Sequence record: OZ196212.1
Reading direction: 5' to 3' (one strand)
Length of the DNA: 64,000 bases
Part shown: one piece after another, positions 1 through 64,000 of the stretch
Layout: every line of letters begins with the position of its first letter
Numbering within the stretch: the stretch's first letter is position 1
The notes under the pieces: model-generated
The model's database searches: none
What the model was told of the DNA's origin: nothing
Seen by the model: the letters and a program-made list of their open reading frames with translations, nothing else
Program-made: the position numbers and the translations under genes

Positions 1-115
1 ACTGAACAAATTCAAAATAACGGTGTTGATCTCTGGTCTACTGTGCTAGAATTCAAATATCGAGAATACATCATCAAGGGCTTTAAACGCCTCAAACAAC
101 AAAAGTGAGCAAAAC

Positions 116-394
116 ATGAAATTTCTACAAAAAATCTGGGCAGTTCTAACAGGCGACACAACTCCACGTACACCTGAAGACATCATCGCTGATATGAACA
201 AAGGTGCGGTTGAGCTTCGAGCGCGTTCGACATTCGATAAAGATCAAATCGACAAGAACGTAGCAGAGCAAGCAGAAATTGCCGCAGAAGCTGCGCGTAA
301 AACTGCCGAGCTTGACGCAATCAACACTGGTCACGCTGCTTCAGCAGAACATGCAGATCGCGTTGCTAAACGATTCGAAGATCTGACTGCGTAA
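116..394 (+). CDS. hypothetical protein, 92 aa, Ala-rich helical
   Basis: ORF track; followed by a terminator. Confidence 0.75.
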   Translation: MKFLQKIWAVLTGDTTPRTPEDIIADMNKGAVELRARSTFDKDQIDKNVAEQAEIAAEAARKTAELDAINTGHAASAEHADRVAKRFEDLTA

Positions 395-423
395 TGCGTT
401 AAAACATACGCATTAACCGAATT

Positions 424-468
424 AAAGCCCCTTAATGAGTGCATTTGCATACATTAAGGGGCTTTTTT
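424..468 (+). terminator. intrinsic terminator
   Basis: AAAGCCCCTTAATG...CATTAAGGGGCTTTTTT. Confidence 0.8.
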
Positions 469-476
469 GTTTCTGT

Positions 477-484
477 CATAAATA
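477..484 (+). promoter_or_regulatory. T4-type late promoter (CATAAATA)
   Basis: TAAATA core ~25 nt before ATG 508; the same core precedes gp25, gp48, gp9 and wac. Confidence 0.6.
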
Positions 485-507
485 CAAGTAAACACATGAG
501 AGACGCT

Positions 508-1611
508 ATGAAAAAATTAAACACATTCATGGAAGAACTTCAGGCACTTAATGAAGTGTTCGTTCGTGGCGGCAAACCGCGCGACGGGTCTAAAGTTCTT
601 GCAAACGGAAAAAACATTTGGGTATGGAATAACGAGCGTGAGCTTGAACGTCTATTGCCTTTCATCAACAAAGAATTCAACTCCGATTTTGAAGACGAGT
701 ACGAGATCGATGAGTGGTACATGAGTGGAGCTGACGCAGTGTACGGGGAGATTGAACGCAGCAGCCTAGATATGCACGGTGATTCGACTTATCGCCCGTC
801 TACAGCGTCTGACACGCTCAGAAAGACGATTAAAGCACTGAATCTACGTGGCGTGACTCGTCGTTCGCGTTCTTTTACTACTGATTATGACGAAATCGAC
901 CACGACTTTGAAACGTCGCGTGCTGAATTCAACAAAAAGCTAGGTCAAAAAACGTTCTATCACGGCACATCGACGACTTACATCGAATCGATGCTCAAGA
1001 TCGGTCTAAAACCAGACGTAGGTGAATCGCAGTTCGATAAGATTGAACACAGCGACAAGGTGTTTGTCACGACTGAGCTTGATAAAGCAATGTTCCACGC
1101 GACTCATTCAGCGAATCAAAACAGCTCATTCCCTGTAATAATCGAGCTGAAGATTCCAGATGAGGCTAAACTAGTGTCGGATTACGACGTTGTTATCGAC
1201 ACGCTAGGTGCTGATTCTGACGAAGCACTTGAACTTGGCTACTCTGACATATATTACGGTGCAGTAAATGGTCGCGATGACGGCAAAAAATACGACGATA
1301 TGCACCAACGATTTGGTAAGCGTATCGGCAATCTATCGACTAAATTCGGTGTGTTCGGCTACAAGGGTCGTATCCCTGCAAGTCATTTCACGAAGATTCT
1401 AGCAGATACTGACGTAATCGAAGATGAAATCTCGATGAACTTCTATGAAATGGAAGACGAGTTCAAATTATCTGCGATGACATCAGAAGCGGGAAATCAT
1501 CGTTCAATTGACTACTGGTCTGAACAACGACCTGACAAATTCATATCGAATCTTGAAGACCGTTGGGAAGAGATTCGAGACGAGAACGAAGAAGAAGACG
1601 ATTGGGATTAA
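508..1611 (+). CDS. putative ADP-ribosyltransferase-fold protein, possibly virion-packaged
   Basis: FYHGTS...MLKIGLKP...VFVTTELDKAMFHA...PVIIELKIP pattern typical of H-type ART folds; start moved to 508 because 439 lies inside the terminator. Confidence 0.55.
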   Translation: MKKLNTFMEELQALNEVFVRGGKPRDGSKVLANGKNIWVWNNERELERLLPFINKEFNSDFEDEYEIDEWYMSGADAVYGEIERSSLDMHGDSTYRPSTASDTLRKTIKALNLRGVTRRSRSFTTDYDEIDHDFETSRAEFNKKLGQKTFYHGTSTTYIESMLKIGLKPDVGESQFDKIEHSDKVFVTTELDKAMFHATHSANQNSSFPVIIELKIPDEAKLVSDYDVVIDTLGADSDEALELGYSDIYYGAVNGRDDGKKYDDMHQRFGKRIGNLSTKFGVFGYKGRIPASHFTKILADTDVIEDEISMNFYEMEDEFKLSAMTSEAGNHRSIDYWSEQRPDKFISNLEDRWEEIRDENEEEDDWD

Positions 1612-1616
1612 ATACT

Positions 1617-1641
1617 AGGGAGCATTTAGCTCCCTTTTTTA
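1617..1641 (+). terminator. intrinsic terminator
   Basis: AGGGAGC-ATTTA-GCTCCCT followed by a T run. Confidence 0.75.
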
Positions 1642-1654
1642 TTGAGGTAAGAAA

Positions 1655-2134
1655 ATGTACAAATGTAAATATTTCGAAATATATGAACTCGTAACTCCGC
1701 AGATGTATGAAGCGTGGGGCGAGAAATGTTGGCAACTATTCGACGAGCGCGTTCTAATCACGCTAGACGCTCTCAGAAAGAAGTTCGGCTCATGCGTAGT
1801 CAATGACTGGAAGTGGGGCGGAAGATTCGATGACAGCGGTTTTAGAGACGTTCACTTCTATAGTTCAGTCGATGCGTACTTGAAGAGTCGTTCGCAGCAC
1901 AAATATGGTCGCGCAGTCGATGCAAAATTCAAAGTACCCGCTCACGAAGTGCGTAAATACATATTAGAGAACCCCGACGAATTCCCACACGTGAAATTCA
2001 TCGAAGTGGGTCCGTTAAAAGACGGCTCTGATATGTCATGGGTTCACATCGATGTTCGCAACGGTGACTTGCTATGTTGGTCGCCATTAGAGGGTGTCGT
2101 TTCAAAAGAAGATGTGATTCGTCGAAAACTTTAG
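1655..2134 (+). CDS. peptidase M15-family endolysin
   Basis: SGFR...SQHKYGRAVD...WVHIDVR zinc peptidase motifs. Confidence 0.85.
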   Translation: MYKCKYFEIYELVTPQMYEAWGEKCWQLFDERVLITLDALRKKFGSCVVNDWKWGGRFDDSGFRDVHFYSSVDAYLKSRSQHKYGRAVDAKFKVPAHEVRKYILENPDEFPHVKFIEVGPLKDGSDMSWVHIDVRNGDLLCWSPLEGVVSKEDVIRRKL

Positions 2135-2205
2135 TTTAACACTCGATGTTTTAGCATTAATATAACATTGTCAACAAGACATTTATCAACTAAAAGGTCT
2201 ACTAC

Positions 2206-2916
2206 ATGGGCAAAAAGAAAACTCAAGAAGATCCGCGCTCAAGTCAACGCGTCGAGTTACTTTCATTCAATCAAGAGCAGTACGCAGCCGCGATTCACGA
2301 AGAGATTAAAGAAGACGGCTCAGGTGCATTTGTGTTCGCGATTGGGTCAGCAGGTACCGGTAAAACGTGGCTAGCGACTACTCTCGGTGCTGACATGTAT
2401 TCTATGTTTGAGTACACGCAGTTCATCATTCTAAAGCCGACACTTTCGTGTGGTGAAGAACTGGGTTACTTACCGGGAACACTTGAAGAGAAAATGGAAC
2501 CTTGGATTCAAACTGTCACACAGCCGTTGAAAGACCGCTTGGGTGCAGATAAGTTCAAATGTGATTGGAACAAACGAATTCATGCAGAGCCTATTCAGTT
2601 CGTACGTGGTAAAACGTTCGATAACTGTTTCATTATAGTAGATGAAGCTCAGAACTTAACTAAAACTGAAATTCAGACGATCATGACTCGTATCGGTGAA
2701 AATACGAAGATGGTATTTTGTGGCGACTTGAAACAAGACGACCATAAGATGATCTATCGTACTGGTCAGAAAGAAATCAGTGGTCTAGCGTGGATGGTTA
2801 ACGAGATTCAGCGTCAACAACGCGCAGGTATCGAGATCATTCAATTCACTAACGCTGACGTTGTACGTTCTGGCGCATGTAAGATGGCTCTAGAAATTAT
2901 CGACAAGGCAGATTAA
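2206..2916 (+). CDS. phoH: PhoH-like ATPase
   Basis: GSAGTGKT Walker A, LGYLPGTLEEKMEPW, FVRGKTF, IVDEAQN, GDLKQDD. Confidence 0.95.
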   Translation: MGKKKTQEDPRSSQRVELLSFNQEQYAAAIHEEIKEDGSGAFVFAIGSAGTGKTWLATTLGADMYSMFEYTQFIILKPTLSCGEELGYLPGTLEEKMEPWIQTVTQPLKDRLGADKFKCDWNKRIHAEPIQFVRGKTFDNCFIIVDEAQNLTKTEIQTIMTRIGENTKMVFCGDLKQDDHKMIYRTGQKEISGLAWMVNEIQRQQRAGIEIIQFTNADVVRSGACKMALEIIDKAD

Positions 2917-3224
2917 TGAAGAAAGAAACAAACAACGTCACGTGCAAAATCACTGACGTTGGTAATTTCAATGTGCTCGTTAAATCGTGGTATGTTGAGG
3001 GTGACTTCGTTCGCGGGGTCACGCTTGAAGTAGGGGATGTCGTTAACATCAAAGAATACAACGACCCGTTGGTCTCTGGCGGCGTATATTCCGCTATCAA
3101 AGTATCAAAAGATGGGAACGTTTACTCAACTACGGTCTTAGGTCGGTTAGTATTCGACCGAACAGACTCGTCATACGTCATGAAGAACGACAAACATCGC
3201 ATTCAGTACACTACGACACTATAA
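2916..3224 (+). CDS. hypothetical protein
   Basis: ORF coupled to the phoH stop; terminator at ~3226-3250. Confidence 0.7.
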   Translation: MKKETNNVTCKITDVGNFNVLVKSWYVEGDFVRGVTLEVGDVVNIKEYNDPLVSGGVYSAIKVSKDGNVYSTTVLGRLVFDRTDSSYVMKNDKHRIQYTTTL

Positions 3225-3332
3225 CAAAAGCGCCTACGGGCGCTTTTTTTGTTTAGAATGCATCATTTCTGAAGTAAAATAAATGACGGGAGGTGTCAAT
3301 GACATACAAACAACAGCACATCGGGGCGATTA

Positions 3333-4064
3333 ATGGAAAGAACAGAAATCATAATTCCTACCAAGAGCATCAGAAATGCAGGTTATGAATTCGATGTAAT
3401 AGATACAAGCAAACTAGATCACTTTCACGTTCGATGCGTGACAAATACGTTATACGACAACAGCATACAAGGTTCACAACTCGACGGATTTCGTGCCGAG
3501 ATTACTCTAATGGACGCAGAATCACTAATCTTCTTGAACTCAATGAATCTTTATGCTAACTTTACTGAGTCGAACCGTGCAAATAATGGCATGAAGCGCA
3601 TTAAGTCGGCTCGATATGACTATCATCATTATTATCAACAACAAGAGGACTGGTTTAAAGGCATACTACGAAAGAACAGAGTCACCGTAAAATATCCGAA
3701 CGGGGAAAAGCGAGAAAAGCTTCCTACGTTCTACACGTGCGGGTTGCGTTTATCAAACGTAAGACGTTCAGCAGATAAAGCTTGTGCCATGCTCGTACTC
3801 GATGAGAACGGGAAGCCCAAGATGTATGCGTTCGCTATCGGAAAACTAAGATACATTTTCGACGCGTACGACCGGTCAGAAAACCTAAACTGCCCCGCGC
3901 AAATCGGGAAGAAAACAGTTGACGTAATCGAGTGTTTAGATTACAATGACGGAGACGATTGGAATGACGAAAACGAGTTCGAAGAAACGCGTAAATTAAT
4001 GTCGATTCCAGATGTATCCGATTTAGACAAAGTATTAATGTCATTAGACGAAGAAGAGTTTTAG
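3333..4064 (+). CDS. hypothetical protein with acidic C-terminus
   Basis: 243-aa ORF directly upstream of asiA. Confidence 0.7.
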   Translation: MERTEIIIPTKSIRNAGYEFDVIDTSKLDHFHVRCVTNTLYDNSIQGSQLDGFRAEITLMDAESLIFLNSMNLYANFTESNRANNGMKRIKSARYDYHHYYQQQEDWFKGILRKNRVTVKYPNGEKREKLPTFYTCGLRLSNVRRSADKACAMLVLDENGKPKMYAFAIGKLRYIFDAYDRSENLNCPAQIGKKTVDVIECLDYNDGDDWNDENEFEETRKLMSIPDVSDLDKVLMSLDEEEF

Positions 4065-4065
4065 T

Positions 4066-4359
4066 ATGAATGAAGTAACAACTTACACCGACACAAAAGA
4101 ACTAGCACTAGACATCGCAGCATACGCATCACTATTAGTTAAGATGGGATATTGCGAATGTGTTGAAAATCAAAAACTCTTTGTTGAAATGTGTAACGAA
4201 GCAGGGTTCAGAACAGTAACCGGAAAAGAATTTTCTCAAATGTCATTTCGACAGATGTTCGCTCGACTTCCAGCACGCATTAGTGAAGAAATTAAAGCAC
4301 AATTCTCATGGGGTAACAACGCACCAAATGAGTCTATTCTTGAAAGCGTTTACGTATAG
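4066..4359 (+). CDS. asiA: anti-sigma70 protein AsiA homolog
   Basis: ASLLVK/VENQKLF/NEAG/SFRQM align with T4 AsiA ASILIK/VENRANF/NEIG/SFRKI; lies convergent to the tail fibre block as in T4. Confidence 0.8.
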   Translation: MNEVTTYTDTKELALDIAAYASLLVKMGYCECVENQKLFVEMCNEAGFRTVTGKEFSQMSFRQMFARLPARISEEIKAQFSWGNNAPNESILESVYV

Positions 4360-4366
4360 GTAACAC

Positions 4367-4660
4367 ATGGACTTCGGAAAAGCACTAGAAGCACTGAAAT
4401 CAGGTCAAAAAGTAGCACGCGCAGGTTGGAACGGTCAGGGAATGTTTATCGTTCTTATGCCCGAACTATATCTCCCATCGTTTAACACTCAAGACACGTT
4501 CAAAAAAGTAAATGATCGAACCGCGAAACACATCGGCAAAGACACTCCACTAGACAGTCAGCCGTATATCGCTATGTTCACATCAGATGAAAAGTGGCAG
4601 CCAGGTTGGGTTGCGTCGCAAGCTGATCTTCTAAGCGAAGATTGGGCGATTGTAGAATAA
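4367..4660 (+). CDS. tad2: DUF2829 / Tad2-like Thoeris anti-defence sponge protein
   Basis: MDFGKALEALKSGQKVARAGWNG...PYIAM...WQPGWVASQADLLSEDW signature. Confidence 0.8.
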   Translation: MDFGKALEALKSGQKVARAGWNGQGMFIVLMPELYLPSFNTQDTFKKVNDRTAKHIGKDTPLDSQPYIAMFTSDEKWQPGWVASQADLLSEDWAIVE

Positions 4661-4698
4661 AAAAAAAGGGCAGTCTGCGTAATGCAAACTGCCCTTTT
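4660..4698. terminator. bidirectional terminator
   Basis: A9-GGGCAGT...ACTGCCC-T5 between convergent genes. Confidence 0.8.
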
Positions 4699-4711
4699 TG
4701 TTGGTCACTCG

Positions 4712-5275
4712 TTATTTCTGGTCGGTTAATTTCTCTACCCTAACATCTAACGCGTCAATGCGTTCTTTCAGCATGTCCGCTTCAGAACCAGTAAATCGGT
4801 CGCTGTTAACTGCCTCAAATTGAGTTTGCACTTTAGCAAGTTCAGCTTCAAAACGCCCATCTTTCTGGTTTCGAGCATCGATCTTGATACCCAATTCTTT
4901 CTGAGATTCGTACAATGCACCATACGAATTACGCAGATTTTCATCCGCTGCTTGTGATGTTGCTCTTAGAGATTCTACACTTGATCCAAGTCTGCCGTAC
5001 TGCACTAACATTTCATCTTGTTTTTTCACGATGAGAGATTGTTGTCCCTCTAGCGAAATAAGTTGCTGTGCTTGTGTAGCATTGGTTAATTTAATGTCGG
5101 TAATCTCTTCCATAATCGCGTCGTACTGCTTGATGTTGGTCTCGCCTTGCGCTTGCACTATTTCTAGTGCTTCCTGCATTCCACCATACTGAGTCGCGAC
5201 GCTCAATGAAGATATTGATAGAGGAATAAGAATCGTCCCAACCACAGCTAATGCCACTTGCCAGAACTTTGTCAT
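4712..5275 (-). CDS. N-terminal TM plus coiled-coil protein; holin/spanin candidate
   Basis: hydrophobic N-terminus; occupies the T4 gene t position between the fibres and asiA. Confidence 0.45.
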   Translation of the reverse strand: MTKFWQVALAVVGTILIPLSISSLSVATQYGGMQEALEIVQAQGETNIKQYDAIMEEITDIKLTNATQAQQLISLEGQQSLIVKKQDEMLVQYGRLGSSVESLRATSQAADENLRNSYGALYESQKELGIKIDARNQKDGRFEAELAKVQTQFEAVNSDRFTGSEADMLKERIDALDVRVEKLTDQK

Positions 5276-5318
5276 AGTATTGGTTCCTATGTTCGTTAAT
5301 CTTAGTCTTCAATCGTAT

Positions 5319-8045
5319 TTATAAGCCCAGAATTTTCTTCCACCAAGGTTTTCTAAGCTCTTGTACTTCGCTCTGAAGCGTCTCGACTTTCTCGTTAAGC
5401 TCTTTAATCGATTCAATCAAAAGACCGCTTAGATTGCCGTACGCGACGCTTAAATGGTCTTCACCCTCGACAACAGCCTCAGGTAGAACAGCTTGCACCT
5501 CTTGAGCAATCACGCCCGTTTGTCGGTCGCAATCAACATCCGCACGATCAAACGTATACCCGTTCAATTGAGTCACTTTATCAAGAGCATCATCGATCTT
5601 CTCGATGTTCTTCTTCAAGCGAATATCAGAGTATGCAGTAACGTTACCAGAACACGTGAAATCACCGCCAGTCACTGACAGCAAGTTAGACGCTGAACAA
5701 TCCAATCGAATATCATAGTCGGCGGTACTATTCGTCGTATGAAAATCAATATATCTCGCGACTTCAAGAACACCCGATGTTGATACCTTTCCTAGATACT
5801 TCCCTGCGATGTCAGCATATGTTTGCAGCGTTGCAAACTCGCTATATTGCGCAAATCGCGCATCAGATTCTGTTTCGGTGTAGTAACGACCATCATGCGA
5901 GTGACTATCGTTTGCAACAGTAGTCGTAATCGATACTGTTTTGTTTCCACTACCGTCAACTGACATACTAGCAGAACCTGACACGTCACCTGTAAGTGTC
6001 GTTGTCAACGTACGAGCAGTTGTCCATTTATCAGCATTCGGGTGATAGTTGTCCATGAAAATGCGTTGTTGCGCATGATCAGCAGCCGTTGTGCTCGTGT
6101 TGTTTCGATACGCGTAATGCAGTTGGTCAATAGCACCAGTCTCTGAATATAGCGTATGTCTGAACTTCGAGCCGCCATTATGACCCCACTGAATCCAGTT
6201 GATAAATGCAGTAGTTGGTGCGCCTGCAACATTCGAAGCTGAACCCGTTCTGAATTCATCAGTTTGAGTATTCCAGTTCGCGTTTAGCGGGTCTAGTCGT
6301 GTGTGCATGTGACTATCGTTTGCAACAGTTGTCGTGATCGATACTGTTTTGTTCCCACTACCATCGACTGACATACTAGCAGAACCCGTGACATCACCAG
6401 TTAGCGTTGTTGTCAACGTTCTTGCAGTTGTCCATTTCGCCGCGCTAGTCGCAGTAGAAGCATTACCCTGAAGTGCACCGACAAATTTAACCGCATTCAC
6501 TGTACCGTCATTCAACGTCATAAAGATGCGTTTAACAAACGAATCAGTTTCGTAGAAATTAACTTCGTTATCAGAGCCGATTTCTAGTGTTCCAGACGCA
6601 GGTCCTTGTCTAACAAACGACCACGCACCGCTAAACCCAGACGCGGCTTCGTTTAGATGACCGAAGTACAGACCTTTATACGAAGATGAACCCCACTGAA
6701 TCGAACCAGTCATAGTATCGCCAGACTTCGCTACATATCCCGCACCGTTGATAGGCGCGAATCGAGAATCAGATTCTGTTTCAGTGTAGTAACGACCGTC
6801 ATGCGAGTGACTATCGTTCGCGACAGTTACTGAAATTGTTGCGTTGGTTGAGCCATCCCATACTACTGAGCCACTAACATCACCTGATAGCGTCAGCGTA
6901 CGCGCATTCGTCCATTTATCAGCATTTGGGTGATAGCCGTCATGAAATACACTCTGATTTCTATATCGAGCGTTATTCGCATCGAAATATAGAAGTTCAT
7001 GAGACACATCAGCCGATTCGAATGTTACTTGAAATTTACTAGAGTCTGCATCGATTTCATTGTCAATTCCGATGATAAGACCGCCGTCATCGACGTAAAA
7101 ATCAACAACGTCGTCCCCTGTATTCGAATTTGAGTTTCGCTTCAGACGCATACCAGTTAAGTATGACTTAGAATTTACATGTAGTGAACCAGTTATCGTG
7201 TCGCCTGCAACGTTCACATAACGCGCATCAGATTCCGTTTCAGTGTAATAACGACCATCATGCGAGTGACTATCGTTTGCAACAGTAACAGACAATGAAG
7301 CATTTGCAGAGCCATCCCATGAAACTGAGCCACTAACGTCACCTGATAGTGTTAGCGTGCGTGCAGTTGTCCACTTATCTGCATTCGGGTGATACGCTTC
7401 GTGAAATACGCGATTGCCTTGAAACTGGAATGTATTCGGGGTAACGTACAAGCCATTTGTAGTAGTTGTACCAACATACAATTCACCATCAGTGCGAACG
7501 CGAGACGAACCAAAGTAAATACCATCAGTGAACTCACCAGTATCGTTGATTCGTAGCCATGAATCGTACGAGCGAAATGCCGTCTTGCCGCGTAGATTGA
7601 AATTATCAACGTTTAGATTTACGACGTTAGTCTCAATCGACACACGCGTAGTTGATGTTGTATCTTCGCGAACTGTTAAATTGCCACCATCACCAACCAC
7701 GAACCATTTCTTCGAATCAGTCCAGTCCAGTAACGTCAGGCGAGGCGAGCTGCCTTGAATTTCAATATCATTACCAGAAGTAGTCAACTTACCGGTCATT
7801 GCATCGCCATCTTTGCGCACGTAACCAGCCGAATGAATCGGGGCAAAGTTCGCATTTGATTCTGTTTTTGTATATGCCGAAGTTGTCCCACCGTTGCCTA
7901 GTTCGCTTGGCAGTGGTGTGTCGTGTTCAGTAAAAACTTTATGACCGTTGTACAGAACTGTTTCGCCTTGAGGATCAAAGCGTAAGTTCCCTCCGTGCCA
8001 TACTATGTTACCACCGATTGCGGTAGTAGATCTTAGTTCTGCCAT
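5319..8045 (-). CDS. tail fibre with C-terminal S74 intramolecular chaperone
   Basis: repeated HPNADKWTTARTLTLSGDVSGS...HSHDGRYYTETE modules; YSDIRLKKNIEKID...GVIAQEV...SVAYGN. Confidence 0.9.
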   Translation of the reverse strand: MAELRSTTAIGGNIVWHGGNLRFDPQGETVLYNGHKVFTEHDTPLPSELGNGGTTSAYTKTESNANFAPIHSAGYVRKDGDAMTGKLTTSGNDIEIQGSSPRLTLLDWTDSKKWFVVGDGGNLTVREDTTSTTRVSIETNVVNLNVDNFNLRGKTAFRSYDSWLRINDTGEFTDGIYFGSSRVRTDGELYVGTTTTNGLYVTPNTFQFQGNRVFHEAYHPNADKWTTARTLTLSGDVSGSVSWDGSANASLSVTVANDSHSHDGRYYTETESDARYVNVAGDTITGSLHVNSKSYLTGMRLKRNSNSNTGDDVVDFYVDDGGLIIGIDNEIDADSSKFQVTFESADVSHELLYFDANNARYRNQSVFHDGYHPNADKWTNARTLTLSGDVSGSVVWDGSTNATISVTVANDSHSHDGRYYTETESDSRFAPINGAGYVAKSGDTMTGSIQWGSSSYKGLYFGHLNEAASGFSGAWSFVRQGPASGTLEIGSDNEVNFYETDSFVKRIFMTLNDGTVNAVKFVGALQGNASTATSAAKWTTARTLTTTLTGDVTGSASMSVDGSGNKTVSITTTVANDSHMHTRLDPLNANWNTQTDEFRTGSASNVAGAPTTAFINWIQWGHNGGSKFRHTLYSETGAIDQLHYAYRNNTSTTAADHAQQRIFMDNYHPNADKWTTARTLTTTLTGDVSGSASMSVDGSGNKTVSITTTVANDSHSHDGRYYTETESDARFAQYSEFATLQTYADIAGKYLGKVSTSGVLEVARYIDFHTTNSTADYDIRLDCSASNLLSVTGGDFTCSGNVTAYSDIRLKKNIEKIDDALDKVTQLNGYTFDRADVDCDRQTGVIAQEVQAVLPEAVVEGEDHLSVAYGNLSGLLIESIKELNEKVETLQSEVQELRKPWWKKILGL

Positions 8046-8116
8046 GTTATTGTCTCAGTTGTTCATTTATCATGTATTTATGCAGATATAAAAAAAGCCC
8101 CTTTCGGAGCTTTTCG

Positions 8117-9697
8117 TTATTTGAAAAGTCGTTTCCACCAAGGCTTCTTCAACTCATCAATTTGTTGTTGCTGTTCTTTGATCGCTTCGATTAGCAAGCC
8201 AACCATGTTCCCGTACGCGACGCTTAAGTGCTCTTTCCCTTCGACTACAGCCTCAGGAAGAACCGCTTGTACCTCTTGAGCAATTACACCCGTCTGTCTG
8301 CTATACTCGTTGTTATCATCATTCGTACGGTTGTACGTGATACCACGAATCTGTTTCACTTTCTCAAGTGGATTTTCGATAACTTCAATATCAGTCTTCA
8401 GTGCAATATCTGAATAAGCAGTGATGTTACCATAACAGTAGAAATCAGCAGCATTTGTAGATGAAGTCCCTGACAATATCAAGCCATTGCTTTCGTGTCG
8501 CAATTGGCATGCAGTATGCCCAGCTCTATGGAAGCCCATCGACGCGTCGCCCGCATCGCTATTCTGAATTTCAAACTGACCAGTCGTATAATTTGGAGTC
8601 GAGCCGACGTTATTCACGATCGACAGCTTGCCAGTCATCGTGTCGCCCGCTTTGTACGTATAGCGTGCATTCGATTCTGTCTCAGTATAATAGCGACCAT
8701 CATGCGTGTGACTATCGTTCGCAACAGTAACTGTTAGTGTTTGATTAGCCGAACCATCGATTGAAACACTACCACTTGCATCACCGCCTAATGTGATTGT
8801 ACGAGCAGTCGCCCATTTCGTTGCAGACGATGCATTACCCGATAACGCTCCACTAAACGTTCCGGCAGTCACTGTACCCGTAACAGTGACACCACTTGTT
8901 GTAGTTTCAAGTTTCGTGCTGCTATTGTAATAAAGACGAATGCCTGCACTGTCAGTTGCTTGCCACAACCATACATTACTAGTGTCATCATACAGACCAC
9001 ACGTAGTACCATCAGCCATCAACGACCAAACTGTCTCACTTGCGGTATTGTCAATGCATATACCAGCCCACCCCGACGTTTGCGACTCAACCACTAGCAG
9101 GTCTGGTCGATGAGAAGCTTCACCGAGTTTAACACCAGACCCCAATGTGATTGACGTACCACTCAGATTCGTAAATGTATCAGTTGCATCAGAACGCAAA
9201 AACGATGTTGAATTGATGCCATCCAGCAACTGAGCATCGGCTGCTTTTGCAACAGTCACAGACAATGAAGCATTTGCAGAGCCGTCCCAAGACACAGAAC
9301 CGCTCACATCGCCCGTCAGCGTCAACGTACGAGCCGTTGTCCACTTATCTGCGTTAGGGTGGTACGTATCATGAAACACGCGCTGACCCGTTGCATAGAT
9401 TTCCCCCTCGACTTGCAAGTTAACCGTCGCAGCAGTCGAGCCACTTGAACGCAAGATTAGCGCCTGACCAGACCCGTATATATCACCGTCAGTGATTTCG
9501 TGAATCAACTCAGCATTTTGAGCTGCGCTAGTTGTCCACTCGATGCCGGAATTTCCTGTAGCGTAGTTAGTTTCTTCTATAACGAGGCGAGTGCTCACAC
9601 CGCTAACAACTAAACTTTCGACACTTACATCTTTCAAAGACGCGATTCCGGTCACGTCGATGCTACCATATACTTTAGTAGGGCCTAACTTAGCCAT
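8117..9697 (-). CDS. tail fibre with C-terminal S74 chaperone
   Basis: same repeat modules; YSDIALKTDI...GVIAQEVQAVLPEAV. Confidence 0.9.
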   Translation of the reverse strand: MAKLGPTKVYGSIDVTGIASLKDVSVESLVVSGVSTRLVIEETNYATGNSGIEWTTSAAQNAELIHEITDGDIYGSGQALILRSSGSTAATVNLQVEGEIYATGQRVFHDTYHPNADKWTTARTLTLTGDVSGSVSWDGSANASLSVTVAKAADAQLLDGINSTSFLRSDATDTFTNLSGTSITLGSGVKLGEASHRPDLLVVESQTSGWAGICIDNTASETVWSLMADGTTCGLYDDTSNVWLWQATDSAGIRLYYNSSTKLETTTSGVTVTGTVTAGTFSGALSGNASSATKWATARTITLGGDASGSVSIDGSANQTLTVTVANDSHTHDGRYYTETESNARYTYKAGDTMTGKLSIVNNVGSTPNYTTGQFEIQNSDAGDASMGFHRAGHTACQLRHESNGLILSGTSSTNAADFYCYGNITAYSDIALKTDIEVIENPLEKVKQIRGITYNRTNDDNNEYSRQTGVIAQEVQAVLPEAVVEGKEHLSVAYGNMVGLLIEAIKEQQQQIDELKKPWWKRLFK

Positions 9698-9733
9698 AAG
9701 ATTCCTCGTAAAAAAATTAATTCAATGAGATAT

Positions 9734-12700
9734 TTATACCTCATTGAACTCATTGAACATAGCGTCACCATTTGCACCGAAGCTCACATTCCCATTATAG
9801 TCAACATCTTCACCGTAACTCGGAAGCAGGGGCATTGACTCAGAGCCAGAAAGCAACTCTTCTAGTGTCGGTTGACTGCCGTCCATTACGTCGATTCGGG
9901 GTCTATAAAAGAACTGTTCAGTGTCAGTAGCAGAGCTTTGATACATAAACGCACGCATGTAGTTTTCAGTTGCACCGTCACCCATTGCGTAGTTCGTATT
10001 AATGCTACTCAAACGATTCCCGTCAACATCGTATATGCCATGATCAATATACGTGTCGTTGTCAGTCGTTCCGTTTGCATATACGTAAGCAACAAGAAGC
10101 ACCCATTCATTGTCAAAGTAATTTGTACCGTAATCAAAGTATGGATTCGTGTTTGCAGATCCACTCAAGTTATTTGTCCTTGACCCATTACACCCAACAT
10201 ACCAGTTGCCGTTACCACTCACGCTACGTCGCATCCACAGAGTAAATCTATGATGCTTCGCAGGGTTCATATTAACGTCATGTGCATAAAATCCACCTGA
10301 TTGAGTCGTCGAATCTTCTTTATAACCGCGCCACATCACGTCGTCTTCACCCCATGGGTTTTTCGCAACTGCAATGATCGCATTAGAGCCATACACATCA
10401 AATCCCGGCTGACTTCCTGTGGTTTCTAATGTCCATGTTGAATAGTCAAGCAATCCCGGACGATAATAGCTCTCGACTATCTCACCTGCGTGCATAACAC
10501 CATCTTTAGTAACTTGCGGCTTATGAAATCCACCAGTCGCAGCGTATTCTTTCGTGTAGTACGAAATTGAACCACTTGAAGCATCATAACGACGTCCATC
10601 AGAGAACTGAGTCAACAACTCGCCATTCTTGATGCCGATGAAACCCCATGTACCGCGAGACGCAATCGCATGATTCTCAGTGACCCCGAAGTATCGTTCG
10701 AAATATTCACGCAGTGTACCATCTTGCGTCGTACTTGCATCACATCGAGCAGCAGTCATCAGCCAACCATCTTCCATTCGATCAATCGCGTCTTTTAGAT
10801 GATTCGCAGCGGCTTGTGCTGAATCAGGAACATCGTTTGCCGAAGCGACAATCACTTCACCGTCGAACTCGTAATATTGAGCCGTTGTTCCAGAATACGT
10901 ATCAAGACCACCGAACGCACGAAGCGTCATTGTTTGATCGAATATACAGAAGTTAATACCGCGCCAAGAGTCAATATTACCCACCTTAACACCATTCAAA
11001 TACGTGCCAGTATTGCCGCTTGAGCTGCTTCGAATCATCAGCGTATTTTCACCGTCATGGTCCCAACCCTCTTGAAACTCTACTGCATGTGCATTGCCTA
11101 GATTATCAACAGACGCCTTCACGTTGTACAAACGAGAAACTTCATCGACTGACAGTGCTTTACCATGAATCGAAACTTCAGTAATATCGCCATTGAACGT
11201 AGCACCAGTCGTACTAGAATAAGGGTGCATATTCGCGCCAATAGTCCATACGTAGTTTTCTAGCGGCTGAATCACGCCTTCGCTATCAAGCGAGTTTGCA
11301 ACTTCACGCACACCATCGACAAACATGTTAGCTAATCGCGTATCGTAATCAAACGTCCATACATAGTGATGCCATTCGCCATCATTAGTATGCGTCGAAC
11401 AAATCGGGTCACTTGAACCCCAACCGTGCATTCTAAATCGATTGCCTTCAAGACACAGCAAAATAGCACCACCAGAGACTTGACTTCCCTCAGTATAAAT
11501 GCCATCATCGTATTTCATGAATGGGTTACGATTATCACCTTGTGTTGTTCTAGCCCAGAATGCAACTGATACTTGACGCGACATGTGATTCGCAGTTGTT
11601 CGAATATGTCTTCGAATATCATTCCAACCAGTACGTCCCGAAGACGGGAAGTGAAAATGACCAGAACCGCGTTCAGTGTCGTTCTCAACATAAGATGGCG
11701 CATAGTCGTATTCAAGAAGAGCATTGTTCTCTAGACCAGTCATATCAGAGACGATAACATCGTCAGCACTGAATTTGCGATATGGGTTTGCCACGTCACG
11801 ATGGCATTCAAATTGAATGTCTTTCGCTTCCATCGTCGCGCCCTCGACTGAGTAATGACCATAGAAGTAAATCGTAATAGAACGATTCACATCAGTGTCA
11901 GAGCCAACAGTCGTCGTATACGATTTGCGTTCCCATTCACCTGCAACGTTTTGCGTGTGTGTTATCTTACCAGATTCCCACTTTGTAGAGTTATCAGCTC
12001 GACGCGTGTAAAATCCAACGTTGAACGTCGCGCCAGTGTGAGTTGAACGCTGCGTCCATGAGACTGTGATTCGGTCGCCAACTTCAAGACCATAATCAAC
12101 TAAATTCCCATGACCGCATGAGATACCCATCCAACGATCCCCGTAACCAAAACGCTGATTATCATTGATATGGCGCATTACAGCTTTACCGTCAATATTC
12201 ACCCATTTCGCGTGATAGCCAATTTCCGGATCAGGGACGCCGCCATTGTAGCCACTTGACCAACTTTCACACAAGATCGCGTCTTTGTTCAGTTCAGTGT
12301 CCCATGTTCCGTTGACGTACGCAGCACCCGGTAGAAAATCAGGGTTACGCGTGCTGTTACGCGGTAGAAACTCGTTCGCCCCGTTCATGTTCCACTTTGC
12401 AACTGTCCCAAGTGCGATGTCTTTCATTTCACGATCTGAAATCGCGTTGTCGTAAAAGCGAACATCTTGCAATCGCACACGAGCACTCGTGTGAGCAATC
12501 AATGTCACTGCCCCAGTAGGTGGTGATATATCATTCGATACGTTAAACATACGATCAAACTCTGCGTTGATGTATATGCTAACTCTCGTCGGAGTTCTGC
12601 GTATTGTTACGTGATGCCAATCAGCAATAGGCCCGACCCGATAATTGGTTGTAACAACCCCATTACCACTAGTTGCGCCATTGAACCAGTTACACCAGTA

Positions 12701-13018
12701 ATCATATTGATTGACATCATCATCAATATTACCACGCTCAAAACGCACCGTTGCTGCGCCAGTCGATGGTTGATAGCTAACAATGTCAGCCCAATCAGAC
12801 CCATCAGAATCACCTTGCACCCAGAAACACAATGTAGCCTCGTCGCCTGAGAGAACTTGATCAAGTTGTTCATTTTTATCGATGTGCAATGTACTCTCAA
12901 GTACATTGCCCCCAATCACACCATTTCCGCTTGTCGAATTTGCACCATGTGCGTGATTCTCAAACCCACTCCAGTCATTGGTGTCTTTGTGGAGCGGGTA
13001 CCATGCTAATAATGCCAT
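9734..13018 (-). CDS. multidomain tail adhesin (LamG/concanavalin-like domains plus ILEI-like domain)
   Basis: WHHVTI/WHHYVWTFD...FNGDITEVSIHGKALSVDEV LamG motifs; WRGINFCIFD...RGTWGFIGIKNG ILEI-like pattern. Confidence 0.7.
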   Translation of the reverse strand: MALLAWYPLHKDTNDWSGFENHAHGANSTSGNGVIGGNVLESTLHIDKNEQLDQVLSGDEATLCFWVQGDSDGSDWADIVSYQPSTGAATVRFERGNIDDDVNQYDYWCNWFNGATSGNGVVTTNYRVGPIADWHHVTIRRTPTRVSIYINAEFDRMFNVSNDISPPTGAVTLIAHTSARVRLQDVRFYDNAISDREMKDIALGTVAKWNMNGANEFLPRNSTRNPDFLPGAAYVNGTWDTELNKDAILCESWSSGYNGGVPDPEIGYHAKWVNIDGKAVMRHINDNQRFGYGDRWMGISCGHGNLVDYGLEVGDRITVSWTQRSTHTGATFNVGFYTRRADNSTKWESGKITHTQNVAGEWERKSYTTTVGSDTDVNRSITIYFYGHYSVEGATMEAKDIQFECHRDVANPYRKFSADDVIVSDMTGLENNALLEYDYAPSYVENDTERGSGHFHFPSSGRTGWNDIRRHIRTTANHMSRQVSVAFWARTTQGDNRNPFMKYDDGIYTEGSQVSGGAILLCLEGNRFRMHGWGSSDPICSTHTNDGEWHHYVWTFDYDTRLANMFVDGVREVANSLDSEGVIQPLENYVWTIGANMHPYSSTTGATFNGDITEVSIHGKALSVDEVSRLYNVKASVDNLGNAHAVEFQEGWDHDGENTLMIRSSSSGNTGTYLNGVKVGNIDSWRGINFCIFDQTMTLRAFGGLDTYSGTTAQYYEFDGEVIVASANDVPDSAQAAANHLKDAIDRMEDGWLMTAARCDASTTQDGTLREYFERYFGVTENHAIASRGTWGFIGIKNGELLTQFSDGRRYDASSGSISYYTKEYAATGGFHKPQVTKDGVMHAGEIVESYYRPGLLDYSTWTLETTGSQPGFDVYGSNAIIAVAKNPWGEDDVMWRGYKEDSTTQSGGFYAHDVNMNPAKHHRFTLWMRRSVSGNGNWYVGCNGSRTNNLSGSANTNPYFDYGTNYFDNEWVLLVAYVYANGTTDNDTYIDHGIYDVDGNRLSSINTNYAMGDGATENYMRAFMYQSSATDTEQFFYRPRIDVMDGSQPTLEELLSGSESMPLLPSYGEDVDYNGNVSFGANGDAMFNEFNEV

Positions 13019-13027
13019 TGTATTACC

Positions 13028-14668
13028 TTATGCAAAAATAAAGTCAATTGAGTTCGTTGAAGAATTGTACTCAATCGACGCTGTTCCATCGTCAAATTTC
13101 ATTTCAGAACGACCATCGTGTTGCACGATACTATCGTTGTACGTCATTGCGTCTGTATTACTCGCACTTGATGTTGAATCAATTCGAAGCGTATTCCTAC
13201 TACCTGCACCTGCACGCAATTCGATACCCTCAGTCGGACCCGTGCCGTCACCATCAGCTTGTATGATTACACTCGCATTACTTTGCAATGTCGGACCCGC
13301 ATTACCGCCCATCAAATCTAAGAAGTAACCAGTTGATGTACCGACAACCCACGCACTACCCATCGTCAAGTTACCAGTCATTGTGTCGCCCGATGCGTTT
13401 ACATAACGACCATCAAGTTTTGACGTGTAGTTGCCCATGTGAACAACATCATGTCCGTTAAACTCAAGCGAATTCACATTAGCTGCGCCACCTGCTACGC
13501 GTAGCGTATTCAAACCAGCTTTCAAGTTCAAGTATCGAGTAGTTTCATTATCGTTCGAGTCTGCTTCGATTGTGATGTCACCAACCGACTCCATCCAAAT
13601 ATTCGTCGAATTGAATTTCAATGCGTAGCTCGAAGACTCACCCTCGAATCCGTAACCCGAATCAAATGTGATATTCGACCCCTTCATGTCCAAGCCACCG
13701 TTGGCAAGAAATTCCCACTTGTTACCAGTCATTCGGTTACCACGAACGCTAATCAACGAGCCGCTTGCCTCACCTAGATACGTCGTGTCTGAATAAAGAT
13801 ACGTCGTACCAACACTTGATTGAATGTAGAAATCACCATCTTTGAACGCTGTACGACCCGCAAGATCGCTGAAGAAATAGCCATTGCCTTTAGTATCACC
13901 GATATACAAACGTTCGTCGGCAATCAAATGATTTGATGCACGAATGTTACCGATACCCTTCCATTCATATGAGTTCATACCCAAACGCGTGAACTGAACG
14001 ATATCATCACCATTATCGTTATTGATGTATCGGACGTTACCGTCTGCAATAGTCCCACCGAAAGTCATCCACGTGCCACCAGTACCGCTGTACTCAATAG
14101 AACTCTTGGCGTCAATCCCCGCGTTGAATATCACAGCACCGGTAAACGTATCGCCTGCAACGTTAGCATAACGACCGTCTAGTGTTGAGTTAATGTTGTC
14201 AGTGTGCAGCATCATTCGATGAGCTGAACCGTCATAATACTGAAATTCACCGTCATGACCGAACTGCCAGTATTTCGGGTTCGAACCGTACGTACTTGCA
14301 ATTCTCAACTCATTGCCCGTTAGCCCCGACGTGGTCCCGACGTAACGAATTTCCCACGAATATGATGTACTAGCCGTACCATTACCCATCGCAATCCAGT
14401 TGTCATAACCGCCAAGGTCGGGGTGTGTTAAGTCTAGAGCACATCCATTAATGACAGGGATGTTTAACGTACCAGACATCGTATCACCGCTACGCTTAAC
14501 AACAGATTCGGTCAAATCAGTATGCGGGTCTGGCTTATCGTTTTCGGTGAATACTTTATAGCCGTCGTAAAGTACAGTCTCGCCCTGTGGGTCAAAACGT
14601 AAATTACCTCCATGCCATACTATGTTACCGCCAATTGCGGTAGTTGATCTTAATTCTGCCATTAGCAT
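13028..14668 (-). CDS. tail fibre/connector protein (likely start 14662)
   Basis: N-terminus identical to 5319..8045; LDGRYVNASGDTMTG fibre motifs. Confidence 0.8.
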   Translation of the reverse strand: MLMAELRSTTAIGGNIVWHGGNLRFDPQGETVLYDGYKVFTENDKPDPHTDLTESVVKRSGDTMSGTLNIPVINGCALDLTHPDLGGYDNWIAMGNGTASTSYSWEIRYVGTTSGLTGNELRIASTYGSNPKYWQFGHDGEFQYYDGSAHRMMLHTDNINSTLDGRYANVAGDTFTGAVIFNAGIDAKSSIEYSGTGGTWMTFGGTIADGNVRYINNDNGDDIVQFTRLGMNSYEWKGIGNIRASNHLIADERLYIGDTKGNGYFFSDLAGRTAFKDGDFYIQSSVGTTYLYSDTTYLGEASGSLISVRGNRMTGNKWEFLANGGLDMKGSNITFDSGYGFEGESSSYALKFNSTNIWMESVGDITIEADSNDNETTRYLNLKAGLNTLRVAGGAANVNSLEFNGHDVVHMGNYTSKLDGRYVNASGDTMTGNLTMGSAWVVGTSTGYFLDLMGGNAGPTLQSNASVIIQADGDGTGPTEGIELRAGAGSRNTLRIDSTSSASNTDAMTYNDSIVQHDGRSEMKFDDGTASIEYNSSTNSIDFIFA

Positions 14669-14721
14669 AATCCCATTTATTAGATATATGCTTGTATTTA
14701 GTATAGCCGAAAAAAAGGACG

Positions 14722-15246
14722 CTATCTGCGTCCTTTAGTTTTGTTTCTTTTTAGTTTTCGTTTGAGCTTGCGAACTTCTTTACGCTTCGCGATTTTATCA
14801 GCTCGTCGAACCGCGTCATAATCCGCAGCACAAGACGCTGCAAACGCATCGGGCTTGAATACTGGCTCTTGACCCACATATCCGAAGATCGTGCCCTTAG
14901 CTTCGTTATACGCGACGCTAGACTTGTGTTTAGGGTCTGGGTTAATGTCAACGTGTACTTCAAAGCCGCGAGGGCCGCACATTGGCTTAACTTTCAACGC
15001 ACATTCACCTGCTTTGTATACTTCGTTCATCAAGCGGCTACGAATACCATCAGTAGATGACATATAGGCTTTCTCAGTTTCGATTGTTTTGAATACTTGA
15101 GCGCCTTTACTGCCTTCCAAGTGAATTATGATTACAGTCGCGTAACTGATCATATCACTTTTTCGTTTACTGTCACACCCAACATAGATCGTGCTACTCG
15201 GGTGACTATTTTGAATCGCTGTTTCTACAGCTTCCCAATCGAACAT
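14722..15246 (-). CDS. YkuK/DUF458-like RNase H-fold protein
   Basis: IYVGCDS...YATVIIIH...LMNEV...EVHVDIN...AASCAAD. Confidence 0.75.
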   Translation of the reverse strand: MFDWEAVETAIQNSHPSSTIYVGCDSKRKSDMISYATVIIIHLEGSKGAQVFKTIETEKAYMSSTDGIRSRLMNEVYKAGECALKVKPMCGPRGFEVHVDINPDPKHKSSVAYNEAKGTIFGYVGQEPVFKPDAFAASCAADYDAVRRADKIAKRKEVRKLKRKLKRNKTKGRR

Positions 15247-15295
15247 GTTTCACCTCGTTACAAAAAAGGGTAGCGACGTGCTACCCTCTGTGTAC

Positions 15296-16729
15296 TTATA
15301 AAGCGTATCGGTCGACACCGACAGTCTTCAGCATGATTTTCACTGGCTCAAGCTCACCACCCAACAGCGACGTTAGAATTGAAGGGCTGCAACCCGACAC
15401 TAACGCTGTGTTCGCTTCACCTGATTTAACAGGCACGTTGTCTAGACGACCACGCAAGTTCCAGAACACTAGTTGCGGCATTTCGTAGCCCGCGTTCGCA
15501 TACATGACTTTGATTGCATCGAAGTTCGTAGTGTTACGAGTATGCCAGCCACCGCCAGTACGAGCTTGATCGAATTCCATATCGCTCATGATAAGCAATT
15601 TGGTTGGCATTTCGTCTTGCGACAAGTTTGCCGTACGAGCGCGTTCAAGAAGAACTTCGAAGCATCGTGTGATGTTCGTGCTCATATCTTCGCCAGATCG
15701 TTGCATGTTGTCAAGACGCGACTTCAAGCTATCACCCGTCAACTTGTGAAAGTGCGGATCACTTGAGAACGAAATGAATTGATCTTTGAAGATACCCTCA
15801 TTACGTTCAGCGACGTAGATGCCAAGAGACATCGCAACTTCTTTACAAGTCACACTACCACCGTGTTCACCGTTGATACCACAGCCCATAGAGCCAGAAA
15901 CATCAACAACTGGAATCACGCGCTCGTCAGAGCCTTCCATGTAGTTCGGTAGAGCTTTCCATTGCTCATTTGCAACACGATGGTCACCCATTTTAACGCT
16001 GCGAACAACATCGTATGGGTAAACAGCACCTGCATTGATCTTCGCTTCACCTTTCACAAGCGATGTGATGTACTCACCGTATGCAGATTCAGCGTTACGA
16101 CCGAATGCTTTCTGATAGCGTGCAGACGCTACAGATGGCAGTTTGCCGAACTCGATCTCGCCCCAATTACGAGCACACATCTTCTGTTCAACAGTGTCAG
16201 ACAAAAGAGAGATCACTTTACGCCACTGCTTCGCGTTTACACCAATCGACTTGATTGTGCGCTTGAACACGACTGCGTTTTTGCTGCGCTCACGAGGAAA
16301 CCACTTAGCAGCAAGCGCGTTTTTGTCATTGACAATCGCGTGTGTCCACAGAGTGATAGCATCAGCTTCAAGAGAAGTACCGAACGCAGATACTAAGTCA
16401 TCGAAACGACCAAGTTCTGGGATCTTGCGCATAACTAGACGCGCTACTTCTGGTTGTTCTTTACACAGACGTGCAAAGATTTTGCGGAAAGTACCGCGCT
16501 CACCTGCACCGCCACGCACGTCGCGAGACCATAGCAAGATGCGAGTTGCAAGCTCAGGGTTTTCACCGAATGCGCGATTAAACGCAGTTAGTGACTGATC
16601 ATTACCGCGCATAGCGCCGATAGTGAAGAACAAGTTTAGACACTCGTTACCCGAAGTGCTGTGTGTTACTGCACCGTTTGCTGTACGTGAATCGTTAGAT
16701 TGCATAGCGTTCATAAATAAACTAGTCAT
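15296..16729 (-). CDS. DUF2828 plus vWA domain protein (TROVE/Ro60-like architecture)
   Basis: TANGAVTHSTSG..LNLFF, RDVRGGAGER, LAAKWFPRE, GAVYPYDVV, MIDAS DVSGSM and SDMEFD; ATG 16729 has a GGAG RBS. Confidence 0.85.
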   Translation of the reverse strand: MTSLFMNAMQSNDSRTANGAVTHSTSGNECLNLFFTIGAMRGNDQSLTAFNRAFGENPELATRILLWSRDVRGGAGERGTFRKIFARLCKEQPEVARLVMRKIPELGRFDDLVSAFGTSLEADAITLWTHAIVNDKNALAAKWFPRERSKNAVVFKRTIKSIGVNAKQWRKVISLLSDTVEQKMCARNWGEIEFGKLPSVASARYQKAFGRNAESAYGEYITSLVKGEAKINAGAVYPYDVVRSVKMGDHRVANEQWKALPNYMEGSDERVIPVVDVSGSMGCGINGEHGGSVTCKEVAMSLGIYVAERNEGIFKDQFISFSSDPHFHKLTGDSLKSRLDNMQRSGEDMSTNITRCFEVLLERARTANLSQDEMPTKLLIMSDMEFDQARTGGGWHTRNTTNFDAIKVMYANAGYEMPQLVFWNLRGRLDNVPVKSGEANTALVSGCSPSILTSLLGGELEPVKIMLKTVGVDRYAL

Positions 16730-16765
16730 TGCTGTAAGCTCCAAATATCAAGGATCAGAAAAATA

Positions 16766-17356
16766 ATGTTTCATATTGTATATCAAATAACAAATTTAAT
16801 AAACAACAAAATTTACGTCGGTAAGCATTCAACCGAAAACATTCATGACGAATACATGGGTTCGGGAAAGCTTTTGCTCAGAGCCATTAAAAAGTATGGC
16901 AAGGAGAATTTCACAAAAGACATACTGTTCGTATCATTAGACGAAAAGGATGCATATAAAGCAGAACATGAGATCGTGAATGAAGATTTTGTTCTCCGTG
17001 AAGACACATATAATCTCAAAGTTGGCGGTCTTGGTGGATCATCAGGAATAGAATCTCCATGCAAAGGTCGTCAACTGAGTGAAGATACTAAACTAAAAAT
17101 GAGAAAAAGTAAACAATTTTCTCAAAAACATTTAGATTATCTCTCAACTAAATTATCTGAGTACAACAAATCTAGACAAGGTGTTCAAAGAGACGATCTA
17201 AAGGGTAACTCAAACCCAATGCATCGAGGTAATTGGCATACACCCCACGGAATATTTGAAACATCAAGCGAAGCAGCGTGTGCCATAAAATGTAGTCAAT
17301 CAACAATTGTTAGACGTTGCAAAAATCCAAATTTTGAGGATTGGTACATCAAATAA
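16766..17356 (+). mobile_element. free-standing GIY-YIG homing endonuclease (Seg-like)
   Basis: IVYQITNLINNKIYVGKH...YMGSG; AT-rich; opposite orientation to its neighbours. Confidence 0.85.
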
Positions 17357-17665
17357 CTATCGTTGTCTGTGCAACGATGTGCCATTCTTATGAATTTCGA
17401 TCAGAATCGTGCCGCCAGTTTCGTAGTTCGTACGAACAGAACGATAGTCGTATTTCTCAAAGAAGTTGCGAATAATAGTCGCACCTTTCTTATCAGTATC
17501 GGTAAGATGCACATCAACTTTGATGCGAATCGGGAAATCTGCGTTATTCTTGACAGCCGCCATGAATTCGCGTTCGCACTGCTTAGTGTAGTGCTCAGAA
17601 AGAACGCGACGTTCTTCTAGCACTCGCTCTTCGATGTTTTTACGTAGCTCGTCATGTTTAATCAT
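17357..17665 (-). CDS. hypothetical protein
   Basis: MIKHDELRK start inside the track ORF. Confidence 0.65.
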   Translation of the reverse strand: MIKHDELRKNIEERVLEERRVLSEHYTKQCEREFMAAVKNNADFPIRIKVDVHLTDTDKKGATIIRNFFEKYDYRSVRTNYETGGTILIEIHKNGTSLHRQR

Positions 17666-17667
17666 AA

Positions 17668-17994
17668 TTAAGAACCGTGATTTTTGTTGATAGTTAGTGT
17701 AACGTATGAATACGAACAAGAATTGTATTCACGCGGGTCAGAATCAGTGCGACCGAACTCGGCAGTGAAGTTATTAAACCCCTCTTTGCGCATAAGCTCT
17801 TTGATGATCGTCATGAACTGCGAGTTTGCTTCTGTTTGACTCTTCAATGTCACTTGAACAGTCACAGGAAACGCATAGCCATTCACTGAGTTGATTCGTT
17901 TCTCGAACGATTTGCGCATATCGCGACCAAACTCTTCCATGCGAGTCGTCTTGTTGTTCTCAACGCGTTCGACTAGTTGTTCGTATAAACTCAT
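17668..17994 (-). CDS. hypothetical protein
   Basis: MSLYEQL start, tightly packed operon. Confidence 0.65.
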   Translation of the reverse strand: MSLYEQLVERVENNKTTRMEEFGRDMRKSFEKRINSVNGYAFPVTVQVTLKSQTEANSQFMTIIKELMRKEGFNNFTAEFGRTDSDPREYNSCSYSYVTLTINKNHGS

Positions 17995-17995
17995 A

Positions 17996-18295
17996 TTACA
18001 CCCCAAGAACATTTGGCAATTGCGAAATGGTATATGTGCTTTCTTGCACACGACCGCGAAACTTCACAAGCATACGATGACTGAAGTCGTCTGGGTGCTC
18101 ATCTAAAAGATCAGCATACTTCCACAAGCCACATTCATTGCGCATACTCTGACCGATTGAGTGATGATACACTGCTAAATCAGATTCATCAGCAAGAAAC
18201 GCTTCACGATGCTCTTTCGGAGTATCTTGCCAGATGCCTTTTAACCAACGCTGACAGTGCGCTTCTAAGATCTTTTTAACAATTGCAGTTTTCAT
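17996..18295 (-). CDS. hypothetical protein
   Basis: coupled ORF. Confidence 0.65.
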   Translation of the reverse strand: MKTAIVKKILEAHCQRWLKGIWQDTPKEHREAFLADESDLAVYHHSIGQSMRNECGLWKYADLLDEHPDDFSHRMLVKFRGRVQESTYTISQLPNVLGV

Positions 18296-18660
18296 TGATA
18301 GTCCTTAATGTCGTTGTCGAAGTGACGAATGCACGAGCTATCAAGTCTCGGGCGATCATCGTCTTCAGTGATTGATGGTAGTGTGTAATTATCGTTGAAC
18401 GGCTGACCGCTTGCTTTAGCGATTTCGTACGCGTCTGCACGATTGAAATACTCACCACAATAGTTGATGAAACCTTGCCCGCGATCACCGAGTTCTTTTC
18501 GATGTTCGATTGTACAGCCCGCTTTCTTCAGTGCTTTCATTACACCAGACATGTTGCGACCGAAGTGACAGCTATCAGCTATCACAAGTTCTTCAGTCGA
18601 ACCATCGGGGTATGTTACGCGTATCGCGTTTGCAGCAGCAGAAATAATGTTTACGTGCAT
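18292..18660 (-). CDS. conserved phage hypothetical protein
   Basis: QGFINYCGEYFNRADAYEIAKASGQ resembles a widespread phage motif. Confidence 0.65.
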   Translation of the reverse strand: MHVNIISAAANAIRVTYPDGSTEELVIADSCHFGRNMSGVMKALKKAGCTIEHRKELGDRGQGFINYCGEYFNRADAYEIAKASGQPFNDNYTLPSITEDDDRPRLDSSCIRHFDNDIKDYQ

Positions 18661-19007
18661 GTATCGAGCCTCATAAAAATGTTACCGATTTTCTTGTACT
18701 GTTTAGACGCCATGATCATGTTCGTCATCTTCAAGTTACCGACCGGATTGCTCGTTACAAGAACAATCGTGTACGGATAATTGCGATGATCCATAGCGTG
18801 TGATAGAATATCGCTTCCCTCTTTGCCGACTACATCACCGAGATCATTGTCCATTAGCAACGTAATGTCAGTCAAGTTCGTGTGCTTCACGAAATTCATT
18901 CCCTGTTCGAACGTTCGAAGTGTCAGCTTTTGAGCTGCATTCACTGTGTCGTTCGTCAACTTGTTGATGTCTCGAAGATCATCAATCAAAATATACATGT
19001 GTTTCAT
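18651..19007 (-). CDS. cyclic-phosphate-processing receiver (cREC)-like protein
   Basis: ILIDDLR...RTFEQG...LMDNDLG...G.DIL. Confidence 0.6.
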   Translation of the reverse strand: MKHMYILIDDLRDINKLTNDTVNAAQKLTLRTFEQGMNFVKHTNLTDITLLMDNDLGDVVGKEGSDILSHAMDHRNYPYTIVLVTSNPVGNLKMTNMIMASKQYKKIGNIFMRLDTCT

Positions 19008-19255
19008 TACACAACCTCTAACCAATATGCTAATTCATTTGCTGAAGCTAAAGCAGGCGTATAAGAAATCCAGTAGTCTAGATTCTGAGTCATCGACTCA
19101 AGATAGCAATACTCTGAGTCTGCGCTGAAACGATAAATAAACTCATCGTCTTTATACGCATCGACCACTTTAGAACGAGGATTGACTTTAACATCGAACC
19201 CCGCGTTCTTAAACAACGCAATTGCTGTCTCGTGTTCTGCTTCAAGTAGCGTCAT
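19007..19255 (-). CDS. hypothetical protein
   Basis: MTLLEAEH start, coupled ORF. Confidence 0.6.
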   Translation of the reverse strand: MTLLEAEHETAIALFKNAGFDVKVNPRSKVVDAYKDDEFIYRFSADSEYCYLESMTQNLDYWISYTPALASANELAYWLEVV

Positions 19256-19314
19256 ATTATTCTCAGTAGTTGTTTTGATAAATACAAGATACAGAAAAAC
19301 TATACGAGTGTCAA

Positions 19315-19683
19315 ATGAAAAGTGAAAAAAGAACAGACTTTTCTTCGTATCTAGAGGAATCATGGATTCAGAAGAAATACACAGAGTATCAAAATGGGGC
19401 TGAAGCGCGTGCTATGAGACGCATCGGCAAACATCTAACGCGACTGAACAAGCTTGAGAAGAAAGCCGAATCAAACAAACACAAGCCAGAAGTGCAACGA
19501 TTCAACTTGATGGACATTTCATTGACGGTAAATGAAGCTAGACACGACATCAAGAAGCTTCGACGCAAGAACATGAGCAAAGACATGCACGATGAACTAA
19601 TCGAAGTAGAGCGCGAACTAGACCGATTTAAGCAGTATTCCGATGAGGGATTGAACTACTTGATGATTAATCAGTTAATTTAG
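19315..19683 (+). CDS. late hypothetical protein with possible capsid-targeting leader
   Basis: GATAAATA at 19277-19284; N-terminal TDFSSYLEE. Confidence 0.6.
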   Translation: MKSEKRTDFSSYLEESWIQKKYTEYQNGAEARAMRRIGKHLTRLNKLEKKAESNKHKPEVQRFNLMDISLTVNEARHDIKKLRRKNMSKDMHDELIEVERELDRFKQYSDEGLNYLMINQLI

Positions 19684-19717
19684 ACCAAAAAAAGCCCGCT
19701 AAATGCGGGCTTTGTCG

Positions 19718-19930
19718 TTAATAGTTATGGCGTAACTTGCGATTGATCGTTTGATCAACAATCGTGGAGTACATCAAATGCTCTTTGTAATATTTCTCAT
19801 CAACTCGATTGCATTGAAATTGTCGAAAGTCTTTGCGCAGTCTCGCAATGAATTTATTCAGTGCTTTGCGAACTTTGCAGACTTCGTTTAATTCCATGTT
19901 TTTCAGTGTTTCTTCAGAAAGTATTTCCAT
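19718..19930 (-). CDS. hypothetical protein
   Basis: GAGG RBS, MEILSEE start. Confidence 0.6.
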   Translation of the reverse strand: MEILSEETLKNMELNEVCKVRKALNKFIARLRKDFRQFQCNRVDEKYYKEHLMYSTIVDQTINRKLRHNY

Positions 19931-20030
19931 GATTGTTACCTCTAGGTTATTAGACATAAAGGCGAGGTCGGGACTCGAACCCAAACATTGCACCATTCTC
20001 ACCATCGAGAAAGTTACACCATCTTACAGC

Positions 20031-20255
20031 TTAGTGTGCCATAGCTTGAAGTCTGCGCATACGATCACGCAGTTCAAGTTCAGATAAGTCTTCGACTTTC
20101 TCTTCCACTTTGAATTCTTCTACCGGCTCGCCGTCTTTCTTAGCATTGGGACCAATGTTATCCCACAATGGCGAGTTGTGCCACGCGTCTGAACATTGAT
20201 TACCCATACCGCGCCCTTGACGAGCACTTGATTTATCGTGAATTGATTTTGCCAT
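20031..20255 (-). CDS. hypothetical protein
   Basis: ORF coupled to 20255..20479. Confidence 0.6.
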   Translation of the reverse strand: MAKSIHDKSSARQGRGMGNQCSDAWHNSPLWDNIGPNAKKDGEPVEEFKVEEKVEDLSELELRDRMRRLQAMAH

Positions 20256-20479
20256 TATTCGTTTGACTTCTTAGTTACTTGTCGACCAACACCAACTGCG
20301 GCACCTACAGCAGCAGCACCGGCAGCTTTACCCGCTTTCTTAGCACCAGACTTGGCAGCAGACTTAGCACGATCTTTCACTGACGGCTTTTTCTTAGCAG
20401 GCTTTTTCTTGTCATCGGACGGCTTTTCTTTTTCTTCGTCTAACTGAGACATAAATTGATCAAATGTTTTGTCACTCAT
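20255..20479 (-). CDS. Lys/Ala-rich basic protein, probable internal head protein
   Basis: late TAAATA at 20507-20514, GGAG RBS, KTFDQFMSQLDEE leader. Confidence 0.6.
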   Translation of the reverse strand: MSDKTFDQFMSQLDEEKEKPSDDKKKPAKKKPSVKDRAKSAAKSGAKKAGKAAGAAAVGAAVGVGRQVTKKSNE

Positions 20480-20510
20480 GTGAGTTCTCCATTGTTGTAG
20501 TTAAATGTAT

Positions 20511-20891
20511 TTAGACAAACAACTTTCGGGATAGCTGCACATCGAATTCACGACGAAATGTACAACGCTCATCACCCATCAAAACATCATCAAGCGTAAA
20601 ACGCTGACGCTTACGAGAAGTCGCAGTTTCCATCCAACGCGTCATAGCGTCTTCTGTATCGAATTCTAAGCGTCTGCAACGCTGATTAGGTGCATTGTGT
20701 TGACTTCTATCGGTATACGTCTCATAGAGAAACATGCCGCGAACTAGAGCAGCATCAAGCGTGCTTCTGAACTTAACTGTCACGCCATCGATGTCATCGA
20801 ACGAACGCATAGTTAAAATCACAGTCGTGTCTTTTTCTTTAGCTATTCGCTTCATCTTCTCGATTGAAACTAGCTTTTCACTTTTGAACAT
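20511..20891 (-). CDS. hypothetical protein
   Basis: ORF track, 126 aa. Confidence 0.65.
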   Translation of the reverse strand: MFKSEKLVSIEKMKRIAKEKDTTVILTMRSFDDIDGVTVKFRSTLDAALVRGMFLYETYTDRSQHNAPNQRCRRLEFDTEDAMTRWMETATSRKRQRFTLDDVLMGDERCTFRREFDVQLSRKLFV

Positions 20892-20950
20892 ATATTGTAC
20901 CTTTCATTTCACTTTTCTTCAGCATACTGCATTTTCTAACCGACATAAAC

Positions 20951-20977
20951 AAAAAAACCCGCCTAAAGAGGCGGGTT
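20951..20977 (-). terminator. terminator ending the tRNA/ncRNA island
   Basis: AACCCGCC-TCTTTA-GGCGGGTTTTTTT. Confidence 0.85.
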
Positions 20978-20990
20978 CATCGTGCATAAA

Positions 20991-21182
20991 CAGACATTCG
21001 TGAACAGTTTTAAAGTCTTTCGCATTAATCACATTTGACTTTCATGTTTAACGATACATGAATCCCTACCAACAAGTTGATAGTCGTACCTTCGAGTTTA
21101 TTGCTTTAAGTCACCGAGAATGCGGCTATGCGTTACTCTATCTCTTATTTAAGTTTTGTTAGTTGGTTGCTGTACAATGTCT
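20991..21182 (-). ncRNA. structured RNA closed by a CAGCAA-motif stem (element A)
   Basis: AGACATT-GTACAGCAA...ACG-AATGTCT-G; internal hairpins. Confidence 0.65.
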
Positions 21183-21192
21183 TTGCAAAATT

Positions 21193-21281
21193 TGGCGGAG
21201 ATACTGGGAGTCGAACCCAGAGAACGCTATTAACGTCCGACACCTTAGCAGGGTGCTGTCATACCATTAGACCATATCTCC
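21193..21281 (-). tRNA. tRNA-Ser(GCT)
   Basis: cloverleaf, long variable arm, CCA. Confidence 0.95.
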
Positions 21282-21418
21282 AGTTCGGAATGCTGCTCTC
21301 ATTCTCAACTACATATTTGCTCTTATCGCTGCCGTGTAGTACGAGCTTCGCAGGTTCGCTTTCGATAATTTTAAGAGCAGGGCGACTCATACCAACTCTA
21401 TTCAAGCGAACTTGAATT

Positions 21419-21496
21419 TGGTGCCCAACCCGAGATTCGAACTCGGAACTTCTAGCGTTTGAAACTAGCGACTCTGCCAGATTGGCCTAGTTGGGC
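21419..21496 (-). tRNA. tRNA-Leu(CAA), short variable arm
   Basis: cloverleaf, CCA. Confidence 0.9.
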
Positions 21497-21502
21497 AATG
21501 TT

Positions 21503-21579
21503 TGGTACGCGTGGGCGGATTCGAACCGCCATCCCTGAGATTTTAAGCCTCATGCCTCTGCCAATTGGACCACACGCGC
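21503..21579 (-). tRNA. tRNA-Leu(TAA)
   Basis: cloverleaf, CCA. Confidence 0.93.
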
Positions 21580-21581
21580 AT

Positions 21582-21655
21582 TGGAGCTCGTACACAGAAT
21601 CGAACTGTGACCAAGTGATTTGCAATCACTTATACTACCGTTATACGATACGAGC
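21582..21655 (-). tRNA. tRNA-Cys(GCA)
   Basis: cloverleaf, U73, CCA. Confidence 0.93.
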
Positions 21656-21665
21656 AAATGTACTT

Positions 21666-21742
21666 TGGGGTGACAGACGGGGATCGAACCCGCATTTTCC
21701 GGAATCACAACCCGGAGGTATTTCCACTTCACCCACTGCCAC
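21666..21742 (-). tRNA. tRNA-His(GTG)
   Basis: cloverleaf, C73, CCA. Confidence 0.92.
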
Positions 21743-21813
21743 ACCAAAGTACACTCTGGGACATATAACGTTTATCAACCGGACTCATTTACGTGGGTCA
21801 TTCGAGCAAAGCA

Positions 21814-22059
21814 CTACTTTGCTAGTAAGTTTTCTTTCTTGAGATATATACTATCACTTGAGAGTTCGCGAGTAAACATATTTCTGAAATAAATTTGCAC
21901 ATCGTCTTCAGTCGTGTTCGACTCAATTTTCTGCGCTAATTCGAGAATTTTGCTTCGCTTGTATCCCTTTCGCCAACAGTCAAACATCAGTTTGTCCATT
22001 TCTTTCAGTTTTTCGACCTGATTCGAGTGTACATATTCGCGTGTTTCAAGTAATGACAT
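21814..22059 (-). CDS. hypothetical protein
   Basis: MSLLETRE start; the longer track ORF overlaps tRNA-Val. Confidence 0.6.
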   Translation of the reverse strand: MSLLETREYVHSNQVEKLKEMDKLMFDCWRKGYKRSKILELAQKIESNTTEDDVQIYFRNMFTRELSSDSIYLKKENLLAK

Positions 22060-22079
22060 AGTATATTGCTCATAAAGAA

Positions 22080-22154
22080 TGGTAGTCCCTGAGAATTTCG
22101 AAATCTCGACCTTCGCCATGTAAAAGCGGTGCTCTGCCTCTGAGCTAAGGGACT
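22080..22154 (-). tRNA. tRNA-Val(TAC)
   Basis: cloverleaf, CCA. Confidence 0.9.
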
Positions 22155-22159
22155 ATAAT

Positions 22160-22235
22160 TGGAACGTGTAACGAGATTCGAACTCGTACCTTCGGTTTGG
22201 AAGACCGTAATGCTACCGTTAAACACCATACACGC
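22160..22235 (-). tRNA. tRNA-Gly(TCC)
   Basis: cloverleaf, U73, CCA. Confidence 0.93.
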
Positions 22236-22527
22236 ATTGTTAATCAGACGCATTGAACAAGTCTTGAATTGCTTTCAAGTTGCTCAACTCTACTTCAAGT
22301 GTTCTTATAAAGAACGGGTTAGTCTCTACAGAGAGACGATATTCAACATCGCGAATGAATCGACCGATGTTGCCCTTGCTTAGTGTAAAGTAGTCATGCT
22401 TCTTTCTCTTCGTTTGAGGTTAGAATTAGATGAACGTGTTCGTTAACTTCTTGCTCAATCTGCCATTGTTCATAGACATATTCAGCATACAAAAGTGTTT
22501 CGTACATAATTCACCTTTCTTAAAATG

Positions 22528-22604
22528 TGGTAGTGACTCTGAGGTTCGAACTCAGTACCAGCGGCGTATGAAACCACGACTTTACCATCATAAGCTAAGT
22601 CACC
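22528..22604 (-). tRNA. tRNA-Met(CAT), elongator-like
   Basis: cloverleaf, CCA. Confidence 0.85.
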
Positions 22605-22608
22605 AAAG

Positions 22609-23045
22609 CAGATATTAACGTATTTAATCAGCACACGGGCTTGACACCACATTGTTTGTGGTCTACGTGAAGAACCTCTGCACAACAATCCCGCTCTAAT
22701 TGCGTTATGTGGTGACTGTCACGAGGAATCTAGTCTTCTTTAAGTGCCTTTCGGCTGTAATAAAGTACAGACAATAACGAAGTGTTTTTTCGTCTTTTAC
22801 ATAAATCGCAGTTGACTATCTTGTTACTCTAACAAGCAAGTATCGACTACCTCAGCGTCGCGCCTAGACTGTGTATTTCTACACGCCACATCTTTCGTTA
22901 CAAGTCTCGACCTAGCACGTTGTTGCTGTGCTGAACGTCTCGAACCCACGCTAAGACCTAATCATTGTTTTAGTAGATTAGTAGTTTGGTTGCTGCATAT
23001 TGTCTTACGTGACAGTCAAACACACAATGCCGAAACAATATGCCG
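22609..23045 (-). ncRNA. large nested structured RNA containing a YrlA-like module (element B, 22768-23005)
   Basis: AGACAATA/TATTGTCT stem with GCAGCAA; 10-bp inverted repeat 23008-23017/22714-22723; T-loop GGTTCGAG. Confidence 0.55.
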
Positions 23046-23100
23046 AGACGTTCACGCTCTTATTTTTCAAGTTCACACTATCGTAGTGACTCTCGTGATA

Positions 23101-23176
23101 TGGCATCCCCAGAAAGATTTGAACTTTCAACCCCGAATTTAGAAGATTCGTGCTCTTCCAATTGAGCTATGAGGAC
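23101..23176 (-). tRNA. tRNA-Arg(TCT)
   Basis: cloverleaf, CCA. Confidence 0.9.
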
Positions 23177-23252
23177 ATCAATAAGATTCGAACCATAAGA
23201 TCTTGTGACACGATGGTAGTAAAGAGAGTGTCTATCTCATGTGTTCGAAATT

Positions 23253-23328
23253 TGGTGGAGCTTGAGGGTTACGATCCCTCTACTTCTCCGTGCAAGGGAG
23301 ATGTTTTACCGATTAGCACTAAAGCCCC
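23253..23328 (-). tRNA. tRNA-Ala(TGC)
   Basis: G3:U70; atypical T-loop ATCGTAA. Confidence 0.9.
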
Positions 23329-23335
23329 AAATTGT

Positions 23336-23548
23336 CTATTTTAACTCTGTGACGCCTATATTTTTCCAATCAAACAGACCATCGACATCTTCAAGCGATT
23401 CGCCAGTCACGTCTGCAATATAAGCAGCGACTTTCGATTCGATTTCGTCATTACTTAGAGACTCATCAACAGTGAAAATCTCTTCGTTGTTATTACCACC
23501 GAATGTGCCGTTAATGTCGTATTCACACCAAACTGATATGTATTTCAT
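23336..23548 (-). CDS. hypothetical acidic protein
   Basis: 70-aa ORF between tRNAs. Confidence 0.65.
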   Translation of the reverse strand: MKYISVWCEYDINGTFGGNNNEEIFTVDESLSNDEIESKVAAYIADVTGESLEDVDGLFDWKNIGVTELK

Positions 23549-23573
23549 AATGTCTCACAAAGTTAATAAAATA

Positions 23574-23648
23574 TGGTGCTCCCGGACAGACTCGAACTGC
23601 CATAACCTGATTACAAAACAGGGATAATCGCCTTTATATTACGGGAGC
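23574..23648 (-). tRNA. tRNA-Thr(TGT)
   Basis: cloverleaf, U31:U39 mismatch, CCA. Confidence 0.85.
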
Positions 23649-23652
23649 GAAA

Positions 23653-23764
23653 CTGAGTGTCGTTTATACCGCGTCTCCAAGACCTGAGATACCAACTCAG
23701 CATGGGATTCGAACCCACCGACGTTTCTTGTATCGAAAGAAATTTTAAATTGCTGTAAACACTC
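23653..23764 (-). ncRNA. circularly permuted tRNA mimic (YrlA-like, element D)
   Basis: GAGTGT-TTACAGCAA...T arm GTGGG-TTCGAAT-CCCAT, then CTGAG/CTCAG hairpin...ACG-ACACTC-AG. Confidence 0.7.
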
Positions 23765-23773
23765 TTAGTATTT

Positions 23774-23847
23774 TGGCTGGGGATAACGGACTCGAACCGA
23801 TACTGCGAAAGTCAAAGTTTCGTATGCTGCCATTACATCAATCCCCT
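23774..23847 (-). tRNA. tRNA-Gln(TTG)
   Basis: cloverleaf, unpaired 1:72, CCA. Confidence 0.9.
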
Positions 23848-23855
23848 ATTGTTCT

Positions 23856-24080
23856 TTAGCGACTCGAATTGATCTCATCGATCATTCGTTTAGCTAGTTT
23901 CGTAGCTAGTGCTTTATCAGCATCGCCAGTTGTTTCTATGTCGTATGCAATTTTACTCACATACTTTGAGTCTAGCGCACCCGCTGATTGTTTAGACCAG
24001 TGATCCTTGACTTTCTGATATTTCGTCATGTCAATCGAATCTTTTGTCGCTTCACCCAAAAATTCTGCTAATGTTTTCAT
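23856..24080 (-). CDS. internal head protein-like, with capsid-targeting sequence
   Basis: MKTLAEFLGEA; perfect TATAAATA at 24110-24117. Confidence 0.75.
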   Translation of the reverse strand: MKTLAEFLGEATKDSIDMTKYQKVKDHWSKQSAGALDSKYVSKIAYDIETTGDADKALATKLAKRMIDEINSSR

Positions 24081-24119
24081 ATCTCTATTCTTATTAAAGT
24101 GTAAAAACATATTTATATG

Positions 24120-24269
24120 CAAGATAACATACACGACGGCGTAAGTAGTCGTTCTTATGTTTAGACTAGAAATCCACGTCACATCATTAATGCTATAATT
24201 GCGCCACTCTCTACTATGAATATGTTATGCATTATTCATGCAGACTCTTCTTGCGCTGTAAATTATCTT
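24120..24269 (-). ncRNA. structured RNA with variant motif (element E)
   Basis: AAGATAA-TTTACAGCG...TTATCTT-G; starts right after the tRNA-Asp CCA. Confidence 0.45.
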
Positions 24270-24345
24270 TGGCGGAACTGACGGGGCTCGAACCCGCTTC
24301 CTTCTCCGTGACAGGGAGGTATGCACCCAGTTACACCTCAGCTCC
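24270..24345 (-). tRNA. tRNA-Asp(GTC)
   Basis: cloverleaf, CCA. Confidence 0.92.
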
Positions 24346-24366
24346 CCAAAGATAACTCTTTGTATT

Positions 24367-24439
24367 AAGACACTGTAATCGTTTGGTTTTTTTCTTCAAA
24401 TAAAAAATACTGGTTTGTTTGCAGAATGATTACTATCTT
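24367..24439 (-). ncRNA. minimal motif RNA (element F)
   Basis: AAGATA-GTAATC-ATTCTGCAAAC...ACG-ATTAC-AG-TGTCTT. Confidence 0.55.
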
Positions 24440-24444
24440 AAATC

Positions 24445-24520
24445 TGGCAGGGACACTCAGATTCGAACTGAGACCAACGGGTTTGGAATCCGTCATGCTG
24501 CCATTAAACACCATGTCCCT
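24445..24520 (-). tRNA. tRNA-Trp(CCA)
   Basis: cloverleaf, CCA end. Confidence 0.9.
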
Positions 24521-24568
24521 ATTGCGTATGAGGTGGCTTAAATCAGTGGTCACTCTCACGCTAAAATT

Positions 24569-24642
24569 TGGTACTCACGAAGAGAATCGAACTCTTATCT
24601 GACGGTTATCAGCCGTCTGCTTTACCGTTAAGCTACGCGAGT
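24569..24642 (-). tRNA. tRNA-Ile(GAT)
   Basis: cloverleaf, CCA. Confidence 0.93.
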
Positions 24643-24707
24643 AAAGTACGCTCGAAAGCGCACAATGTTAATCGGTTAAGTGACTAGCTCGACCAATGTA
24701 ACATATT

Positions 24708-24800
24708 TGGAGGAAGATAACGGAGTCGAACCGTCACCGCGCTACTAACGCAATGGGCTGGTTTTCAAGACCAGTTGCGAACCACATCGCCCTATCTTCC
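24708..24800 (-). tRNA. tRNA-Ser(TGA)
   Basis: cloverleaf, long variable arm. Confidence 0.92.
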
Positions 24801-24805
24801 TTTAA

Positions 24806-25054
24806 TTACTTATGTCGTCCCCAATACATCTTATCAAAGCTGTTTAGGTATTCTTCGACTTTAGCTACATCAGCCGCACTAACAACCCATTCGTTGTCTT
24901 GAGTCGTGCGTTTATTCGCAGGAACTGCTTTAGCGCCTAATTTAGCCATTGTGTTTCTGTGTCGTTCGCGATCCATTGATCCACTAAAAAGTGAGCCAGA
25001 TACGCCGTACGTAACGTCCGTTGCTTCTGCAAGAAACTCTTGTAAAGTTTTCAT
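24806..25054 (-). CDS. internal head protein-like, with capsid-targeting sequence
   Basis: MKTLQEFLAEA (T4 IPII/IPIII: MKTYQEFIAE); CTAAATAT at 25079-25086. Confidence 0.8.
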   Translation of the reverse strand: MKTLQEFLAEATDVTYGVSGSLFSGSMDRERHRNTMAKLGAKAVPANKRTTQDNEWVVSAADVAKVEEYLNSFDKMYWGRHK

Positions 25055-25098
25055 GTTTTCCACCATTGTCTTAAAACAATATTTAGACGTTTAAAAAT

Positions 25099-25175
25099 TG
25101 GATGCGTGGGAGTGGATTCGAACCACTGACCTCCGGCTTATGAGACCGACGAGCTGACCGCTGCTCTACCCCGCA
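25099..25175 (-). tRNA. tRNA-Met(CAT), fMet-like with irregular acceptor stem
   Basis: TGCGGGG/CCCACGCA with an extra A; CAT anticodon. Confidence 0.75.
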
Positions 25176-25179
25176 ATTA

Positions 25180-25365
25180 TTACTTACTGAACTGCACTAC
25201 ACAAGTATCTGATTGATACACTATCGTGCCAGTTGCTTCCGCGTCTATTTGAACGATGCAGCCATTTGCCCCATCTTCACCGCGTGATGCTACATCTTTA
25301 ATCGAAATGCCACTTGAACAAGCTGTCAATGACAGTGCAAGTGCTAATGCTGCTATTGCTTTCAT
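25180..25365 (-). CDS. small lipoprotein
   Basis: MKAIAALALALSLTA-C signal peptide and lipobox. Confidence 0.75.
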   Translation of the reverse strand: MKAIAALALALSLTACSSGISIKDVASRGEDGANGCIVQIDAEATGTIVYQSDTCVVQFSK

Positions 25366-25381
25366 GATGTTCACCTTAATT

Positions 25382-25468
25382 TGGTGGTTCGCCTAGGACT
25401 CGAACCTAGAAGCCCGTTCAAGGGCGAGGGATTTACAATCCCCTGACTTACCATTAGTCTAACGAACC
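25382..25468 (-). tRNA. tRNA-Tyr(GTA)
   Basis: cloverleaf, long variable arm. Confidence 0.93.
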
Positions 25469-25474
25469 AGAATT

Positions 25475-25548
25475 TGGTACTCCGTACGGGAGTCGAACCC
25501 GTCCCTTTAGATTGAAAGTCTAACGATCTACCAATAATCTAACGGAGC
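25475..25548 (-). tRNA. tRNA-Glu(TTC)
   Basis: cloverleaf, CCA. Confidence 0.92.
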
Positions 25549-25672
25549 ATTGAAAAATTATTTATTAGCAAACTAGCAAGTTATCTGAGATAATCATTTA
25601 ACGGGCCCAGCTAGTAAACTAATAGATAATTTCTCATCTAGAGATAGTTTAGTGACTTCTCAACGGTCAATT

Positions 25673-25747
25673 TGGTGCGTCGCCTGAGATTCGAACTCAG
25701 ACTTTTCTGGTTAAAAGCCAGATGTACTACCATTATACGAACGACGC
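25673..25747 (-). tRNA. tRNA-Lys(TTT)
   Basis: cloverleaf, CCA. Confidence 0.93.
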
Positions 25748-25753
25748 ATTAAC

Positions 25754-25828
25754 TGGTGCACCCTCTCGGAATCGAACCGAGCACTGTGGGACTTCACTCC
25801 ACCGCTTTTCCTGATAAGCTAAGGGTAC
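25754..25828 (-). tRNA. tRNA-Phe(GAA), atypical anticodon loop
   Basis: loop GT-GAA-GT; CCA. Confidence 0.8.
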
Positions 25829-25834
25829 TTTATT

Positions 25835-25909
25835 TGGCGGACGTGGAGAATTTCGAAATCTCGACCCCGGTGTTAACAGCACCGCGCTCTGCCTCTGAGC
25901 TACACATCC
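25835..25909 (-). tRNA. tRNA-Asn(GTT)
   Basis: cloverleaf, G73, CCA. Confidence 0.93.
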
Positions 25910-25914
25910 AAATT

Positions 25915-25991
25915 TGGTACGCAGAGAGAGATTCGAACTCTCAACTCCTAGTTTCTAAGACTAGCGGCTCTGCCAATTGGCCTACCTGCGC
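25915..25991 (-). tRNA. tRNA-Leu(TAG)
   Basis: cloverleaf, CCA. Confidence 0.92.
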
Positions 25992-26004
25992 ACTGTGTAA
26001 ATAA

Positions 26005-26079
26005 TGGTCGGAGTAGAAGAATTCGAATCTTCACCGCTCGGCCCCAAACCGACTATGCTGCCATTAACACCATACTCCG
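26005..26079 (-). tRNA. tRNA-Pro(TGG)
   Basis: cloverleaf, CCA. Confidence 0.92.
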
Positions 26080-26107
26080 AAAAACTTTTGTAGAACTTCG
26101 TTCTTAC

Positions 26108-26302
26108 ATTGTACATGATGTTTTCTTCGTTGTAAACATCTTTTTTGAAAAACTTTTCGTTCGTTTTCGAACGTTTAAATGCTTTTCTCTATTGTACATG
26201 ATGTTTTCGTCATTGTAAACATCTTTTTTTAAATCTTTTTGAATGACTTAACGTTTTTGTTTTAACACGTTAATCATATCACTCGTTTACGACTCGTTAA
26301 AC
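26108..26302 (-). promoter_or_regulatory. three tandem sigma70-like early promoters driving the left tRNA block
   Basis: TTTACA-N17-TACAAT at 26136-26108 and 26219-26191 with A-tract UP elements; TTTAAC-N17-TATGAT near 26300. Confidence 0.8.
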
Positions 26303-26378
26303 ACTTATTTGTGAATAATTTCGTTAAATTCTATCATCGCGACAGTAGATAACGAGACACGGTCCTAAACGTATCGTT

Positions 26379-26454
26379 TGGCACTCGATATAAGATTCGA
26401 ACTTATAACCTGCGCCTTCGTAGGACGCTGCTCTTCCAATTGAGCTAATCGAGC
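26379..26454 (-). tRNA. tRNA-Arg(ACG)
   Basis: cloverleaf, CCA. Confidence 0.93.
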
Positions 26455-26537
26455 ATTAAAGCTTGTTTGCTTTCTTTGTTTATCATACTCTGCTTTGAAA
26501 GCATGTTAAACAAAGAATTTCAGTTTATTTCGCCCAT

Positions 26538-26563
26538 AAAAAAGGACGCTAATCTGCGTCCTC
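26538..26563 (-). terminator. intrinsic terminator
   Basis: AGGACGC-AGATTA-GCGTCCTTTTTT. Confidence 0.75.
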
Positions 26564-26823
26564 AAGTATACTTCTATGTTATACTTTCGGACTACATTCG
26601 TGGATCCCATTTCTGGTTGCCAAACGTCGGATTCGCCAGATATACCGATACTGAGCTAAAGCGCATTTCGCTTCGTAAAATCTCAATATGTGTATTAGAA
26701 TGTGGCATCGTGGCTCTCTTTTCGAACGTAAAAATTGTTGTTTTGTTTTTTCTATAATTGTACTTATAAGACTAAAATCGAGGTTTCGTGCGTTTTTTGC
26801 AAAAAACCTCGAAAAAAGTGAAA

Positions 26824-27063
26824 TTATTTTTTAAAGTGCTTTCTTTTATTGCACTCAGCTAAGATTTCATTGTCATAATGATTCTGAAGCTGCTTGAATT
26901 TCTTGTGCTGATCTGGCGTTAGCTCATTCTCATCACGAAGATTTTTCAAGAACCCAAGAGGTTTACGAAACGACTTGCGATACGAGTCTAAACGCTGATC
27001 AGTCAAACCGACTAGTTGTTTAGGCGTTAGCAATGTCTTATTAATGTCAAAGTTCTTACTCAT
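26824..27063 (-). CDS. hypothetical basic protein
   Basis: 79-aa ORF with AAGGGG RBS. Confidence 0.65.
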   Translation of the reverse strand: MSKNFDINKTLLTPKQLVGLTDQRLDSYRKSFRKPLGFLKNLRDENELTPDQHKKFKQLQNHYDNEILAECNKRKHFKK

Positions 27064-27085
27064 GTGTTACCCCTTGTATTGAAAT

Positions 27086-27200
27086 TGGCTGACCGATGCG
27101 GGACTCGAACCCACGACCACGTGCTTAACAGGCAATTAGAAATGCGGTAGCGATACTTATCAATATCATTTACGTGCTCTACCACTGAGCTAATCGGTCA
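27086..27200 (-). tRNA. tRNA-Asn(GTT)-like RNA with a 38-nt insertion in the anticodon stem
   Basis: D arm, intact CT-GTT-AA loop, T arm, GCCA; insert 27134-27171. Confidence 0.75.
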
Positions 27201-27205
27201 ATTGT

Positions 27206-27449
27206 TTAGTTCGCTTTTGCAGTGCACCGAGCCACCTCAGAATTGATACATTTCGTTTGACGCGCATTCGGATGGTTACGCTTTGCGTCGTGAGTCTGTC
27301 AGCGATGCATGGCATACACACACCCCGTTTCTCACCTACTCTGCCCTACAGACGTTATCTGCTTGGTTAACAATTGCACTCGCATTAGGTATAACATGTC
27401 ACCGTCATCTTCCGGACGATTTCAGTGTATGCACTCAAAAGCGAACTAA
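27206..27449 (-). ncRNA. ~244-nt structured RNA of unknown class
   Basis: ~20-bp terminal helix TTAGTTCGCTTTTG-AGTGCA / TGCACT-GCAAAAGCGAACTAA. Confidence 0.65.
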
Positions 27450-27462
27450 TGTTGATTCTATT

Positions 27463-28011
27463 CTACTTCTCTCGCAATGTAAACAGCAGATTGCGATAAT
27501 CGAAGTTTCGTTTGTTCTTTGTATTGTAGAAGCTAGTCCAGTCGATTGCAACGGGACAATTCTTACTACCGACACGAGCAATGAATATCTCGTGTGTCGC
27601 GCTGTGCTTCGCGTTATAAGCTCTTACTCGTTTTTCATAGTGAGCTATGTATTCTGCACAAGCAGCGTTGTAATCAGCTCTAGAGAACGTCTTACCTTTC
27701 ATAAAGCGTGCATCAAGATACGGACGAATAACCCGAACGCGTTCTCCCGACCATGCCATATTAAAGCTGTTTTCAATTTCACCTAGAATTTGACCAGTCT
27801 TTAAGTTACGGCTCAGTATGACCCAACAGCGTGTACGACGATAGTCTTCAAAACGCATCACCTTAATGTGTGCATTAATGAATTCATCGCGTTTAGCGTT
27901 GCACTCAATGCGTGCTGCACGACGCTGTTCTTCAGTCATCGACTCTCGAACTTCTTTCGGATACAATGTAGCAAAGCGTTTCGGGCAATCTGCCATCGTT
28001 AGCTTTTTCAT
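27463..28011 (-). CDS. hypothetical protein
   Basis: 182-aa basic ORF. Confidence 0.7.
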   Translation of the reverse strand: MKKLTMADCPKRFATLYPKEVRESMTEEQRRAARIECNAKRDEFINAHIKVMRFEDYRRTRCWVILSRNLKTGQILGEIENSFNMAWSGERVRVIRPYLDARFMKGKTFSRADYNAACAEYIAHYEKRVRAYNAKHSATHEIFIARVGSKNCPVAIDWTSFYNTKNKRNFDYRNLLFTLREK

Positions 28012-28217
28012 ATCATACCTCTCTTGCGTTTAAGTTGCGAACGCTCAATTTGATTGAAGACTTGCTTATCTTTTGCTTTATTGCGTCGAGAATTACCCCA
28101 ACGACTTCCAGCACATACACCAAAGCGGTCTTTTTTAAGCTTCTTAGCTAACCACAATGGTACTTCGACACGAGCACGTAAGTAGTGCTTTGCGATGTCT
28201 TTATAAGTCTTGCCCAT
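28008..28217 (-). CDS. hypothetical basic protein
   Basis: GAGG RBS, MGKTYKDI start. Confidence 0.65.
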   Translation of the reverse strand: MGKTYKDIAKHYLRARVEVPLWLAKKLKKDRFGVCAGSRWGNSRRNKAKDKQVFNQIERSQLKRKRGMI

Positions 28218-28230
28218 GATAATTTCCTCT

Positions 28231-28471
28231 TGTTGCCGCTCCGTGGAATCGAACCACGTCAAACACAACACCTCGTCAGCCCAATAAGAGTTTCGAAGTA
28301 AGAGCTTACTAGCACATTAAAGCACGGGGCATTATTTCTCTCAAGCAGTTTTCGACCACCGCGTGAGCTTTCTTATCCCCAGTCCCAGTGATTCAGAACG
28401 AAACATGATAGCGAGTCATGAGTTGAACTAATGTTGGGAAAACACTGCGTATTGTACACCGAGTAAGCGGC
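28231..28471 (-). ncRNA. tmRNA-like RNA (tRNA-like domain closing ~200 nt)
   Basis: GCCGCTT/GAGCGGC acceptor, CGTGG-TTCGATT-CCACG T arm, no D stem. Confidence 0.6.
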
Positions 28472-28485
28472 ATTGTTAATAAACT

Positions 28486-28605
28486 TGGTGCCCTACGTGA
28501 ACGTTGAACGTTTTTCTACTTAGCTTCCATCTACCTCACTCAACGAAGAGCTATAGATTCCGTCAAGGTCTACTTCCACTTGACTAAGCGATTCAAACGT
28601 AGGAC
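28486..28605 (-). ncRNA. 120-nt CCA-ended non-tRNA stable RNA
   Basis: GTCCTACGT/ACGTAGGGC-A-CCA; nested helices; no T arm. Confidence 0.65.
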
Positions 28606-28644
28606 ATATTTTGAAAGTAGTCTCGTAAAACTACTTTGAGAATA

Positions 28645-28722
28645 TGGTGACCCTCGTGGGACTCGAACCCAACTATCTTTCGGTTATGAGCCGACTGCTT
28701 TTACCAGTTAAGCTAAAGGGCC
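28645..28722 (-). tRNA. tRNA-Ile2(CAT, lysidine type)
   Basis: GGCCCTT acceptor like ileX; CT-CAT-AA loop. Confidence 0.8.
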
Positions 28723-28723
28723 A

Positions 28724-29089
28724 TTATGTTTCTAGCCATCTACCAATCTTTGCAGCGAAGATGTTTTCTTCTTCGTTGATTAGCGCAGTCGATTTCATTT
28801 GATGAAACATATCTTGCTTGTGAAGCGTATCAAGTTTGACTGCACATTGCAACAACTCTTTTACGCTTCGCATAATTTCTTCTGAATCAAGCTGCGACGT
28901 TTCAGGATGATAAATCAAATTCTGAAGCACAGCTTCTATGTTGCCGTAACAACCCATACCAATAAAATTGATGATAAGTCGATACTGCATTTCTACTGAG
29001 AATGAACAATGCTTGCGCAAATTGCGCTTAACGACTTCACATACTAGCAACTTCTCTTCGAGTTCTTGCTTTATTGCTGTAAACTTCAT
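28724..29089 (-). CDS. hypothetical protein
   Basis: 121-aa ORF, GAGGTG RBS. Confidence 0.7.
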   Translation of the reverse strand: MKFTAIKQELEEKLLVCEVVKRNLRKHCSFSVEMQYRLIINFIGMGCYGNIEAVLQNLIYHPETSQLDSEEIMRSVKELLQCAVKLDTLHKQDMFHQMKSTALINEEENIFAAKIGRWLET

Positions 29090-29105
29090 TGTTCACCTCT
29101 TAAAA

Positions 29106-29228
29106 TGGTGGAGAGTGCGGGATTCGAACCACGCGGCCAAAAGATTTACTTAGTTAGTGTTTGCAGCATGAATACTTGACAATATTCTGTCAACGTTCTT
29201 TTGCTCTACCAGACTGAGCTAACTCTCC
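29106..29228 (-). ncRNA. CCA-ended tRNA scaffold with motif insert in place of the anticodon loop (T1)
   Basis: GGAGAGT/ACTCTCC-A-CCA, D arm, AAAGA/TCTTT stem enclosing ~52 nt. Confidence 0.7.
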
Positions 29229-29234
29229 ATTTAA

Positions 29235-29374
29235 AACACATTGAGCAGGGTGCAGGATTCGAACCTGCGTCACGATCTTAGAATGATATGCTGTTTGGGT
29301 TGCTGAATACAAGCTATACAACTTGCGTTTATGCTACGTGTGCTAGCCACTACACCAACCCTGCTCAATGTGTT
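29235..29374 (-). ncRNA. tRNA mimic with 17-bp extended acceptor and motif insert (T2)
   Basis: D arm, T arm GCAGG-TTCGAAT-CCTGC, no CCA, ATTCAGCAACC. Confidence 0.75.
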
Positions 29375-29607
29375 CTAGTGCAATGCCATATGAACTCACA
29401 TGGCATCACTGAACCTGTTTTATATTGCCTTAGCTAACCAACACAATCTGAAATCGTGCGCTTTAATAAAGGGAGGGCGTCCCTCTTCGCCAGTTAGCAT
29501 AGATGTGTTGCTATGCACCCATTTGTCAATCATGTCCAAGGCAAACAGAACAATGAATACGAGTGCGAGAAGATATACAATCAAATTGAAACACCTCGCT
29601 AAAAAGT

Positions 29608-29753
29608 TAGAGCATATTGGTCGTGCGTACTAGAATCGAACTAGTCCTACGATCTCCTAATGATATGCGTTATTGGTTGCTGAATACTTACTTGTCAGTA
29701 AGCGTTATGCTACGTGTGCTGCCACTACACCAACGCACGACCAATATGCTCTA
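29608..29753 (-). ncRNA. tRNA mimic with 21-bp extended acceptor and motif insert (T3)
   Basis: paralogous to T2; T arm ACTAG-TTCGATT-CTAGT. Confidence 0.75.
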
Positions 29754-29754
29754 G

Positions 29755-29909
29755 ATTATTTAATTTGCGTGCTACTTGCACGACGACTGAGCGAATTATA
29801 ACTCAGCTAGTTTTTGTTCGAGAACTCGGCGGCTAAGCCTATTCACTGCTTGTCAGAACTTAGAACTGACCTCATGTTTTCATTGCGTCTAACACGCAAA
29901 TTAAATAAT
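29755..29909 (-). ncRNA. 155-nt structured RNA
   Basis: 17-bp terminal helix ATTATTTAATTTGCGTG; internal GTCAG/CTGAC and CTGAG/CTCAG hairpins. Confidence 0.55.
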
Positions 29910-29920
29910 TCTTATCTTCA

Positions 29921-29930
29921 GTAAAGAGCA
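29921..29930 (-). promoter_or_regulatory. boxA-like antitermination site
   Basis: TGCTCTTTAC vs rrn boxA TGCTCTTTAACA, in the leader of the RNA island. Confidence 0.55.
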
Positions 29931-30019
29931 GAAACGATAAGACTAGTCTGTTTAATCAATAGTGTTCATCTTCAAGAAGAGGCGAAAACGATGAACTTAG
30001 TTCGCTTAATCAACTGTGT

Positions 30020-30146
30020 TAATCTTAGCAGCTTTTTCGCTGAAGTCAAACACTTTTTTCAAATTTCTTTCATCGAATCAAGAGTTTGTGTTGCTGTCTC
30101 TCGACTCGATGAAATACATTCTACAGGAAAACAAAGCGAAGTCAAC
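30020..30146 (-). promoter_or_regulatory. two tandem sigma70-like promoters with a motif hairpin (30068-30114) between them
   Basis: TTGACT-N16-TAGAAT and TTGACT-N16-TAAGAT with A-rich UP elements. Confidence 0.7.
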
Positions 30147-30163
30147 AAGTATTTTCAACTTTT

Positions 30164-30415
30164 TTACGATTGAATGATAATACCGCTTTCCGTCTCACCG
30201 CGCTCAAGAGCTGCGTGCTTAATCTGTAGTTGTGCTACTGCTTGTTGAAGTTCTGTGATCGTCTGATCATATAGCTTCATGTTGCTTTGCATGTGTTTAA
30301 TCTGATCGCTCTGCAAACCAACGATATAGGTAAGCAAGATGATGCTTTCATTATCTTGCAGTTCTTCACCGTCGTTGTATTTCTTCAGAACAGATTGGAT
30401 TGTAATATCAGCCAT
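30164..30415 (-). CDS. hypothetical coiled-coil protein
   Basis: MADITIQ start overlapping the 57B stop. Confidence 0.6.
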   Translation of the reverse strand: MADITIQSVLKKYNDGEELQDNESIILLTYIVGLQSDQIKHMQSNMKLYDQTITELQQAVAQLQIKHAALERGETESGIIIQS

Positions 30416-30863
30416 TGTTTTCAGCCCATGACAAATCGAGTGGTTCAACGTATTCGTCTACAAGTCGAACTTCGGCTTCGACGAACAAGGGAGTGATTGC
30501 ATCGTCATACGAAAGCGTGACGTGCGGAGTATAGTCAGGGTAATCGTGAGTACCACCGATAGAGATAAGGTCTTCATGACGCGCTACAAGCTCAGGACAT
30601 TTCATCTTCGCAACAACTGCGTGATTACCGTCTTGAGTTTTCCAGCAATCGATATACTCAATAGTTGCTACGAATGTCGTATCAACGGCAGGCACATCAA
30701 TTTGATTGCGACTGTATAGAACAGTGACGTGAAATTTATCTGGATCTAAAGGATTTGCTAGACGAAGCGATGTCTGCAAGCGAACTAACTCTTGTTTACT
30801 CGATTCGTCTAGTTTGATACCAACGTACGTCCCCTGACTTTCAAGGAACGTAGATAGTTTCAT
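30408..30863 (-). CDS. acb1: gp57B / Acb1 anti-CBASS 2H phosphodiesterase
   Basis: two HxT motifs (FHVTVLYS, PHVTLSY); WKTQDG, THDYPDYTPH and EYVEPLDLSW match T4 57B. Confidence 0.92.
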   Translation of the reverse strand: MKLSTFLESQGTYVGIKLDESSKQELVRLQTSLRLANPLDPDKFHVTVLYSRNQIDVPAVDTTFVATIEYIDCWKTQDGNHAVVAKMKCPELVARHEDLISIGGTHDYPDYTPHVTLSYDDAITPLFVEAEVRLVDEYVEPLDLSWAENNG

Positions 30864-31132
30864 TATTCTGCTTCTTTTTCTTCAGTTGGTTCAGCAGGGC
30901 GTTCAGCCTTGCCAGTAAGAATCGCGATCTCGTCAACGTAGTTTTGAAGAGACGCTGCTTTCTCTTGATCGAAATCAAGTAGCTGTGCAAGTACACCCAC
31001 GAATTGACCGAAAGACTGACGTTCAGCTTGTAGAGTTTCTTGAGTGTCGAATTGACGAACTTTCAGATCTTTTACTTGAGCTTGAAGAGTTTCGATTACT
31101 TGTTCTGGAGTTTGTTGTGACATTCTGTTCAC
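30863..31132 (-). CDS. 57A: gp57A tail fibre chaperone
   Basis: coiled coil, LKVRQFDTQE; position between 57B and gp1. Confidence 0.75.
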   Translation of the reverse strand: MNRMSQQTPEQVIETLQAQVKDLKVRQFDTQETLQAERQSFGQFVGVLAQLLDFDQEKAASLQNYVDEIAILTGKAERPAEPTEEKEAE

Positions 31133-31133
31133 C

Positions 31134-31775
31134 TTAAATTTTTAATTGATTAATTTGATCATGTAGCTCAGATAGTGAGCCGTTATTATCTATTTGAATG
31201 GCTTCGAGTATAAACCCAAGCTCTGTGTCGCTAATGTGATTAGATGCCAGTGAACCGTTTCGGTTAACTTGAAGCATTGTCCCATCAAGCTCTTGTACTA
31301 ACGCTAATTCGTTTTCGAATCGCACATCAGTAATTATAAACTTTAAATCTGGTGTATTAAACACCAATTCGTTGTATTTGTTTCTAGCGTAATTGATCCA
31401 GTGCTGTTCGTCTATCGAACGCGCTACATCGGTGCCGGTCATTTGTAGTAAGTCGCGAATACTGAATAGTCCCGTATGCGGTAGCAAGCAAAAGTAGACA
31501 TAATCATAGTCAGCGTCTACGTTGGCGTACTCACAAGCAAGAAGAACGATTTCAACCGCTTCATCAAAAGTGAATGTTGGGATTTCTCTATCGAAGTCAT
31601 CTTGACCATCTATATCAGCATATTCATACCCATAGTCTTGAAGCCCGATAAGCAATCCCTCTTTAATAGGATCAGCAAATTTGTAAATGTAAGTCTGATC
31701 ACTATGGGATTCTTTAATGACGGTTGCTACAGTATCTTTGCCTGAGCGTTTTTGTCCATTTATTCCGATTATCAT
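31134..31775 (-). CDS. 1: dNMP kinase
   Basis: IIGINGQKRSGKDT...RDLLQMTGTD...ITDVRFENE. Confidence 0.92.
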   Translation of the reverse strand: MIIGINGQKRSGKDTVATVIKESHSDQTYIYKFADPIKEGLLIGLQDYGYEYADIDGQDDFDREIPTFTFDEAVEIVLLACEYANVDADYDYVYFCLLPHTGLFSIRDLLQMTGTDVARSIDEQHWINYARNKYNELVFNTPDLKFIITDVRFENELALVQELDGTMLQVNRNGSLASNHISDTELGFILEAIQIDNNGSLSELHDQINQLKI

Positions 31776-31872
31776 AGTGTTACCAGTTTAGTGTTGTTCA
31801 TAAGCTAATTATACGCGCCAATCACCATATTCTAAACAAGTAGCGATTTAGGTTCCTATTCTCTAATACTTC

Positions 31873-31940
31873 TAATATCACTAACTTCACTAAAACTACT
31901 AATACTACTAAGATGATGCGGAATTTTTCCGCCTCGTCCA
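31873..31940 (+). repeat. 68-bp repeat, copy 1 (inverted copy at 57817-57884)
   Basis: 65/68 identity; contains GCGGAA-TTT-TTCCGC. Confidence 0.9.
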
Positions 31941-31990
31941 ATCCTGCCGCTGACGCTCAGACCTAAAAAAGCCCCTGACGGGGCTCTTGA

Positions 31991-32521
31991 TTAAACTATC
32001 GGGCTTATAACAACTTCTTTGCCATCTATCTTGTGTATCATTTCAAAGTAAGCGTATTCAAACTCAACGTCACATGTTACGACTTCAACATCACCTGCTT
32101 CTGTATAGTTCCATTCAACTTGACTTAATGACTTAGGGAACGCATTGATAAAACGATACGTTGCTACAATCTTGTCTTTGTTGTTGTCTAGAATATGAAG
32201 CAGAAGCGTTGATGGAACTTTACCATCGGGATTACTTGGTCCATTCGGATTGTTCATCGTTAACATCCAACGATATAGCTCTGCGTATGTCTTGAGATCT
32301 TCATCGACTAGAAACTGAATCGATAGCGAGTCGTAACTTGTTGCAGACCCTGCAATGTTGTTGTCAGCTAGTTTCGCGTATTTTGGACCTCTTGCGATAC
32401 TAGCAACTTCCATATTGACACCTGGGATAGCGGCAGATTGAATCTGCCACACGAACGTTTCAGTTGCGTTATTATCTGGTATGTCGATTCGGAAGTTATT
32501 CTTCATCGTTACGTTTTTCAT
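31991..32521 (-). CDS. 3: tail tube terminator / sheath stabilizer gp3
   Basis: YDSLSIQFLVDEDLKTYAELYRWM; T4 synteny. Confidence 0.85.
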   Translation of the reverse strand: MKNVTMKNNFRIDIPDNNATETFVWQIQSAAIPGVNMEVASIARGPKYAKLADNNIAGSATSYDSLSIQFLVDEDLKTYAELYRWMLTMNNPNGPSNPDGKVPSTLLLHILDNNKDKIVATYRFINAFPKSLSQVEWNYTEAGDVEVVTCDVEFEYAYFEMIHKIDGKEVVISPIV

Positions 32522-34488
32522 TACTGCGATACCCTCTGTGTAGTTCCGTTGTGTTTAGCACCACCACCAGAAACTAATGGACTTGCAAAGTTCGTTGTTT
32601 TTTGCTGCACTGAACTCACTGCTTGATTGACGATGTTGTTACCAACCGATGCTGCGTTTCTAGCAGCTTCTGCCGCTGCTTTCTGCACTGCAAGGGCTTC
32701 TAGTATCACTGCATTAGAAACCGTCTTAGCGCCCGCTACACCCTCTGTAATCATACGCTGTCTTTCAGCTTCAATTGCTGCTTGTTCAGCCATTTGCTTC
32801 TTCTCAAGTTCCATTGACAAGAAGTTGTCTAGACCTTCCGCTGAAGCTGCTAGTCCGTCAACTGGTTTAGAAAGTGTGTTACCAATGCTCTTGGCACTTT
32901 CAACAACGACTTGTCCCGCTGCTTTTGCACCATCGACTACAGCACTACCCATTTTCCCGATATAATCAGTCTCGTAGTTTGCGTTCAATCGTTCTTTGAT
33001 TGCTGCGCTTTCGCCATCTAAGTTTTCGCGTTTAGCTGTCAACTTGTCTTTGGCTAATGAATCTGGTCTATCGATTCCCGGTATCCAGTCAATCATTTCA
33101 GCAGCCATTTCTTGAACACTTAGCATCATTCGTTCGATTGCGTTCATCAGCAACGCGAATGAATCAGGAATGCTCATGAAACTCGCGATGATCTTGTTCA
33201 AGTTGTTGACAAACATGTTGAACGTGCTCTTAACAAACCCGACTACTTTATCAAACGCGCCGACGATTCCTTCGACTGCTCCCTCTGGAACTGCGTCTTT
33301 GATGTTGTCGCCAACTAATCCGAACCATGCACCGATTCCGTGTATAACGTCGCTGAACCATTGAGATACTAATCCGAATAGCAATTGTCGTTTCTCTGGG
33401 TCCATGAATATAGATTTCAATGCACCGAAAATGCGATCAATCTCTTCTTCGAAGATCTTATAGATACCGTAACCTGCAACAAGACCGACTAGTGCAACTG
33501 GGTTCAATAGAACTGCAATCACGCGTCCAAGCCCGAAGAATATCTGTCTCGCGACTGACTTCATCATTGTCTTAGCTACTTCACCAAATCCCTGCTCGGC
33601 TAAGATTTTAATCATCTTACCACTGCCGCCAGTCAATTTACCAAATCCTGATAGAGCCATTGCAGCGAGTTGTCCTAGTTTGCCGAACTTCGTAGCAGTC
33701 GCAGCCGCAGTTCCCATCGCACTACTGAAAGTCACGATTTGACCGCCAAGCATCATCAAGCCAACGCCGACGATTCTGAACAACTTAACAATCCATCCAA
33801 GCTGACGACCAGTTAGGTGATTCGCAATTCGTTTTAGATCACTTGCTTGATTGCGCTGAACTTTCATGTTCGCTTTATAGCGATGCAATTCAGTTTTACG
33901 GTCACGCGTACGCGAAACTGTTTCATATGCGAAGATCTTCTGATACAATGCGCTTATAAAGCCCACAGTGAGCGGTGAGTTATTACCCCGACCCGATGTT
34001 AGGAAACTATTCAAATCGTCGGCAGTCGTCTTCTGAAGCCCGATTATGCGCTTCATATCGTTCACTCTGAAGATTAGACGCTCGAACCAACGAGTGAATC
34101 CCTCTTGCATACGCATGAATCCGAGTTTAGCCGTCACTTTCATTTCTTGAATGCCGCGATCAATGCGCGACAAATGACCTTTAAAGTCGAGTGTCGTTTT
34201 GATCACATCGGTCAGTGAAATGATCGACGCTCGTAGTTTATTTGATCCTTCTTGGAAGTTCTCGCCAATTCGCTGAAACAGTGATTTTTGCTGAATCGTT
34301 TGCTTTTCATTGACTTTGAAAACAGACTTCATCGTGTCGAGCAATGACGTGGTGCTCACGTCTATATTGGCGACGTGACGAGCCACACGCTGCATCGTGT
34401 AGACTTCTGGTCTGTCTTCTTGTTGTAAAATCACATGATCTAATCGGTTGATTATCTCTTGTAATTTTTTGTTATTATCAGCCGACAT
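32521..34488 (-). CDS. 29: tape measure / baseplate hub gp29-like
   Basis: 655-aa helical Ala/Gly-rich protein with hydrophobic segments, next to gp26/51. Confidence 0.6.
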   Translation of the reverse strand: MSADNNKKLQEIINRLDHVILQQEDRPEVYTMQRVARHVANIDVSTTSLLDTMKSVFKVNEKQTIQQKSLFQRIGENFQEGSNKLRASIISLTDVIKTTLDFKGHLSRIDRGIQEMKVTAKLGFMRMQEGFTRWFERLIFRVNDMKRIIGLQKTTADDLNSFLTSGRGNNSPLTVGFISALYQKIFAYETVSRTRDRKTELHRYKANMKVQRNQASDLKRIANHLTGRQLGWIVKLFRIVGVGLMMLGGQIVTFSSAMGTAAATATKFGKLGQLAAMALSGFGKLTGGSGKMIKILAEQGFGEVAKTMMKSVARQIFFGLGRVIAVLLNPVALVGLVAGYGIYKIFEEEIDRIFGALKSIFMDPEKRQLLFGLVSQWFSDVIHGIGAWFGLVGDNIKDAVPEGAVEGIVGAFDKVVGFVKSTFNMFVNNLNKIIASFMSIPDSFALLMNAIERMMLSVQEMAAEMIDWIPGIDRPDSLAKDKLTAKRENLDGESAAIKERLNANYETDYIGKMGSAVVDGAKAAGQVVVESAKSIGNTLSKPVDGLAASAEGLDNFLSMELEKKQMAEQAAIEAERQRMITEGVAGAKTVSNAVILEALAVQKAAAEAARNAASVGNNIVNQAVSSVQQKTTNFASPLVSGGGAKHNGTTQRVSQ

Positions 34489-34655
34489 TATTGTGCTTCC
34501 TTATTCTTTTCTTGAATATAATGAATTAGCTGTGCGGCGTAGATATCACGCTCGAATAGAATCATCGTTTCAACGTCATGAAGAGAGAAATTGCCATGAG
34601 TGATCATGGCAAAGTTTTCTTTGTAATACTCTTCAAGTGAGTATCCACCGAGCAT
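34488..34655 (-). CDS. 51: baseplate hub assembly catalyst gp51-like (55 aa, below the ORF track cutoff)
   Basis: YYKENFAMITHGNFSLHDVETMILFERDIY. Confidence 0.75.
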   Translation of the reverse strand: MLGGYSLEEYYKENFAMITHGNFSLHDVETMILFERDIYAAQLIHYIQEKNKEAQ

Positions 34656-35509
34656 TAGACGAAAAAATCTTCGATTCCTCGTAGTGTTACCTTTTCGCTG
34701 TTACCACACTTAGGGCAAACAACATCAATATGAGTAGTCAGACGCGGAACAGAATCGACGAATGTTTGAACTTTCGTGAATGTGTTTGTGTCAATCTCAC
34801 CCATGATATTGATTAGCATGTTTTGTTGTTCAAGTTCTTCTTTGGTGTATACAACTTCGCCCACGTGAACTTCGTGAATCGATGCTACAGCGATATTGAA
34901 TAAACCCTCAGGTGTATTCGGATCGTTGTTCTCGTATACTTTAATGTTCGGGTGTTTCAGCTTGATTACAACGTTGTCGTTCACTTTAACCGTGTCATCG
35001 CCTTTGAACTTCGGTACGTGCGCTTGATTCAAATCAATGTGCGCGTGAATCTGCGTGCCGCATAGCTCTTTATCGGGCGCGAACACAGCTTCGATTGCTT
35101 CGTCGTCAGACTGATTCACGATTTCTGCGAACAGTTCATCGGCAGACTTCGCAAGCTCTGCTTCTTCTTCTGCGCTGATCTCTGCTAGTTCTTCTTCAGT
35201 TTTCGTTCCTTCTGCACAACAGTTATATGTTGCTTGGATGTTTGTCACACCGTTGCTGTTCATATACATGTGCATGAATAGAAATTCACCATCACCGACT
35301 GTCAGTTCTTCCATTTTGATGTCAGACATGATGCAATTTTCAAGTGCTTGCTCGATTGCGTCAACTTTCTGATCTGACTCGTTCGCGATTAGCAACGCTT
35401 TGTGCTCTTTTGCAAGCATAGCGCGAAGCTTAATCTCTTCACCCGTCGATGGTAGTTTAACTGTGTATTGTGGTGCTGCCAGTACGTTTAAATCAAATGT
35501 TTTAGTCAT
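34655..35509 (-). CDS. 26: baseplate hub assembly protein gp26
   Basis: PQYTVKLPSTGEEIKLRAMLAKEHKALL...CPKCG...LRGIEDFF. Confidence 0.85.
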   Translation of the reverse strand: MTKTFDLNVLAAPQYTVKLPSTGEEIKLRAMLAKEHKALLIANESDQKVDAIEQALENCIMSDIKMEELTVGDGEFLFMHMYMNSNGVTNIQATYNCCAEGTKTEEELAEISAEEEAELAKSADELFAEIVNQSDDEAIEAVFAPDKELCGTQIHAHIDLNQAHVPKFKGDDTVKVNDNVVIKLKHPNIKVYENNDPNTPEGLFNIAVASIHEVHVGEVVYTKEELEQQNMLINIMGEIDTNTFTKVQTFVDSVPRLTTHIDVVCPKCGNSEKVTLRGIEDFFV

Positions 35510-35518
35510 GATATTACC

Positions 35519-36259
35519 TTAAAAAAGACCCGTGATTGCTTCTGAGCCCGTATTGTAAATGCTGTTATATGTCTTCTCGAATTCTTGCGAAATCTCTAGT
35601 TGACTTGAAATCTCGTTTTTAATATCTTCGGACAAGTATGTTGCGCTCTCGTACACAAATTCAACTTCGAATTCAGCGATTGCGTTGTTGTTTTCGTAGC
35701 CTAACTGAACGCCACCAACACGCGTCGGGAATGCATTCTTCAAACTAGTCATAGTAACCATGTTCGAGTTGCGGTCATACGTGTAGATTTCAATTGTACG
35801 AGCATAGTTCGCCATGAATCCTACCTGTGCAGTCGCGCTAGTGTAAATCTGTTTGAACCAGCCAAGCATCATTTTACGCTCTGGGTGAGTCGGTGACAGA
35901 TACATTGTCATGGTCACTGTTTCGTCAGTTTTCGATTTGACTATGTGATTTGGCGTGCGTCGAGTCTTATCGACATCAGTTTCGTACGATGACCCCGGGA
36001 TGTTAGTCGATTTCACCATCATTCCGATGTTGCGTTCGTACTCAAACCCCGCGCCGAACAGTTCAATCGTAGACATGAACGCATCTTGAACGCCAACGCC
36101 CTTGACTGAATCAGTCGCAGCGTTGTACATAGTTTCGCCCGTGTTCATAACTTGTTTCGCTGTGTCTTGCAGCGATGCGAAACGCACCGCGTACAAGTTT
36201 TGACGAGCCAAGTCGTTCTTGGTGATTTGCGCCAAGAACTTCTTAACGTCAATGCTCAT
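35519..36259 (-). CDS. 54: baseplate tail tube initiator gp54-like
   Basis: DLARQNLYAVRF; tube-fold C-terminus AFPTRVGGVQLGYE. Confidence 0.75.
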   Translation of the reverse strand: MSIDVKKFLAQITKNDLARQNLYAVRFASLQDTAKQVMNTGETMYNAATDSVKGVGVQDAFMSTIELFGAGFEYERNIGMMVKSTNIPGSSYETDVDKTRRTPNHIVKSKTDETVTMTMYLSPTHPERKMMLGWFKQIYTSATAQVGFMANYARTIEIYTYDRNSNMVTMTSLKNAFPTRVGGVQLGYENNNAIAEFEVEFVYESATYLSEDIKNEISSQLEISQEFEKTYNSIYNTGSEAITGLF

Positions 36260-36261
36260 TT

Positions 36262-36858
36262 TTATCTCCCACGTCTATAACGATCATCGTAAGCACGTAC
36301 AGCAGAAATATTACGACCATTTTTAGCAACGAATTGCTGTAGAGGCATATGAATAACATTGAACCAGTCAGCAGGTTTGACTTCTTCGAGCGAGCCTTTA
36401 ACGCGCTTCAAGATGTACAATTTAACCATGTGTTTACTGAACTTCATGTTCTTCACTCGACCCCAGTCGATAATCAACTTTGTCTTGTTACTTACTGTTT
36501 TCGTGTTCGCGTATCTAAGTATTCTTTCCATGAACTTCTCACGTTCCTTTGGCGGAATGTAGTGTAAGTTCAATCCGAGCATGTATCCCTTGCTAACGCC
36601 TAGACAAACAACGCAAGGGAACTTATCCCAATACGGTAGTTTTGCTTTCGTCTTCGCGTCGTATGCGAATACATACATGTTTCCCTTGTGCGGGACTTGT
36701 ACTTTTTTGCTTCGAATCGCATCATGCACGCGCTTCTTGAACCACGCTATTGATTTGCGCTGATTCTTCGCGACTGGCTGACGACCCATTTCATGCACTT
36801 GTGCTTTGAAACTTTGAAGCAAGCTTTCTTTTTTCTTCGGTGCGCCTGTTTTAGCCAT
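36262..36858 (-). CDS. 2: DNA end protector gp2
   Basis: YDAKTKAKLPYWDKFP...GLNLHYIPP. Confidence 0.92.
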   Translation of the reverse strand: MAKTGAPKKKESLLQSFKAQVHEMGRQPVAKNQRKSIAWFKKRVHDAIRSKKVQVPHKGNMYVFAYDAKTKAKLPYWDKFPCVVCLGVSKGYMLGLNLHYIPPKEREKFMERILRYANTKTVSNKTKLIIDWGRVKNMKFSKHMVKLYILKRVKGSLEEVKPADWFNVIHMPLQQFVAKNGRNISAVRAYDDRYRRGR

Positions 36859-37313
36859 TAGATTCTAAGTCCTATGAGTTTTCTCAAGCCATGCTCAGTG
36901 AGCACTTTAAACTGCCAGCCTTTTTGCTTCGCGAACTTAATCGCAGCAGCCCATTTATCTTGATTGACTTGAAATGTGTATACCTCGTGAATGAGACGCT
37001 TTTTTGCTTTCTCAGTCAGTCGTTGAGGCTTTTCAGGTGGCTGAGTTTCTTTATGAGGCTTAACCTCGAAGATGAACTCGCGACCATCGCTGAACTTCAC
37101 GTAAAAGTCCATAAAATATCTACGTTTTTTACCGCCATCAGCACTGCTCACGTACGGTATAACGATTTCTTCACTGTTCCAACGAACAACGTCAGGGTTG
37201 TTATCGCACCAACGCATGAAAGATAGCTCCCATGAGCTGCGATATTCTATCTTCTGATAGTTGCCTTTGTACTTTTGTTTGTTCGATGGGACGAATTTTC
37301 CAGAATATGCCAT
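36858..37313 (-). CDS. 4: head completion nuclease gp4
   Basis: MAYSGKF...KYKGN...YRSSWE...RRYFMDF...EVKP. Confidence 0.93.
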   Translation of the reverse strand: MAYSGKFVPSNKQKYKGNYQKIEYRSSWELSFMRWCDNNPDVVRWNSEEIVIPYVSSADGGKKRRYFMDFYVKFSDGREFIFEVKPHKETQPPEKPQRLTEKAKKRLIHEVYTFQVNQDKWAAAIKFAKQKGWQFKVLTEHGLRKLIGLRI

Positions 37314-37363
37314 AAACGTCTCCTTTCTTATATTTAGTGAACTTCTAAATACGAGTATTACAC

Positions 37364-38518
37364 ATGAATAGGAGCCGACATATGTCTTGGATCGGTCTGA
37401 CAGGAAAACAAACAAATACCGCCGAACGAATCTTATCGATGGAATCGGGACCGTCTGGCGGAGTAACAGAAACTAAAGAAATCACAGACGATGAGAAAGA
37501 TGCCAAAGCTCAGGGAAGTAGCAATGTCGCGCTGACATATCCCGCTAATCTTGGTGCAATGGGCGGTCATCCGAACTTCTTTATGTTTCGAGCATACGAC
37601 ATGGCGAGCACTACAAAGCAGCATTACACTGATATGCGTAGCTCGTTCACGTCAAATCAAAGCGAACGCGAAAGTGCAGATAAAATCCCTCAAGAATTGA
37701 TGGCTACCATCGCACTGTACGCACCGAACGTAGTAGAAGAAGTCTCACACGAGTTTGACAAAACGGCAACGTCTGTTTTCTCAGACTTCTTAGCCGATGC
37801 CGCAGCAGCAGTTGGGGCAGATTCAACGCAAGGTAAAGTTGAAGGGGCAGGCAAAGCGATTCGAACTGGTGTTGGTGCGACACTAGCACAAGCAAAACGC
37901 TCGTTCATTCAGCAGAATGCAGCAGCACAATTGGAGAAGAATAGCTCAGTTGTTACCGATAACGTAACAGTTTCTTCGTACAAGGGTACATCACAGCGTC
38001 AACAGACATTAGTGTATATCTTCCACCCGAAATCACTTGATGAATTGAAAACAGTCGGTCAGATTATTAAGACGTTCTACAGTCTTTCGCTTCCGATTAA
38101 AACGAGTATATCAGGTGATGATGTAGTCGGATATGACTCTACGGGTGCCGATGGCGCAGCGGGTTTTGCTAAGTATGCAACTCTTTTGAAAACACCACCA
38201 GTATGGTTGATTGAAGAAGTTTCAGATTCGAGTGCTGACAGATGGACACCTCGTTTCATTTTCGGTCCCGCGGGTATCACGTCAGTGAAATTGAACAGAA
38301 CACCAGATCAATACTGGCGCACGTTCAGAGGCACAGCAGGTGACCCGTCTGGTATTGAAATGGAAATTACGTTTACTGAACTTATTCCGCTTGATCGCGC
38401 TATGTATCTTCGTGATGTTAATAGTAGCATTAACGGGTATCAAGATAACACGGTCACTGCATCAGGTGATAGTGAAGATAGCGGTAGCTTTATCGACGAT
38501 GTTAAGGGGATTTTCTAA
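37364..38518 (+). CDS. 48: baseplate tail tube cap gp48
   Basis: synteny; C-terminal GITSVKLNRTPD...EITFTELIPL. Confidence 0.75.
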   Translation: MNRSRHMSWIGLTGKQTNTAERILSMESGPSGGVTETKEITDDEKDAKAQGSSNVALTYPANLGAMGGHPNFFMFRAYDMASTTKQHYTDMRSSFTSNQSERESADKIPQELMATIALYAPNVVEEVSHEFDKTATSVFSDFLADAAAAVGADSTQGKVEGAGKAIRTGVGATLAQAKRSFIQQNAAAQLEKNSSVVTDNVTVSSYKGTSQRQQTLVYIFHPKSLDELKTVGQIIKTFYSLSLPIKTSISGDDVVGYDSTGADGAAGFAKYATLLKTPPVWLIEEVSDSSADRWTPRFIFGPAGITSVKLNRTPDQYWRTFRGTAGDPSGIEMEITFTELIPLDRAMYLRDVNSSINGYQDNTVTASGDSEDSGSFIDDVKGIF

Positions 38519-39096
38519 TGATTTTTTCAATATTCGATAAAACAGAATATGGTGACGTTGAGACAGCCGATATTTTCAAGAACTTGAATTATTACCACAA
38601 GCAATTGATTGGCTCATTCGATGTCATACAATACACAATTGTCGGCGACTTTCGACCAGAACAGATCGCGTATCGTCTATATGGCGATACGTCGCTGTAT
38701 TGGATGATTCTTCTACTAAACGAACGCGTTGATCCGTTCTATGATTGGGTTCAGCCCAATGAAACAGTCGCGGAAAATGCAGAGTATCGCTATCAGTGGA
38801 TTGGTGGCCACGAGCAAGTGCATCATCATGTAGATGAACAAGGGCGTTGGTGGTACGATATGGTAGAAGACCCCGACAACCCGCGAAACTGGTACAATGA
38901 ATTTGACTTCATCAACAACGCGCCTGAAGAGGGGCAAGAAGATCATCGCGAGATTTTATATCACGGTGTCATGATTCCTGTGTCGGTTGATGAATATGAG
39001 TTCAACACAAATGAAAACTCGCGAGTGATCAACATACTATCGAAAGACGATGTTAGTACGTATGTCAGCTCGTTTATGAAATTAGCAGGGGTATAA
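38518..39096 (+). CDS. 53: baseplate wedge gp53
   Basis: RPEQIAYRLYGDTSLYWMILLLN...DPFYDW. Confidence 0.9.
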   Translation: MIFSIFDKTEYGDVETADIFKNLNYYHKQLIGSFDVIQYTIVGDFRPEQIAYRLYGDTSLYWMILLLNERVDPFYDWVQPNETVAENAEYRYQWIGGHEQVHHHVDEQGRWWYDMVEDPDNPRNWYNEFDFINNAPEEGQEDHREILYHGVMIPVSVDEYEFNTNENSRVINILSKDDVSTYVSSFMKLAGV

Positions 39097-39097
39097 C

Positions 39098-40369
39098 ATG
39101 TTTGAAATGCGCTCGGCTAACCCCGTTGAGAACTTCGTGGTTAGCTCAATACAGATTCGAGGCGTAAATTACAGTGCAGGTGTCGAGAACGAGATCACGC
39201 ACTTGGAAATTTACGAATCGCTTGATGGCTTAACGTCAGGGATCTTCATGTTCACTGACACTGCGGGTATCGCAGACACATTACGACCAATGGGATTTGA
39301 AGCGGTTGACATCGAATTCGCGTCTCTCGTCGGGGCGCAAGCACACAAGGTTTATAAAAAGTCGTTTCGTTGTACTGGTATTACTCGTCAGCCATCAAAA
39401 ACTGGTGGCTATGAGACGGTAATGATTCGATTCACGAACAACTTAATCACGATGAATGACTATGTGAAACGCCCGTATGTTTTCAAGAAAACAAGTATCT
39501 CGAATATCATCACGGCAATTCTAGATGGTCTTGGTGATGAAGTACCGGTATATGACATCGAGCAGTCGCTATATCAGCGTGATTTTGTCACGTCGATTAC
39601 AAAGCCGTTCGATACGATCATGAGCTTAGTGGATTATGCGAGTACCGACGTGAATAACTCGTGTAAGTTCAAGTTCTATGAAGATCGCGATGGTCTGAAG
39701 TTCAAATCACTCGGTACGATTCGCGATCAAGATTACGACTTCATCATTCGCAAGGGTGCGAATACGGGCGACGGTAAGTGGACGTCGGGTGAAGGTAACG
39801 CGATTACTGCGCTTCGTGTTGTCGTGAAAGAACAATCAAATATGCACGAAATCAGTAGCGGAATATTCGGCGCACGAACGTACGCACACAGCTTGATTAA
39901 TAAAAAGCTGACGACTAGTGATGTTCGACGTAATGACTATATCGCGAGTGTTGGTATTTTAAATGACACTGCTCACATGTACACGAGCGAAGACGTGTTT
40001 CCTAGTGAAGTTACCGAGTCTGAACAGCCATTGAACAGCATTCAGCTTGTATCACACGACGGGTTTTATGAAAAAGACACGCAACACCCACTAGGGTCAA
40101 CGCATAGCGTGTCTATCATGGAAGAAACGTACATCAGATCTAAGACGATCATCGTTGAAATCCCGGGAAATACGAATATGACTGTAGGTGAAGTCGTTTA
40201 CATGGACTTGCATTCAGTAACGGGTGAGAATCACGCGAGTTTAGACGCGTCAGGTCGATGGGTAATTCAAGAGTTGAAGCACCGCGTTGAACTGAATCAA
40301 TTTATAACGACACTTGAGCTAGTCAGTGATTCATCATTGAACGTAGCAGTGGCGGGGAGTGACACATAA
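39098..40369 (+). CDS. 27: baseplate hub gp27-like
   Basis: LEIYESL..., FKFYEDRDGLKFKSL, IPGN...VGEVV; precedes gp5. Confidence 0.75.
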   Translation: MFEMRSANPVENFVVSSIQIRGVNYSAGVENEITHLEIYESLDGLTSGIFMFTDTAGIADTLRPMGFEAVDIEFASLVGAQAHKVYKKSFRCTGITRQPSKTGGYETVMIRFTNNLITMNDYVKRPYVFKKTSISNIITAILDGLGDEVPVYDIEQSLYQRDFVTSITKPFDTIMSLVDYASTDVNNSCKFKFYEDRDGLKFKSLGTIRDQDYDFIIRKGANTGDGKWTSGEGNAITALRVVVKEQSNMHEISSGIFGARTYAHSLINKKLTTSDVRRNDYIASVGILNDTAHMYTSEDVFPSEVTESEQPLNSIQLVSHDGFYEKDTQHPLGSTHSVSIMEETYIRSKTIIVEIPGNTNMTVGEVVYMDLHSVTGENHASLDASGRWVIQELKHRVELNQFITTLELVSDSSLNVAVAGSDT

Positions 40370-41634
40370 TGTTTATGGGATTAGAGGGCTTTGAATGGTG
40401 GACTGGTGTGGTTGAAGATCGCACTAGCGACCCGCTCAAGCTTGGTAGATTAAAAGTACGAATGATTGGCTTGCATCCCGAGAAGAAAAACTCTGAGCAA
40501 GGCATCAAGACTGAAGATTTGCTTTGGGTTCACCCGATGCAGTCGCTTGATAACGCAGCAATGAACGGAATTGGTAATGCATCAATCGGTGTCGTTGAGG
40601 GTACGTGGCTGTTCGGCTTCTATCGCGACAAACTTAGACAAGATGCAGTTGCGATTGGTTCACTTCCCGGTATTCCCGGTGAAGCTGCTAACGGCTCACG
40701 TGGGTTCAATGACCCGAATGAGAAATATCCGTTAGCTGACAAGCTCAATGAGCCAGACACGAATCGACTTGCGCGTAACGACGTTTCGACAGACGAATAC
40801 GACGAGCAAACAGCAGTCGATGAATTCAACAACGGCACGACTGATTACGTGCATAGACCGCACCCTGTTATCGCAGCGAAACGCGCTTTAGATGAAACAG
40901 AAATACCAACAGCGGGATATAACGAAGACGGAGTGCCGTATGATGAGCCTAGCACCCCGTATAACGCTCAGTATCCGTTCAATCACGTTCGTGAGAGTGA
41001 GAGTGGGCATATACAAGAAATCGACGACACAGAGGGCGTAGAGCGTCTTCATACGTATCATAGAACAGGCACGTTTGAAGAAATTCATCCCGACGGCACG
41101 AAAGTGACTCGAATCATAGGTGACGACTTTGAGATCGTGAAGCGCGATCAGAACTTGCTTGTAAAAGGCAACTTGAATATCACGGTAGTTGGCGATGCGA
41201 CGTTCTACTGTCAAAGCAATGTAACGCAGCAAATCGACGGTAACTTGAAACAACACGTGAAAGGCAATGTTGATCAGCACGTTGAAATGGACGTGACGCA
41301 GACAGTTGACCAGAACGTGAATCAAACTGTACATCAAAACGTGACTCAAGAAGTCGATGGTAACGTATCACAGACAGTTCATCAGAACGTCACACAGCAG
41401 GTTGATCAGAATGTGACTCAAACAGTGGGCGGAAACGTACAAAGCACTGTCTCAGGGGATTACACGCAGAATATCAGCGGTAATTATTCGATAACAGTCG
41501 GTGGCTCGATGTCTGAAAGTGTAAGTTCGTCTTATACGAGATCAGCAGCTTCTATCTCAGACGATGGTGGCGGTGCAACATTGAGTCTTGCAGGTGCAGC
41601 AGCACTAGACGGTTCAACAGTGAGCTTAGGCTAA
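40369..41634 (+). CDS. 5: baseplate spike gp5 (OB fold plus beta-helix, no lysozyme domain)
   Basis: GVVEDR..DPLKLGRLKVR; YPFNHVRESESGH; VxQNVxQT repeats. Confidence 0.92.
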   Translation: MFMGLEGFEWWTGVVEDRTSDPLKLGRLKVRMIGLHPEKKNSEQGIKTEDLLWVHPMQSLDNAAMNGIGNASIGVVEGTWLFGFYRDKLRQDAVAIGSLPGIPGEAANGSRGFNDPNEKYPLADKLNEPDTNRLARNDVSTDEYDEQTAVDEFNNGTTDYVHRPHPVIAAKRALDETEIPTAGYNEDGVPYDEPSTPYNAQYPFNHVRESESGHIQEIDDTEGVERLHTYHRTGTFEEIHPDGTKVTRIIGDDFEIVKRDQNLLVKGNLNITVVGDATFYCQSNVTQQIDGNLKQHVKGNVDQHVEMDVTQTVDQNVNQTVHQNVTQEVDGNVSQTVHQNVTQQVDQNVTQTVGGNVQSTVSGDYTQNISGNYSITVGGSMSESVSSSYTRSAASISDDGGGATLSLAGAAALDGSTVSLG

Positions 41635-42116
41635 TGGCTAGTATTCTTCCGCTTTTGCTAGAAGAAACACCAGAATCGGAGAATGTCGATGTGACGTTCT
41701 CCGCTGTTCTTGAAGAGGGCGAGACTCTTGATAGCATTAGCATAACATCGCACAGAGAAAATAACGGCATAACAGTAGTCGGCGCGAGATTTCACGGTCA
41801 ATACGTCGATTCGTTCGATTTGGGTCCGAGTGGGTTGCAGTATCGCGATACGCGAGATAATAGCTATCACTCAGTGAGTGGCTTTGATGAGTTACCCGAA
41901 AATCCACAAAACGGTCACGTGTATCGATTCGAAGCACCGAGTCCGTTGACGACTGATTATGACTACACAGTAACTTTAAATTACACGTATGAAGACCCAT
42001 TAGTACCGGGAATGCCAGAAGAGTTGGAGATCGTAGAGACGTTTACGCAGACTGTAAAAGGCAAATATGACGCTTGGGGTCAACAATTGCGTGATTACAT
42101 AGCATTTGGGAATTAA
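41634..42116 (+). CDS. hypothetical baseplate-region protein (T4 5.1 position)
   Basis: ORF coupled to gp5. Confidence 0.6.
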   Translation: MASILPLLLEETPESENVDVTFSAVLEEGETLDSISITSHRENNGITVVGARFHGQYVDSFDLGPSGLQYRDTRDNSYHSVSGFDELPENPQNGHVYRFEAPSPLTTDYDYTVTLNYTYEDPLVPGMPEELEIVETFTQTVKGKYDAWGQQLRDYIAFGN

Positions 42117-42117
42117 T

Positions 42118-42414
42118 ATGCCAGCTTTAGCGAGATCAGGTGACCCGACAACAGGTCACGGGACGTATCCGCCAACTAACGTAGTGGGTGGTAGTCCGAA
42201 AGTAAGCGCACAGGGGATTGGAGTTTTGTCACAAGCAAACTTAGTTCACGTGACGCATTGCAATACAGTAAAACCGCATGATTGCCATGCGGGTTCAGCA
42301 GCAACGTACAGCGATAAAGTTTTTATCGAAGGAAGCCCCGCAGTTCGCATAGGTGATATGCTAACTTGCGGAGATACTGTAGCGGGTGGTGCAGGGAAAG
42401 TTGTTAGTTCTTAG
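42118..42414 (+). CDS. 5.4: PAAR spike-tip protein (gp5.4-like)
   Basis: PALARSGD..TGHG.YPP...PAVRIGDMLTCGD. Confidence 0.9.
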   Translation: MPALARSGDPTTGHGTYPPTNVVGGSPKVSAQGIGVLSQANLVHVTHCNTVKPHDCHAGSAATYSDKVFIEGSPAVRIGDMLTCGDTVAGGAGKVVSS

Positions 42415-42760
42415 AGTGTGAACGAATTTCATCTTCACGCGTTGGTGACGTATCAACAGGCTCTGGCTTGAACGAGTTGTCGTTTGCAGTCGGAGCAACT
42501 AGAACAATATCAGCGTCAACTTTGTGCGCGCCAGTGTCATCGACTACTTCAGTCATCACAGGGCGCGTGATTGGCGATGTTACTAGCTTCACACCAGATG
42601 CAACTACAGTGAACACAACGATTGTTAAGATGATTTTAGCGAACGGTACTTCAACGTTCTTTGTCTTTGTCAGTTTCATTACGAACCATATGAAAAACAG
42701 TGCTAGAAGTAAGAACGCGGCGATACCAAGAACAGGTAATACGGGTAGTAAGAATTCCAT
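42404..42760 (-). CDS. two-TM membrane protein
   Basis: two hydrophobic helices. Confidence 0.65.
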   Translation of the reverse strand: MEFLLPVLPVLGIAAFLLLALFFIWFVMKLTKTKNVEVPFAKIILTIVVFTVVASGVKLVTSPITRPVMTEVVDDTGAHKVDADIVLVAPTANDNSFKPEPVDTSPTREDEIRSHSKN

Positions 42761-42815
42761 TTTATTTCCTTTTTAAAAAAGAAGAGCGACTATTTAGCCG
42801 CTCTTGAGTTTTTGA

Positions 42816-43691
42816 TTACTTAACTTGAGAAGTCAGGTTAAGATTGTCAATCATACCGCTTGGTACGAACACTTTGTTTGTGCCTTGAGCCATCATTCGA
42901 AGTGTTTTCTGCTCTTCAAGGAATCGAACGTTGTCGTTCATTAGCTTGTCAGCAACAAGTTTCTTCGTTTCAGCTTCGTACAGTTCGATTTCACGCTCTT
43001 TCTTCGATACTTCTTCACGAGTCTTGATAGTCAACAGGTCAAGTTTACGCTGTGCATTCACAGTATCTTCTTGTTGGCGACGTTCAGCAGATTTAATCTG
43101 TGCATCAGTGATTGTATCTGGGTAAACAACATCAGTCACACCAACTACTTTGATTACGAACGGTGTATCAGCTAGTTCTTGATTCAGACGTTGTTTCACA
43201 AATTCGTTCAGTTTCTGACGAGTAGACGCGACTTCTGCGATAGAGTATTCAGCGATAATCGACGGAATAATCGTATTCAGTTTTGCACGTGCATAACGTT
43301 CGAACACTGCTTTCTGTTCAATTACACCAACTTGGTCAGCGAGTGATTTAAACGGAACTTTAGTAAACACGAAGTTGTATTTCTTCGGGTTCATCGCCAT
43401 CGTCATTTCGATGTCGTACTTCAGCATCAGTTCGTCTTTCGGCATGAACGTGTTGAAGTTCATTTCGTAGAAGCTGTCTGACACATCAAGCATTACTAGA
43501 CGGTCAGGGTAGCGCCAAGCCCAATCTAGACGAAACTTAGAAGGACCACGCGGTTGAGCTGACGCATCGAAACCATCTTTCGTCTGAATCTTGCCGACGT
43601 AACCAGTCGGGATTTCAGCAGGCGTACCACAGCCAACAAGTGCTAGACCTAGTGCAGCGACTGAAAGTAGTTTTGCGATTTTCTTAATCAT
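42816..43691 (-). CDS. SPFH/band-7 family lipoprotein
   Basis: lipobox LVGC; IPTGYVGKI; C-terminal coiled coil and TNKVFVP. Confidence 0.75.
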   Translation of the reverse strand: MIKKIAKLLSVAALGLALVGCGTPAEIPTGYVGKIQTKDGFDASAQPRGPSKFRLDWAWRYPDRLVMLDVSDSFYEMNFNTFMPKDELMLKYDIEMTMAMNPKKYNFVFTKVPFKSLADQVGVIEQKAVFERYARAKLNTIIPSIIAEYSIAEVASTRQKLNEFVKQRLNQELADTPFVIKVVGVTDVVYPDTITDAQIKSAERRQQEDTVNAQRKLDLLTIKTREEVSKKEREIELYEAETKKLVADKLMNDNVRFLEEQKTLRMMAQGTNKVFVPSGMIDNLNLTSQVK

Positions 43692-43756
43692 GTTTTTCTC
43701 TCTTAGTTAATGATGTTTACTTCATTGTTTGTGCGCTTCGTTGCGCTGAGGAGTAC

Positions 43757-43785
43757 ATAGTAGGCAAATTCGATGCACCTGTCAA
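43757..43785 (-). promoter_or_regulatory. sigma70-like early promoter of the SPFH gene
   Basis: TTGACA-N17-TACTAT. Confidence 0.8.
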
Positions 43786-43823
43786 CACTTTTTCTATAAA
43801 TAATTAAAAATACGGAGAATAAC

Positions 43824-44243
43824 ATGGCAATTTCAGAGCTAAACACGCTGAAACCCGGGAAATATTACTACAGTGATATACCCGCGAACTTCAGTAAGAG
43901 TGTTGTAAACAATGACTTGAGCGCGTCATACGACTTAAAAGCAGTTCAAGAATCGATTGTCGGGATCGTGAGTACAAATAAAGGCGAACGTCCTTTCAAT
44001 CCTGAGTTTGGTTGTGATATCAACAATCAACTATTCGAGAATATTTCACCTGCGAGTGCTTTTGCAATAAAGTACAGCATTGAGAACGCGATTTCTCAAT
44101 GGGAGCCGCGTGTAATACTCAAGCGTGTTGAGGTTAGACCGTTGTACGATCAGAATACGTATCAAGTAGAGGTTCAATATCGCTTGAGAACAAACGTAGA
44201 CCGCACATTCGCGACGACAACTACACTCGCTAGTCGAACTTAA
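43824..44243 (+). CDS. 25: baseplate wedge gp25
   Basis: YSDI...TNKGERPFNPEFGC...WEPRV; TATAAATA upstream. Confidence 0.93.
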   Translation: MAISELNTLKPGKYYYSDIPANFSKSVVNNDLSASYDLKAVQESIVGIVSTNKGERPFNPEFGCDINNQLFENISPASAFAIKYSIENAISQWEPRVILKRVEVRPLYDQNTYQVEVQYRLRTNVDRTFATTTTLASRT

Positions 44244-44325
44244 TAGAAGCCCGCCATTTGAGCGGGTTTTTTTGTGCATTAAATATAAGAAACGAATTCT
44301 ACGAGAAATTTATCAAGGGGATAAC

Positions 44326-46284
44326 ATGACAACTAACTCGAATTTGCCTGTTAGTTCTGGATCTTTTGAGACTATCAAGCAAGACCTTATCAAATACTTG
44401 AAAGGTCAAGATCAGTTCAAAGATTATGACTTTAAAGGTAGTCGTCTGAACGTACTAACAGATTTGCTTGCGTACAACACAATGTACATGCAGCACTACT
44501 CAAACGCAGCACTGTTTGAGGGTTTTATTCGCACTGCGCAAAAACACAGCAGTGTGGTTCAGCACGCGCAAGATATGGGTTACGCGCCAAGCTCCCTATC
44601 TGCTTCAACTCATACAATCGGAATCAAAGCGTACAACGCTGCGAACCCAGTTGAAATTACTCTAGGTACAGGTACGCGATTCAGTGCTGACGTTGATGGT
44701 ATCGAGAACTACGGCTACATCGTATGGGAACCGCACATTCTAATCGGTGCTAAAGAAGACGCGCTTGACCCTGCATCACCGCTTGTGTATCAAGATCAGA
44801 TTGATGTCGTACAAGGTACGCTTGGTCGTTACGAAACAACTTTCTCAGAAACGCAATCAATCACGATCAAAGACCCTGATTTAGACCGCAACTACGTGCG
44901 TGTGTTCGTAGATAGCGCGGAATGGACAAACTGGACTGATAAGTCGATTGTGAACGTATCGGGTGGTTCAAACGTGTTCTACTTGCGTGAGACAGTTGAT
45001 GGCTATACTGAAGTGTACTTCGGTGAGGGTGAACTAACAGATTTCACAGAAACGGCAGGCGCATACGACCCACAATACATTGGCGGTCTACGTCCGATTG
45101 AAGGGCAGCGTGTTCGTGTTCAATATGTGAAAACTCAAGGTCCCGTTGCAAACGGCTCGAAGAACTTCACATGGGCAGATGATATTCCGAACTTCCAACT
45201 TGATGACAAGAACATCGACGACAACCCGAATGACGATGAAAACTTCGTTGGTTCGATTGGCGGTGGTTATGCAGAAGGCACAGAGCGTATTCGCGAACTT
45301 GCACCTGTATTCCGCGAGTCGCAACGTCGCTGTGTTACTAAGCTTGATTACGAAACGTTCGTGTCTCAGAAATTCGGTAACATTGTTCAAGCAGTACAAG
45401 CATTCGGTAGCACTGAAAAGCCAGGTTACGTGTTTATCTCAATCAAGCCGAAGAGTGGTTTGACGCTACCGCAAGTTGCACGCGCAGATATAGAAGATTA
45501 CTTGAAAGAATTCAACATCGTGACAATCACGCCGAAAGTTGTTGACCCAGATTACTTGTACATCAAGCACAATCTAGTCGTGAACTACAGAACTGGTTCA
45601 TTGTCAGAGGGTGCGGATTACTTGAAAGCTCAGATCACCGACGCGATTAGCGATTACTACTACAACGACGTTGAGATCTTCAACGCATCGTTCCACGTAT
45701 CGAAGATGCTTGGCTATGTAGATGACGCGCACGACTCGATTTTAGGTTCACGCTGTGATATCTCACTGATTCGCGAACTAGTGAACTTCAGTCAGACACC
45801 GATGAGCGGCTATAGCTTCTTGAATCCGATCCTTGAACGTTCGGTGAATTCTGAAGCGATTACTTACATCGCGCATGATTGCGAAGTGTTTATCAAGTCA
45901 ACGGATCGACGCACGACAGAGACGCAAGAAGACATCGGTACATTGCTATTGGGTCCGTTCTCAGAAGGCACAATCACTGACCCGATTGACCCTGAGACTG
46001 GCGCGCCAACGACTGAATACACAGGCGATGATTTTAATCGCGAAGTTATCGACGGTCGTTCGCTGTACTACAGAATCGGTACAGTCAACTATGCAACTGG
46101 TATGTTGGATTACGAGTTCGCAAACTTGGGTGTAAATACATCAGAATGGGATGTCGTTGGCAATCTTGTTGTTTCAGCATCGCCTACGCGTTCAAACATA
46201 TACACAGACGACGGTAGCTTAATCGTTTATGAAAACGAGCTACGTCCTCAATACACTGATATTTTCCTAGAGGGTATTTCTTAA
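44326..46284 (+). CDS. 6: baseplate wedge gp6
   Basis: FKDYDFKGSRLNVLTDLLAYNT...QRRCVTKLDY. Confidence 0.93.
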   Translation: MTTNSNLPVSSGSFETIKQDLIKYLKGQDQFKDYDFKGSRLNVLTDLLAYNTMYMQHYSNAALFEGFIRTAQKHSSVVQHAQDMGYAPSSLSASTHTIGIKAYNAANPVEITLGTGTRFSADVDGIENYGYIVWEPHILIGAKEDALDPASPLVYQDQIDVVQGTLGRYETTFSETQSITIKDPDLDRNYVRVFVDSAEWTNWTDKSIVNVSGGSNVFYLRETVDGYTEVYFGEGELTDFTETAGAYDPQYIGGLRPIEGQRVRVQYVKTQGPVANGSKNFTWADDIPNFQLDDKNIDDNPNDDENFVGSIGGGYAEGTERIRELAPVFRESQRRCVTKLDYETFVSQKFGNIVQAVQAFGSTEKPGYVFISIKPKSGLTLPQVARADIEDYLKEFNIVTITPKVVDPDYLYIKHNLVVNYRTGSLSEGADYLKAQITDAISDYYYNDVEIFNASFHVSKMLGYVDDAHDSILGSRCDISLIRELVNFSQTPMSGYSFLNPILERSVNSEAITYIAHDCEVFIKSTDRRTTETQEDIGTLLLGPFSEGTITDPIDPETGAPTTEYTGDDFNREVIDGRSLYYRIGTVNYATGMLDYEFANLGVNTSEWDVVGNLVVSASPTRSNIYTDDGSLIVYENELRPQYTDIFLEGIS

Positions 46285-49200
46285 TGTCAAATTTACAAGC
46301 CCCACCAATTATGGGCGTGTACATCGACAAACTGACGCGAAACTATGTTGATTTGCGTTGGGATGGTGTCGGCGAGAACTTCAGATACGAAATACAAGTA
46401 CGTTCGGCTGGCTCAGCCGAACATGTACTGTCTGAAACTTACCAACCACTATACCCAAACCCGTATACAGGCGAAACAAGTCTGTTTGCGCAGATCAATG
46501 AATCAGTGCGCTACTACCAGTGGCGCATTCGTGCCGTTTACACGAATTTCGATCCGGGTGAATGGACAGCATCAGATATCGGCTACACGTCAGATTCAAA
46601 CGATTACGAAATCGTTACACAATCGACGTTCACGGCTGCTCAGTCGTTCATCGAAGCGCGTTTGAACAACGATAACGACAAATACCTGAATGAGCGTAAC
46701 GAGCTACAAGCAACATTAGTACGCCCGGGGTATGAGTTCGATACGAACATGTTCAACGTAGATTCGGCTGCATATTGGTTCGTTACAAACCCAGGGTTTA
46801 GTGCGAATTACGGTGAAGTTCCAAACGTGTGTCAGAACAACATGCGCGTGATCCCATCAGTTATCGATGACGTGATCTATGCATTCGAGCGTTGGCAAGA
46901 AGTGTGTAAGATCTCGAACAACGGCGGTCAAACATGGCAGACGTATCGTGCAACGAACAGTCGTCTAGGCAATCCCGTGTACGATTGTATCTGTAAGCAG
47001 TCAGAAACGTTCAGTTACTTGTTAGGGTACGATTACCTTATTCAGGGCGTTGCGTCTAGTGACGTTGATTACTCACACGATAACGGTACTGAATACAGCC
47101 ACGCGTCGGTCGACTTGACGTTCGATAAGCTTGATTTCGATTTAGGCTTCGGCTTTGACGTTGAGCGTTTTAAAGATCTTGCAGTTTTACCACCACAAGT
47201 GCGTCACAAAGCAGATGCATTTGGCGTTGATAACGTAATGACAGTTATAACCGCAGGTAATACGTACGTATGGCACAACAACAGAATCCCGACTATTTGG
47301 GAAGATGTCGTGAGTGACCTATACGGCGAGCGTATCTTTGAAACAGTCGGTACGTCTAACAACGAGCCAGTATACTTCGAATCATACGTCGTTCGCGATG
47401 ACGTGTCAAGACCTGATTTTGACGAAACGACGGCTGACGTGTGTGTGAAGAAAATCGAATACTTTGATGATCCAGAAGTCGGTATCGACTATCAAGACGG
47501 TAAAATGTACGCTCTCGTGACCGGTGAATGGGTACACGATGAAAACGGCAAGCGTATATCAGTTTCAGACGACAACGAAATTCGTGGCGTGTATCGCATG
47601 AACCGCGACGAAATCATGGACGGTGACATCGTAGTTGGTTACGAAAACATCGAATGGATTCGTGTATATGGTAACATTGAACCAGAGCGCGACTTGATCA
47701 ACGAACGCAGTGTTATTTCTCGCGATACTGAACATCTAATTCTAGGTCATGACTTGACGCGTGCATACGGTGAAGAAGGCGACCCTGAATACGACAATCG
47801 TCAAGAGTCTAGCGGTGCACCGGGTGAATATCACTCTCAATCGGGAGATCACTACGGTACAATCGATGATGCAGCACTTGTTCAAGACAATGCAGAAGTT
47901 AACGAAGCTGTTCGCATGTTCAGCAAGCCGTACTACACGACGCACGCAAAGCCGATGTCACAGATCGTTGCGACTAAAGACGGTGACACGTGGGAATATA
48001 AGCCGCAAGATTACTACGGTAACGCGCATTTCAACTGGATGGAACGTGCGAAGACACGCGACTGGAAATCTTGGTCAAATCAGATCATGTATTACAAGTC
48101 AGATTCGCTATTCCGTCGTGATTTTGACAATTTAGACTCGGTAAAATGGTCTGAAGTTCTTGAAAACGGCTCGTACAAGTTCGAAGCACCGAATCTAGAC
48201 GTGTTCGGCTTCAATGGCTACTGTGACGGTGCGATTATTCACACTGCAAACGATAACAAGGTAATTGGTTACTACAAATTCCCGTATCGCGTTAGCATCA
48301 CAGCTCCGATTCACTGGTCGCCAATCCGTACTGTAATTACAGGCGAGTTGACGAATTACACGCCAGTTACAATCGAAGAGCCAGAAGCAGATCCGACTAA
48401 ACTTCTCGATCCGACGTTGACGCCATTGATTTACAAGATGATGCCAGAGAATTACCTTGATTCTGACGGATTTTACAAGGATTTCGCAAAAAGCTATCTT
48501 GATTTCATCAGTAAAGGTGACGGTACAGCGTACAACAACGTGTATAACTTGCTGAACAGCAAATACCCGCGTGACGAACACTACGAAGAATATCTGTACA
48601 AGATGGTATACGAACGTAATCGTATTCTTGAACCAGAGAAGCGCGACGCAGTTGTGAAATTCTTCTTGAGTAGACGCGCAGACTTCTACAGCACGAAAGG
48701 TATCATCGACTCGTACGAGTTCTTGTTCAAATTGCTGTACAACGAGACGGTTGAGGTTGAGATCGAATCACTGAACGCGTTTGAGTATGCGATTACGGTT
48801 GCATCGAACGACGTGACAGATGACATTGTAGGTCGTCGTATTTTCACAGAGGGCGGTCAAGCTGACGTGACATACATCGAGCGTGAATACATTGATGGTC
48901 GCAGACACTGGAAACTGACGCTGAATAACTTAATCGGTGAATTCAAAGCCGGTGCTGAAATCGGAATTGCGGGATACGATTTTGAAGCAACAGCGTTGAC
49001 GGGCGTTAAGGGTGAGCGTATCGATTATGACTCGAATGAGTATCTTGATCGAAGCAAAACGTACTACGTCATGAAGCTACGTTCTGAAATGCAATTGAGT
49101 CAGTACAAAGACGATATCATTCGTTTCGTACACCCAATCGGCTTCGGCTTCGTGGGTATCACATTGCTGACAGTTCTTGTGAATCACGGCATTTCAGTTG

Positions 49201-49778
49201 ACCATCACGAAACAATTGTCGATTCGTATCGTTCAGTTCGAATTGATAACGGCATCGGTCTTTCGTACACGGAATTGACTGGTTTACTAGACGATGACTT
49301 GAACAGACAGTACAACGATTTCGGTGAGTTGTTGACTAAAGATCACCCGATTTACGGTCAAACTCCGATTGATAACGTGATACATGACAGAATCAACGGT
49401 ACGCAAGGCGTTACAGTAACAGAGTACAACGATTACTGGGCGAATGCACGTGAAATTCTAGTTCGCGAGAATATGGTCGAAGATAATGAACGATATATAG
49501 AAACAGACACGGGCGACGTTGACGATGAATTTGGCGGTAAACAGCGAGTTATTAACCCTGATTACAACCCGATTGCACAAGTTCAAGTTGCAGACGTGAA
49601 TGGTTCTATTCAATGGGGAATGACCGCGTACGAGCGTGCTCCAGCATTTATGTTCGATACGTCGTGCGCTTCACTATCAATCAGTGACATGTACGCGGAT
49701 GATGAGAATCGTCTGAAAGACAATGTTGGTAACCCATACGATCCGACTGAGCCGACTCAGAAATTTATAGGTGAATAA
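46284..49778 (+). CDS. 7: baseplate wedge gp7
   Basis: N-terminal FN3-like segment; FYSTKGIIDSYEFLFKLLYNE; FVHPIGFGF. Confidence 0.88.
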   Translation: MSNLQAPPIMGVYIDKLTRNYVDLRWDGVGENFRYEIQVRSAGSAEHVLSETYQPLYPNPYTGETSLFAQINESVRYYQWRIRAVYTNFDPGEWTASDIGYTSDSNDYEIVTQSTFTAAQSFIEARLNNDNDKYLNERNELQATLVRPGYEFDTNMFNVDSAAYWFVTNPGFSANYGEVPNVCQNNMRVIPSVIDDVIYAFERWQEVCKISNNGGQTWQTYRATNSRLGNPVYDCICKQSETFSYLLGYDYLIQGVASSDVDYSHDNGTEYSHASVDLTFDKLDFDLGFGFDVERFKDLAVLPPQVRHKADAFGVDNVMTVITAGNTYVWHNNRIPTIWEDVVSDLYGERIFETVGTSNNEPVYFESYVVRDDVSRPDFDETTADVCVKKIEYFDDPEVGIDYQDGKMYALVTGEWVHDENGKRISVSDDNEIRGVYRMNRDEIMDGDIVVGYENIEWIRVYGNIEPERDLINERSVISRDTEHLILGHDLTRAYGEEGDPEYDNRQESSGAPGEYHSQSGDHYGTIDDAALVQDNAEVNEAVRMFSKPYYTTHAKPMSQIVATKDGDTWEYKPQDYYGNAHFNWMERAKTRDWKSWSNQIMYYKSDSLFRRDFDNLDSVKWSEVLENGSYKFEAPNLDVFGFNGYCDGAIIHTANDNKVIGYYKFPYRVSITAPIHWSPIRTVITGELTNYTPVTIEEPEADPTKLLDPTLTPLIYKMMPENYLDSDGFYKDFAKSYLDFISKGDGTAYNNVYNLLNSKYPRDEHYEEYLYKMVYERNRILEPEKRDAVVKFFLSRRADFYSTKGIIDSYEFLFKLLYNETVEVEIESLNAFEYAITVASNDVTDDIVGRRIFTEGGQADVTYIEREYIDGRRHWKLTLNNLIGEFKAGAEIGIAGYDFEATALTGVKGERIDYDSNEYLDRSKTYYVMKLRSEMQLSQYKDDIIRFVHPIGFGFVGITLLTVLVNHGISVDHHETIVDSYRSVRIDNGIGLSYTELTGLLDDDLNRQYNDFGELLTKDHPIYGQTPIDNVIHDRINGTQGVTVTEYNDYWANAREILVRENMVEDNERYIETDTGDVDDEFGGKQRVINPDYNPIAQVQVADVNGSIQWGMTAYERAPAFMFDTSCASLSISDMYADDENRLKDNVGNPYDPTEPTQKFIGE

Positions 49779-50802
49779 AGTGGCAAAAATTTACAGATCA
49801 ACAATCACAACTGAATATCGAGTGAACAACTTGATGAACTTCTACGATAGCGTCGGTGACGGCGCTGACGAGAATTCAATATATCTCATGTTCGGTCGAA
49901 ATGAGTCATGGTCAGACCGCGAAGATGAAATAAACTTCGCGCCACCTTACCCGAACGATACAACAGACGGCAAAGCTGACGTTTGGGCTCGTTCGCTTGG
50001 TATGATCAAGATTCCAAAGTCGCAGCTACGACCAGTATTGCCGCGCAAAGATTGGGGCGACCCGAATCTAAACAATTCACTGAAATTCACTTTCGGTGAC
50101 ATTGTTACAGTAAACACAATCACGCTGAACGCGCACCCGAGTGCATTGAACGGCTACATGGTTTATCGATGCATTGATATCCCAGAAACAGACGCGAATA
50201 ACTCAAACATTCGCGGTACATGTTCAGTGCCTACAATCACGAACAAAAGCGACTGTGTAGCAGTTGGCGGTACGTGGGATGCACCGAGTTCACCGGGTAA
50301 CCAAGAGAACATTCCTCACGGTACAGGTAACGCGATTGACACAGGTGATGGCTATGTGTGGGAATACATGTACACGATTCCACCGTCAGAAGTTCTAACA
50401 AGTGTTTCGCGTGAATACATCGTATGTCCATTCCCTGACGAAGTGATCGATGATCGCGAAGCGTGGGGATTAGATCAGAACATCATCTTCAATGAAAACT
50501 ACGATGAGACGATCTTCAGCATCGGTGCAGTCAACTTGCGGTTCCGAGCTAAATTAGCAGGCAGTGATTTCATTCACTTGTTCGGGCCCAACAACAACGG
50601 TTATCGTCAGATTACACTTGTTCAGAACCCATTGCTAGTGCGTGAACCCGGTGCGACTGACGACATAAAAGCAACTGAATTGCTGTACAACCCTCACGAA
50701 ATTCAAGAGGGTACAGGTCAGATTATCTACATGGAAAATCGACAGCCAATTCGCAAGACGTTAGACCAAGTAGAAGAGTTCAACCTGATCTACACATTCT
50801 AA
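49771..50802 (+). CDS. 8: baseplate wedge gp8
   Basis: MVYRCIDIP; GDGYVWEYMYTIPP; YMENRQPI. Confidence 0.92.
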   Translation: MNKVAKIYRSTITTEYRVNNLMNFYDSVGDGADENSIYLMFGRNESWSDREDEINFAPPYPNDTTDGKADVWARSLGMIKIPKSQLRPVLPRKDWGDPNLNNSLKFTFGDIVTVNTITLNAHPSALNGYMVYRCIDIPETDANNSNIRGTCSVPTITNKSDCVAVGGTWDAPSSPGNQENIPHGTGNAIDTGDGYVWEYMYTIPPSEVLTSVSREYIVCPFPDEVIDDREAWGLDQNIIFNENYDETIFSIGAVNLRFRAKLAGSDFIHLFGPNNNGYRQITLVQNPLLVREPGATDDIKATELLYNPHEIQEGTGQIIYMENRQPIRKTLDQVEEFNLIYTF

Positions 50803-50856
50803 TAAATATATAAAACATACATCGGGCTTGATGTCAAGCCCTTTATGGAGATTAAA

Positions 50857-51813
50857 ATGGGAAGAAGTAGACTAGAAACTGGTACTGCGGGTTCAGTTGG
50901 TACAGGTGATACGATTCACAACGGTGGTAATAAGCTGCGCGATAACTCAGACGAGTTTTATCACATTAACGCTGACTTCGAATTGACTGAATCAGGCGAA
51001 CCGTATATTCCAGCCGTGAATGATTCAGCACCGCGTCCACATGCCGGTGGCTACTGGCAGAGAATTCCACCAAGCTCAACAGCGGGTGGCTCAGGTGGTC
51101 CGAACGCTGCAAACTTGCTTACATCTATTGTAACAGGCGGCAAGTACGATGTCGATACATCATCACTAGGGGGCGGCGCTGTAATGACGCTAAATCTACC
51201 TAAAATCGGCACGAGTGCAGGTCAAGCAAAACGCGGTGAGAAGATTTCATTTCAAAACACAACCGCTACACTAGACACAAATCCACTCGTACTGCGTTCT
51301 AGTGCAGGCGATGCTATTGTAGGCGCAAGCGAGACGAATGGCGATCATACGATTCGCACGAATTACGCTCAGATAACATGCACCGTGATTGATGACGGTA
51401 CAGGCATTGCAGGGACACCACAATGGGGTTTCAAAATTGACCCGATTATCGGTGATTTCGGTGCACCAGTTAATGACACAATTTACACGATTCCGAACAC
51501 AGTGACTCGTTCACTTGCTCTATTCGATGTACTGTCATACGCAGCCGTGAAACTCATGATTTACGCTGAAAATAGCGACCCTGCTCAGGGCGGCATCGTT
51601 ACACGCAGAACAACGTCAGAAATGTTGCTGCTAAATAACATTACAAATGCGTATATTGATGAATACTCAGTAATCAATACGGACAGTGATTTCGGTAACT
51701 TATTGTTAATCGTTCCTCGCGTTGAAGATGGTGTCGTTTATGTTGACATCACATCGAACGACGACAATGTATCAATGGCTATCAAATCAATCGAAACTAT
51801 CAGACTATCGTAA
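50857..51813 (+). CDS. 9: baseplate long-fibre connector gp9
   Basis: GTGDTIHNGGNKL...PRPHAGGYWQ. Confidence 0.8.
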   Translation: MGRSRLETGTAGSVGTGDTIHNGGNKLRDNSDEFYHINADFELTESGEPYIPAVNDSAPRPHAGGYWQRIPPSSTAGGSGGPNAANLLTSIVTGGKYDVDTSSLGGGAVMTLNLPKIGTSAGQAKRGEKISFQNTTATLDTNPLVLRSSAGDAIVGASETNGDHTIRTNYAQITCTVIDDGTGIAGTPQWGFKIDPIIGDFGAPVNDTIYTIPNTVTRSLALFDVLSYAAVKLMIYAENSDPAQGGIVTRRTTSEMLLLNNITNAYIDEYSVINTDSDFGNLLLIVPRVEDGVVYVDITSNDDNVSMAIKSIETIRLS

Positions 51814-51822
51814 GGGACAAAA

Positions 51823-54069
51823 ATGAAACAGACGATCAACGTCGGACAAGTTGTCGATGACGGTACAGGTGACTATCTAAGACAGGGTGGCATCAAAACT
51901 CGTGACAACTTCAACGAAATTTATAGTCATCTAGGCGACGGTAGTACACTTTATGCTGCCGGTGCGTGGCGCAAATGGAGATTTGCTGCTACTTACTTGA
52001 ACGGTGACACTACATACAACGCAGCAAATGCCGAGAACTATTACGACGAGAACGGCGATGGTCAAGGTCCCGAGCTGCACGCTGCATTCGGTGAATCGTG
52101 GACAGTTGATACTACTCTAGGCGCAGTTGATGTGTATCTACCGAGTGGTGTCGAAGAAGCAGACTACGGTAAAGCGATTCGTGTACGCGACGTTAAGGGT
52201 ACTTGGGACAAGCAGCCCCTAACTGTATACCCAGACTCAAAAGACTCGATTAAGCGCGTTGCAAGTAGCACAAACCGCGAACTCGGCACAGGCGCTGAGT
52301 TCACAAACGCATATCAAGATTTAGAACTTGTATTCACGCCACCACGTCACTGGGAATATGTTGCTCAGAAATACGTAAACGGCATGACATTTGGTGATGT
52401 TCCGAGCGTATTGCGTCGTGCATTGCTATCGCGTCAGGGTCAGCGTGATTTCAATATGTCACTTGAACTAGCGGGCGGTGATTACAATGCAACTGCGGTT
52501 GAGATCTATCGTCGCGGTAACTTGATGTACTACGGGAACGAACTGAATGACTTTTCAGATTACGGCTCAATCCCGCTACACACAGTCGAAAGCTGGGAAG
52601 CTTCGCGTGCTGACCCATACTACGTAGGCGATTTAGTTCGCGGTGACGTTGCAGGTTCGCGTGATGACCGTATTTGGCAGTGTATAGAAGAACATAACTC
52701 AATCGGCACATGGGATTCTGACAAATGGGAAGAATTCAGCGATTACCCTGATTACGAAGAGCACGCAGGTAGCACCGTTTATAGCGCGTCAACAGTCGTA
52801 ACGCAAGAACATGACGGGTTCGTGCAGACGTTCGAGTGTCTAATCACGCATACTTCTGCGGTTGGTTACACTGATCTCACGACAGATAACAACTGGAAGC
52901 AGCTTACAAACGATGATCTTGCACCGCTTGACGGTAAGACAATTCGTTTGCGTCTAGCAGCCAATGCAGGTGACCCAATCGCGATGGTAACATACTTGAG
53001 CGATGTGTCAAGCTTCCGTAGCAGCTACATGCTGAAATCGATCAAGCTAATTGACACGAATAACTTCGGTGTTGAGGAATCGACTGGGTCCGTTGTTCGT
53101 AAAGACTTCGTACCTGGGATGACAGTCAAGTTAATTGACTTTGGTCTACCTAGTTACACTCAGTTTAACACTGAGACGCTTGAACTTCTAGTGAATGGTA
53201 CACAATTGACTCGCTCGAATACGGCTGGTCAAGGTGACTCTGATAATGGCGGCGATTACGACTACGACTATAAGCAAGACGCGGAAGGTCTATGGAACAC
53301 GCTTGTATTCAGCGAAGCTCTAGCTGATAGCGATATTGTAACAGTTCGTTGGTACGATAATGTAATCGGCACACTATTATCTTGGGATGAAGGCGAAGAC
53401 AACTTACAAGTTCGCACGCGTGAGTTATTCGTTTCTCGTGATGATTGGGCAGATGTTCGCCGTGTTAACAAACTTGCGTATTCAGACACTGATAATCCGA
53501 GCGCGGCAGTTGCTGAAGTTCTACCTGACTCAGAAACATTCGCACCGGGTGGTACACTGACATCATTGATGGAAAGTATCTTCCCTATTGGCTCGATTTA
53601 CACGAACGCAAATAACCCGAGCAACCCCGCTGATTACATGGGCTTCGGTAAATGGGTTCGTTATGCTGAAGGGCGTACAATCGTTGGTTGGAATAGCGAA
53701 GATGACGGAAGTTTTCACCGCAACAACAACAACGAAAATATCGTTCAAGCGGGTGGTACTGGCGGTGCAATCGGTGTGACTCTTACACAAGAGAACATTC
53801 CAGAGCTGATAAGTACAACAAACGATGATCACGCGAACGACTCTAGTCGCGATATTGGTAACATCACAGAGCAATACAGCTTAGTAGCTCGTGCTGCAAC
53901 GTCTGGCGGTGATATCAACTTGAATGGTTGTTTAGGTGACCCTGAAAACACGACGCCTTTAGCGTACTACGCTGAAGAGCCAATCAAAGTGAATCATGGT
54001 CAAATCGCACAAGCGGTTGATGTAACTCAACCTTACATTACTGCATACACTTGGATAAGGACTGCATAA
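51823..54069 (+). CDS. 10: baseplate wedge gp10
   Basis: MKQTINVGQVVDDGTGDYLRQGG; IFPIGSIY...NPADYMGFGKW; QPYITAYTWIR. Confidence 0.92.
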   Translation: MKQTINVGQVVDDGTGDYLRQGGIKTRDNFNEIYSHLGDGSTLYAAGAWRKWRFAATYLNGDTTYNAANAENYYDENGDGQGPELHAAFGESWTVDTTLGAVDVYLPSGVEEADYGKAIRVRDVKGTWDKQPLTVYPDSKDSIKRVASSTNRELGTGAEFTNAYQDLELVFTPPRHWEYVAQKYVNGMTFGDVPSVLRRALLSRQGQRDFNMSLELAGGDYNATAVEIYRRGNLMYYGNELNDFSDYGSIPLHTVESWEASRADPYYVGDLVRGDVAGSRDDRIWQCIEEHNSIGTWDSDKWEEFSDYPDYEEHAGSTVYSASTVVTQEHDGFVQTFECLITHTSAVGYTDLTTDNNWKQLTNDDLAPLDGKTIRLRLAANAGDPIAMVTYLSDVSSFRSSYMLKSIKLIDTNNFGVEESTGSVVRKDFVPGMTVKLIDFGLPSYTQFNTETLELLVNGTQLTRSNTAGQGDSDNGGDYDYDYKQDAEGLWNTLVFSEALADSDIVTVRWYDNVIGTLLSWDEGEDNLQVRTRELFVSRDDWADVRRVNKLAYSDTDNPSAAVAEVLPDSETFAPGGTLTSLMESIFPIGSIYTNANNPSNPADYMGFGKWVRYAEGRTIVGWNSEDDGSFHRNNNNENIVQAGGTGGAIGVTLTQENIPELISTTNDDHANDSSRDIGNITEQYSLVARAATSGGDINLNGCLGDPENTTPLAYYAEEPIKVNHGQIAQAVDVTQPYITAYTWIRTA

Positions 54070-54755
54070 TGACAAGTAAAGCAAGACATTCATCAAGAGT
54101 ATGGACGAACGATTCTAGCAAGAAGATCTTCGACCAAGACTCGATTAGCGACGCTGGGCTATATCCCGGCGACCGCTTCAACTTTCGAGGCGCTATTTTA
54201 GGCGACTCGACAGTTGACGAAATTCAAAACGGTGCATGGGATCCCAATGTACAATCGGCATTAATGCAGTTAGCAATGGCTGCGATTTTACCAGTTGGGT
54301 CAGTTCTAATGTCTACTGACGCATCGAACCCGTTTAACACAAACCAGTTCAATGAAACGATTTCGTATACGGGCACATCGCTAGTTGATAACATCAACTT
54401 GTATGGCGTGTCAGTGTCGCTTTCAGTCGGAGACTCAGACAACGACATCGCAGAGAAAGTATTCACTGCAATGCACGCGTCTCAGTTGTTTGACACAGTA
54501 CCGACAGATCACGTACCACCGTCGAACACATTCTTACTGAAGCACCGAAGCTCAAGACCGCATAATACTGCGTACACTTCAACGTACGCTGATATTCTAG
54601 ACTCGAACGGTGATACTACGGGTATACAAGCTAAAAGCGTCGTAACGGGCGAATCAGACGGCGAGACGAGCTTAGGTTATGGGGAATGGGAGCTGTATCA
54701 CACAGATACGACAACATACCCGTCAACAATGTACTTTTATAGAAGGATTGGTTAA
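54069..54755 (+). CDS. 11: baseplate wedge gp11
   Basis: synteny; QSALMQL...ILPVGSV. Confidence 0.75.
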   Translation: MTSKARHSSRVWTNDSSKKIFDQDSISDAGLYPGDRFNFRGAILGDSTVDEIQNGAWDPNVQSALMQLAMAAILPVGSVLMSTDASNPFNTNQFNETISYTGTSLVDNINLYGVSVSLSVGDSDNDIAEKVFTAMHASQLFDTVPTDHVPPSNTFLLKHRSSRPHNTAYTSTYADILDSNGDTTGIQAKSVVTGESDGETSLGYGEWELYHTDTTTYPSTMYFYRRIG

Positions 54756-56296
54756 TGTCAGGTACAAACATATTCACGCACGTAAGCGACGAAGCGCAAT
54801 ATGTTTACCTACAACCGTTCACATCACCGGGCAAGGCGTTCGAGACTGGTGGTGATGTTCAGAGTCTTTTAGAACAGATTCACGTGAACGCTCTTGAGCC
54901 GTTGCCAACTTTACCGTTCGCGACGACCGATGAGCAAGGTTCGGTCGAATACTCAACTCAAGCAGAAGCAAATGCTTTAGATGACGTTTTGACCGTATTG
55001 ACACCACAATCACTTGATGGTGTCAATACACACGTTTCTCCGTCTACGACGACTCAGTTAGGTAACTTACGCGAAGTTCGTACGAGTGATTTGACACGCG
55101 TTACTGCGTCGTCAGATGATACACGATTGATGTCATATCGTCGATTGGATGAAATGACGAGTGTACGAAATGCGTTAGCAGACGATGGTAGCGTCGAGTC
55201 TCAAGGCTTCGCTAGACATTCGACTTTATCAGAAGCACTCGCATACAACCCGACAAATTTCATTTCACCGCAAAAGACGTGGAATTTGATCAAAACCGAA
55301 ATACCAAACCCGTGGACTCAAGCAACTGAAACGGAATCTGGCGTATTACGAACGGTAGGTCAGCGAGACGCACTTAAATCAGATCGCACAATTGCAATCA
55401 CAGTTGGTGGATTGAATCACGTTAACGCTACGACATCGAAACGCGGTGCGTTCAAGATAACTGACAATAATCTAAGTCGTGATGACGAATTCGCAAACGA
55501 GTATGCGATTACACCCGCGACAATTGCAAACTTAATCGGCACAGAAACGCAGTCAGGATTCTTTTCACTACCGACTTCGTTCGCCGATGAATCTAGCGAA
55601 GTAACTAGTGCAGCACGCGGTTTCGAGTTAGGTCAAAAGCTTGGCCCAGATGGCGGTGTGATTACAGGAACATTAAACTGTGACAACATCGTATCGAAGA
55701 TCACGCAATCAGTCAAGAAAACCACGTCTGGTGGCGGTACGTATTACGTAGATGAAACACGCAAGCGCGAATTGTTCCCATCAGATCACATCGACCGTGA
55801 AATTGGATTAGAAGGGCGACCAGTTGGTAGTATATTTCACTGTACTCGCAACGTAGACCCAAACACTCAGTTCGGTGGGGTATGGTATCGCGTACAAGGC
55901 GGGCGTACTATGATCGGTGCAGGTACTGGTAATGATTACGTGAGAAAGCGTAGCTTCAGTGCAGGGTCGCAAGGTGGGAATCGTCGTGAGCGTTTAGCAG
56001 AGAAGCACTTGCCAGTTCACAAACACGCGAGTTGGGGTGAAACGTACTCAACAAAGAACAGCACATGCATAAAGTACGAAGAAGTTCGTAACCCATATGG
56101 TGTTACATATTACTGTAAAGAATATTCAACCGTCAATTACTGGAAGTTCGGTAAAACCGGCTCTAGAAATAACCCGGGAATGGGTAGCACTGACAGCGAC
56201 AACTACATGTACTACAATTCACCAGTGGGCGGCAACGGATATCACGAAAACATGATGCCGTATTACACAGTTTACATTTGGAGACGAGTTAAATGA
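54755..56296 (+). CDS. 12: short tail fibre gp12-like, copy 1
   Basis: NIFTHVSDEAQYV; ATxxxxG repeats; collar domain; PYYTVYIWRR. Confidence 0.8.
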   Translation: MSGTNIFTHVSDEAQYVYLQPFTSPGKAFETGGDVQSLLEQIHVNALEPLPTLPFATTDEQGSVEYSTQAEANALDDVLTVLTPQSLDGVNTHVSPSTTTQLGNLREVRTSDLTRVTASSDDTRLMSYRRLDEMTSVRNALADDGSVESQGFARHSTLSEALAYNPTNFISPQKTWNLIKTEIPNPWTQATETESGVLRTVGQRDALKSDRTIAITVGGLNHVNATTSKRGAFKITDNNLSRDDEFANEYAITPATIANLIGTETQSGFFSLPTSFADESSEVTSAARGFELGQKLGPDGGVITGTLNCDNIVSKITQSVKKTTSGGGTYYVDETRKRELFPSDHIDREIGLEGRPVGSIFHCTRNVDPNTQFGGVWYRVQGGRTMIGAGTGNDYVRKRSFSAGSQGGNRRERLAEKHLPVHKHASWGETYSTKNSTCIKYEEVRNPYGVTYYCKEYSTVNYWKFGKTGSRNNPGMGSTDSDNYMYYNSPVGGNGYHENMMPYYTVYIWRRVK

Positions 56297-57717
56297 CACA
56301 AAAAGGCACTCAGATTTTCGACCACGTTTTAGACAATGCGGGTACCGTGACGGTCAACGTTGAAAGTACAGCATTCGATGGATTGACGGGTGGAAATGAT
56401 GATTTACAAACTTGTCTTGAGTTGATCCAAGAACATGCAGTGATGGAGATACCGGACTTCCCAGTCGCGAGTACATCACAGCAAGGGATTACTCAACTGA
56501 GTGATGAAAGTGCAGTTGCTGACGAGACGAATGATTCGTCGGCAGTAACACCATCCGCACTTAATTACTGGTTTGAAAATCACGCAACGGCAACCGAAGT
56601 TCAGTATGGATTCGTGAAGCTGATTAGCAACAATACGATTGACACGGTCGAACCATCAGCGTCTGTAGAAGAAGCTCAGAAACACGCGTTTACGCTTCGC
56701 ACGTTGAACTATGCACTTGACAATCGCTTTTACGCGACTGAAACAGATGCAGGTGCAGTTCGTCTAGCTACAGAAGCGCAAGCAACTACAACTGGTACGC
56801 TTTCAACTACAGTGGCAATGACACCGCAACGCGTTAAGCAAATGCTGGACGTTTGGGCTAATACTACAGCATCAGATGCGAGTGAGTCAACAAAAGGTTT
56901 GATTCGTCTGGCGAATGGAACTGAAGTGAATAGCACATCAGCTTCAGAGAATGACTTAGCGATTTCACCGTATCGTTTCAACGATAGAACAGCAAGCACT
57001 TCGAGAAAGGCGGGTTTCTTTTTAGCAACTCAAGCAATCGCAGATGCGCGTACGTCAAACGAACACGCTGTTACAGTCGGGACACTTTCGTTATTTGATG
57101 CTACATCAACTCGCGTCGGTGTTGCTAAAGTTGCAAACAACTTGACGACAAATGATGCTACTCAAGCACTAAGCGCAGCGATGGGCTTTAAGCTGAACAA
57201 CGAGAAGATCGGTGCACCGGGTGGTACAGTCAACGGGACACTGAACATTAACAACGTTCAGTCTGTGGCGGGCGTTCAGTTGATGCAAAATGGCTTGATT
57301 ACATCGCGTGCGATGTTAAACATGTATCCAGTAGGGGCGATTTACATGAGCGTATCTAGCACTTCTCCCGCTACGCTATTTGGCGGCGGCTGGTCGAGAA
57401 TTGCTAACGGTCGAGTTCTCGTTTCAGAGGGTTCATATGACGGTAAAACGTTCAGTGTCCGATCACAAGGCGGTGAGTATGCAGTTACGCTAACTGAAAG
57501 CACTATGCCAACGCATAAGCACGCAGGTTGGGGCGAACACTATGATGGCAATGGTATCGGATTCGGTGTAGCTAAACAATATGGGCGTAATAACCCAGGG
57601 TCGAAAAAGACCGACAGTGATAACTACTTGTATTACTCAGAGCCAAAAGGTGGTAGTGAAGCTCACCCGAACATTCAGCCGTATTACACGGTTTATATGT
57701 GGGAACGAACTTCTTAA
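56293..57717 (+). CDS. 12: short tail fibre gp12-like, copy 2
   Basis: ATETDAGAVRLAT repeats; MYPVGAIY collar; QPYYTVYMWER. Confidence 0.8.
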   Translation: MTQKGTQIFDHVLDNAGTVTVNVESTAFDGLTGGNDDLQTCLELIQEHAVMEIPDFPVASTSQQGITQLSDESAVADETNDSSAVTPSALNYWFENHATATEVQYGFVKLISNNTIDTVEPSASVEEAQKHAFTLRTLNYALDNRFYATETDAGAVRLATEAQATTTGTLSTTVAMTPQRVKQMLDVWANTTASDASESTKGLIRLANGTEVNSTSASENDLAISPYRFNDRTASTSRKAGFFLATQAIADARTSNEHAVTVGTLSLFDATSTRVGVAKVANNLTTNDATQALSAAMGFKLNNEKIGAPGGTVNGTLNINNVQSVAGVQLMQNGLITSRAMLNMYPVGAIYMSVSSTSPATLFGGGWSRIANGRVLVSEGSYDGKTFSVRSQGGEYAVTLTESTMPTHKHAGWGEHYDGNGIGFGVAKQYGRNNPGSKKTDSDNYLYYSEPKGGSEAHPNIQPYYTVYMWERTS

Positions 57718-57816
57718 AGACAAGCATAGTATACATTGAAAGTCAATGAAATTAAACGGGTGAGACAAGTTCTTGCCCGTTTTTGTATCTGAAGAATCCA
57801 GAGCGAAGCGAAAGAA

Positions 57817-57884
57817 TGGACGAGGCGGAAAAATTCCGCATCATCTTAGTAGTATTAGGGGTTTTAGTGAAGTTAGGGATATTA
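57817..57884 (-). repeat. 68-bp repeat, copy 2 (inverted)
   Basis: reverse complement matches 31873-31940. Confidence 0.9.
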
Positions 57885-58023
57885 GTATTATTAGTATAAA
57901 TACCTTGTTTAACTCAGTTCGCTTGACTGCTAAAATAGACGCATAAAGACAATCCCTTCTTGATCCTTTGTATTGCTATAAATAGTAGTAAGCTATGTTC
58001 ATTTACAATACAAGGGAACAAAC

Positions 58024-59685
58024 ATGACAATTCAAAAGCCTATCATTGAAGAGCTTAGATATGTAAATGGTCAACCAGATCCATCACTTCGTCCCGACCA
58101 AACTCGAATCAATTGGGCGAAAAACGGTGAAAGCATTCTTGGTGCTACTGGTGACACGACTTCTGACGGCGTACTTAACCGTGCTCCTGTGCAGATTCAA
58201 GAAAACATTCTGAACTCTCATAACAACACTAAAGCACAGCAAGAAACAATCGGTCAGCTTGTTGATACTGTAAACGAACTAACAGGCGGCGAAGATGCTG
58301 ACTTGGGTTCGCGTATGACAACTGCGGAGTTTGATATCAACGTTCTTGAGACTGAAGTTAATAATCTTCAATCTGACGTTGGCGCGGCATCAACAGAGAC
58401 TGCACTTGCTACTGGCATTCATCTAACAACTGAAAATATTGTTGATGACATTGGTGTTCGTAATCCACAAGATATCCCAAATGACGTTGAGAACAACGAC
58501 ACTGTACGCAAAGACTTGTACTTCATCAAGCGTCGTATCGGTAACGACCGTAACTATGACGTGAACGGCAATTTAGTTCCTGATACTGCACCTACGGGTA
58601 TGAAGTTTCAGATTGATGACTTGTACAACAAAGTAGCGACCGTCAACCAAGAGATTGGCGAGAACGTTACACCGGGTACGATCAATGGTCGATTGACTGA
58701 TCTTGAGCAGAATTCACAAGCAGGGTCTGTTACTGCAATTCGTGCAGAACTAGGCGATTCGGCTGACGCAGTTGAAGGGCGTTCGGTATACTTGCGTCTT
58801 GATGACATCGAAAGTCAAAATGCTGATTTTGTGATCGATATTGCTGCACTTGATGCAACTCTAGTGACTCCTGTTACTGGTCTTGTTCCGCGTGTTACTG
58901 CGCTAGAAACTGAAGTTGCGGGCGCGATTTCACAAGCAGATGCAAACGAATTGAGCATCACAACGATTTCTAACGACGTTGGTGTGTATTCAGTAGGCGA
59001 CACGTACTCTTCTACGATTAAAGAGCGTCTAAGCTCACACAGCACTGATTTGACATCATTGTGGACTCGTGTCGGTGCGACAGATGACGATATCGGCTCA
59101 ATCGGCAATCGAGTTAAAGAACTTGAATCAACCGTCGGTGATGTGAACTCACCTGCTGAATTTACAGCATGGTATGAAATCGCTCAGAATGCAGGTGATA
59201 TTGTTCAGCTACGTGCAGATGTCGATGCTATGGGGCCGTCTACATTACAAACACGTCTGGCAACGCTTGAAGCTGCCGAAGCTGCCGCTCTTATTGCGTC
59301 AGAAACGCCAGATGAAATCACAATCCCGACGACGCTAACTAACGTTGTTGATGTGATTGACGAAGAAGTTGAACTAGTCGGATACACATTTGTCGATGGT
59401 GCGTTGATTAGTAATGCTGCACGCACTGCTCCATTGACGATTGCATGGGTTATGTACGAACCGCACAGTCACACTCATTTGATCACGATTCGAGTTGAGA
59501 TCACTCACCCTGATACTTCAGTTGAGATTCATGATTATACTCGTAAGTTGCGCGGTAATCTAGTGACACCTATTGCGATTTCTCATACTGCTACGTTAGT
59601 GGCTGGTAGTGCAGTGAAAGTTTATGTTCAATCGGATTCAGTTGGTAGTTCAGTTGAGCACGATTCGCTATTCATTCGAATTTAA
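58024..59685 (+). CDS. wac: fibritin/whisker
   Basis: YVNGQP...QTRINWAKNGE...DGVLNRAPVQIQEN followed by coiled coils. Confidence 0.88.
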   Translation: MTIQKPIIEELRYVNGQPDPSLRPDQTRINWAKNGESILGATGDTTSDGVLNRAPVQIQENILNSHNNTKAQQETIGQLVDTVNELTGGEDADLGSRMTTAEFDINVLETEVNNLQSDVGAASTETALATGIHLTTENIVDDIGVRNPQDIPNDVENNDTVRKDLYFIKRRIGNDRNYDVNGNLVPDTAPTGMKFQIDDLYNKVATVNQEIGENVTPGTINGRLTDLEQNSQAGSVTAIRAELGDSADAVEGRSVYLRLDDIESQNADFVIDIAALDATLVTPVTGLVPRVTALETEVAGAISQADANELSITTISNDVGVYSVGDTYSSTIKERLSSHSTDLTSLWTRVGATDDDIGSIGNRVKELESTVGDVNSPAEFTAWYEIAQNAGDIVQLRADVDAMGPSTLQTRLATLEAAEAAALIASETPDEITIPTTLTNVVDVIDEEVELVGYTFVDGALISNAARTAPLTIAWVMYEPHSHTHLITIRVEITHPDTSVEIHDYTRKLRGNLVTPIAISHTATLVAGSAVKVYVQSDSVGSSVEHDSLFIRI

Positions 59686-59696
59686 GAGGTAAGGTC

Positions 59697-60626
59697 ATGA
59701 ACACATATAATGCAACTTCTCCACGTGAAATGAAAGACCTGATTTTAAGGCGCCTTGGTGCGCCTATTGTCAACGTCGAAGTGACCGAAGACCAAGTGTA
59801 CGACTGTATTTCTCGTGCGCTTGAGTTGTTCATTGAATATCACCCAGACGGTGTTAATAAAACGTACTCAATCATCACATTATCAGCCGAGCAAGCAGCA
59901 TCGGGTATCATTCAGTTAGATATCCCTGCCGAAGCTGTGACTAAGATTCTTCGAGGTGAAAGCACGTTCTGGACTATGGACGGTAACGCAACTTACTCAT
60001 GGTTCAGTGACTTCTTGACTGGTCTTGCAGGCGGTGCAATGGGCAATGGCTCATGTAACTCATACCACAACGGCATGTTGGGTGGCTCAAGTGGTCTATC
60101 TGACTATTGGAACTTGATGAGCTACAAAAACACGATGATGGACATTCTATCACCTGAGCATGATTACTGGTACAACTCGGTGAGTAAAACGCTGAAGCTA
60201 AATGCCAACTTGCAAGAGGGTGAAATAGTTGTTGTTGAAGCATTCGTTCCGACTGCGCTACTAGTTCAAGAATCTGGTACTGGTCTGATTGGTAACAGTG
60301 CTGCGACAATCGGCTCATATGAGGACGTATCATCACAGCAAGCGTTCGATGACCCGTACAGCATTTTGCGTCAGAACAACACAATCGGTAACCCGAATCA
60401 GTACGCTGAACAAAACGCGTATTCTGTGCGTTGGGTTAAAGATATGGCAACTGCTTTCACTAAGCAGATGAACGGTATTGTTCTTAAAAAGCATCAAGGC
60501 TTACAACTACCCGGTGGTATCACAGTTGACGGTAAAGAGATTTACGAAGAAGCAAGTCAAGAGATTGAGCGTCTACGTGAAGAACTAATGTCATTGACTC
60601 AGCCATTAGGCGTATACATAGGGTAA
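59697..60626 (+). CDS. 13: neck protein gp13
   Basis: MKDLILRRLGAPIVNVEVTEDQVYDCI; LPGGITVDG. Confidence 0.95.
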   Translation: MNTYNATSPREMKDLILRRLGAPIVNVEVTEDQVYDCISRALELFIEYHPDGVNKTYSIITLSAEQAASGIIQLDIPAEAVTKILRGESTFWTMDGNATYSWFSDFLTGLAGGAMGNGSCNSYHNGMLGGSSGLSDYWNLMSYKNTMMDILSPEHDYWYNSVSKTLKLNANLQEGEIVVVEAFVPTALLVQESGTGLIGNSAATIGSYEDVSSQQAFDDPYSILRQNNTIGNPNQYAEQNAYSVRWVKDMATAFTKQMNGIVLKKHQGLQLPGGITVDGKEIYEEASQEIERLREELMSLTQPLGVYIG

Positions 60627-60630
60627 TATC

Positions 60631-61461
60631 ATGAGCGCATACGACAATAATTCTGGTAGTATGTTCGCGAAATTGGAAAATCAGAAGGGCTTTGACAAGA
60701 TCTATGATGATCATCTTGTCAACCCTCATTTCAATTGGATGAACCACACCAACGAACAAAACTTAGCCGATATGCTTGTCGCTGAGTCAATCATCAACCG
60801 CGGTGTTGAGTGTGTTTACATTCGACGCACGATGGAAAACGTAGATCTAGTATTCGGTGAAGATCCGCTGAGTCGATTTACGAGTCACTTCAGAATGGCG
60901 TTGTATGTTGAATCATTTGACGGCTGGGATGGTGATGGTGACTGGTTTAGTAAGTTCGGCTTTCAAGTTAACGATGAAATGGACGTGTGTATCAACCCAC
61001 GACTGTTCATTCAACAAGGCGACGGCAACAACCCGTTGATGGGCGATTTGATTTACTTCCCTGCTGCGAACGGCTTGTTCGAGATCAGTTGGGTTGAGAA
61101 AGAAAACCCGTGGTATCAAGCAGGTGCTTTGCCAATGCGTAAGCTGAAGATGACTAAATTCGTTTACTCTGGGGAAGAGATCGCACTGGAACGCCCTGAG
61201 GCAGTTATTGACTCGATTGATGACATTCTTAACTTCGGTGAGGACACAGACGAAATGATCGATATTGATAGAATCAACGCGTTGAACGACACGTGGGATA
61301 TCGGTAACGAACAAGGCGAAGAAATGGCGCAAATCGAAGATGAGGTTGATGAGTTCTATCAAGGCGAGCAAGTTGCTCCGAATGGTAGTGACGTGCAGCC
61401 ATCTACACCGTCGCCAGCGCCAATGGGCTTCGGTAATTCACAAAATCCATTTGACAATTAA
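60631..61461 (+). CDS. 14: neck protein gp14
   Basis: DLVFGEDPLSRF; SKFGFQVNDE; PLMGDLIYFP. Confidence 0.95.
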   Translation: MSAYDNNSGSMFAKLENQKGFDKIYDDHLVNPHFNWMNHTNEQNLADMLVAESIINRGVECVYIRRTMENVDLVFGEDPLSRFTSHFRMALYVESFDGWDGDGDWFSKFGFQVNDEMDVCINPRLFIQQGDGNNPLMGDLIYFPAANGLFEISWVEKENPWYQAGALPMRKLKMTKFVYSGEEIALERPEAVIDSIDDILNFGEDTDEMIDIDRINALNDTWDIGNEQGEEMAQIEDEVDEFYQGEQVAPNGSDVQPSTPSPAPMGFGNSQNPFDN

Positions 61462-61470
61462 GGGGGCGAC

Positions 61471-62784
61471 GTGAAGGGTTATTTTTATCATAACTCGATA
61501 CGAAAGTACATTCTCTTGATGGGTAATTTGTTTTCTGGCATCTATGTTGCACGCGGTGACGCGTATCGCAAGGTGCCGATTACAGTCTCATCAAAGGAGC
61601 ACTTTGTTGCTGCTTTGAATTCTCAAGAGTTGAACGGCGACGGGAACATGGCATTAGTAGCCACGAAGTTGCCGCGTATCGGTCTAGATATGGTGTCGTG
61701 TACATACGATTCCACTAGAAAAACAAACGTAACGAATCGCAAGTTGACGCGTGATTTAAGTGCTGATCGACCAGCCATGAACAAGCTATTCAATCCGGTT
61801 CCTTACGATTTTGAATTTGAAGTGAGCGTGTACACGCGTCATCAAGACGATGCATTTCAAATCATAGAACAGATTTTACCATACTTTCAGCCCCAATTCA
61901 ATACAATGATCAAAGAGCTGAATGAAAGCGAAGTGTTAATCGATGAGCGTGACATCCCTATCATCTTAGAATCTGCCGTCCCTGAGACGACATTCGAAGG
62001 CAGTGCGGGTGAAATGCGTCATATCGAATGGACACTTAACATGCGTCTGAAGGGTTGGCTATACCCGCCTACAAACGTACAATTCGGTGAAATCAGAACG
62101 ATTTACCTCGACTTCAATGAAGAAGAGAAAGAGATTATTCACGCAGAACGTGAGCCGGTTAGTAATACTACCGTACTGGCGTATGCAATACGCGAAGCAA
62201 TCGGTCTAGACTCGACGGTAGCATGGCGCTCTAGCATCGATTCGATGATGGGAATGTCGTGGAACACTCGTGCTGAACTTGAGCGTGACGTTGATATCGA
62301 CTGGTTCAGACGACCTCAAATTACAAGTGAATACGATATTTTAGCAAATATTCGAAACTCTATGCAAAGCGATATTGTATATGATTGGGGAACGTCACCG
62401 GTAGTTGATTCTGATATGAACGCTTCTTGGAATATTCGTTCTGACGTGGGCGTTGATACTGACATCGACTGGTATCATATGTCATCAGTTCATCATGAGA
62501 ATGTCGTGGCTTATGACCACCTCGCTGTGATTGGCTCATCGTCTAATGTACAGTGGGATTCAGGTGATGTTGTTGATAGTGAGATTGGTGTCGATTGGAA
62601 CGTTCGTGAGTCTGCCGTTCGTGAGTTTAATTTAACATATGAGTCGTTGGGCACAGTGTTTAATGACTTCGGTGTTAACTGGAATGCAGCGGGCTTGGTT
62701 TCTAATTATAACCAACAGATCTTCTTTATCGGTGATAGAATCCCGATTACTAACACGCTTGATGTTGACTACATCATCGAATAA
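61471..62784 (+). CDS. 15: tail sheath terminator gp15 with ~220-aa C-terminal extension
   Basis: YFYHNSIRKY...LPRI...QIIEQILPYFQP. Confidence 0.9.
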   Translation: MKGYFYHNSIRKYILLMGNLFSGIYVARGDAYRKVPITVSSKEHFVAALNSQELNGDGNMALVATKLPRIGLDMVSCTYDSTRKTNVTNRKLTRDLSADRPAMNKLFNPVPYDFEFEVSVYTRHQDDAFQIIEQILPYFQPQFNTMIKELNESEVLIDERDIPIILESAVPETTFEGSAGEMRHIEWTLNMRLKGWLYPPTNVQFGEIRTIYLDFNEEEKEIIHAEREPVSNTTVLAYAIREAIGLDSTVAWRSSIDSMMGMSWNTRAELERDVDIDWFRRPQITSEYDILANIRNSMQSDIVYDWGTSPVVDSDMNASWNIRSDVGVDTDIDWYHMSSVHHENVVAYDHLAVIGSSSNVQWDSGDVVDSEIGVDWNVRESAVREFNLTYESLGTVFNDFGVNWNAAGLVSNYNQQIFFIGDRIPITNTLDVDYIIE

Positions 62785-62835
62785 ATAAATGGTCTTCTAA
62801 ATAAGAAGACCACCTTTTTAAATTGGAGAACCCTA

Positions 62836-63384
62836 ATGGCTATTATAGCAGGTGATTTGAAATTCAAAAGAAGTCTGCACACAGTTGCAGCAAGCGTAGG
62901 AAATGGCAACACGCATGATTCGGAGGTTGATTCTCTGGGTGGTGGTGTTAGCGCAGTTGAGTTGGTGTCAAATCAACTGCATGATTTGTTTGATGCTGTA
63001 CCGTCTGCTGAATCAGCGGCGGGTCGCGTTGAATATCGTTGCTTCTACGTTCAAAACGAACACGCATCACTGACGTTGTATGATTCTAAAGTATTCATAT
63101 CAAACAACACTGCGTCGGTTGATTCGCTTATTGAAATCGCACTCGATCCCGTTGCAGTAAACGGTGAAGACAGTTCGATTTTACTAGACGACGAAACAGA
63201 TTCTGGTTCACATTTGACTGCATTGACATTCGTTGATGCGCCATCATTTGAATCTGGTCTAGATATCGGTAATCTAGCAGCGGGTGAGCAGCGTGCTATT
63301 TGGATTAAGCGTACTATTAACGCAGGCGCTGCCGCAGCGGCTGAAGATGCTACAATCGCAATTCGCGGCGACACTGACGCGTAA
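62836..63384 (+). CDS. late structural hypothetical protein
   Basis: TAAATA upstream, GGAG RBS; DLFDAV...GRVEYRCFYVQN. Confidence 0.7.
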   Translation: MAIIAGDLKFKRSLHTVAASVGNGNTHDSEVDSLGGGVSAVELVSNQLHDLFDAVPSAESAAGRVEYRCFYVQNEHASLTLYDSKVFISNNTASVDSLIEIALDPVAVNGEDSSILLDDETDSGSHLTALTFVDAPSFESGLDIGNLAAGEQRAIWIKRTINAGAAAAAEDATIAIRGDTDA

Positions 63385-63495
63385 TGCAGCAATTAAACGC
63401 TGTGTGCTTAACGTACGCAGCGTTTATCTATTTTATTGAGTGTTTGTACTCATATTATTGACGAGACGCTTACAGAGCGTTTTAGAGAGGAATGT

Positions 63496-64000
63496 ATGGA
63501 CGAAGAAATGATGCGTCAGCTACAGGCTTTGACTAACGTTGATGAACTAGGATTGCCCGGGGCTATTGAAGCACCTGAGCCGGAAGAATTCGTTCCGCCA
63601 GTTATCAAGTCGGTTGAGAGTAATCCTAGCGAACGTGTTCGAGATCTTGAGTCTGATTATGCAACCGTACGTGATAATGCACACTTTCAACAGCAACTTT
63701 TGAGAATGGCAGCACTGAAAGCGTTCGAGAACGCGAGTATGTCAGACGCACCGAGAATGATGGAAGTATTTGCTGGGTTGATGACTCAAATGACGAACAA
63801 CAACAAGCAAATTTTAGATATTCAGAAACAAATGAAAGACATTACGCAGCAAGAGATCGCGCCTACACAAGGTGGCGGTGGAACTGTGCAGTCTATCAAT
63901 GCAGAAACGGCAGTATTTGTTGGTAACGCTAGAGACTTATTGAATGAAGTCGGCTCGCGTCAAGAATATCTCAGAGAACAACGTAATAATGAGGTGATTG
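63496..64000 (+). CDS. 16: small terminase gp16 (runs off the window)
   Basis: DYATVRDNAHFQQQLL...PRMMEVFAGLMTQMT. Confidence 0.9.
   Translation, partial: MDEEMMRQLQALTNVDELGLPGAIEAPEPEEFVPPVIKSVESNPSERVRDLESDYATVRDNAHFQQQLLRMAALKAFENASMSDAPRMMEVFAGLMTQMTNNNKQILDIQKQMKDITQQEIAPTQGGGGTVQSINAETAVFVGNARDLLNEVGSRQEYLREQRNNEVI

What the first reader, a model, noticed from the sequence alone, without database searches (positions are those of the whole stretch)
22609..23045. ~440-nt nested RNA carrying several motif copies
Element B (22768-23005) contains a second YrlA-like module: AGGTCTT/GAGACTT closing a T-loop arm and an AGCAC/GTGCT hairpin that itself holds a motif copy. B is enclosed by a perfect 10-bp helix (23008-23017 with 22714-22723). 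There may also be an outer motif stem (ATATTG-TTTCGGCAT with ACG-TTAATAT-CTG). It could be a multivalent scaffold for several protein rings (inference; the outer stem is weak).
Basis: partly seen in the sequence, partly recalled or inferred. Interest (0 to 1): 0.7.

Follow-up and report, generated by a model that had tools for sequence, protein, structure and literature searches.

The report
Conserved structured RNA in phage tRNA operon
Between two tRNA genes of a large marine Vibrio phage lies a conserved, folded ~240-base non-coding RNA that matches no described RNA family; it shares a short sequence motif with odd tRNA-like genes nearby, and the phage also encodes a Ro60-like ring protein that may bind them all.

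Summary
The window is a KVP40-like Vibrio phage (6E35.1a type). The finding lies in the 496-nt spacer between tRNA-Arg(UCU) and tRNA-Met in a minus-strand operon of about 27 tRNAs.

- **Element B (22768-23005, minus) is real.** It is conserved in all KVP40-like vibriophages and closed by a covarying helix. 23 of its 41 pairs show double changes. No conserved ORF and no Rfam match were found.
- **It has a paralogue, C (20991-21182),** just before the operon terminator.
- **The perfect long-range helix exists (11 bp) and exceeds chance here, but does not covary.** The closest variant phage has a different 5' segment, and in KVP40-type phages flank pairing is at chance level. The outer stem is not supported.
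- **The "YrlA-like module" fails its defining tests.** There is no T or D arm, no conserved GNCGAA motif and no model hit, and it sits in a lineage-specific insertion.
A 482-aa protein 6 kb downstream on the same strand folds like Ro60. The motif UNCWGCAAMC occurs 9 times, always on the minus strand, including in B, in C and in three tRNA-like genes with extended anticodon arms.

Best reading: B is a new stable RNA released from the tRNA operon, possibly a partner of the Ro-like protein. Binding is untested.

The parts
22768..23005 (-). Element B: conserved structured non-coding RNA core, 238 nt
   Evidence: 80-86% identity over the core in 50 Vibrio phage records. Covariation shown. Model R1 gives 90 bits.
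22998..23005 (-). P1, 5' strand (AGACAAUA)
   Evidence: Pairs with 22769-22776. Compensatory variants are AGGCAAU/AUUGCCU (F86), AGAUAAU/AUUAUCU (1.081.O) and AGACAUU/AAUGUCU (paralogue C).
22769..22776 (-). P1, 3' strand (UAUUGUCU)
   Evidence: I8
22988..22997 (-). Motif UGCAGCAACC (pattern UNCWGCAAMC), directly 3' of the P1 5' strand
   Evidence: 9 matches in the window, all on the minus strand, against 2.25 expected; 0 of 100 shuffles reach 9. C.GCAA is invariant in 13 family members.
22896..22957 (-). P2/P3 arm with a 6E35-lineage insertion (includes the AGCAC/GTGCT hairpin 22914-22932 and the T-loop-like GGGUUCGAG)
   Evidence: The base of the arm covaries. The distal part is absent from KVP40-type copies.
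22871..22884 (-). P4 hairpin capped by a GAAA tetraloop
   Evidence: 6 of 7 pairs show double changes (helix 4).
22844..22860 (-). P5 hairpin (CGAC...GUCG)
   Evidence: KVP40 type has CGUC...GACG, a compensatory swap.
22820..22836 (-). P-alpha hairpin, just before the invariant AUAGUCAA (22811-22819)
   Evidence: All 5 pairs show double changes across B and C copies (helix 6).
22777..22809 (-). P-beta (4 bp) enclosing a ~25-nt conserved loop (UU.A.G..AAAGACG.AAAACA)
   Evidence: P-beta reads GCGA/UCGU, CCGA/UCGG, GUGA/UCAC and GAGA/UCUC in different copies.
23006..23100 (-). 5' flank, from the tRNA-Arg 3' end to B. Positions 23008-23054 are a 6E35-lineage-specific segment.
   Evidence: The segment is replaced in K566 and D484. 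It holds antisense patches I1, I2 and I5.
23008..23018 (-). 5' arm of the perfect 11-bp long-range helix
   Evidence: I1; ensemble probability 0.70
22713..22723 (-). 3' arm of the perfect 11-bp long-range helix
   Evidence: I1. In KVP40-type phages the homologous CGUGAUA pairs locally instead (read by eye).
22605..22767 (-). 3' flank. Holds a GNRA hairpin (22744-22757), a variable middle and a conserved ~70-nt terminal module (22605-22676) with hairpin ACCAC/GUGGU (22646-22662).
   Evidence: Alignment. The hairpin covaries (ACCAU/AUGGU in KVP40). The terminal module is absent in VS1, nt-1 and 1.081.O.
23101..23176 (-). tRNA-Arg (UCU), upstream neighbour
22528..22604 (-). tRNA-Met (CAU), downstream neighbour
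20991..21182 (-). Element C: paralogue of B (192 nt), followed by the operon's intrinsic terminator at 20951-20977
   Evidence: Model R1 gives 68 bits. Sequence comparison. Terminator.
15296..16729 (-). Ro60-like protein gene (DUF2828 + DUF7788; start codon ATG at 16729)
   Evidence: Pfam and PHROG matches. The top 8 PDB fold matches are all Ro60/TROVE.

Best explanation
**What it is.** The Arg-Met spacer of the phage tRNA operon encodes a stable structured non-coding RNA. Its conserved core is Element B (22768-23005, minus strand). B is one of two paralogues per genome; the other, C, ends the operon.

**How it is probably made.** B is most likely co-transcribed with the tRNAs. The host enzymes that trim the flanking tRNAs (RNase P at tRNA-Met, 3' processing at tRNA-Arg) would then set it free. 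This is the arrangement of the T4 species 1 and 2 RNAs that follow T4 tRNA-Arg(UCU).

**How it probably works.** At the base of B, a 7-8-bp helix (P1) is followed directly by the single-stranded motif UNCWGCAAMC. The same motif sits in the extended anticodon arms of conserved tRNA-like RNAs of the same operon. I propose that P1 plus the motif is the docking site for the phage's Ro60-like ring protein (15296-16729). B, C and the tRNA-like RNAs would then act as Y-RNA-like partners that regulate or tether that protein during infection.

**The 11-bp helix and the other flank pairings** are a recent addition in the 6E35 lineage that encloses B. They are not part of the conserved machine.

**Shown:** structure, conservation, paralogy, synteny, motif enrichment, Ro60-like fold.
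**Inferred:** transcription, processing, protein binding, function.
For: **B is a conserved structured RNA.**
- The core is conserved in 50 Vibrio phage records in the same Arg-B-Met synteny.
- On 13 copies, 86.8% of cells pair, against 34-43% when partners are slid. 23 pairs show double changes and 0 of 500 shuffles reach the observed values.
- RNAalifold independently gives 45 pairs, 20 of them compensatory.
- A covariance model of the 3' domain finds exactly B and C in each genome stretch searched, at 68-98 bits.
- There is no conserved ORF and no Rfam hit.

**Operon context.**
- T4 places rnaD and rnaC right after tRNA-Arg(UCU).
- C is followed by an intrinsic terminator.

**The Ro60 link.**
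- The 482-aa protein's AlphaFold model (pLDDT 78.5) matches only Ro60/TROVE structures at the top: E 1e-8 to 4e-6, TM 0.46-0.62 normalised by the model, over the full length. PHROG 850 calls it 'RNA-binding protein'.
- The motif occurs 9 times, all on the minus strand, against 2.25 expected.
- It is present in tRNA-like genes conserved in KVP40, where they are annotated as tRNA-Pseudo-3/4/5.
- Cronobacter phage S13 has the same kind of long tRNA-like genes, carrying GUAUUCAGCA, about 500 nt downstream of its Ro-like gene.
- In KVP40 and VH7D the 5' UTR of the Ro-like mRNA reads GACAUU-UUACAGCAA-(Shine-Dalgarno)-AAUGUC, with the AUG in the 3' strand. This copies C's P1 plus motif and suggests autoregulation by mimicry.
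- A phage Ro60 that binds phage-encoded Y-like RNAs is known (PMC12135203).
Against: - No expression or end-mapping data exist. The only RNA-library contigs come from a ~90% relative, span the spacer plus tRNA-Arg, and could be DNA.
- No binding data exist.
- B is 6.0 kb from the Ro-like gene, beyond the 4 kb used to define YrlA loci.
- The YrlA motif GNCGAAN0-1G is not conserved in B.
- The UTR mimic helix is weak (-3.5 kcal/mol, no better than shuffles) and is absent in the window itself and in D479.
- The motif also lies in plain 3' trailers of tRNA-Trp and tRNA-Gln. That fits a processing signal equally well.
- The B/C 3' domain is missing from S13, Aeromonas and FelixO1-like phages that have the protein. 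So the protein does not need B.
Confidence: 0.4

Rival explanations
1. B and C are stable RNAs of the tRNA operon with a function unrelated to the Ro-like protein. They would be the KVP40-group counterpart of T4 species 1 and 2 RNAs. The UNCWGCAAMC motif would be a maturation signal, such as an endonuclease recognition or entry site, used throughout the operon.
For: - The motif also occurs in ordinary tRNA 3' trailers (24417-24426 after tRNA-Trp; near 23750 after tRNA-Gln), and in the same places in VH7D, KVP40 and D479.
- The position after tRNA-Arg(UCU) matches T4.
- Phages that have the Ro-like gene can lack the B/C 3' domain.
Against: - A processing signal does not explain why the motif sits inside the anticodon-arm insertions of conserved tRNA-like genes linked to Ro-like genes in distant phages.
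- It does not explain the motif in the 5' UTR or at the start codon of the Ro-like mRNA.
- No sequence or model similarity to T4 rnaC or rnaD was found.
Confidence: 0.3
2. One reading: the whole ~440-nt stretch (22609-23045) is one nested RNA. Several motif copies and YrlA-like modules would hold several Ro-type rings at once.
For: - In this genome the flanks are far more complementary than chance (z = -4.5; the 11-bp perfect helix).
- The minimum-energy fold stacks that helix on P1.
- K566 also shows flank pairing (z = -2.5), though with different partners.
- A Ro60-like gene exists.
- The Thermus phage Ro60 forms higher-order complexes with its Y-like RNAs (PMC12135203).
Against: - The enclosing helix does not covary and is absent in F86 and in KVP40-type phages, where flank pairing is at chance.
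- The outer stem is not predicted.
- The proposed YrlA module fails the T-arm, D-arm, GNCGAA and covariance-model tests and is a lineage-specific insertion.
- Only one full motif copy lies in the region.
- The whole spacer folds no better than shuffles (z = -1.39).
Confidence: 0.1
3. The spacer is a cis-acting switch. In the 6E35 lineage the 5' flank holds antisense patches against the P1 5' strand plus motif (23035-23043 against 22995-23003) and against B's insertion (23044-23054 against 22932-22942). Alternative pairings could then control folding of B, or maturation of the neighbouring tRNAs.
For: Three perfect antisense patches of 9 to 11 nt lie within one 47-nt lineage-specific segment. 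P1 has only 0.49 probability in the context of the full spacer.
Against: The segment is confined to one lineage and is replaced in K566 and D484. No ligand-binding or terminator element was found. The patches could be by-products of local inverted duplication.
Confidence: 0.07

Closest known systems
Bacterial and phage Y RNAs of the YrlA type (Rfam RF02553; Chen et al. 2014, PMC4201824)
   Same: The 5' and 3' ends pair into a basal stem with conserved sequence next to it. The RNA is encoded on the same strand as a Ro60-like gene and embedded among tRNA-related sequences.
   Different: B has no T arm, D arm or acceptor-like stem-loop and no conserved GNCGAAN0-1G. No model hit appears at E<=10. 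B is twice as long and lies 6 kb from the gene. The protein belongs to the DUF2828 branch, not the Pfam TROVE family.
Yrl1 and Yrl2 of Thermus phage phiLo, bound by phage Ro60 (PMC12135203; PDB 9L5Y, 9KOP)
   Same: Phage-encoded RNAs with a 5'-3' stem, upstream of a phage Ro60-like gene. The phiLo protein is the best structural match to the window's protein.
   Different: The phiLo RNAs were recognised by a CGAA motif in an internal bulge. B has no conserved CGAA.
T4 species 1 and species 2 stable RNAs (rnaC, rnaD)
   Same: Two small stable RNAs inside or at the end of the phage tRNA operon, directly after tRNA-Arg(UCU). Their function is unknown to my knowledge.
   Different: No sequence similarity and no hit with the B/C model. 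T4 rnaC ends in a true T arm and B does not. I know of no Ro-like gene in T4; this is from memory and was not tested.
Large ornate phage-associated RNAs found near tRNAs (GOLLD, ROOL)
   Same: Structured non-coding RNAs of phages that lie next to tRNA genes and carry many GNRA- or UNCG-capped hairpins (a resemblance recalled from memory).
   Different: No Rfam hit to either family. B is much smaller.

Membership tests
YrlA / bacterial Y RNA | GNCGAAN0-1G motif near the 5' end (proposed Ro60 contact) | tested here: not met
   In the window the only match in the spacer is GCCGAAAG, inside a GNRA hairpin of the 3' flank; KVP40 has GCCGCAAG there. The motif is not enriched in the window. KVP40-type 5' flanks do carry G[CGA]CGAAUG in a hairpin loop, but the window does not.
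YrlA / bacterial Y RNA | tRNA-like domain: conserved T and D stem-loops with an acceptor-like stem-loop between them | tested here: not met
   No tRNA or YrlA hit in 22605-23100 at E<=10 and none from ARAGORN. The T-loop-like GGGUUCGAG has only 3 of 5 stem pairs and is absent in KVP40-type copies.
YrlA / bacterial Y RNA | 5' and 3' ends pair into a basal stem | tested here: met
   P1 pairs in 95% of cells, and 3 of its 8 pairs show double changes.
YrlA / bacterial Y RNA | Encoded within 4 kb of the Ro60 orthologue, on the same strand | tested here: inconclusive
   Same strand. B lies 6.0 kb and C 4.2 kb upstream of the gene at 15296-16729.
YrlA / bacterial Y RNA | Bound by the Ro60 orthologue | not testable with these tools
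   Needs immunoprecipitation or gel-shift experiments.
Ro60/TROVE protein (for the gene at 15296-16729) | Helical-repeat ring plus C-terminal vWA domain | tested here: met
   The top 8 Foldseek PDB matches are all Ro60/TROVE over the full length, with E 1e-8 to 4e-6. There is a weak Pfam vWA_Ro60 hit (E 0.11). No Pfam TROVE hit; the Pfam family is DUF2828 + DUF7788.
T4 rnaC / rnaD | Sequence or structural homology to the T4 RNAs | tested here: not met
   The alignment shows no block of similarity. Model R1 finds nothing in the T4 tRNA region.
T4 rnaC / rnaD | Position in the tRNA operon downstream of tRNA-Arg(UCU) | tested here: met
tRNA or tRNA pseudogene | Cloverleaf detectable by a covariance model or by ARAGORN | tested here: not met
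Any Rfam 15 family (including group I introns, tmRNA, 6S, GOLLD, ROOL) | Covariance-model hit at the gathering score | tested here: not met
   on the window; on KVP40, F86, 1.081.O and nt-1.
B/C family (defined here) | P1 + UNCNGCAA + variable centre + P-alpha + AUAGUCAA + P-beta with the AAAGAC...AAAAC loop | tested here: met

The most novel reading that the evidence does not exclude
B and C are a new, non-tRNA-like class of Y-RNA-like partner for the widespread phage DUF2828 Ro60-like proteins. They would be recognised through a helix-plus-UNCWGCAAMC unit shared with tRNA-like RNAs that have extended anticodon arms. The same unit, copied into the protein's own 5' UTR, would give autogenous translational control. 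If so, the tRNA operons of many large phages carry a built-in Ro-type RNA surveillance or decoy system.
Probability: 0.3. Interest if true: 0.78.

Novelty: new variant of a known kind. Interest (0 to 1): 0.6.

Why it matters
- **Unexplained RNAs in phage tRNA operons.** Besides tRNAs, these operons have long been known to hold stable RNAs whose role, to my knowledge, is still unknown (T4 species 1 and 2).
- **What this region adds.** It provides a covariation-supported family of such RNAs with two paralogues per genome. It also provides a concrete, testable link to a Ro60-like protein found in more than 700 sequenced phages.
- **The 'tRNA pseudogenes' need another look.** The long genes annotated this way in KVP40-like and other T4-like phages are conserved, carry the shared motif, and in phage S13 sit next to the Ro-like gene. 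They may be functional Y-RNA analogues.
- **If the link holds,** it would give a tractable phage model for how Ro-type rings choose their RNA partners and what they do during infection.

Tried and rejected
- **Rfam.** Searched at gathering and at permissive thresholds on the window and on four relatives; only tRNAs were found.
- **Weak YrlA hit.** The 28-bit hit at 29170-29296 (gathering score 69) joins the T arm of one tRNA-like gene to the D arm of the next. Chen et al. 2014 warn of exactly this artefact.
- **Group I intron idea.** AAGAUAGUC resembles the P7/S element, but the presumed P7 partner changes without compensation (GAC in KVP40, GUC here) and no model hit appears.
- **T4 rnaC/rnaD homology.** No similarity.
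- **Coding potential.** The longest ORF is 41 aa, and ORF position, frame and strand differ between relatives. The plus-strand CDSs annotated over the spacer in some records are probably spurious.
- **Full-length covariance model of B.** A 79-position model of the 3' domain was used instead.
- **Pattern scans.** The strict pattern found only KVP40 and VH7D in IMG/VR and nothing in JGI metagenomes. The loose pattern gave 5 new viral and 13 genomic loci, all scoring 22.6 bits or less with the model, so they are chance matches.
- **Read evidence.** No RNA run holds the window sequence. Contigs from one seawater RNA library cover a ~90% relative of KVP40 across the spacer and tRNA-Arg, which cannot separate RNA from DNA or show processing.
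- **Pairing of CAGCAA with UUGCU inside B.** Rejected because F86 and 1.081.O show no covariation.

Full report
**Where the finding lies.** The window is a near-identical copy of Vibrio phage 6E35.1a (MW824377.1, Straboviridae, host Vibrio crassostreae) and its sister isolates. The finding (22609-23045) falls in a 496-nt gene-free spacer, 22605-23100. This spacer separates tRNA-Arg(UCU) (23101-23176) from tRNA-Met(CAU) (22528-22604), inside a cluster of 26-27 tRNA genes that are all on the minus strand.

**Checking the observation.**
22768-23005 begins with AGACAAUA and ends with UAUUGUCU-G, which pair.
- The 'perfect 10-bp helix' is in fact 11 bp (22713-22723 with 23008-23018). It starts 2 nt outside that closing helix.
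- The AGCAC/GTGCT hairpin (22914-22932) and the words AGGTCTT and GAGACTT are present.
- The outer stem is only six A-U/G-U pairs. It is not found in the base-pair probability matrix.
- The whole spacer does not fold better than shuffles (z = -1.39). B alone gives z = -1.78. Thermodynamics alone therefore says little, and comparison with relatives decides.

**Element B is a conserved structured RNA.**
- A sensitive BLAST finds the core of B at about 80-86% identity in 50 Vibrio phage records of the KVP40 group, while the flanks are much less conserved.
- In every phage examined the order is tRNA-Arg(UCU), spacer with B, tRNA-Met.
- RNAalifold on nine orthologues gives 45 pairs, 20 of them with compensatory changes.
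- The closing helix P1 covaries: AGGCAAU/AUUGCCU in F86 and AGAUAAU/AUUAUCU in 1.081.O.
- A second copy, which I call C, lies at 20991-21182, directly before the intrinsic terminator that ends the operon. It has orthologues in KVP40 and VH7D.
- B and C share one layout. P1 is followed at once by UNCNGCAA. Then come a variable centre, a hairpin (P-alpha), the invariant AUAGUCAA, and a 4-bp helix (P-beta) around a conserved ~25-nt loop (UU.A.G..AAAGAC...AAAAC). The 3' strand of P1 closes the element.
- P-beta reads GCGA/UCGU, CCGA/UCGG, GUGA/UCAC and GAGA/UCUC in different copies. P-alpha changes completely in 1.081.O and in C yet stays paired.
- On 13 copies, 86.8% of cells pair, against 34-43% when the 3' partners are slid by 1-3 columns. 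23 of 41 pairs show changes on both sides, against 1-12 in the slid controls. No shuffle out of 500 reaches the observed values. The structure was derived partly from these sequences, which favours it, but the margin is large.
- A covariance model of the 3' domain finds exactly B and C in the window, KVP40 and VH7D at 68-98 bits. It finds nothing in T4, D479, a metagenomic T4-like phage, S13, an Aeromonas phage or a FelixO1-like phage.
- Pattern scans of IMG/VR, JGI metagenomes and 185,579 genomes add no further members.
- D479 has a divergent element with the same P1 and motif but a different interior.
- There is no conserved ORF and no Rfam hit in the window or in four relatives.

**The enclosing helix and the 'nested' architecture.**
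- In this genome the two flanks are much more complementary than chance: duplex energy z = -4.5, with 0 of 200 shuffles as good. An 11-nt perfect run is reached in 1 of 200 shuffles.
- The minimum-energy fold stacks that helix on P1.
- The pairing is not conserved. K566 and K567, 93.6% identical over the spacer, carry a different ~50-nt segment in place of 23008-23054. That segment pairs, with several G-U wobbles, with a different part of the 3' flank (z = -2.5).
- F86 keeps the 3' arm CGUGACAGUC but has no 5' partner.
- In KVP40-type phages the homologous CGUGAUA forms a local hairpin that covaries (read from the alignment), and flank-flank pairing is at chance level.
- VS1, nt-1 and 1.081.O lack the 3' terminal module altogether.
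- One curiosity: the 6E35-specific 5' segment is a mosaic of perfect antisense patches. One is against the 3' flank (11 nt), one against B's own insertion (11 nt; 23044-23054 with 22932-22942), and one against the P1 5' strand plus motif (9 nt; 23035-23043 with 22995-23003). This points to recent local inverted duplication, or to alternative folds.

**The proposed YrlA-like module.** Chen et al. 2014 (PMC4201824) define YrlA by four features: a GNCGAAN0-1G motif near the 5' end, nearly invariant T and D stem-loops with an acceptor-like stem-loop between them, a stem formed by the two ends, and a location within 4 kb of the Ro60 gene on the same strand.
- In the finding's region there is no YrlA or tRNA model hit even at E<=10.
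- The T-loop-like GGGUUCGAG shares 12 nt with the T arm of the tRNA-like gene at 27090-27199, but only 3 of 5 stem pairs are possible.
- The only GNCGAANG match is the GAAA-capped hairpin in the 3' flank, which reads GCAA in KVP40.
KVP40-type copies have a short UUCG hairpin there.
- B therefore does not contain a YrlA-like module.

- *A Ro60-like protein.* The ORF at 15296-16744 (annotated start ATG at 16729) lies on the same strand, 6.0 kb downstream of B and 4.2 kb downstream of C. It carries DUF2828 + DUF7788 and matches PHROG 850 'RNA-binding protein'. Its AlphaFold model (pLDDT 78.5) has Ro60/TROVE structures as its eight best PDB matches. These include the Thermus phage phiLo Ro60, Deinococcus Rsr and Xenopus Ro, at E 1e-8 to 4e-6 over the full length.
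- *How widespread it is.* Homologues occur in 710 phage records. In mycobacteriophages they are annotated 'Ro-like RNA binding protein'.
- *An enriched motif.* UNCWGCAAMC occurs nine times in the window, always on the minus strand, against 2.25 expected on both strands. Six copies lie in non-coding parts of the tRNA operon: B, C, the trailer of tRNA-Trp, and three tRNA-like genes.
- *tRNA-like genes with extended anticodon arms.* These are at 27090-27199, 29109-29228, 29242-29366 and about 29609-29752. They have normal acceptor, D and T arms but a 40-60-nt insertion in place of the anticodon loop. The insertion is a 6-bp hairpin with a GAYA-type loop followed, in three of the four (not the one at 27090-27199), by GUAUUCA(U)GC(A/U)GCAA.
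- *Conservation of these genes.* KVP40 has the same genes, annotated as tRNA-Pseudo-3, -4 and -5.
- *Link to the Ro-like gene in a distant phage.* In Cronobacter phage S13 the Ro-like protein is only 48% identical. Two such genes (121 and 113 nt, each with AAACU-GAYA-AGUUU-GUAUUCAGCA) start about 500 nt downstream of that gene on the same strand.
- *FelixO1-like phages.* There the Ro-like gene abuts the tRNA cluster.
- *Which RNAs best resemble YrlA.* The tRNA-like genes are topologically the closest analogues: a tRNA-like body with a protein-binding arm at the anticodon position.
- *What B and C share with them.* Only the motif and the following A-rich AACUAA-type stretch.
- *A possible autoregulatory copy.* In KVP40 and VH7D the Ro-like mRNA is made from a textbook early promoter. 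Its 5' UTR reads GACAUU-UUACAGCAA-(Shine-Dalgarno)-AAUGUC with the AUG inside the 3' strand, which copies C's P1 plus motif. The helix is weak, no better than shuffles. In the window only the motif, overlapping the start codon, is present. This is a lead, not a result.

**Mechanism.** The best-supported account is that B is a stable RNA released from the tRNA precursor by the enzymes that mature its tRNA neighbours. This is the arrangement of T4 rnaD and rnaC, which follow T4 tRNA-Arg(UCU) directly, although no homology to them is detectable. I think it most likely (about 0.4) that P1 plus the motif is recognised by the Ro-like protein. B, C and the tRNA-like RNAs would then be its Y-RNA-like partners. 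The precedent is Thermus phage phiLo, whose Ro60 binds two phage-encoded Y-like RNAs and recruits host PNPase (PMC12135203). The main rival (about 0.3) is that the motif is a processing signal of the operon and B has another, unknown role. The motif's presence in ordinary tRNA trailers fits this rival.

**Expression.** No RNA run holds the window's sequence. Contigs from one seawater RNA library cover a ~90% relative of KVP40 from about 15-34 nt upstream of tRNA-Met, through the spacer, tRNA-Arg and beyond. This could be precursor RNA or contaminating DNA and says nothing about processing.

**Verdict.**
- The solid result is a new, covariation-supported RNA family with two paralogues per genome, confined to KVP40-like vibriophages and matching no Rfam family.
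- The suggestive result is its link, through a shared motif, to conserved tRNA-like RNAs and a Ro60-like protein.

Noticed in passing
window 15296-16729 (-): A 477-482-aa DUF2828 + DUF7788 protein whose predicted structure matches Ro60/TROVE ring proteins (phage phiLo Ro60, Deinococcus Rsr, Xenopus Ro). Homologues occur in 710 phage records.
   Followed up: yes
window 27090-27199, 29109-29228, 29242-29366, about 29609-29752 (all -): Four tRNA-like genes with normal acceptor, D and T arms and a 40-60-nt insertion replacing the anticodon loop. The insertion is a 6-bp hairpin with a GAYA-type loop followed, in three of the four (not 27090-27199), by the GUAUUCAGCAAC-type motif. The last gene has its acceptor stem extended by 10 perfect pairs (AGAGCAUAUU/AAUAUGCUCU). 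KVP40 annotates the homologues as tRNA-Pseudo-3/4/5.
   Followed up: partly
window 20991-21182 (-), terminator 20951-20977 (-): Element C, a 192-nt paralogue of Element B, is the last gene of the tRNA operon. It is followed by a strong intrinsic terminator. Orthologues of 246-248 nt occur in KVP40 and VH7D.
   Followed up: yes
window 29170-29296 (-): A sub-threshold Rfam YrlA hit (28 bits; gathering score 69). It joins the T arm of one tRNA-like gene to the D arm of the next. Chen et al. 2014 describe this tandem-tRNA artefact.
   Followed up: yes
window 24417-24426 (-) and about 23745-23757 (-): Copies of the UNCWGCAA motif lie 10-25 nt downstream of tRNA-Trp and tRNA-Gln. The same placement is seen in KVP40, VH7D and D479.
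   Followed up: partly
L014:2795-2845 (-) (KVP40) and L013:3152-3209 (-) (VH7D): The 5' UTR of the Ro-like mRNA, downstream of a consensus GTTTAC-17-TATAAT promoter in KVP40 (the promoter was not examined in VH7D), copies Element C's closing helix and motif. It encloses the Shine-Dalgarno sequence and start codon, so it may be an autoregulatory operator.
   Followed up: partly
L018:4896-5138 (+) (Cronobacter phage S13); L020:4582 onward (FelixO1-like phage): In distantly related phages the Ro-like gene sits directly beside the tRNA cluster. In S13 it is followed at once by 121-nt and 113-nt tRNA-like genes carrying the same hairpin-plus-GUAUUCAGCA insertion.
   Followed up: partly
window 23008-23054 (-) compared with L003 and L004 (K566, D484): A ~47-nt segment of the 5' flank is specific to the 6E35 lineage. 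It consists of three perfect antisense patches (9-11 nt) against other parts of the spacer. K566 and D484 have an unrelated segment that pairs, with G-U wobbles, to the spacer's last ~27 nt.
   Followed up: partly
L002, L007, L008, L009, L011: positions 19-27 of the spacer: KVP40-type 5' flanks carry G[C/G/A]CGAAUG in the loop of a hairpin (UAUCAU...AUGAUA). This matches the YrlA motif GNCGAAN0-1G and varies only at N. It is absent from the window's lineage.
   Followed up: no
L006:986-1222 (nt-1): Phage nt-1 has a 78-aa ORF inserted between tRNA-Arg and Element B, which lengthens the spacer to 689 nt. An HNH endonuclease gene lies nearby.
   Followed up: no
L015:1233-1544 (+) (Vibrio phage D479): A 312-nt element between tRNA-Asn and tRNA-Leu has the same closing helix (AGACAGU/AUUGUCU) and the CCAGCAAAC motif as B, but a different interior. 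The 3'-domain model does not detect it.
   Followed up: partly
window 22605-23100 (+), as annotated in the OZ19xxxx records: Some database records annotate short plus-strand 'hypothetical protein' CDSs across the spacer, one overlapping tRNA-Arg. None is conserved in position or frame, so they are probably spurious.
   Followed up: partly

Follow-up and report, generated by a model that had tools for sequence, protein, structure and literature searches.

Internal proteins are the earliest phage proteins to enter the host cytoplasm, and to our knowledge they are almost unannotated beyond the T-even coliphages. In T4, Ip1, Ip2 and Ip3 are each an inhibitor of a GmrSD type IV enzyme (PMC12373910); IPIII mutants assemble heads more slowly (PMC9026906), and for this protein a role as a physical helper was once proposed. 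The positions of the T4 leader reported as critical are 4, 7, 8 and 10, and the prohead protease follows an L/I-x-E rule, cutting after the glutamate (PMC9026906). The T4 genes lie on one strand in the order 57A-57B-ipI, tRNA cluster, e-ipIII-ipII, with ~1 kb separating ipI from the first of the tRNAs (NC_000866.4). According to papers that cite the original work, the T-even ip loci are polymorphic (Repoila et al. 1994) and comprise more than 30 IP variants (Comeau et al. 2007).

The window analysed here, a stretch of 64,000 nucleotides from record OZ196212.1, derives from a KVP40-like Vibrio crassostreae phage of the 6E35.1a/D491s group (Schizotequatrovirus; genome of ~253 kb). The DNA of 6E351A contains 15% dPreQ1, and host-range and host-defence data have been published for this phage, whose host range is unusually broad (PMC12028318). 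Two small genes, ORF-A and ORF-B, were described in a sequence-only reading as hidden between tRNAs; they do lie between tRNA genes, but they are not hidden, because GenBank MW824377.1 already annotates both as hypothetical proteins (ORF-B in a version four codons longer). The features of the locus, together with those of a third leader-bearing gene, are as follows.

20255-20479, minus strand: third leader-bearing small gene (QZI87522.1 / VP6E351A_0380), just outside the tRNA array
20508-20515, minus strand: TCTAAATA of the 20255-20479 gene
23774..23847, minus strand: tRNA-Gln, beginning 8 nt past the ORF-A stop codon
23856..24080, minus strand: ORF-A (QZI87516.1 / VP6E351A_0391), 74 aa, a 10-residue T4-type leader plus a 64-aa basic mature part of pI 8.9
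23857..24119, minus strand: ORF-A cassette (promoter, leader, body, stop), missing as one block in phage D484
24051..24080, minus strand: ORF-A leader, codons 1-10, ending L-G-E and followed by Ala11
24110-24117, minus strand: TATAAATA, full T4-type late-promoter motif, 29 nt before the ORF-A ATG
24270..24345, minus strand: tRNA-Asp, upstream neighbour of ORF-A
24708..24800, minus strand: tRNA-Ser(tga), beginning 5 nt past the ORF-B stop codon
24806..25054, minus strand: ORF-B (QZI87515.1 / VP6E351A_0394), 82 aa, a 10-residue leader plus a 72-aa basic mature part of pI 9.1
25025..25054, minus strand: ORF-B leader, codons 1-10, ending L-A-E and followed by Ala11
25080-25087, minus strand: TCTAAATA, late-promoter-like motif (consensus variant), 25 nt before the ORF-B ATG
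25103..25176, minus strand: tRNA-Met, upstream neighbour of ORF-B

We propose, with a probability of roughly three in four, that the products of ORF-A and ORF-B belong to the T4-type internal proteins, here in a Schizotequatrovirus, and that they are made and deployed by the mechanism set out below. Internal proteins of this type are already known, and the addition of these two as further members is well supported. Their initial identification as T4-type internal-protein genes now draws on the leader comparison with T4, on the gp21-family protease and gp22-type scaffold encoded by the phage, and on published virion mass spectrometry (MS).

The leaders were compared with a region of NC_000866.4 (accession from PMC8056088) chosen independently of the earlier reading. 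Over the first 11 residues, ORF-B shares 9/11 positions with T4 ipII and ipIII and ORF-A shares 7/11, bearing out the near match to the IPII/IPIII capsid-targeting sequence that had been claimed for both genes. Measured against the 2,959 Met-started frames of 40 aa or more that all six reading frames of the ~253-kb genome contain, these two leaders are clear outliers, the next best gene start reaching 5/11. A 5/11 match within the 655-aa ORF at 32521-34488 was dropped, as it begins at an internal Met rather than a gene start. Both ORFs retain the L-x-E cleavage motif at residues 8-10 with Ala next, and at the positions critical in T4 the residues are kept or conservatively replaced in both (a hydrophobic residue 4, Phe7, Leu8 and Glu10). 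The phage itself encodes a gp21-family prohead protease (Peptidase_S77, E 8e-97) and a gp22-type scaffold (T4_CASP, E 2.5e-69), and L-x-E also occurs near the N-termini of its own gp22-, gp68-, gp23- and Alt-like proteins. Both ORF products align, residue 1 to position 1, with the PHROG ‘internal head protein’ family phrog_2667 (E 0.03-0.04), and ORF-B also matches phrog_8111. Three details count against the proposal: Leu at residue 4 is rare among leader-bearing IMG/VR proteins (4/129 matches listed), Phe replaces Leu or Ile three residues before the Glu in the nt-1 orthologue of ORF-A, and the leader of ORF-B is no better conserved among orthologues than its body.

With T4 IPII and IPIII, the two ORFs share a nearly identical leader of about ten residues, ending in (I/L)-x-E followed by Ala, as well as small basic mature proteins and a tRNA cluster in the gene neighbourhood. 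By contrast, residue 4 is Tyr in T4 and Leu here, no similarity is detectable between the mature parts (the PHROG matches of ORF-A and ORF-B being N-terminal only), the host is a Vibrio, and the DNA is modified with dPreQ1 instead of glucosyl-hmC; moreover, the T4 proteins have proven GmrSD-variant targets, whereas targets of ORF-A and ORF-B are hypothetical. Each T4 Ip protein finds its PHROG with an E value of 1e-47 to 1e-116, while ORF-A and ORF-B match weakly, from residue 1. In size and pI, the mature products are close to T4 IPI* (76 aa, pI 9.0), but the leader of IPI is 19 residues long and diverges after residue 7, and the bodies are dissimilar; a search of solved structures with ORF-A and ORF-B returned nothing relevant. 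IPI* is described as two beta sheets flanked by helices, whereas the single-sequence AlphaFold models of the two ORF products, of low confidence (pLDDT 60 and 55), are all-helical.

The two bodies are, as had been stated, unrelated to each other, with no BLASTP alignment at E<=100. A word-indexed protein search with both proteins gave self matches only, ORF-B, run by HMMER against all 1.84 billion representatives, retrieved only itself and one 46-aa fragment, and Pfam, PADLOC and PDB sequence searches yielded nothing meaningful for either; weak matches to a mucin C8 domain, a cadherin and an iron-binding protein were treated as chance. No link of the mature parts to defence or anti-defence families emerged from the Pfam, PADLOC and PDB searches, no homology to T4 Ip1, Ip2 or Ip3 from the PHROG, PDB and Pfam searches, and no anti-defence HMM match is given in Table S8 of the published study (PMC12028318). 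The body of ORF-A aligns (34%, 58 aa; E 0.001, database of 125 sequences) with the DUF5661 (PF18905) region of leader-bearing IMG/VR proteins of 363-433 aa, with no direct Pfam match and an hhalign probability of just 12.6%.

The ORF-A cassette is polymorphic and can be dispensed with: promoter and gene are cleanly absent as one block, between otherwise identical flanks, from the sister phage D484, and ORF-A is also missing from F86, KVP40 and phi-ST2. ORF-B is missing from KVP40, VH1_2019 and nt-1; it is a core gene in 18/18 phages, with a dN/dS of 0.05 across them. Orthologues were found only in Schizotequatrovirus and Mylasvirus (tblastn, 50,697 phage records). In nt-1, phi-ST2, F86 and KVP40, the promoter-plus-leader unit precedes other bodies, in or beside tRNA arrays. 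Both genes thus show the traits by which internal proteins are recognized, being small, basic, non-essential, variable across related phages and unrelated in their bodies. The T-even ip loci likewise combine a common leader with unrelated, interchangeable bodies whose presence varies between close relatives, the counterparts here being the clean cassette indel in D484 and the other cargo in nt-1, F86, phi-ST2 and KVP40. Unlike the T-even ip genes, which are grouped in two loci, the cassettes of this phage are scattered inside the 26-tRNA array; at their 5' ends they have in common a late promoter plus leader, in which TAAATAT and TTTA blocks are invariant, whereas the T-even loci were described with early-promoter-like elements.

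These properties of the bodies bear on the likeliest alternative, namely that the proteins are packaged by means of their leaders but serve to neutralize the charge of the DNA or to help with core assembly, packaging or ejection, with no specific host target. Both mature parts are basic, as such a role would suggest, and the product of the third gene (20255-20479), which joins a leader-like N-terminus ending L-D-E to a 59-aa tail rich in Lys and Ala (pI 10.3), has in this low-complexity tail something resembling a DNA counter-ion. The slower head assembly of T4 IPIII mutants points the same way, and the status of ORF-B as a core gene in 18/18 phages at such a low dN/dS is unusual for a fast-evolving counter-defence gene. 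Yet the net charge of either mature protein is a modest +2, ORF-A is dispensable, all three T4 internal proteins have turned out to be specific nuclease inhibitors, and bodies unrelated to one another are easier to reconcile with a range of targets than with a single generic physical function. On balance, a purely physical function appears unlikely, although it merits more weight than the alternatives considered below.

Packaging itself is addressed by the published MS of 6E351A particles, in which the two replicates yielded 12 and 13 spectral counts for ORF-A and 6 and 10 for ORF-B (Table S4, PMC12028318), both proteins being found each time; the sequence-only reading had named absence from virions as the finding that would speak against it, and therefore stands on this point. 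The product of the third gene gave 14 and 15 counts. The particles were PEG-precipitated only, with no density gradient mentioned (PMC12028318), and replication and lysis proteins are among the 94 proteins detected (of ~442 CDS), at low counts, so that detection alone is no proof of location in the head. Abundant late cytoplasmic proteins could have co-precipitated, with a leader that does not work as a targeting signal in this phage, and the same list does contain the single-strand DNA-binding protein, dUTPase, ligase and spanins. Several observations nonetheless render such contamination very improbable. The genome has six genes whose products begin with a leader-like N-terminus, ORF-A and ORF-B among them, and every one of these products was detected, against the background of 94/~442; two of them, p0027 and p0039, had been predicted from sequence prior to look-up in the proteomics data (for leader-like products against this background, P(4 of 4) = 0.002). 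The list of 94 includes no further small ORF from the tRNA array. Relative to their predicted mature mass, the products reach ~1.0-1.8 counts per kDa, in the range of the tail sheath and the protease and well above the 0.02-0.45 of obvious contaminants. Finally, the T4-critical leader residues are kept across orthologues while the positions between them vary. In T4, the portal is present in 12 copies. Since the portal exceeds the tail sheath in counts per kDa in the 6E351A data, spectral counts were not converted into copy number. Taken with the leader, these data make it highly likely that both proteins are packaged in the head.

Each gene had also been credited with its own TAAATA late promoter. 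As far as the motif goes, this holds in full for ORF-A, which is preceded by the complete consensus, and with a reservation for ORF-B, whose motif is a variant of the consensus. From the position of the T4 late-promoter motif at -13 to -6 (PMC1524935), transcript starts would fall near 24104 for ORF-A, making the ATG at 24080 the first of the late mRNA, and near 25074 for ORF-B, favouring the ATG at 25054, which is preceded by GGTGGA, over that at 25066. The full motif TATAAATA occurs six times in the window (1.9 expected), and 5/6 copies lie <=75 nt before an ORF that starts with ATG and spans 50 aa or more; the sixth is located 82 nt upstream of another copy, which precedes the fibritin gene. 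TAAATA as such is not enriched overall in the window (33 sites, 36.7 expected), but is concentrated directly upstream of ORF starts (21/33 sites versus 23% of random positions, p = 6e-7). Many of the ORFs preceded by motifs of the late-promoter class are structural genes. The late-promoter motifs might mainly serve the downstream tRNAs, a possibility that counts against the proposal.

That the small ORFs act in tRNA processing, modification or regulation, as could be suggested by the tRNA gene that begins 5-8 nt past each stop codon and by its probable co-transcription with the ORF, is scarcely credible, given that they match no RNA-binding or tRNA-modifying family, that their products occur in particles, that the same leader is found on unrelated bodies at other places in the genome and far from tRNAs (a tRNA lies within 2 kb for 12/129 of the leader-bearing IMG/VR matches listed) and that the T4 ip genes also adjoin a tRNA cluster without having a tRNA function.

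If ORF-A and ORF-B are internal proteins of the T4 type, the following sequence of events can be envisaged. Each gene would be transcribed late from its own gp55-type promoter, as motifs and spacing suggest, and the transcript would probably continue into the tRNA gene 5-8 nt past the stop codon. The first ten residues, to judge from their identity with the T4 leaders, would act as a capsid-targeting sequence that binds the protein to the gp22-type core during prohead assembly. The proteins end up in particles, as seen by virion MS subject to the purity of the preparation, where the gp21-family protease would be expected to cut after Glu10, enzyme and motif both being present, and to leave basic proteins of 64 and 72 residues. 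By analogy with T4, the mature proteins would probably be delivered with the DNA, leaving the head with it and acting in the first moments of infection; their most likely task would be the inhibition of a first-line defence that the host directs at the dPreQ1-carrying DNA as it enters. This makes them candidates for injected anti-defence proteins, and if packaging is granted, we rate such a role at somewhat less than an even chance. Delivery of head-packaged proteins together with DNA is also known for T4 Alt and the Dar proteins of phage P1; these are large enzymes or multi-protein systems with targeting signals of their own, unlike the small leader-plus-ORFan cassettes described here. The present phage has an Alt homologue that is abundant in its particles and likewise shows L-x-E at the N-terminus.

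More speculatively, the Schizotequatrovirus tRNA array may be a landing strip for cassettes composed of a late promoter, a leader and an ORFan cargo, the cargoes, ORF-A and ORF-B among them, being new injected inhibitors of those Vibrio defences, type IV restriction enzymes for example, that meet incoming DNA with 7-deazaguanine modifications, and unrelated in sequence to T4 Ip1-3. We regard this extended proposal as doubtful, though possible. A full-text search of the literature for KVP40 together with ‘internal proteins’ gave nothing relevant, and the KVP40 genome paper may mention leader-bearing ORFs.

A simple sequence rule (a T4-like leader with L-x-E, plus the late-promoter motif for the three genes of the window) selects six proteins. 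All of them are already present in the published proteomics, where a capsid-targeting leader is not mentioned (PMC12028318), and the rule thus narrows the search to a few concrete names. What had been ‘hypothetical proteins between tRNAs’ thereby become probable delivered proteins of a dPreQ1-modified, broad-host-range marine Vibrio phage. In a pattern scan of IMG/VR, the leader was found on at least 70 unrelated bodies, so that delivered proteins might be annotated by this rule throughout the T4 superfamily. Residue 11, which was left free in the search pattern, is Ala or Ser in 61% of the 129 matches listed. Table S9 of the host-range study (PMC12028318) lists type IV systems in some susceptible hosts, and by column count at least the production host has one.

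The two small leader-bearing genes within the tRNA array, ORF-A and ORF-B, are confirmed as an observation, and their interpretation as T4-type internal proteins, previously unrecognised in this phage genus within the literature searched, is supported. Window positions 21000-28000 match Vibrio phage D491s (OZ195931.1, 210375-217375) at 100% identity and Vibrio phage 6E35.1a (MW824377.1; hereafter 6E351A) at 99.9%; both are ~253-kb Straboviridae phages of Vibrio crassostreae and relatives of KVP40. ARAGORN places 26 tRNA genes between 21193 and 28722, every one on the minus strand. Both ORFs that the sequence-only reading had located there exist, also on the minus strand; they are not ‘hidden’, as it had put it, because GenBank already carries both as hypothetical proteins. 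The features are:

23856-24080, minus strand: ORF-A, 74 aa, flanked by tRNA-Asp and tRNA-Gln
24110-24117: promoter motif of ORF-A, TATAAATA, the 8-base T4 consensus
24806-25054, minus strand: ORF-B, 82 aa, flanked by tRNA-Met and tRNA-Ser(tga)

The leaders had been described as close to those of T4 IPII and IPIII. Against ipI, ipII and ipIII translated from NC_000866.4, 62000-77000 (accession given in PMC8056088), this holds: over the first 11 residues, nine are identical between T4 ipII/ipIII and ORF-B, and seven in ORF-A. The next best scores among 2,959 Met-started frames of ≥40 aa (six frames, whole genome) are two at 5/11, one of which was set aside as an internal Met, the other being a true gene start, p0039. 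The mature parts, that is, the remainders after the predicted cut, share no detectable similarity with each other, in agreement with the earlier view that the bodies are unrelated. In T4, the first 10 residues of IPIII are enough for head incorporation, leader residues 4 and 7 are the main determinants of targeting and residues 8 and 10 those of processing, and the prohead protease gp21 cuts after the Glu of L/I-x-E (PMC9026906). Both leaders here carry Leu4, Phe7, Leu8 and Glu10, then Ala11; residue 4 differs from the Tyr of T4 IPII/IPIII. The phage itself has genes for a gp21 homologue of the Peptidase_S77 family (E 8e-97) and for a gp22-type T4_CASP scaffold (E 2.5e-69), and L-x-E followed by Ala or Thr recurs near the N-termini of its own gp22-, gp68-, gp23- and Alt-like proteins.

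Tandem mass spectrometry of 6E351A particles has been published (PMC12028318, ISME J 2025), with 94 proteins detected of about 442 CDS (its Table S4). These include VP6E351A_0391 (10 kDa; spectral counts 12 and 13) and VP6E351A_0394 (9 kDa; 6 and 10), which Table S8 of PMC12028318 maps to QZI87516.1 (ORF-A) and QZI87515.1 (ORF-B). Absence from virions, which the sequence-only reading had named as the outcome that would count against it, is thus not what the published data show. None of the other small tRNA-array ORFs is among the 94 proteins, a list that ORF-A and ORF-B share with low-count replication and lysis proteins; as a caveat, the particles were PEG-precipitated only, with no gradient mentioned in PMC12028318, a paper in which the term capsid-targeting sequence has 0 occurrences.

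A loosened leader pattern retrieved four ORFs from the whole genome, namely ORF-A, ORF-B, p0252 and p0027, all four of which were detected in particles (hypergeometric probability 0.002); the detection of p0252 had been seen before this pattern test, and p0027 and p0039 were looked up only afterwards. Further leader-bearing products and their counts in the two replicates are:

20255-20479, minus strand: p0252, 74 aa, leader-like N-terminus ending L-D-E, TCTAAATA at 20508-20515; detected 14/15
MW824377.1 12233-12793: p0027, detected 7/21
MW824377.1 20004-20597: p0039, third-ranked true gene start by T4-leader identity; detected 12/17
MW824377.1 59255-59905: p0106, detected 31/79

The last three lie outside the window and are proteins of 186-216 aa with leader-like N-termini containing L-x-E. 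Including p0106, which was reached in reverse, from the MS table to the sequence, six of six leader-bearing products were detected. The phage encodes at least six candidate head-packaged proteins, three of them in the window. Also outside the window, next to alt in the region MW824377.1 60275-61135, p0114 encodes a 286-aa protein that is abundant in the particles (counts of 16 and 61); it falls under PHROG 6387 in Table S8, and a 159-aa leader-bearing ORF of F86 matches that PHROG weakly.

The T4 late-promoter consensus is TATAAATA, from -13 to -6, and its first base is weakly conserved in relatives, KVP40 included (PMC1524935). Six copies occur in the window (1.9 expected), five of them within 75 nt upstream of an ATG-started ORF of ≥50 aa (ORF-A, the fibritin gene, the tail lysozyme and tail-fibre genes). 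The remaining copy is followed 82 nt downstream by another one, which precedes the fibritin gene. TAAATA shows no overall over-representation across the window; in 21 of 33 cases, however, an ATG-started ORF of ≥50 aa begins 5-75 nt downstream, compared with 23% of random positions (p = 6e-7). Each gene had been credited with its own TAAATA late promoter; the motif is indeed upstream of both, in full consensus form for ORF-A and as the variant TCTAAATA for ORF-B; three further ORFs in the window have this variant ahead of their start. The implied transcripts start near 24104 and 25074, respectively, and the ATGs at 24080 and 25054 are therefore the first usable start codons, disfavouring the longer annotations of 84 and 86 aa. 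As each ORF stops 5-8 nt before the next tRNA gene, late transcripts probably run on into the downstream tRNAs. Further TAAATA copies at 22621-22626, 25559-25564 and 21146-21151 (all minus) lie on the tRNA strand with no ORF after them; some of the array may itself be transcribed late, directly from such motifs.

An ORF-A orthologue (49% identity) occupies the same tRNA-Asp/tRNA-Gln slot in nt-1, and ORF-B orthologues (58-66%) occur in phi-ST2-like phages and F86. In nt-1, F86 and KVP40, leader-bearing ORFs with different bodies lie inside or next to tRNA arrays, each with a TAAATA motif ~25-35 nt upstream. When aligned, seven such 5' regions, from at least four body families, do not vary in their TAAATAT and TTTA blocks or in their ATGAAAAC start. 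The ORF-A unit is discrete and dispensable, since the whole of it, from promoter through stop codon (window 23857-24119), is missing as one block from the sister phage D484 between otherwise identical flanks. The tRNA neighbourhood is inherited from a T4-type layout, because T4 and an Enterobacter Kanagawavirus both have leader genes beside tRNAs: T4 in the order 57A-57B-ipI-trna.4/.3/.2, eight tRNAs, e-ipIII-ipII on a single strand (NC_000866.4), and this Kanagawavirus with a leader-bearing ORF in the ipI position and tRNAs downstream.

Scanning IMG/VR with an exact pattern for the back-translated leader gave at least 117 loci. The matches listed (loci L015-L131) contain at least 129 leader-bearing ORFs of 25 to 547 aa, most of which begin only a few codons after an in-frame stop; the 125 of ≥50 aa form at least 70 body clusters. 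Residue 11, left free by the pattern, is Ala or Ser in 61% of the matches listed, which fits a conserved cleavage site; among the same matches, Leu at residue 4 is rare (4/129) and a tRNA lies within 2 kb in 12/129. Cargo families recur among the matches listed, one with at least 12 members. In leader-bearing proteins of 363-433 aa (L035:2325-3413 (-) and relatives L017, L040 and L108), a DUF5661 domain directly follows the leader. To this domain the body of ORF-A shows a faint, unproven sequence resemblance (34% over 58 aa), and a profile comparison with hhalign gave it a probability of 12.6%.

The predicted mature parts of ORF-A and ORF-B (64 and 72 aa, pI 8.9 and 9.1) are comparable to T4 IPI* (76 aa, pI 9.0). 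No informative homologue of either was found, and their structure models are all-helical and of low confidence. A general role in association with DNA must be taken seriously as a rival explanation, above all for the neighbouring p0252, which has a Lys/Ala-rich low-complexity tail after its leader (pI 10.3), is 100% conserved across 18 phages and has the appearance of a DNA-binding internal protein; PMC12028318 classes it under ‘lysis from within’. For ORF-A and ORF-B, early-acting counter-defence would, by analogy, be the most likely function, because T4 Ip1, Ip2 and Ip3 each block a different GmrSD type IV enzyme (PMC12373910), 6E351A DNA carries dPreQ1 at 15% of dG (PMC12028318), and at least the production host 22_O_6 has a type IV system (our count of Table S9 columns, PMC12028318).

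The array holds other small minus-strand ORFs. A 64-aa ORF at 25180-25374 (QZI87514.1), in the tRNA-Met/tRNA-Tyr interval, has a lipoprotein-type signal (a hydrophobic stretch, then Cys); it is kept across the phage group and absent from the proteins detected in particles. Those at 23336-23548 and 21814-22119 have no leader, have KVP40 and nt-1 counterparts at the same positions, and are likewise missing from the virion list. In MW824377.1, outside the window, nrdA and nrdD are each annotated in GenBank as two fragments, that is, with one break each. Two Rfam tRNA matches of 110-120 nt, at 27090-27199 and 29109-29228 (both minus), are uncalled by ARAGORN and could represent tRNAs interrupted by an insertion or intron; GenBank labels the first ‘tRNA-OTHER’ (pseudo), and its KVP40 and phi-ST2 counterparts measure 113-116 nt.

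What the first reader, a model, noticed from the sequence alone, without database searches (positions are those of the whole stretch)
27086..27200. tRNA-Asn with an intact anticodon but a 38-nt motif insert inside the anticodon stem
Removing 27134-27171 restores the CGTGC-CTGTTAA-GCACG arm. The insert folds as TGATAT-TG-ATAA-GTATCG-CT-ACCGCAT, a variant of the family motif closed by AAATG/CATTT. The acceptor is 8 bp. A normal tRNA-Asn exists at 25835, so this copy is free to take on another role. It may be an intermediate in turning a tRNA into a Y-like RNA, or bait for Asn-specific anticodon nucleases (inference).
Basis: partly seen in the sequence, partly recalled or inferred. Interest (0 to 1): 0.8.

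Follow-up and report, generated by a model that had tools for sequence, protein, structure and literature searches.

The report
tRNA-Asn mimic carrying Ro-protein motif
This is a conserved phage RNA with a complete tRNA-Asn shape whose anticodon stem is split by a hairpin and short motif; in many other phages that motif lies right next to the gene for a Ro60-like RNA-binding protein, so it is most likely a Y-RNA-like partner RNA and not a broken tRNA.

Summary
Window 27199..27090 (- strand) is a full tRNA cloverleaf (Rfam tRNA 49.1 bits). It has a 38-nt insert between anticodon-stem nucleotides 28 and 29, and an intact CUGUUAA (Asn) loop.

It is the orthologue of KVP40 'tRNA-Pseudo-3'. It is neither an assembly artefact nor a decaying pseudogene:
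- Acceptor, T stem, insert hairpin and the split stem all covary.
- In 25 diverged relatives the split helix is 96% paired, with both-sided changes at all three pairs.

The insert is a 6-9 bp hairpin followed by a UACAGCAA-like motif (CUACCGCAU here). That motif is the most enriched word just downstream of a widespread phage gene family (DUF2828/DUF7788, phrog_850). The window carries this gene at 15296-16729. Its model matches only Ro60 structures at the top. Seventeen of 37 loci found with an RNA-only pattern have this gene 135-970 nt downstream.

My best reading (about 0.6) is a non-permuted, tRNA-shaped Y-RNA analogue that docks the phage Ro60-like protein and displays an anticodon loop. 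The anticodon differs between phages, so a bait or adaptor role is possible but untested. Splicing is not excluded.

The parts
27090..27199 (-). Whole tRNA-shaped RNA (type A; orthologue of KVP40 tRNA-Pseudo-3), acceptor to discriminator
   Evidence: Rfam tRNA 49.1 bits; orthologue alignment A1; family alignment A4
27135..27172 (-). 38-nt insert between anticodon-stem nt 28 and 29
   Evidence: Direct reading; position fixed by KVP40 and D479 orthologues and 25 relatives
27151..27168 (-). Insert hairpin UGAUAUU-GAUA-AGUAUCG (7 bp including two G.U pairs)
   Evidence: compensatory changes in KVP40 and D479; a hairpin of 4-9 bp (mostly 6-9) with different sequences is found in 24 of the 25 relatives
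27142..27150 (-). Degenerate copy (CUACCGCAU) of the family motif UACAGCAA, directly 3' of the hairpin
   Evidence: the motif is enriched next to Ro60-like genes
27120..27134 (-). Distal anticodon arm: UGC (29-31), loop CUGUUAA (27131-27125; anticodon GUU 27129-27127), GCA (39-41), then C42 G43, which pair with C27174 and G27173
   Evidence: split helix 96% paired, all three pairs change on both sides
15296..16729 (-). Ro60-fold protein gene (DUF2828 + DUF7788, phrog_850 'RNA-binding protein'), proposed protein partner
   Evidence: Pfam; PHROG 1e-160; AF2 model pLDDT 79; top four Foldseek hits are all Ro60
29109..29228 (-). Paralogue B: long tRNA-like RNA, contiguous 5-bp anticodon stem, 52-nt loop holding hairpin + AUGCUGCAAAC
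   Evidence: Rfam tRNA 49.8 bits
29244..29364 (-). Paralogue C: CG|insert with hairpin + UAUUCAGCAAC|AUC-AUUCUAA-GAUCG; flanks extend the acceptor helix
29621..29739 (-). Paralogue D: same plan as C, loop AUUAGGA; flanks extend the acceptor helix to about 17 bp
25835..25909 (-). Ordinary tRNA-Asn(GUU) of the same cluster
   Evidence: ARAGORN; Rfam 53.2 bits

Best explanation
The element is a functional, tRNA-derived non-coding RNA. It is a non-permuted analogue of the tRNA-like Y RNAs that partner Ro60.

**Shown**
- It keeps every tRNA feature.
- Its anticodon stem is opened after bp 28:42 into a three-way junction that carries a hairpin plus a short single-stranded motif.
- The distal 3 bp and a canonical 7-nt loop (anticodon GUU) are preserved.

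**Inferred from genomic association**
- The hairpin plus motif is the docking site for the phage's own Ro60-fold protein (window 15296-16729).
- The tRNA body would supply processing, stability and a tRNA-shaped surface with a chosen anticodon loop.

**Inferred, weaker**
- The resulting RNP would use that tRNA-like module to engage tRNA-recognising host or phage factors, as adaptor or decoy, in counter-defence.
- The reason for that guess is that a member of the same protein family (Bas63 gp130) is reported to counter the Ppl defence system.
For: **1. Selection on structure**
- Window versus KVP40, VS1 and D479 show compensatory changes in the acceptor, the T stem and the insert hairpin.
- D479 also shows U29:A41 changed to A29:U41.
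- In 25 non-redundant relatives, found with a pattern that leaves the anticodon arm free, the split helix is 96% paired. Both-sided changes occur in 14, 8 and 10 sequences, and the acceptor is 100% paired with 7/7 pairs covarying. Shuffles and slid controls score far lower.

**2. Insert plan is shared**
- The plan is a 6-9 bp hairpin immediately followed by UACAGCAA-like sequence.

**3. The motif is tied to a protein gene**
- In 80 diverse loci holding a homologue of the window protein, [AU]CAGCAA on the gene strand occurs 65 times in the first 500 nt downstream. Other 500-nt bins hold about 6.
- A de novo 7-mer scan ranks CAGCAAA, TACAGCA and ACAGCAA first, at p about 1e-31 to 1e-34.

**4. 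The reverse test holds**
- 17 of 37 loci found by the RNA pattern alone have the protein gene starting 135-970 nt downstream on the same strand.
- These include Asn-type copies with the identical UGCCUGUUAAGCACG arm.

**5. The protein has the Ro60 fold**
- The top four Foldseek PDB hits are Ro60 (phage phiLo 9l5y, Xenopus 1yvr, 9nep), with E 1e-7 to 7e-6 and TM 0.51-0.60 over the full length.

**6. Link to known Y-like RNAs**
- In mycobacteriophage Calm the gap after the 'Ro-like RNA binding protein' gene holds three stem+CAGCAAU RNAs.
- One of them is a YrlA-like RNA (Rfam YrlA 39.8 bits, E 1e-6).

**7. Experimentally studied relative**
- Bas63 gp130 is 45% identical to the window protein.
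- Three motif RNAs lie in the tRNA cluster after it.
- The preprint 10.1101/2024.10.10.617714 reports that gp130 counters Ppl and guesses at tRNA-like Y RNAs.
Against: - No binding, expression or processing data exist for this RNA or this protein.
- The window copy has a degenerate motif (CUACCGCAU; KVP40 has CUCCAGCAC). Every copy that sits next to a Ro-like gene has a perfect CAGCAA.
- In the window the protein gene is about 10.4 kb away, not adjacent. The link therefore rests on homology with the adjacent cases and on paralogues C and D, which carry UAUUCAGCAAC.
- The Ro60 relation is at fold level only. Sequence profiles do not reach Ro60 (E 0.17).
- The 80 loci are related phages, so the p-values overstate independence.
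- One near-identical phage (6E35.1a) has a G-to-U change that breaks a T-stem pair.
- The exact 2+3 bp stem and canonical loop would also fit a precursor that is spliced.
Confidence: 0.6

Rival explanations
1. It is an intron-containing pre-tRNA-Asn. The 38-nt insert is cut out and the halves are sealed, for example by an unknown endonuclease plus phage RNA ligase, with the Ro-like protein possibly helping. The product would be a working second tRNA-Asn.
For: - Removal of the insert restores a perfect 5-bp stem and 7-nt loop in 23 of the 25 aligned relatives (28 of the 30 real entries).
- The loops keep U33, A37 and A38.
- That KVP40-type phages carry RNA ligases is from my own knowledge.
Against: - Position 28/29 inside a stem is not a known bacterial or phage intron site.
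- 38 nt is far too small for a group I core, and Rfam finds no ribozyme.
- I drew no bulge-helix-bulge, and I know of no splicing endonuclease in phages (own knowledge).
- The same motif occurs in RNAs that are not tRNA-like at all, so it has a role of its own.
- Paralogues C and D and their orthologues have loops of 7-9 nt.
- Neither the discriminator nor an encoded CCA is conserved.
Confidence: 0.12
2. It is a stand-alone decoy or bait for a host anticodon nuclease or other anticodon-loop reader of tRNA-Asn, and works without the Ro-like protein.
For: - The Asn loop and stem are identical in window, KVP40 and the diverged L011/L012 copies.
- Relatives show many anticodons, mostly with U36 A37, and UUU is the commonest.
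- L012 (GUU) and L106 (UCU) differ at positions 34 and 35, while the loci are 97% identical.
Against: - No nuclease is identified.
- D479 has C33 instead of U33.
- This does not explain the conserved hairpin plus motif, or its tie to the Ro-like gene.
- It is compatible with the best explanation as a downstream role, rather than a true alternative.
Confidence: 0.15
3. It is a decaying pseudo-tRNA, as the database labels 'tRNA-Pseudo-3' and 'tRNA-OTHER' imply: a tRNA-Asn duplicate disrupted by an insertion, with no function.
For: - It is annotated as a pseudogene in KVP40 and 6E35.1a.
- ARAGORN does not call it.
- A normal tRNA-Asn exists nearby.
Against: - Covariation is seen in every helix, including the insert hairpin and the split stem.
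- The architecture is kept in phages whose acceptor and hairpin sequences are entirely different.
- It shows ordered synteny with the Ro-like gene.
Confidence: 0.03
4. It is a translating tRNA-Asn with an extra arm.
For: All tRNA elements and the GUU anticodon are present.
Against: - An arm leaving the stem at 28/29 would sit where the ribosomal P site contacts the anticodon stem (established knowledge; inference).
- The discriminator varies between A and G among orthologues, although G73 is an AsnRS identity element (own knowledge).
- Near-identical bodies carry different anticodons.
Confidence: 0.05

Closest known systems
YrlA / bacterial and phage Y RNAs with Ro60 (Rfam RF02553; Chen et al. 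2014, PMC4201824; phage phiLo Yrl1/Yrl2, PMC12135203)
   Same: - A small RNA with a tRNA-like module is encoded on the same strand near a Ro60-fold protein gene.
- A short conserved motif lies next to a helix.
- In mycobacteriophage Calm, a YrlA-like RNA carrying the CAGCAA motif follows a gene of the same protein family as the window's.
   Different: - YrlA is circularly permuted: its ends form the Ro-binding stem, its acceptor is closed by a loop, and it has no anticodon loop. Its motif is GNCGAA.
- Here the tRNA order is normal, the acceptor is open, a full anticodon loop is kept, and the motif (UACAGCAA-like) sits in an insert inside the anticodon stem.
- The protein is DUF2828/DUF7788, not Pfam TROVE.
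- No YrlA hit covers the element.
KVP40 tRNA-Pseudo-3 (and Pseudo-4, Pseudo-5), annotated in the 2003 KVP40 genome
   Same: Direct orthologue at the syntenic place: 85.7% identity over 95 nt, with the same insert.
   Different: The records only label these as pseudo or 'other' tRNA, or as tRNA-Val or tRNA-Ile where software read the hairpin loop as an anticodon. I found no description of the split stem, the motif or the protein link in the papers searched.
Bas63 gp130, Ro60-like counter of the Ppl defence system (preprint 10.1101/2024.10.10.617714)
   Same: - Same protein family (45% identity).
- The gene sits directly upstream of the phage tRNA cluster.
- The authors guessed that some 'tRNAs' may be Y RNAs.
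   Different: - No RNA partner was identified there.
- The motif RNAs I find in Bas63 are stem + GUUUACAGCAA hairpins (one with a T arm), lying between annotated tRNAs. They are not split-stem tRNAs.
Dictyostelium Class I RNAs (Rfam RF01414; PMC7919456)
   Same: A short terminal stem is followed at once by CCUUACAGCAA. Phage RNAs next to the Ro-like gene (GGUUCC-UUACAGCAA...GGAACC) give a sub-threshold hit to this model: 28.2 bits against a gathering score of 41.5.
   Different: - Class I RNAs are eukaryotic, 42-65 nt, and have no tRNA body.
- The hit is below threshold.
- The window element has only a degenerate motif.
- Common descent or a shared protein partner is not shown.
tRNA introns (bacterial group I in the anticodon loop; archaeal bulge-helix-bulge introns, including non-canonical positions)
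   Same: An insertion interrupts the anticodon arm, and removing it restores a normal tRNA.
   Different: - The size is wrong for a group I intron.
- No ribozyme hit was found.
- No bulge-helix-bulge motif was found.
- The motif also occurs outside tRNAs.
T4 stable RNAs C and D (rnaC, rnaD)
   Same: Small stable RNAs of unknown role in the tRNA cluster of a related phage. rnaC ends with a T arm and an acceptor-like helix.
   Different: There is no recognisable similarity and no exact motif; rnaD has ACAGCAG near its 3' end. Homology was not tested further.

Membership tests
tRNA (Rfam RF00005) | Cloverleaf with 7-bp acceptor, D arm, T arm with GUUCGA-type loop; score above the gathering threshold | tested here: met
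   49.1 bits against a gathering score of 29. All helices can be read directly.
tRNA (Rfam RF00005) | Contiguous 5-bp anticodon stem closing a 7-nt loop | tested here: not met
   The stem is split 2+3 by a 38-nt insert. The model skips 49 nt and ARAGORN makes no call.
tRNA (Rfam RF00005) | Aminoacylation and use in translation | not testable with these tools
   Only indirect evidence: the discriminator varies between A and G among orthologues, and CCA is not encoded in the window copy.
YrlA / Y RNA-like (RF02553) | Match to the covariance model (permuted tRNA-like domain flanked by a terminal Ro-binding stem) | tested here: not met
   No hit on 27090-27199. The only window hit (28.2 bits against 69, at 29170-29296) joins the T arm of one RNA to the D arm of the next. 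Chen et al. warn of exactly this artefact.
YrlA / Y RNA-like (RF02553) | Encoded near, and on the same strand as, a Ro60 gene | tested here: inconclusive
   Same strand, but about 10.4 kb from the Ro60-fold gene in the window. The distance is 135-970 nt in 17 of 37 related loci.
YrlA / Y RNA-like (RF02553) | Bound by Ro60 | not testable with these tools
   Needs RIP/CLIP or EMSA.
Ro60 (for the proposed partner protein) | HEAT-repeat ring plus vWA domain fold | tested here: met
   AF2 model pLDDT 79, pTM 0.75. The top four Foldseek hits are all Ro60, TM 0.51-0.60.
Ro60 (for the proposed partner protein) | Pfam TROVE domain or sequence-level similarity to Ro60 | tested here: not met
   Pfam gives DUF2828 + DUF7788 only. 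phmmer and a profile against PDB do not reach Ro60 (E 0.17).
tRNA intron | Group I catalytic core, or a bulge-helix-bulge at the exon-intron borders | tested here: not met
   The insert is 38 nt. No Rfam intron or ribozyme hit at E up to 5. No BHB could be drawn by inspection.
tRNA intron | Precise excision in vivo | not testable with these tools
   Needs RNA-seq or RT-PCR.
Dictyostelium Class I RNA (RF01414) | Terminal 6-bp stem followed by the 11-nt motif CCUUACAGCAA; score above threshold | tested here: not met
   No hit in the window. A related phage RNA (L021) reaches only 28.2 bits against 41.5.

The most novel reading that the evidence does not exclude
**Proposed system.** Phages from many lineages carry a so far undescribed RNP system.
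- The lineages include KVP40-like, Felix O1-like, mycobacteriophages and many uncultured phages.
- The system pairs a Ro60-fold DUF2828 protein with partner RNAs marked by a helix followed by UACAGCAA.
- One subclass of these RNAs is an otherwise complete tRNA that holds the motif in a split anticodon stem and displays an exchangeable anticodon loop.

**Proposed role.** The loop would aim the RNP at particular tRNA-reading host factors, such as anticodon nucleases or modification or repair enzymes, as part of counter-defence.

**Possible wider link.** The same motif in Dictyostelium Class I RNAs may mark the cellular counterpart of this pairing.
Probability: 0.3. Interest if true: 0.9.

Novelty: new variant of a known kind. 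Interest (0 to 1): 0.8.

Why it matters
- **Function for old annotations.** The 'pseudo-tRNAs' carried in KVP40-type genome annotations since 2003 would get a function.
- **A candidate RNA partner.** A very large phage protein family would get one. More than 7,900 homologues were found, and about 700 phage records carry it. One member already has a counter-defence phenotype.
- **A new way to build a Y-like RNA.** The route would be inserting the protein-binding motif into the anticodon stem of an intact tRNA, rather than permuting the tRNA.
- **A concrete hypothesis.** Variable anticodon loops on a constant body suggest how phages might aim an RNP at tRNA-directed host functions, and this can be tested.
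- **A search handle.** The motif is a simple way to find such RNAs in other genomes.

Tried and rejected
- **Assembly artefact:** rejected. The element is identical in 17 further phage genome records and is conserved in diverged orthologues.
- **YrlA membership:** rejected. There is no hit on the element, and the weak window hit is a tandem T-arm/D-arm artefact.
- **AAAUG/CAUUU closing helix:** not kept in orthologues.
- **Alternative pairing ACCGC/GUGGU:** this came from the D479 minimum-energy fold and is not kept in KVP40 (by inspection).
- **PF04308 RNase H-like gene as a core partner:** it follows the Ro-like gene in the window and in L023, but it is found in only 2 of 80 loci.
- **gp57B as a handle for diverse loci:** it returned only two close relatives.
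- **T4 rnaC/rnaD as relatives:** no evident similarity.
- **Sequence-level link of the protein to Ro60:** not found. Only the fold search gives it.
- **Existing Rfam family for the RNAs beside the Ro-like gene:** none at the gathering threshold in 10 loci.
- **Literature:**
  - The 2003 KVP40 paper is not held.
  - The supplement of Chen et al. is not held.
  - No paper links DUF2828 to an RNA.
  - Motif-string searches returned only unrelated papers.
- **MotA-box-like DNA element on the opposite strand:** considered and dismissed. The motif is strand-specific, lies inside covarying RNA helices, and occurs in phages that are not T4-like.

Full report
**1. What the window is**

The region matches KVP40-like giant vibriophages. 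It is 100% identical to Vibrio phage D491s and its siblings, and about 77% identical to KVP40 over the aligned parts. A cluster of 26 ARAGORN tRNAs lies on the - strand between 21.2 and 28.7 kb.

**2. The observation**

Read on the - strand, 27199..27090 has these parts:
- a 7-bp acceptor;
- U8 A9;
- a D arm, GCUC-AGUGGUA-GAGC;
- a variable loop, UGGUC;
- a T arm, GUGGG-UUCGAGU-CCCGC;
- discriminator A.

Between C27 G28 and the rest of the anticodon arm lie 38 extra nucleotides (27172..27135). After them come UGC-CUGUUAA-GCA-CG. Deleting the insert therefore gives a perfect 5-bp stem and a 7-nt loop with anticodon GUU.

Rfam's tRNA model scores the element 49.1 bits while skipping 49 nt. ARAGORN misses it.

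An ordinary tRNA-Asn is at 25835-25909. The 3' half of the element resembles a tRNA-Asn of another Vibrio phage (hit H82).

**3. Not an artefact and not decay**

The element is identical in 17 further phage genome records and 99.2% identical in one more. It is the syntenic orthologue of KVP40 'tRNA-Pseudo-3'. The same element is labelled tRNA-Val or tRNA-Ile in other records, because software read the insert hairpin loop as an anticodon.

Across window, KVP40, VS1/CZ01/nt-1 and D479:
- The acceptor changes at six of seven pairs and stays fully complementary.
- The T stem covaries.
- The insert hairpin covaries (GAUAU/GUAUC, GAUAC/GUAUC, GAUUC/GAAUC).
- D479 carries U29-to-A together with A41-to-U.

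**4. A family in the window**

Three more long tRNA-like RNAs lie upstream: B (29228..29109), C (29364..29244) and D (29739..29621). KVP40-type phages have five such RNAs.
- All carry, in the anticodon arm, a hairpin followed by a short conserved string. This is UAUUCAGCAAC in C and D, AUGCUGCAAAC in B and CUACCGCAU in A.
- C and D are split at the same place as A: CG|insert|AUC-loop-GAUCG.
- Their distal loops vary in sequence, and in length from 7 to 9 nt, between phages.
- Further motif copies lie between tRNAs at about 23757, 22990, 22929 and 21173.

**5. The same architecture in unrelated phages**

I scanned IMG/VR with a pattern that fixes only part of the D arm and the variable-loop/T-arm region, and demands 40-70 nt between them. 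It returned 41 loci. After removing two tandem-tRNA false positives and redundancy, 25 RNAs were aligned (A4).
- 23 of the 25 aligned RNAs have the plan CG | linker - hairpin - motif - linker | N29-31 - loop - N39-41 - CG with full 3-bp complementarity (in one search, 28 of the 30 real entries do).
- Counted on the alignment, the split helix is 96% paired. All three pairs change on both sides (14, 8 and 10 sequences; three to four pair types each).
- The acceptor is 100% paired, with all seven pairs covarying.
- None of 500 shuffles reaches the observed covariation score, and partners slid by 1-3 columns drop to 34-46% paired.
- The hairpins are 6-9 bp, have unrelated sequences, and are followed within 0-3 nt by UACAGCAA-like strings.
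- The loops are canonical (mostly C/A32 U33 N N U36 A37 A38), but the anticodon differs: GUU, UCU, CCU, UCC, GAU, GCU, UAU, UUU (five times), GGU, UGU, AUU and GCA.
- Loci L012 and L106 are about 97-98% identical over about 7.7 kb. Their RNAs differ at anticodon positions 34 and 35, GUU versus UCU.

**6. The protein link**

In the first diverged Asn-type copies (L011-L020), a 518-aa ORF begins about 400 nt downstream on the same strand. Pfam calls it DUF2828 + DUF7788, with a weak VWA match.

The window encodes a homologue at 15296-16729 (-):
- 35% identity, E 4e-87;
- the same Pfam domains;
- phrog_850 'RNA-binding protein', 1e-160.

An AlphaFold2 model built on 25 homologues has pLDDT 79 and pTM 0.75. 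Its four best PDB matches are exclusively Ro60: phage phiLo (both chains of 9l5y), Xenopus, and Ro60 with misfolded pre-5S RNA. E is 1e-7 to 7e-6 and TM is 0.51-0.60 over the whole length. Isolated vWA domains follow far behind. Sequence methods do not see Ro60, so this is a Ro60-fold protein, not a Pfam TROVE member.

The family is very large: at least 7,932 hits and about 700 phage records. SEA-PHAGES annotators already call the mycobacteriophage members 'Ro-like RNA binding protein'.

**7. Two-way association between motif and gene**

- **Forward.** In 80 diverse IMG/VR loci chosen only for the protein, [AU]CAGCAA on the gene strand occurs 65 times in the first 500 nt after the gene, against about six per 500-nt bin elsewhere. 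An unbiased 7-mer scan of the 600 nt downstream ranks CAGCAAA first (58 observed, 6.6 expected, 43 of 80 loci), then TACAGCA and ACAGCAA, at p 1e-31 to 1e-34. These loci are related, so the p-values are optimistic. The typical RNA there is a 6-bp stem followed at once by UUACAGCAA, often in two tandem copies.
- **Reverse.** Of 37 loci found only by the tRNA-like RNA pattern, 17 have the protein gene starting 135-970 nt downstream on the same strand.
- **Local density.** In L012, eight copies of the motif, several in tRNA-like RNAs, fill the 1.4 kb before the gene.
- **No curated family.** No Rfam family covers these RNAs at the gathering score.

**8. Bridges to what is known**

- **Mycobacteriophage Calm.** The 360-nt gap after the 'Ro-like RNA binding protein' gene holds three stem+CAGCAAU RNAs. 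The middle one is a YrlA-like RNA (Rfam YrlA 39.8 bits, E 1.4e-6, below the gathering score of 69) whose terminal stem is followed by UAGCAGCAAU. In this protein clade, therefore, the motif sits where Chen et al. place the presumed Ro-binding GNCGAA motif in YrlA.
- **Bas63 (phage JohannRWettstein).** Its gp130 is 45% identical to the window protein and sits directly before the tRNA cluster, which holds three AGACC-GUUUACAGCAA...GGUCU RNAs. A preprint reports that gp130 is Ro60-like, counters the Ppl defence system, and might use tRNA-like Y RNAs. No partner RNA was defined there.
- **Phage phiLo.** Canonical phage Ro60 with Y-like RNAs and host PNPase has been shown for phiLo.

**9. Reading**

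Topologically, YrlA is a tRNA opened at the anticodon loop and closed at the acceptor. The present RNAs keep the tRNA order and place the motif in a side arm of the anticodon stem, retaining the anticodon loop.

- **Conclusion.** I conclude that the finding is a member of a non-permuted, tRNA-shaped class of Y-like RNAs.
- **Shown.** The structure, its conservation, and the genomic coupling of motif and gene.
- **Inferred.** The docking of the Ro60-fold protein on the hairpin plus motif.
- **Weaker.**
  - The use of the displayed anticodon loop as a specificity module (adaptor or decoy) is a weaker inference.
  - It rests on anticodon diversity and the L012/L106 pair.

For the window copy itself, two cautions apply: the motif is degenerate, and the gene is 10.4 kb away.

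**10. Rivals**

- **Splicing.**
  - For it: the exact restoration of a tRNA on deleting the insert, which makes it the main rival.
  - Against it: the insert position, the insert size, the lack of any ribozyme or bulge-helix-bulge, the motif's life outside tRNAs, and the variable discriminator and CCA.
- **Plain pseudogene.** Contradicted by covariation.
- **Translating tRNA.** Unlikely on steric grounds (inference).

**11. Side observation**

One phage RNA beside the Ro-like gene gives a sub-threshold hit to the Dictyostelium Class I RNA model (28.2 bits against 41.5).
- The defining features of Class I RNAs are a short terminal stem followed by an 11-nt motif; the published account gives its invariant positions and the Rfam model consensus reads CCUUACAGCAA.
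- One of four proteins pulled down with a Class I RNA, DDB_G0281243, has no known function.
- Whether that protein is a DUF2828 protein could not be checked here.

Noticed in passing
window 29109-29228, 29244-29364, 29621-29739 (- strand): Three more long tRNA-like RNAs (110-121 nt) carry the same hairpin + CAGCAA-type motif in the anticodon arm. In C and D the flanks extend the acceptor helix to about 15-17 bp. This is unlike a normal RNase P substrate.
   Followed up: partly
window about 23690-23772, 22985-23010, 22915-22945, 21160-21185 (- strand): Further copies of the motif lie in gaps between tRNA genes: GUUUACAGCAAU, AUAUGCAGCAACC, CACAGCAAC and UGUACAGCAACC. The first is followed by a hairpin and a T arm. 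They are probably additional small motif RNAs.
   Followed up: partly
window about 29760-29930 (- strand): A stretch of about 150 nt upstream of RNA D is closed by AAUUUGCGUG / CACGCAAAUU and has internal hairpins. KVP40 has the same plan with different closing sequences (AAAUGUGCG / CGCACAUUU). It is a possible further structured RNA.
   Followed up: no
window 14722-15246 (- strand): A PF04308 'RNaseH_like' ORF directly follows the Ro60-fold gene, as in locus L023. The pairing is seen in only 2 of 80 other loci, so it is not a general partner.
   Followed up: yes
L021:11830-11890; L024-L037 just downstream of the Ro-like gene: Phage RNAs of the form 6-bp stem + UUACAGCAA resemble Dictyostelium Class I RNAs (RF01414; 28.2 bits, below threshold). 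An unknown protein (DDB_G0281243) co-purifies with a Class I RNA. A shared protein family is conceivable but unchecked.
   Followed up: partly
L012:2786-3754 and L136:1095-1973: A Band-7/SPFH protein gene lies a short way upstream of the Ro-like gene, both in an uncultured phage and in mycobacteriophage Calm. This may be a conserved neighbour.
   Followed up: no
window 29170-29296 (- strand): A weak Rfam YrlA hit (28.2 bits against 69) is produced by the T arm of RNA C followed by the D arm of RNA B. This is a tandem artefact, not a YrlA.
   Followed up: yes
L002:1590-1699 (Vibrio phage 6E35.1a): The otherwise identical copy has G-to-U in the 5' strand of the T stem (GUUGG versus GUGGG), which breaks one pair. 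It is either a sequencing error or a tolerated variant.
   Followed up: no
window 16766-17356 (+ strand): A GIY-YIG (SegE-like) homing-endonuclease ORF lies on the opposite strand, right next to the Ro60-fold gene.
   Followed up: no
L008:3054-3172 (T4 rnaD): T4 stable RNA D has ACAGCAG close to its 3' end, one base off the motif core. No other resemblance was noted.
   Followed up: no
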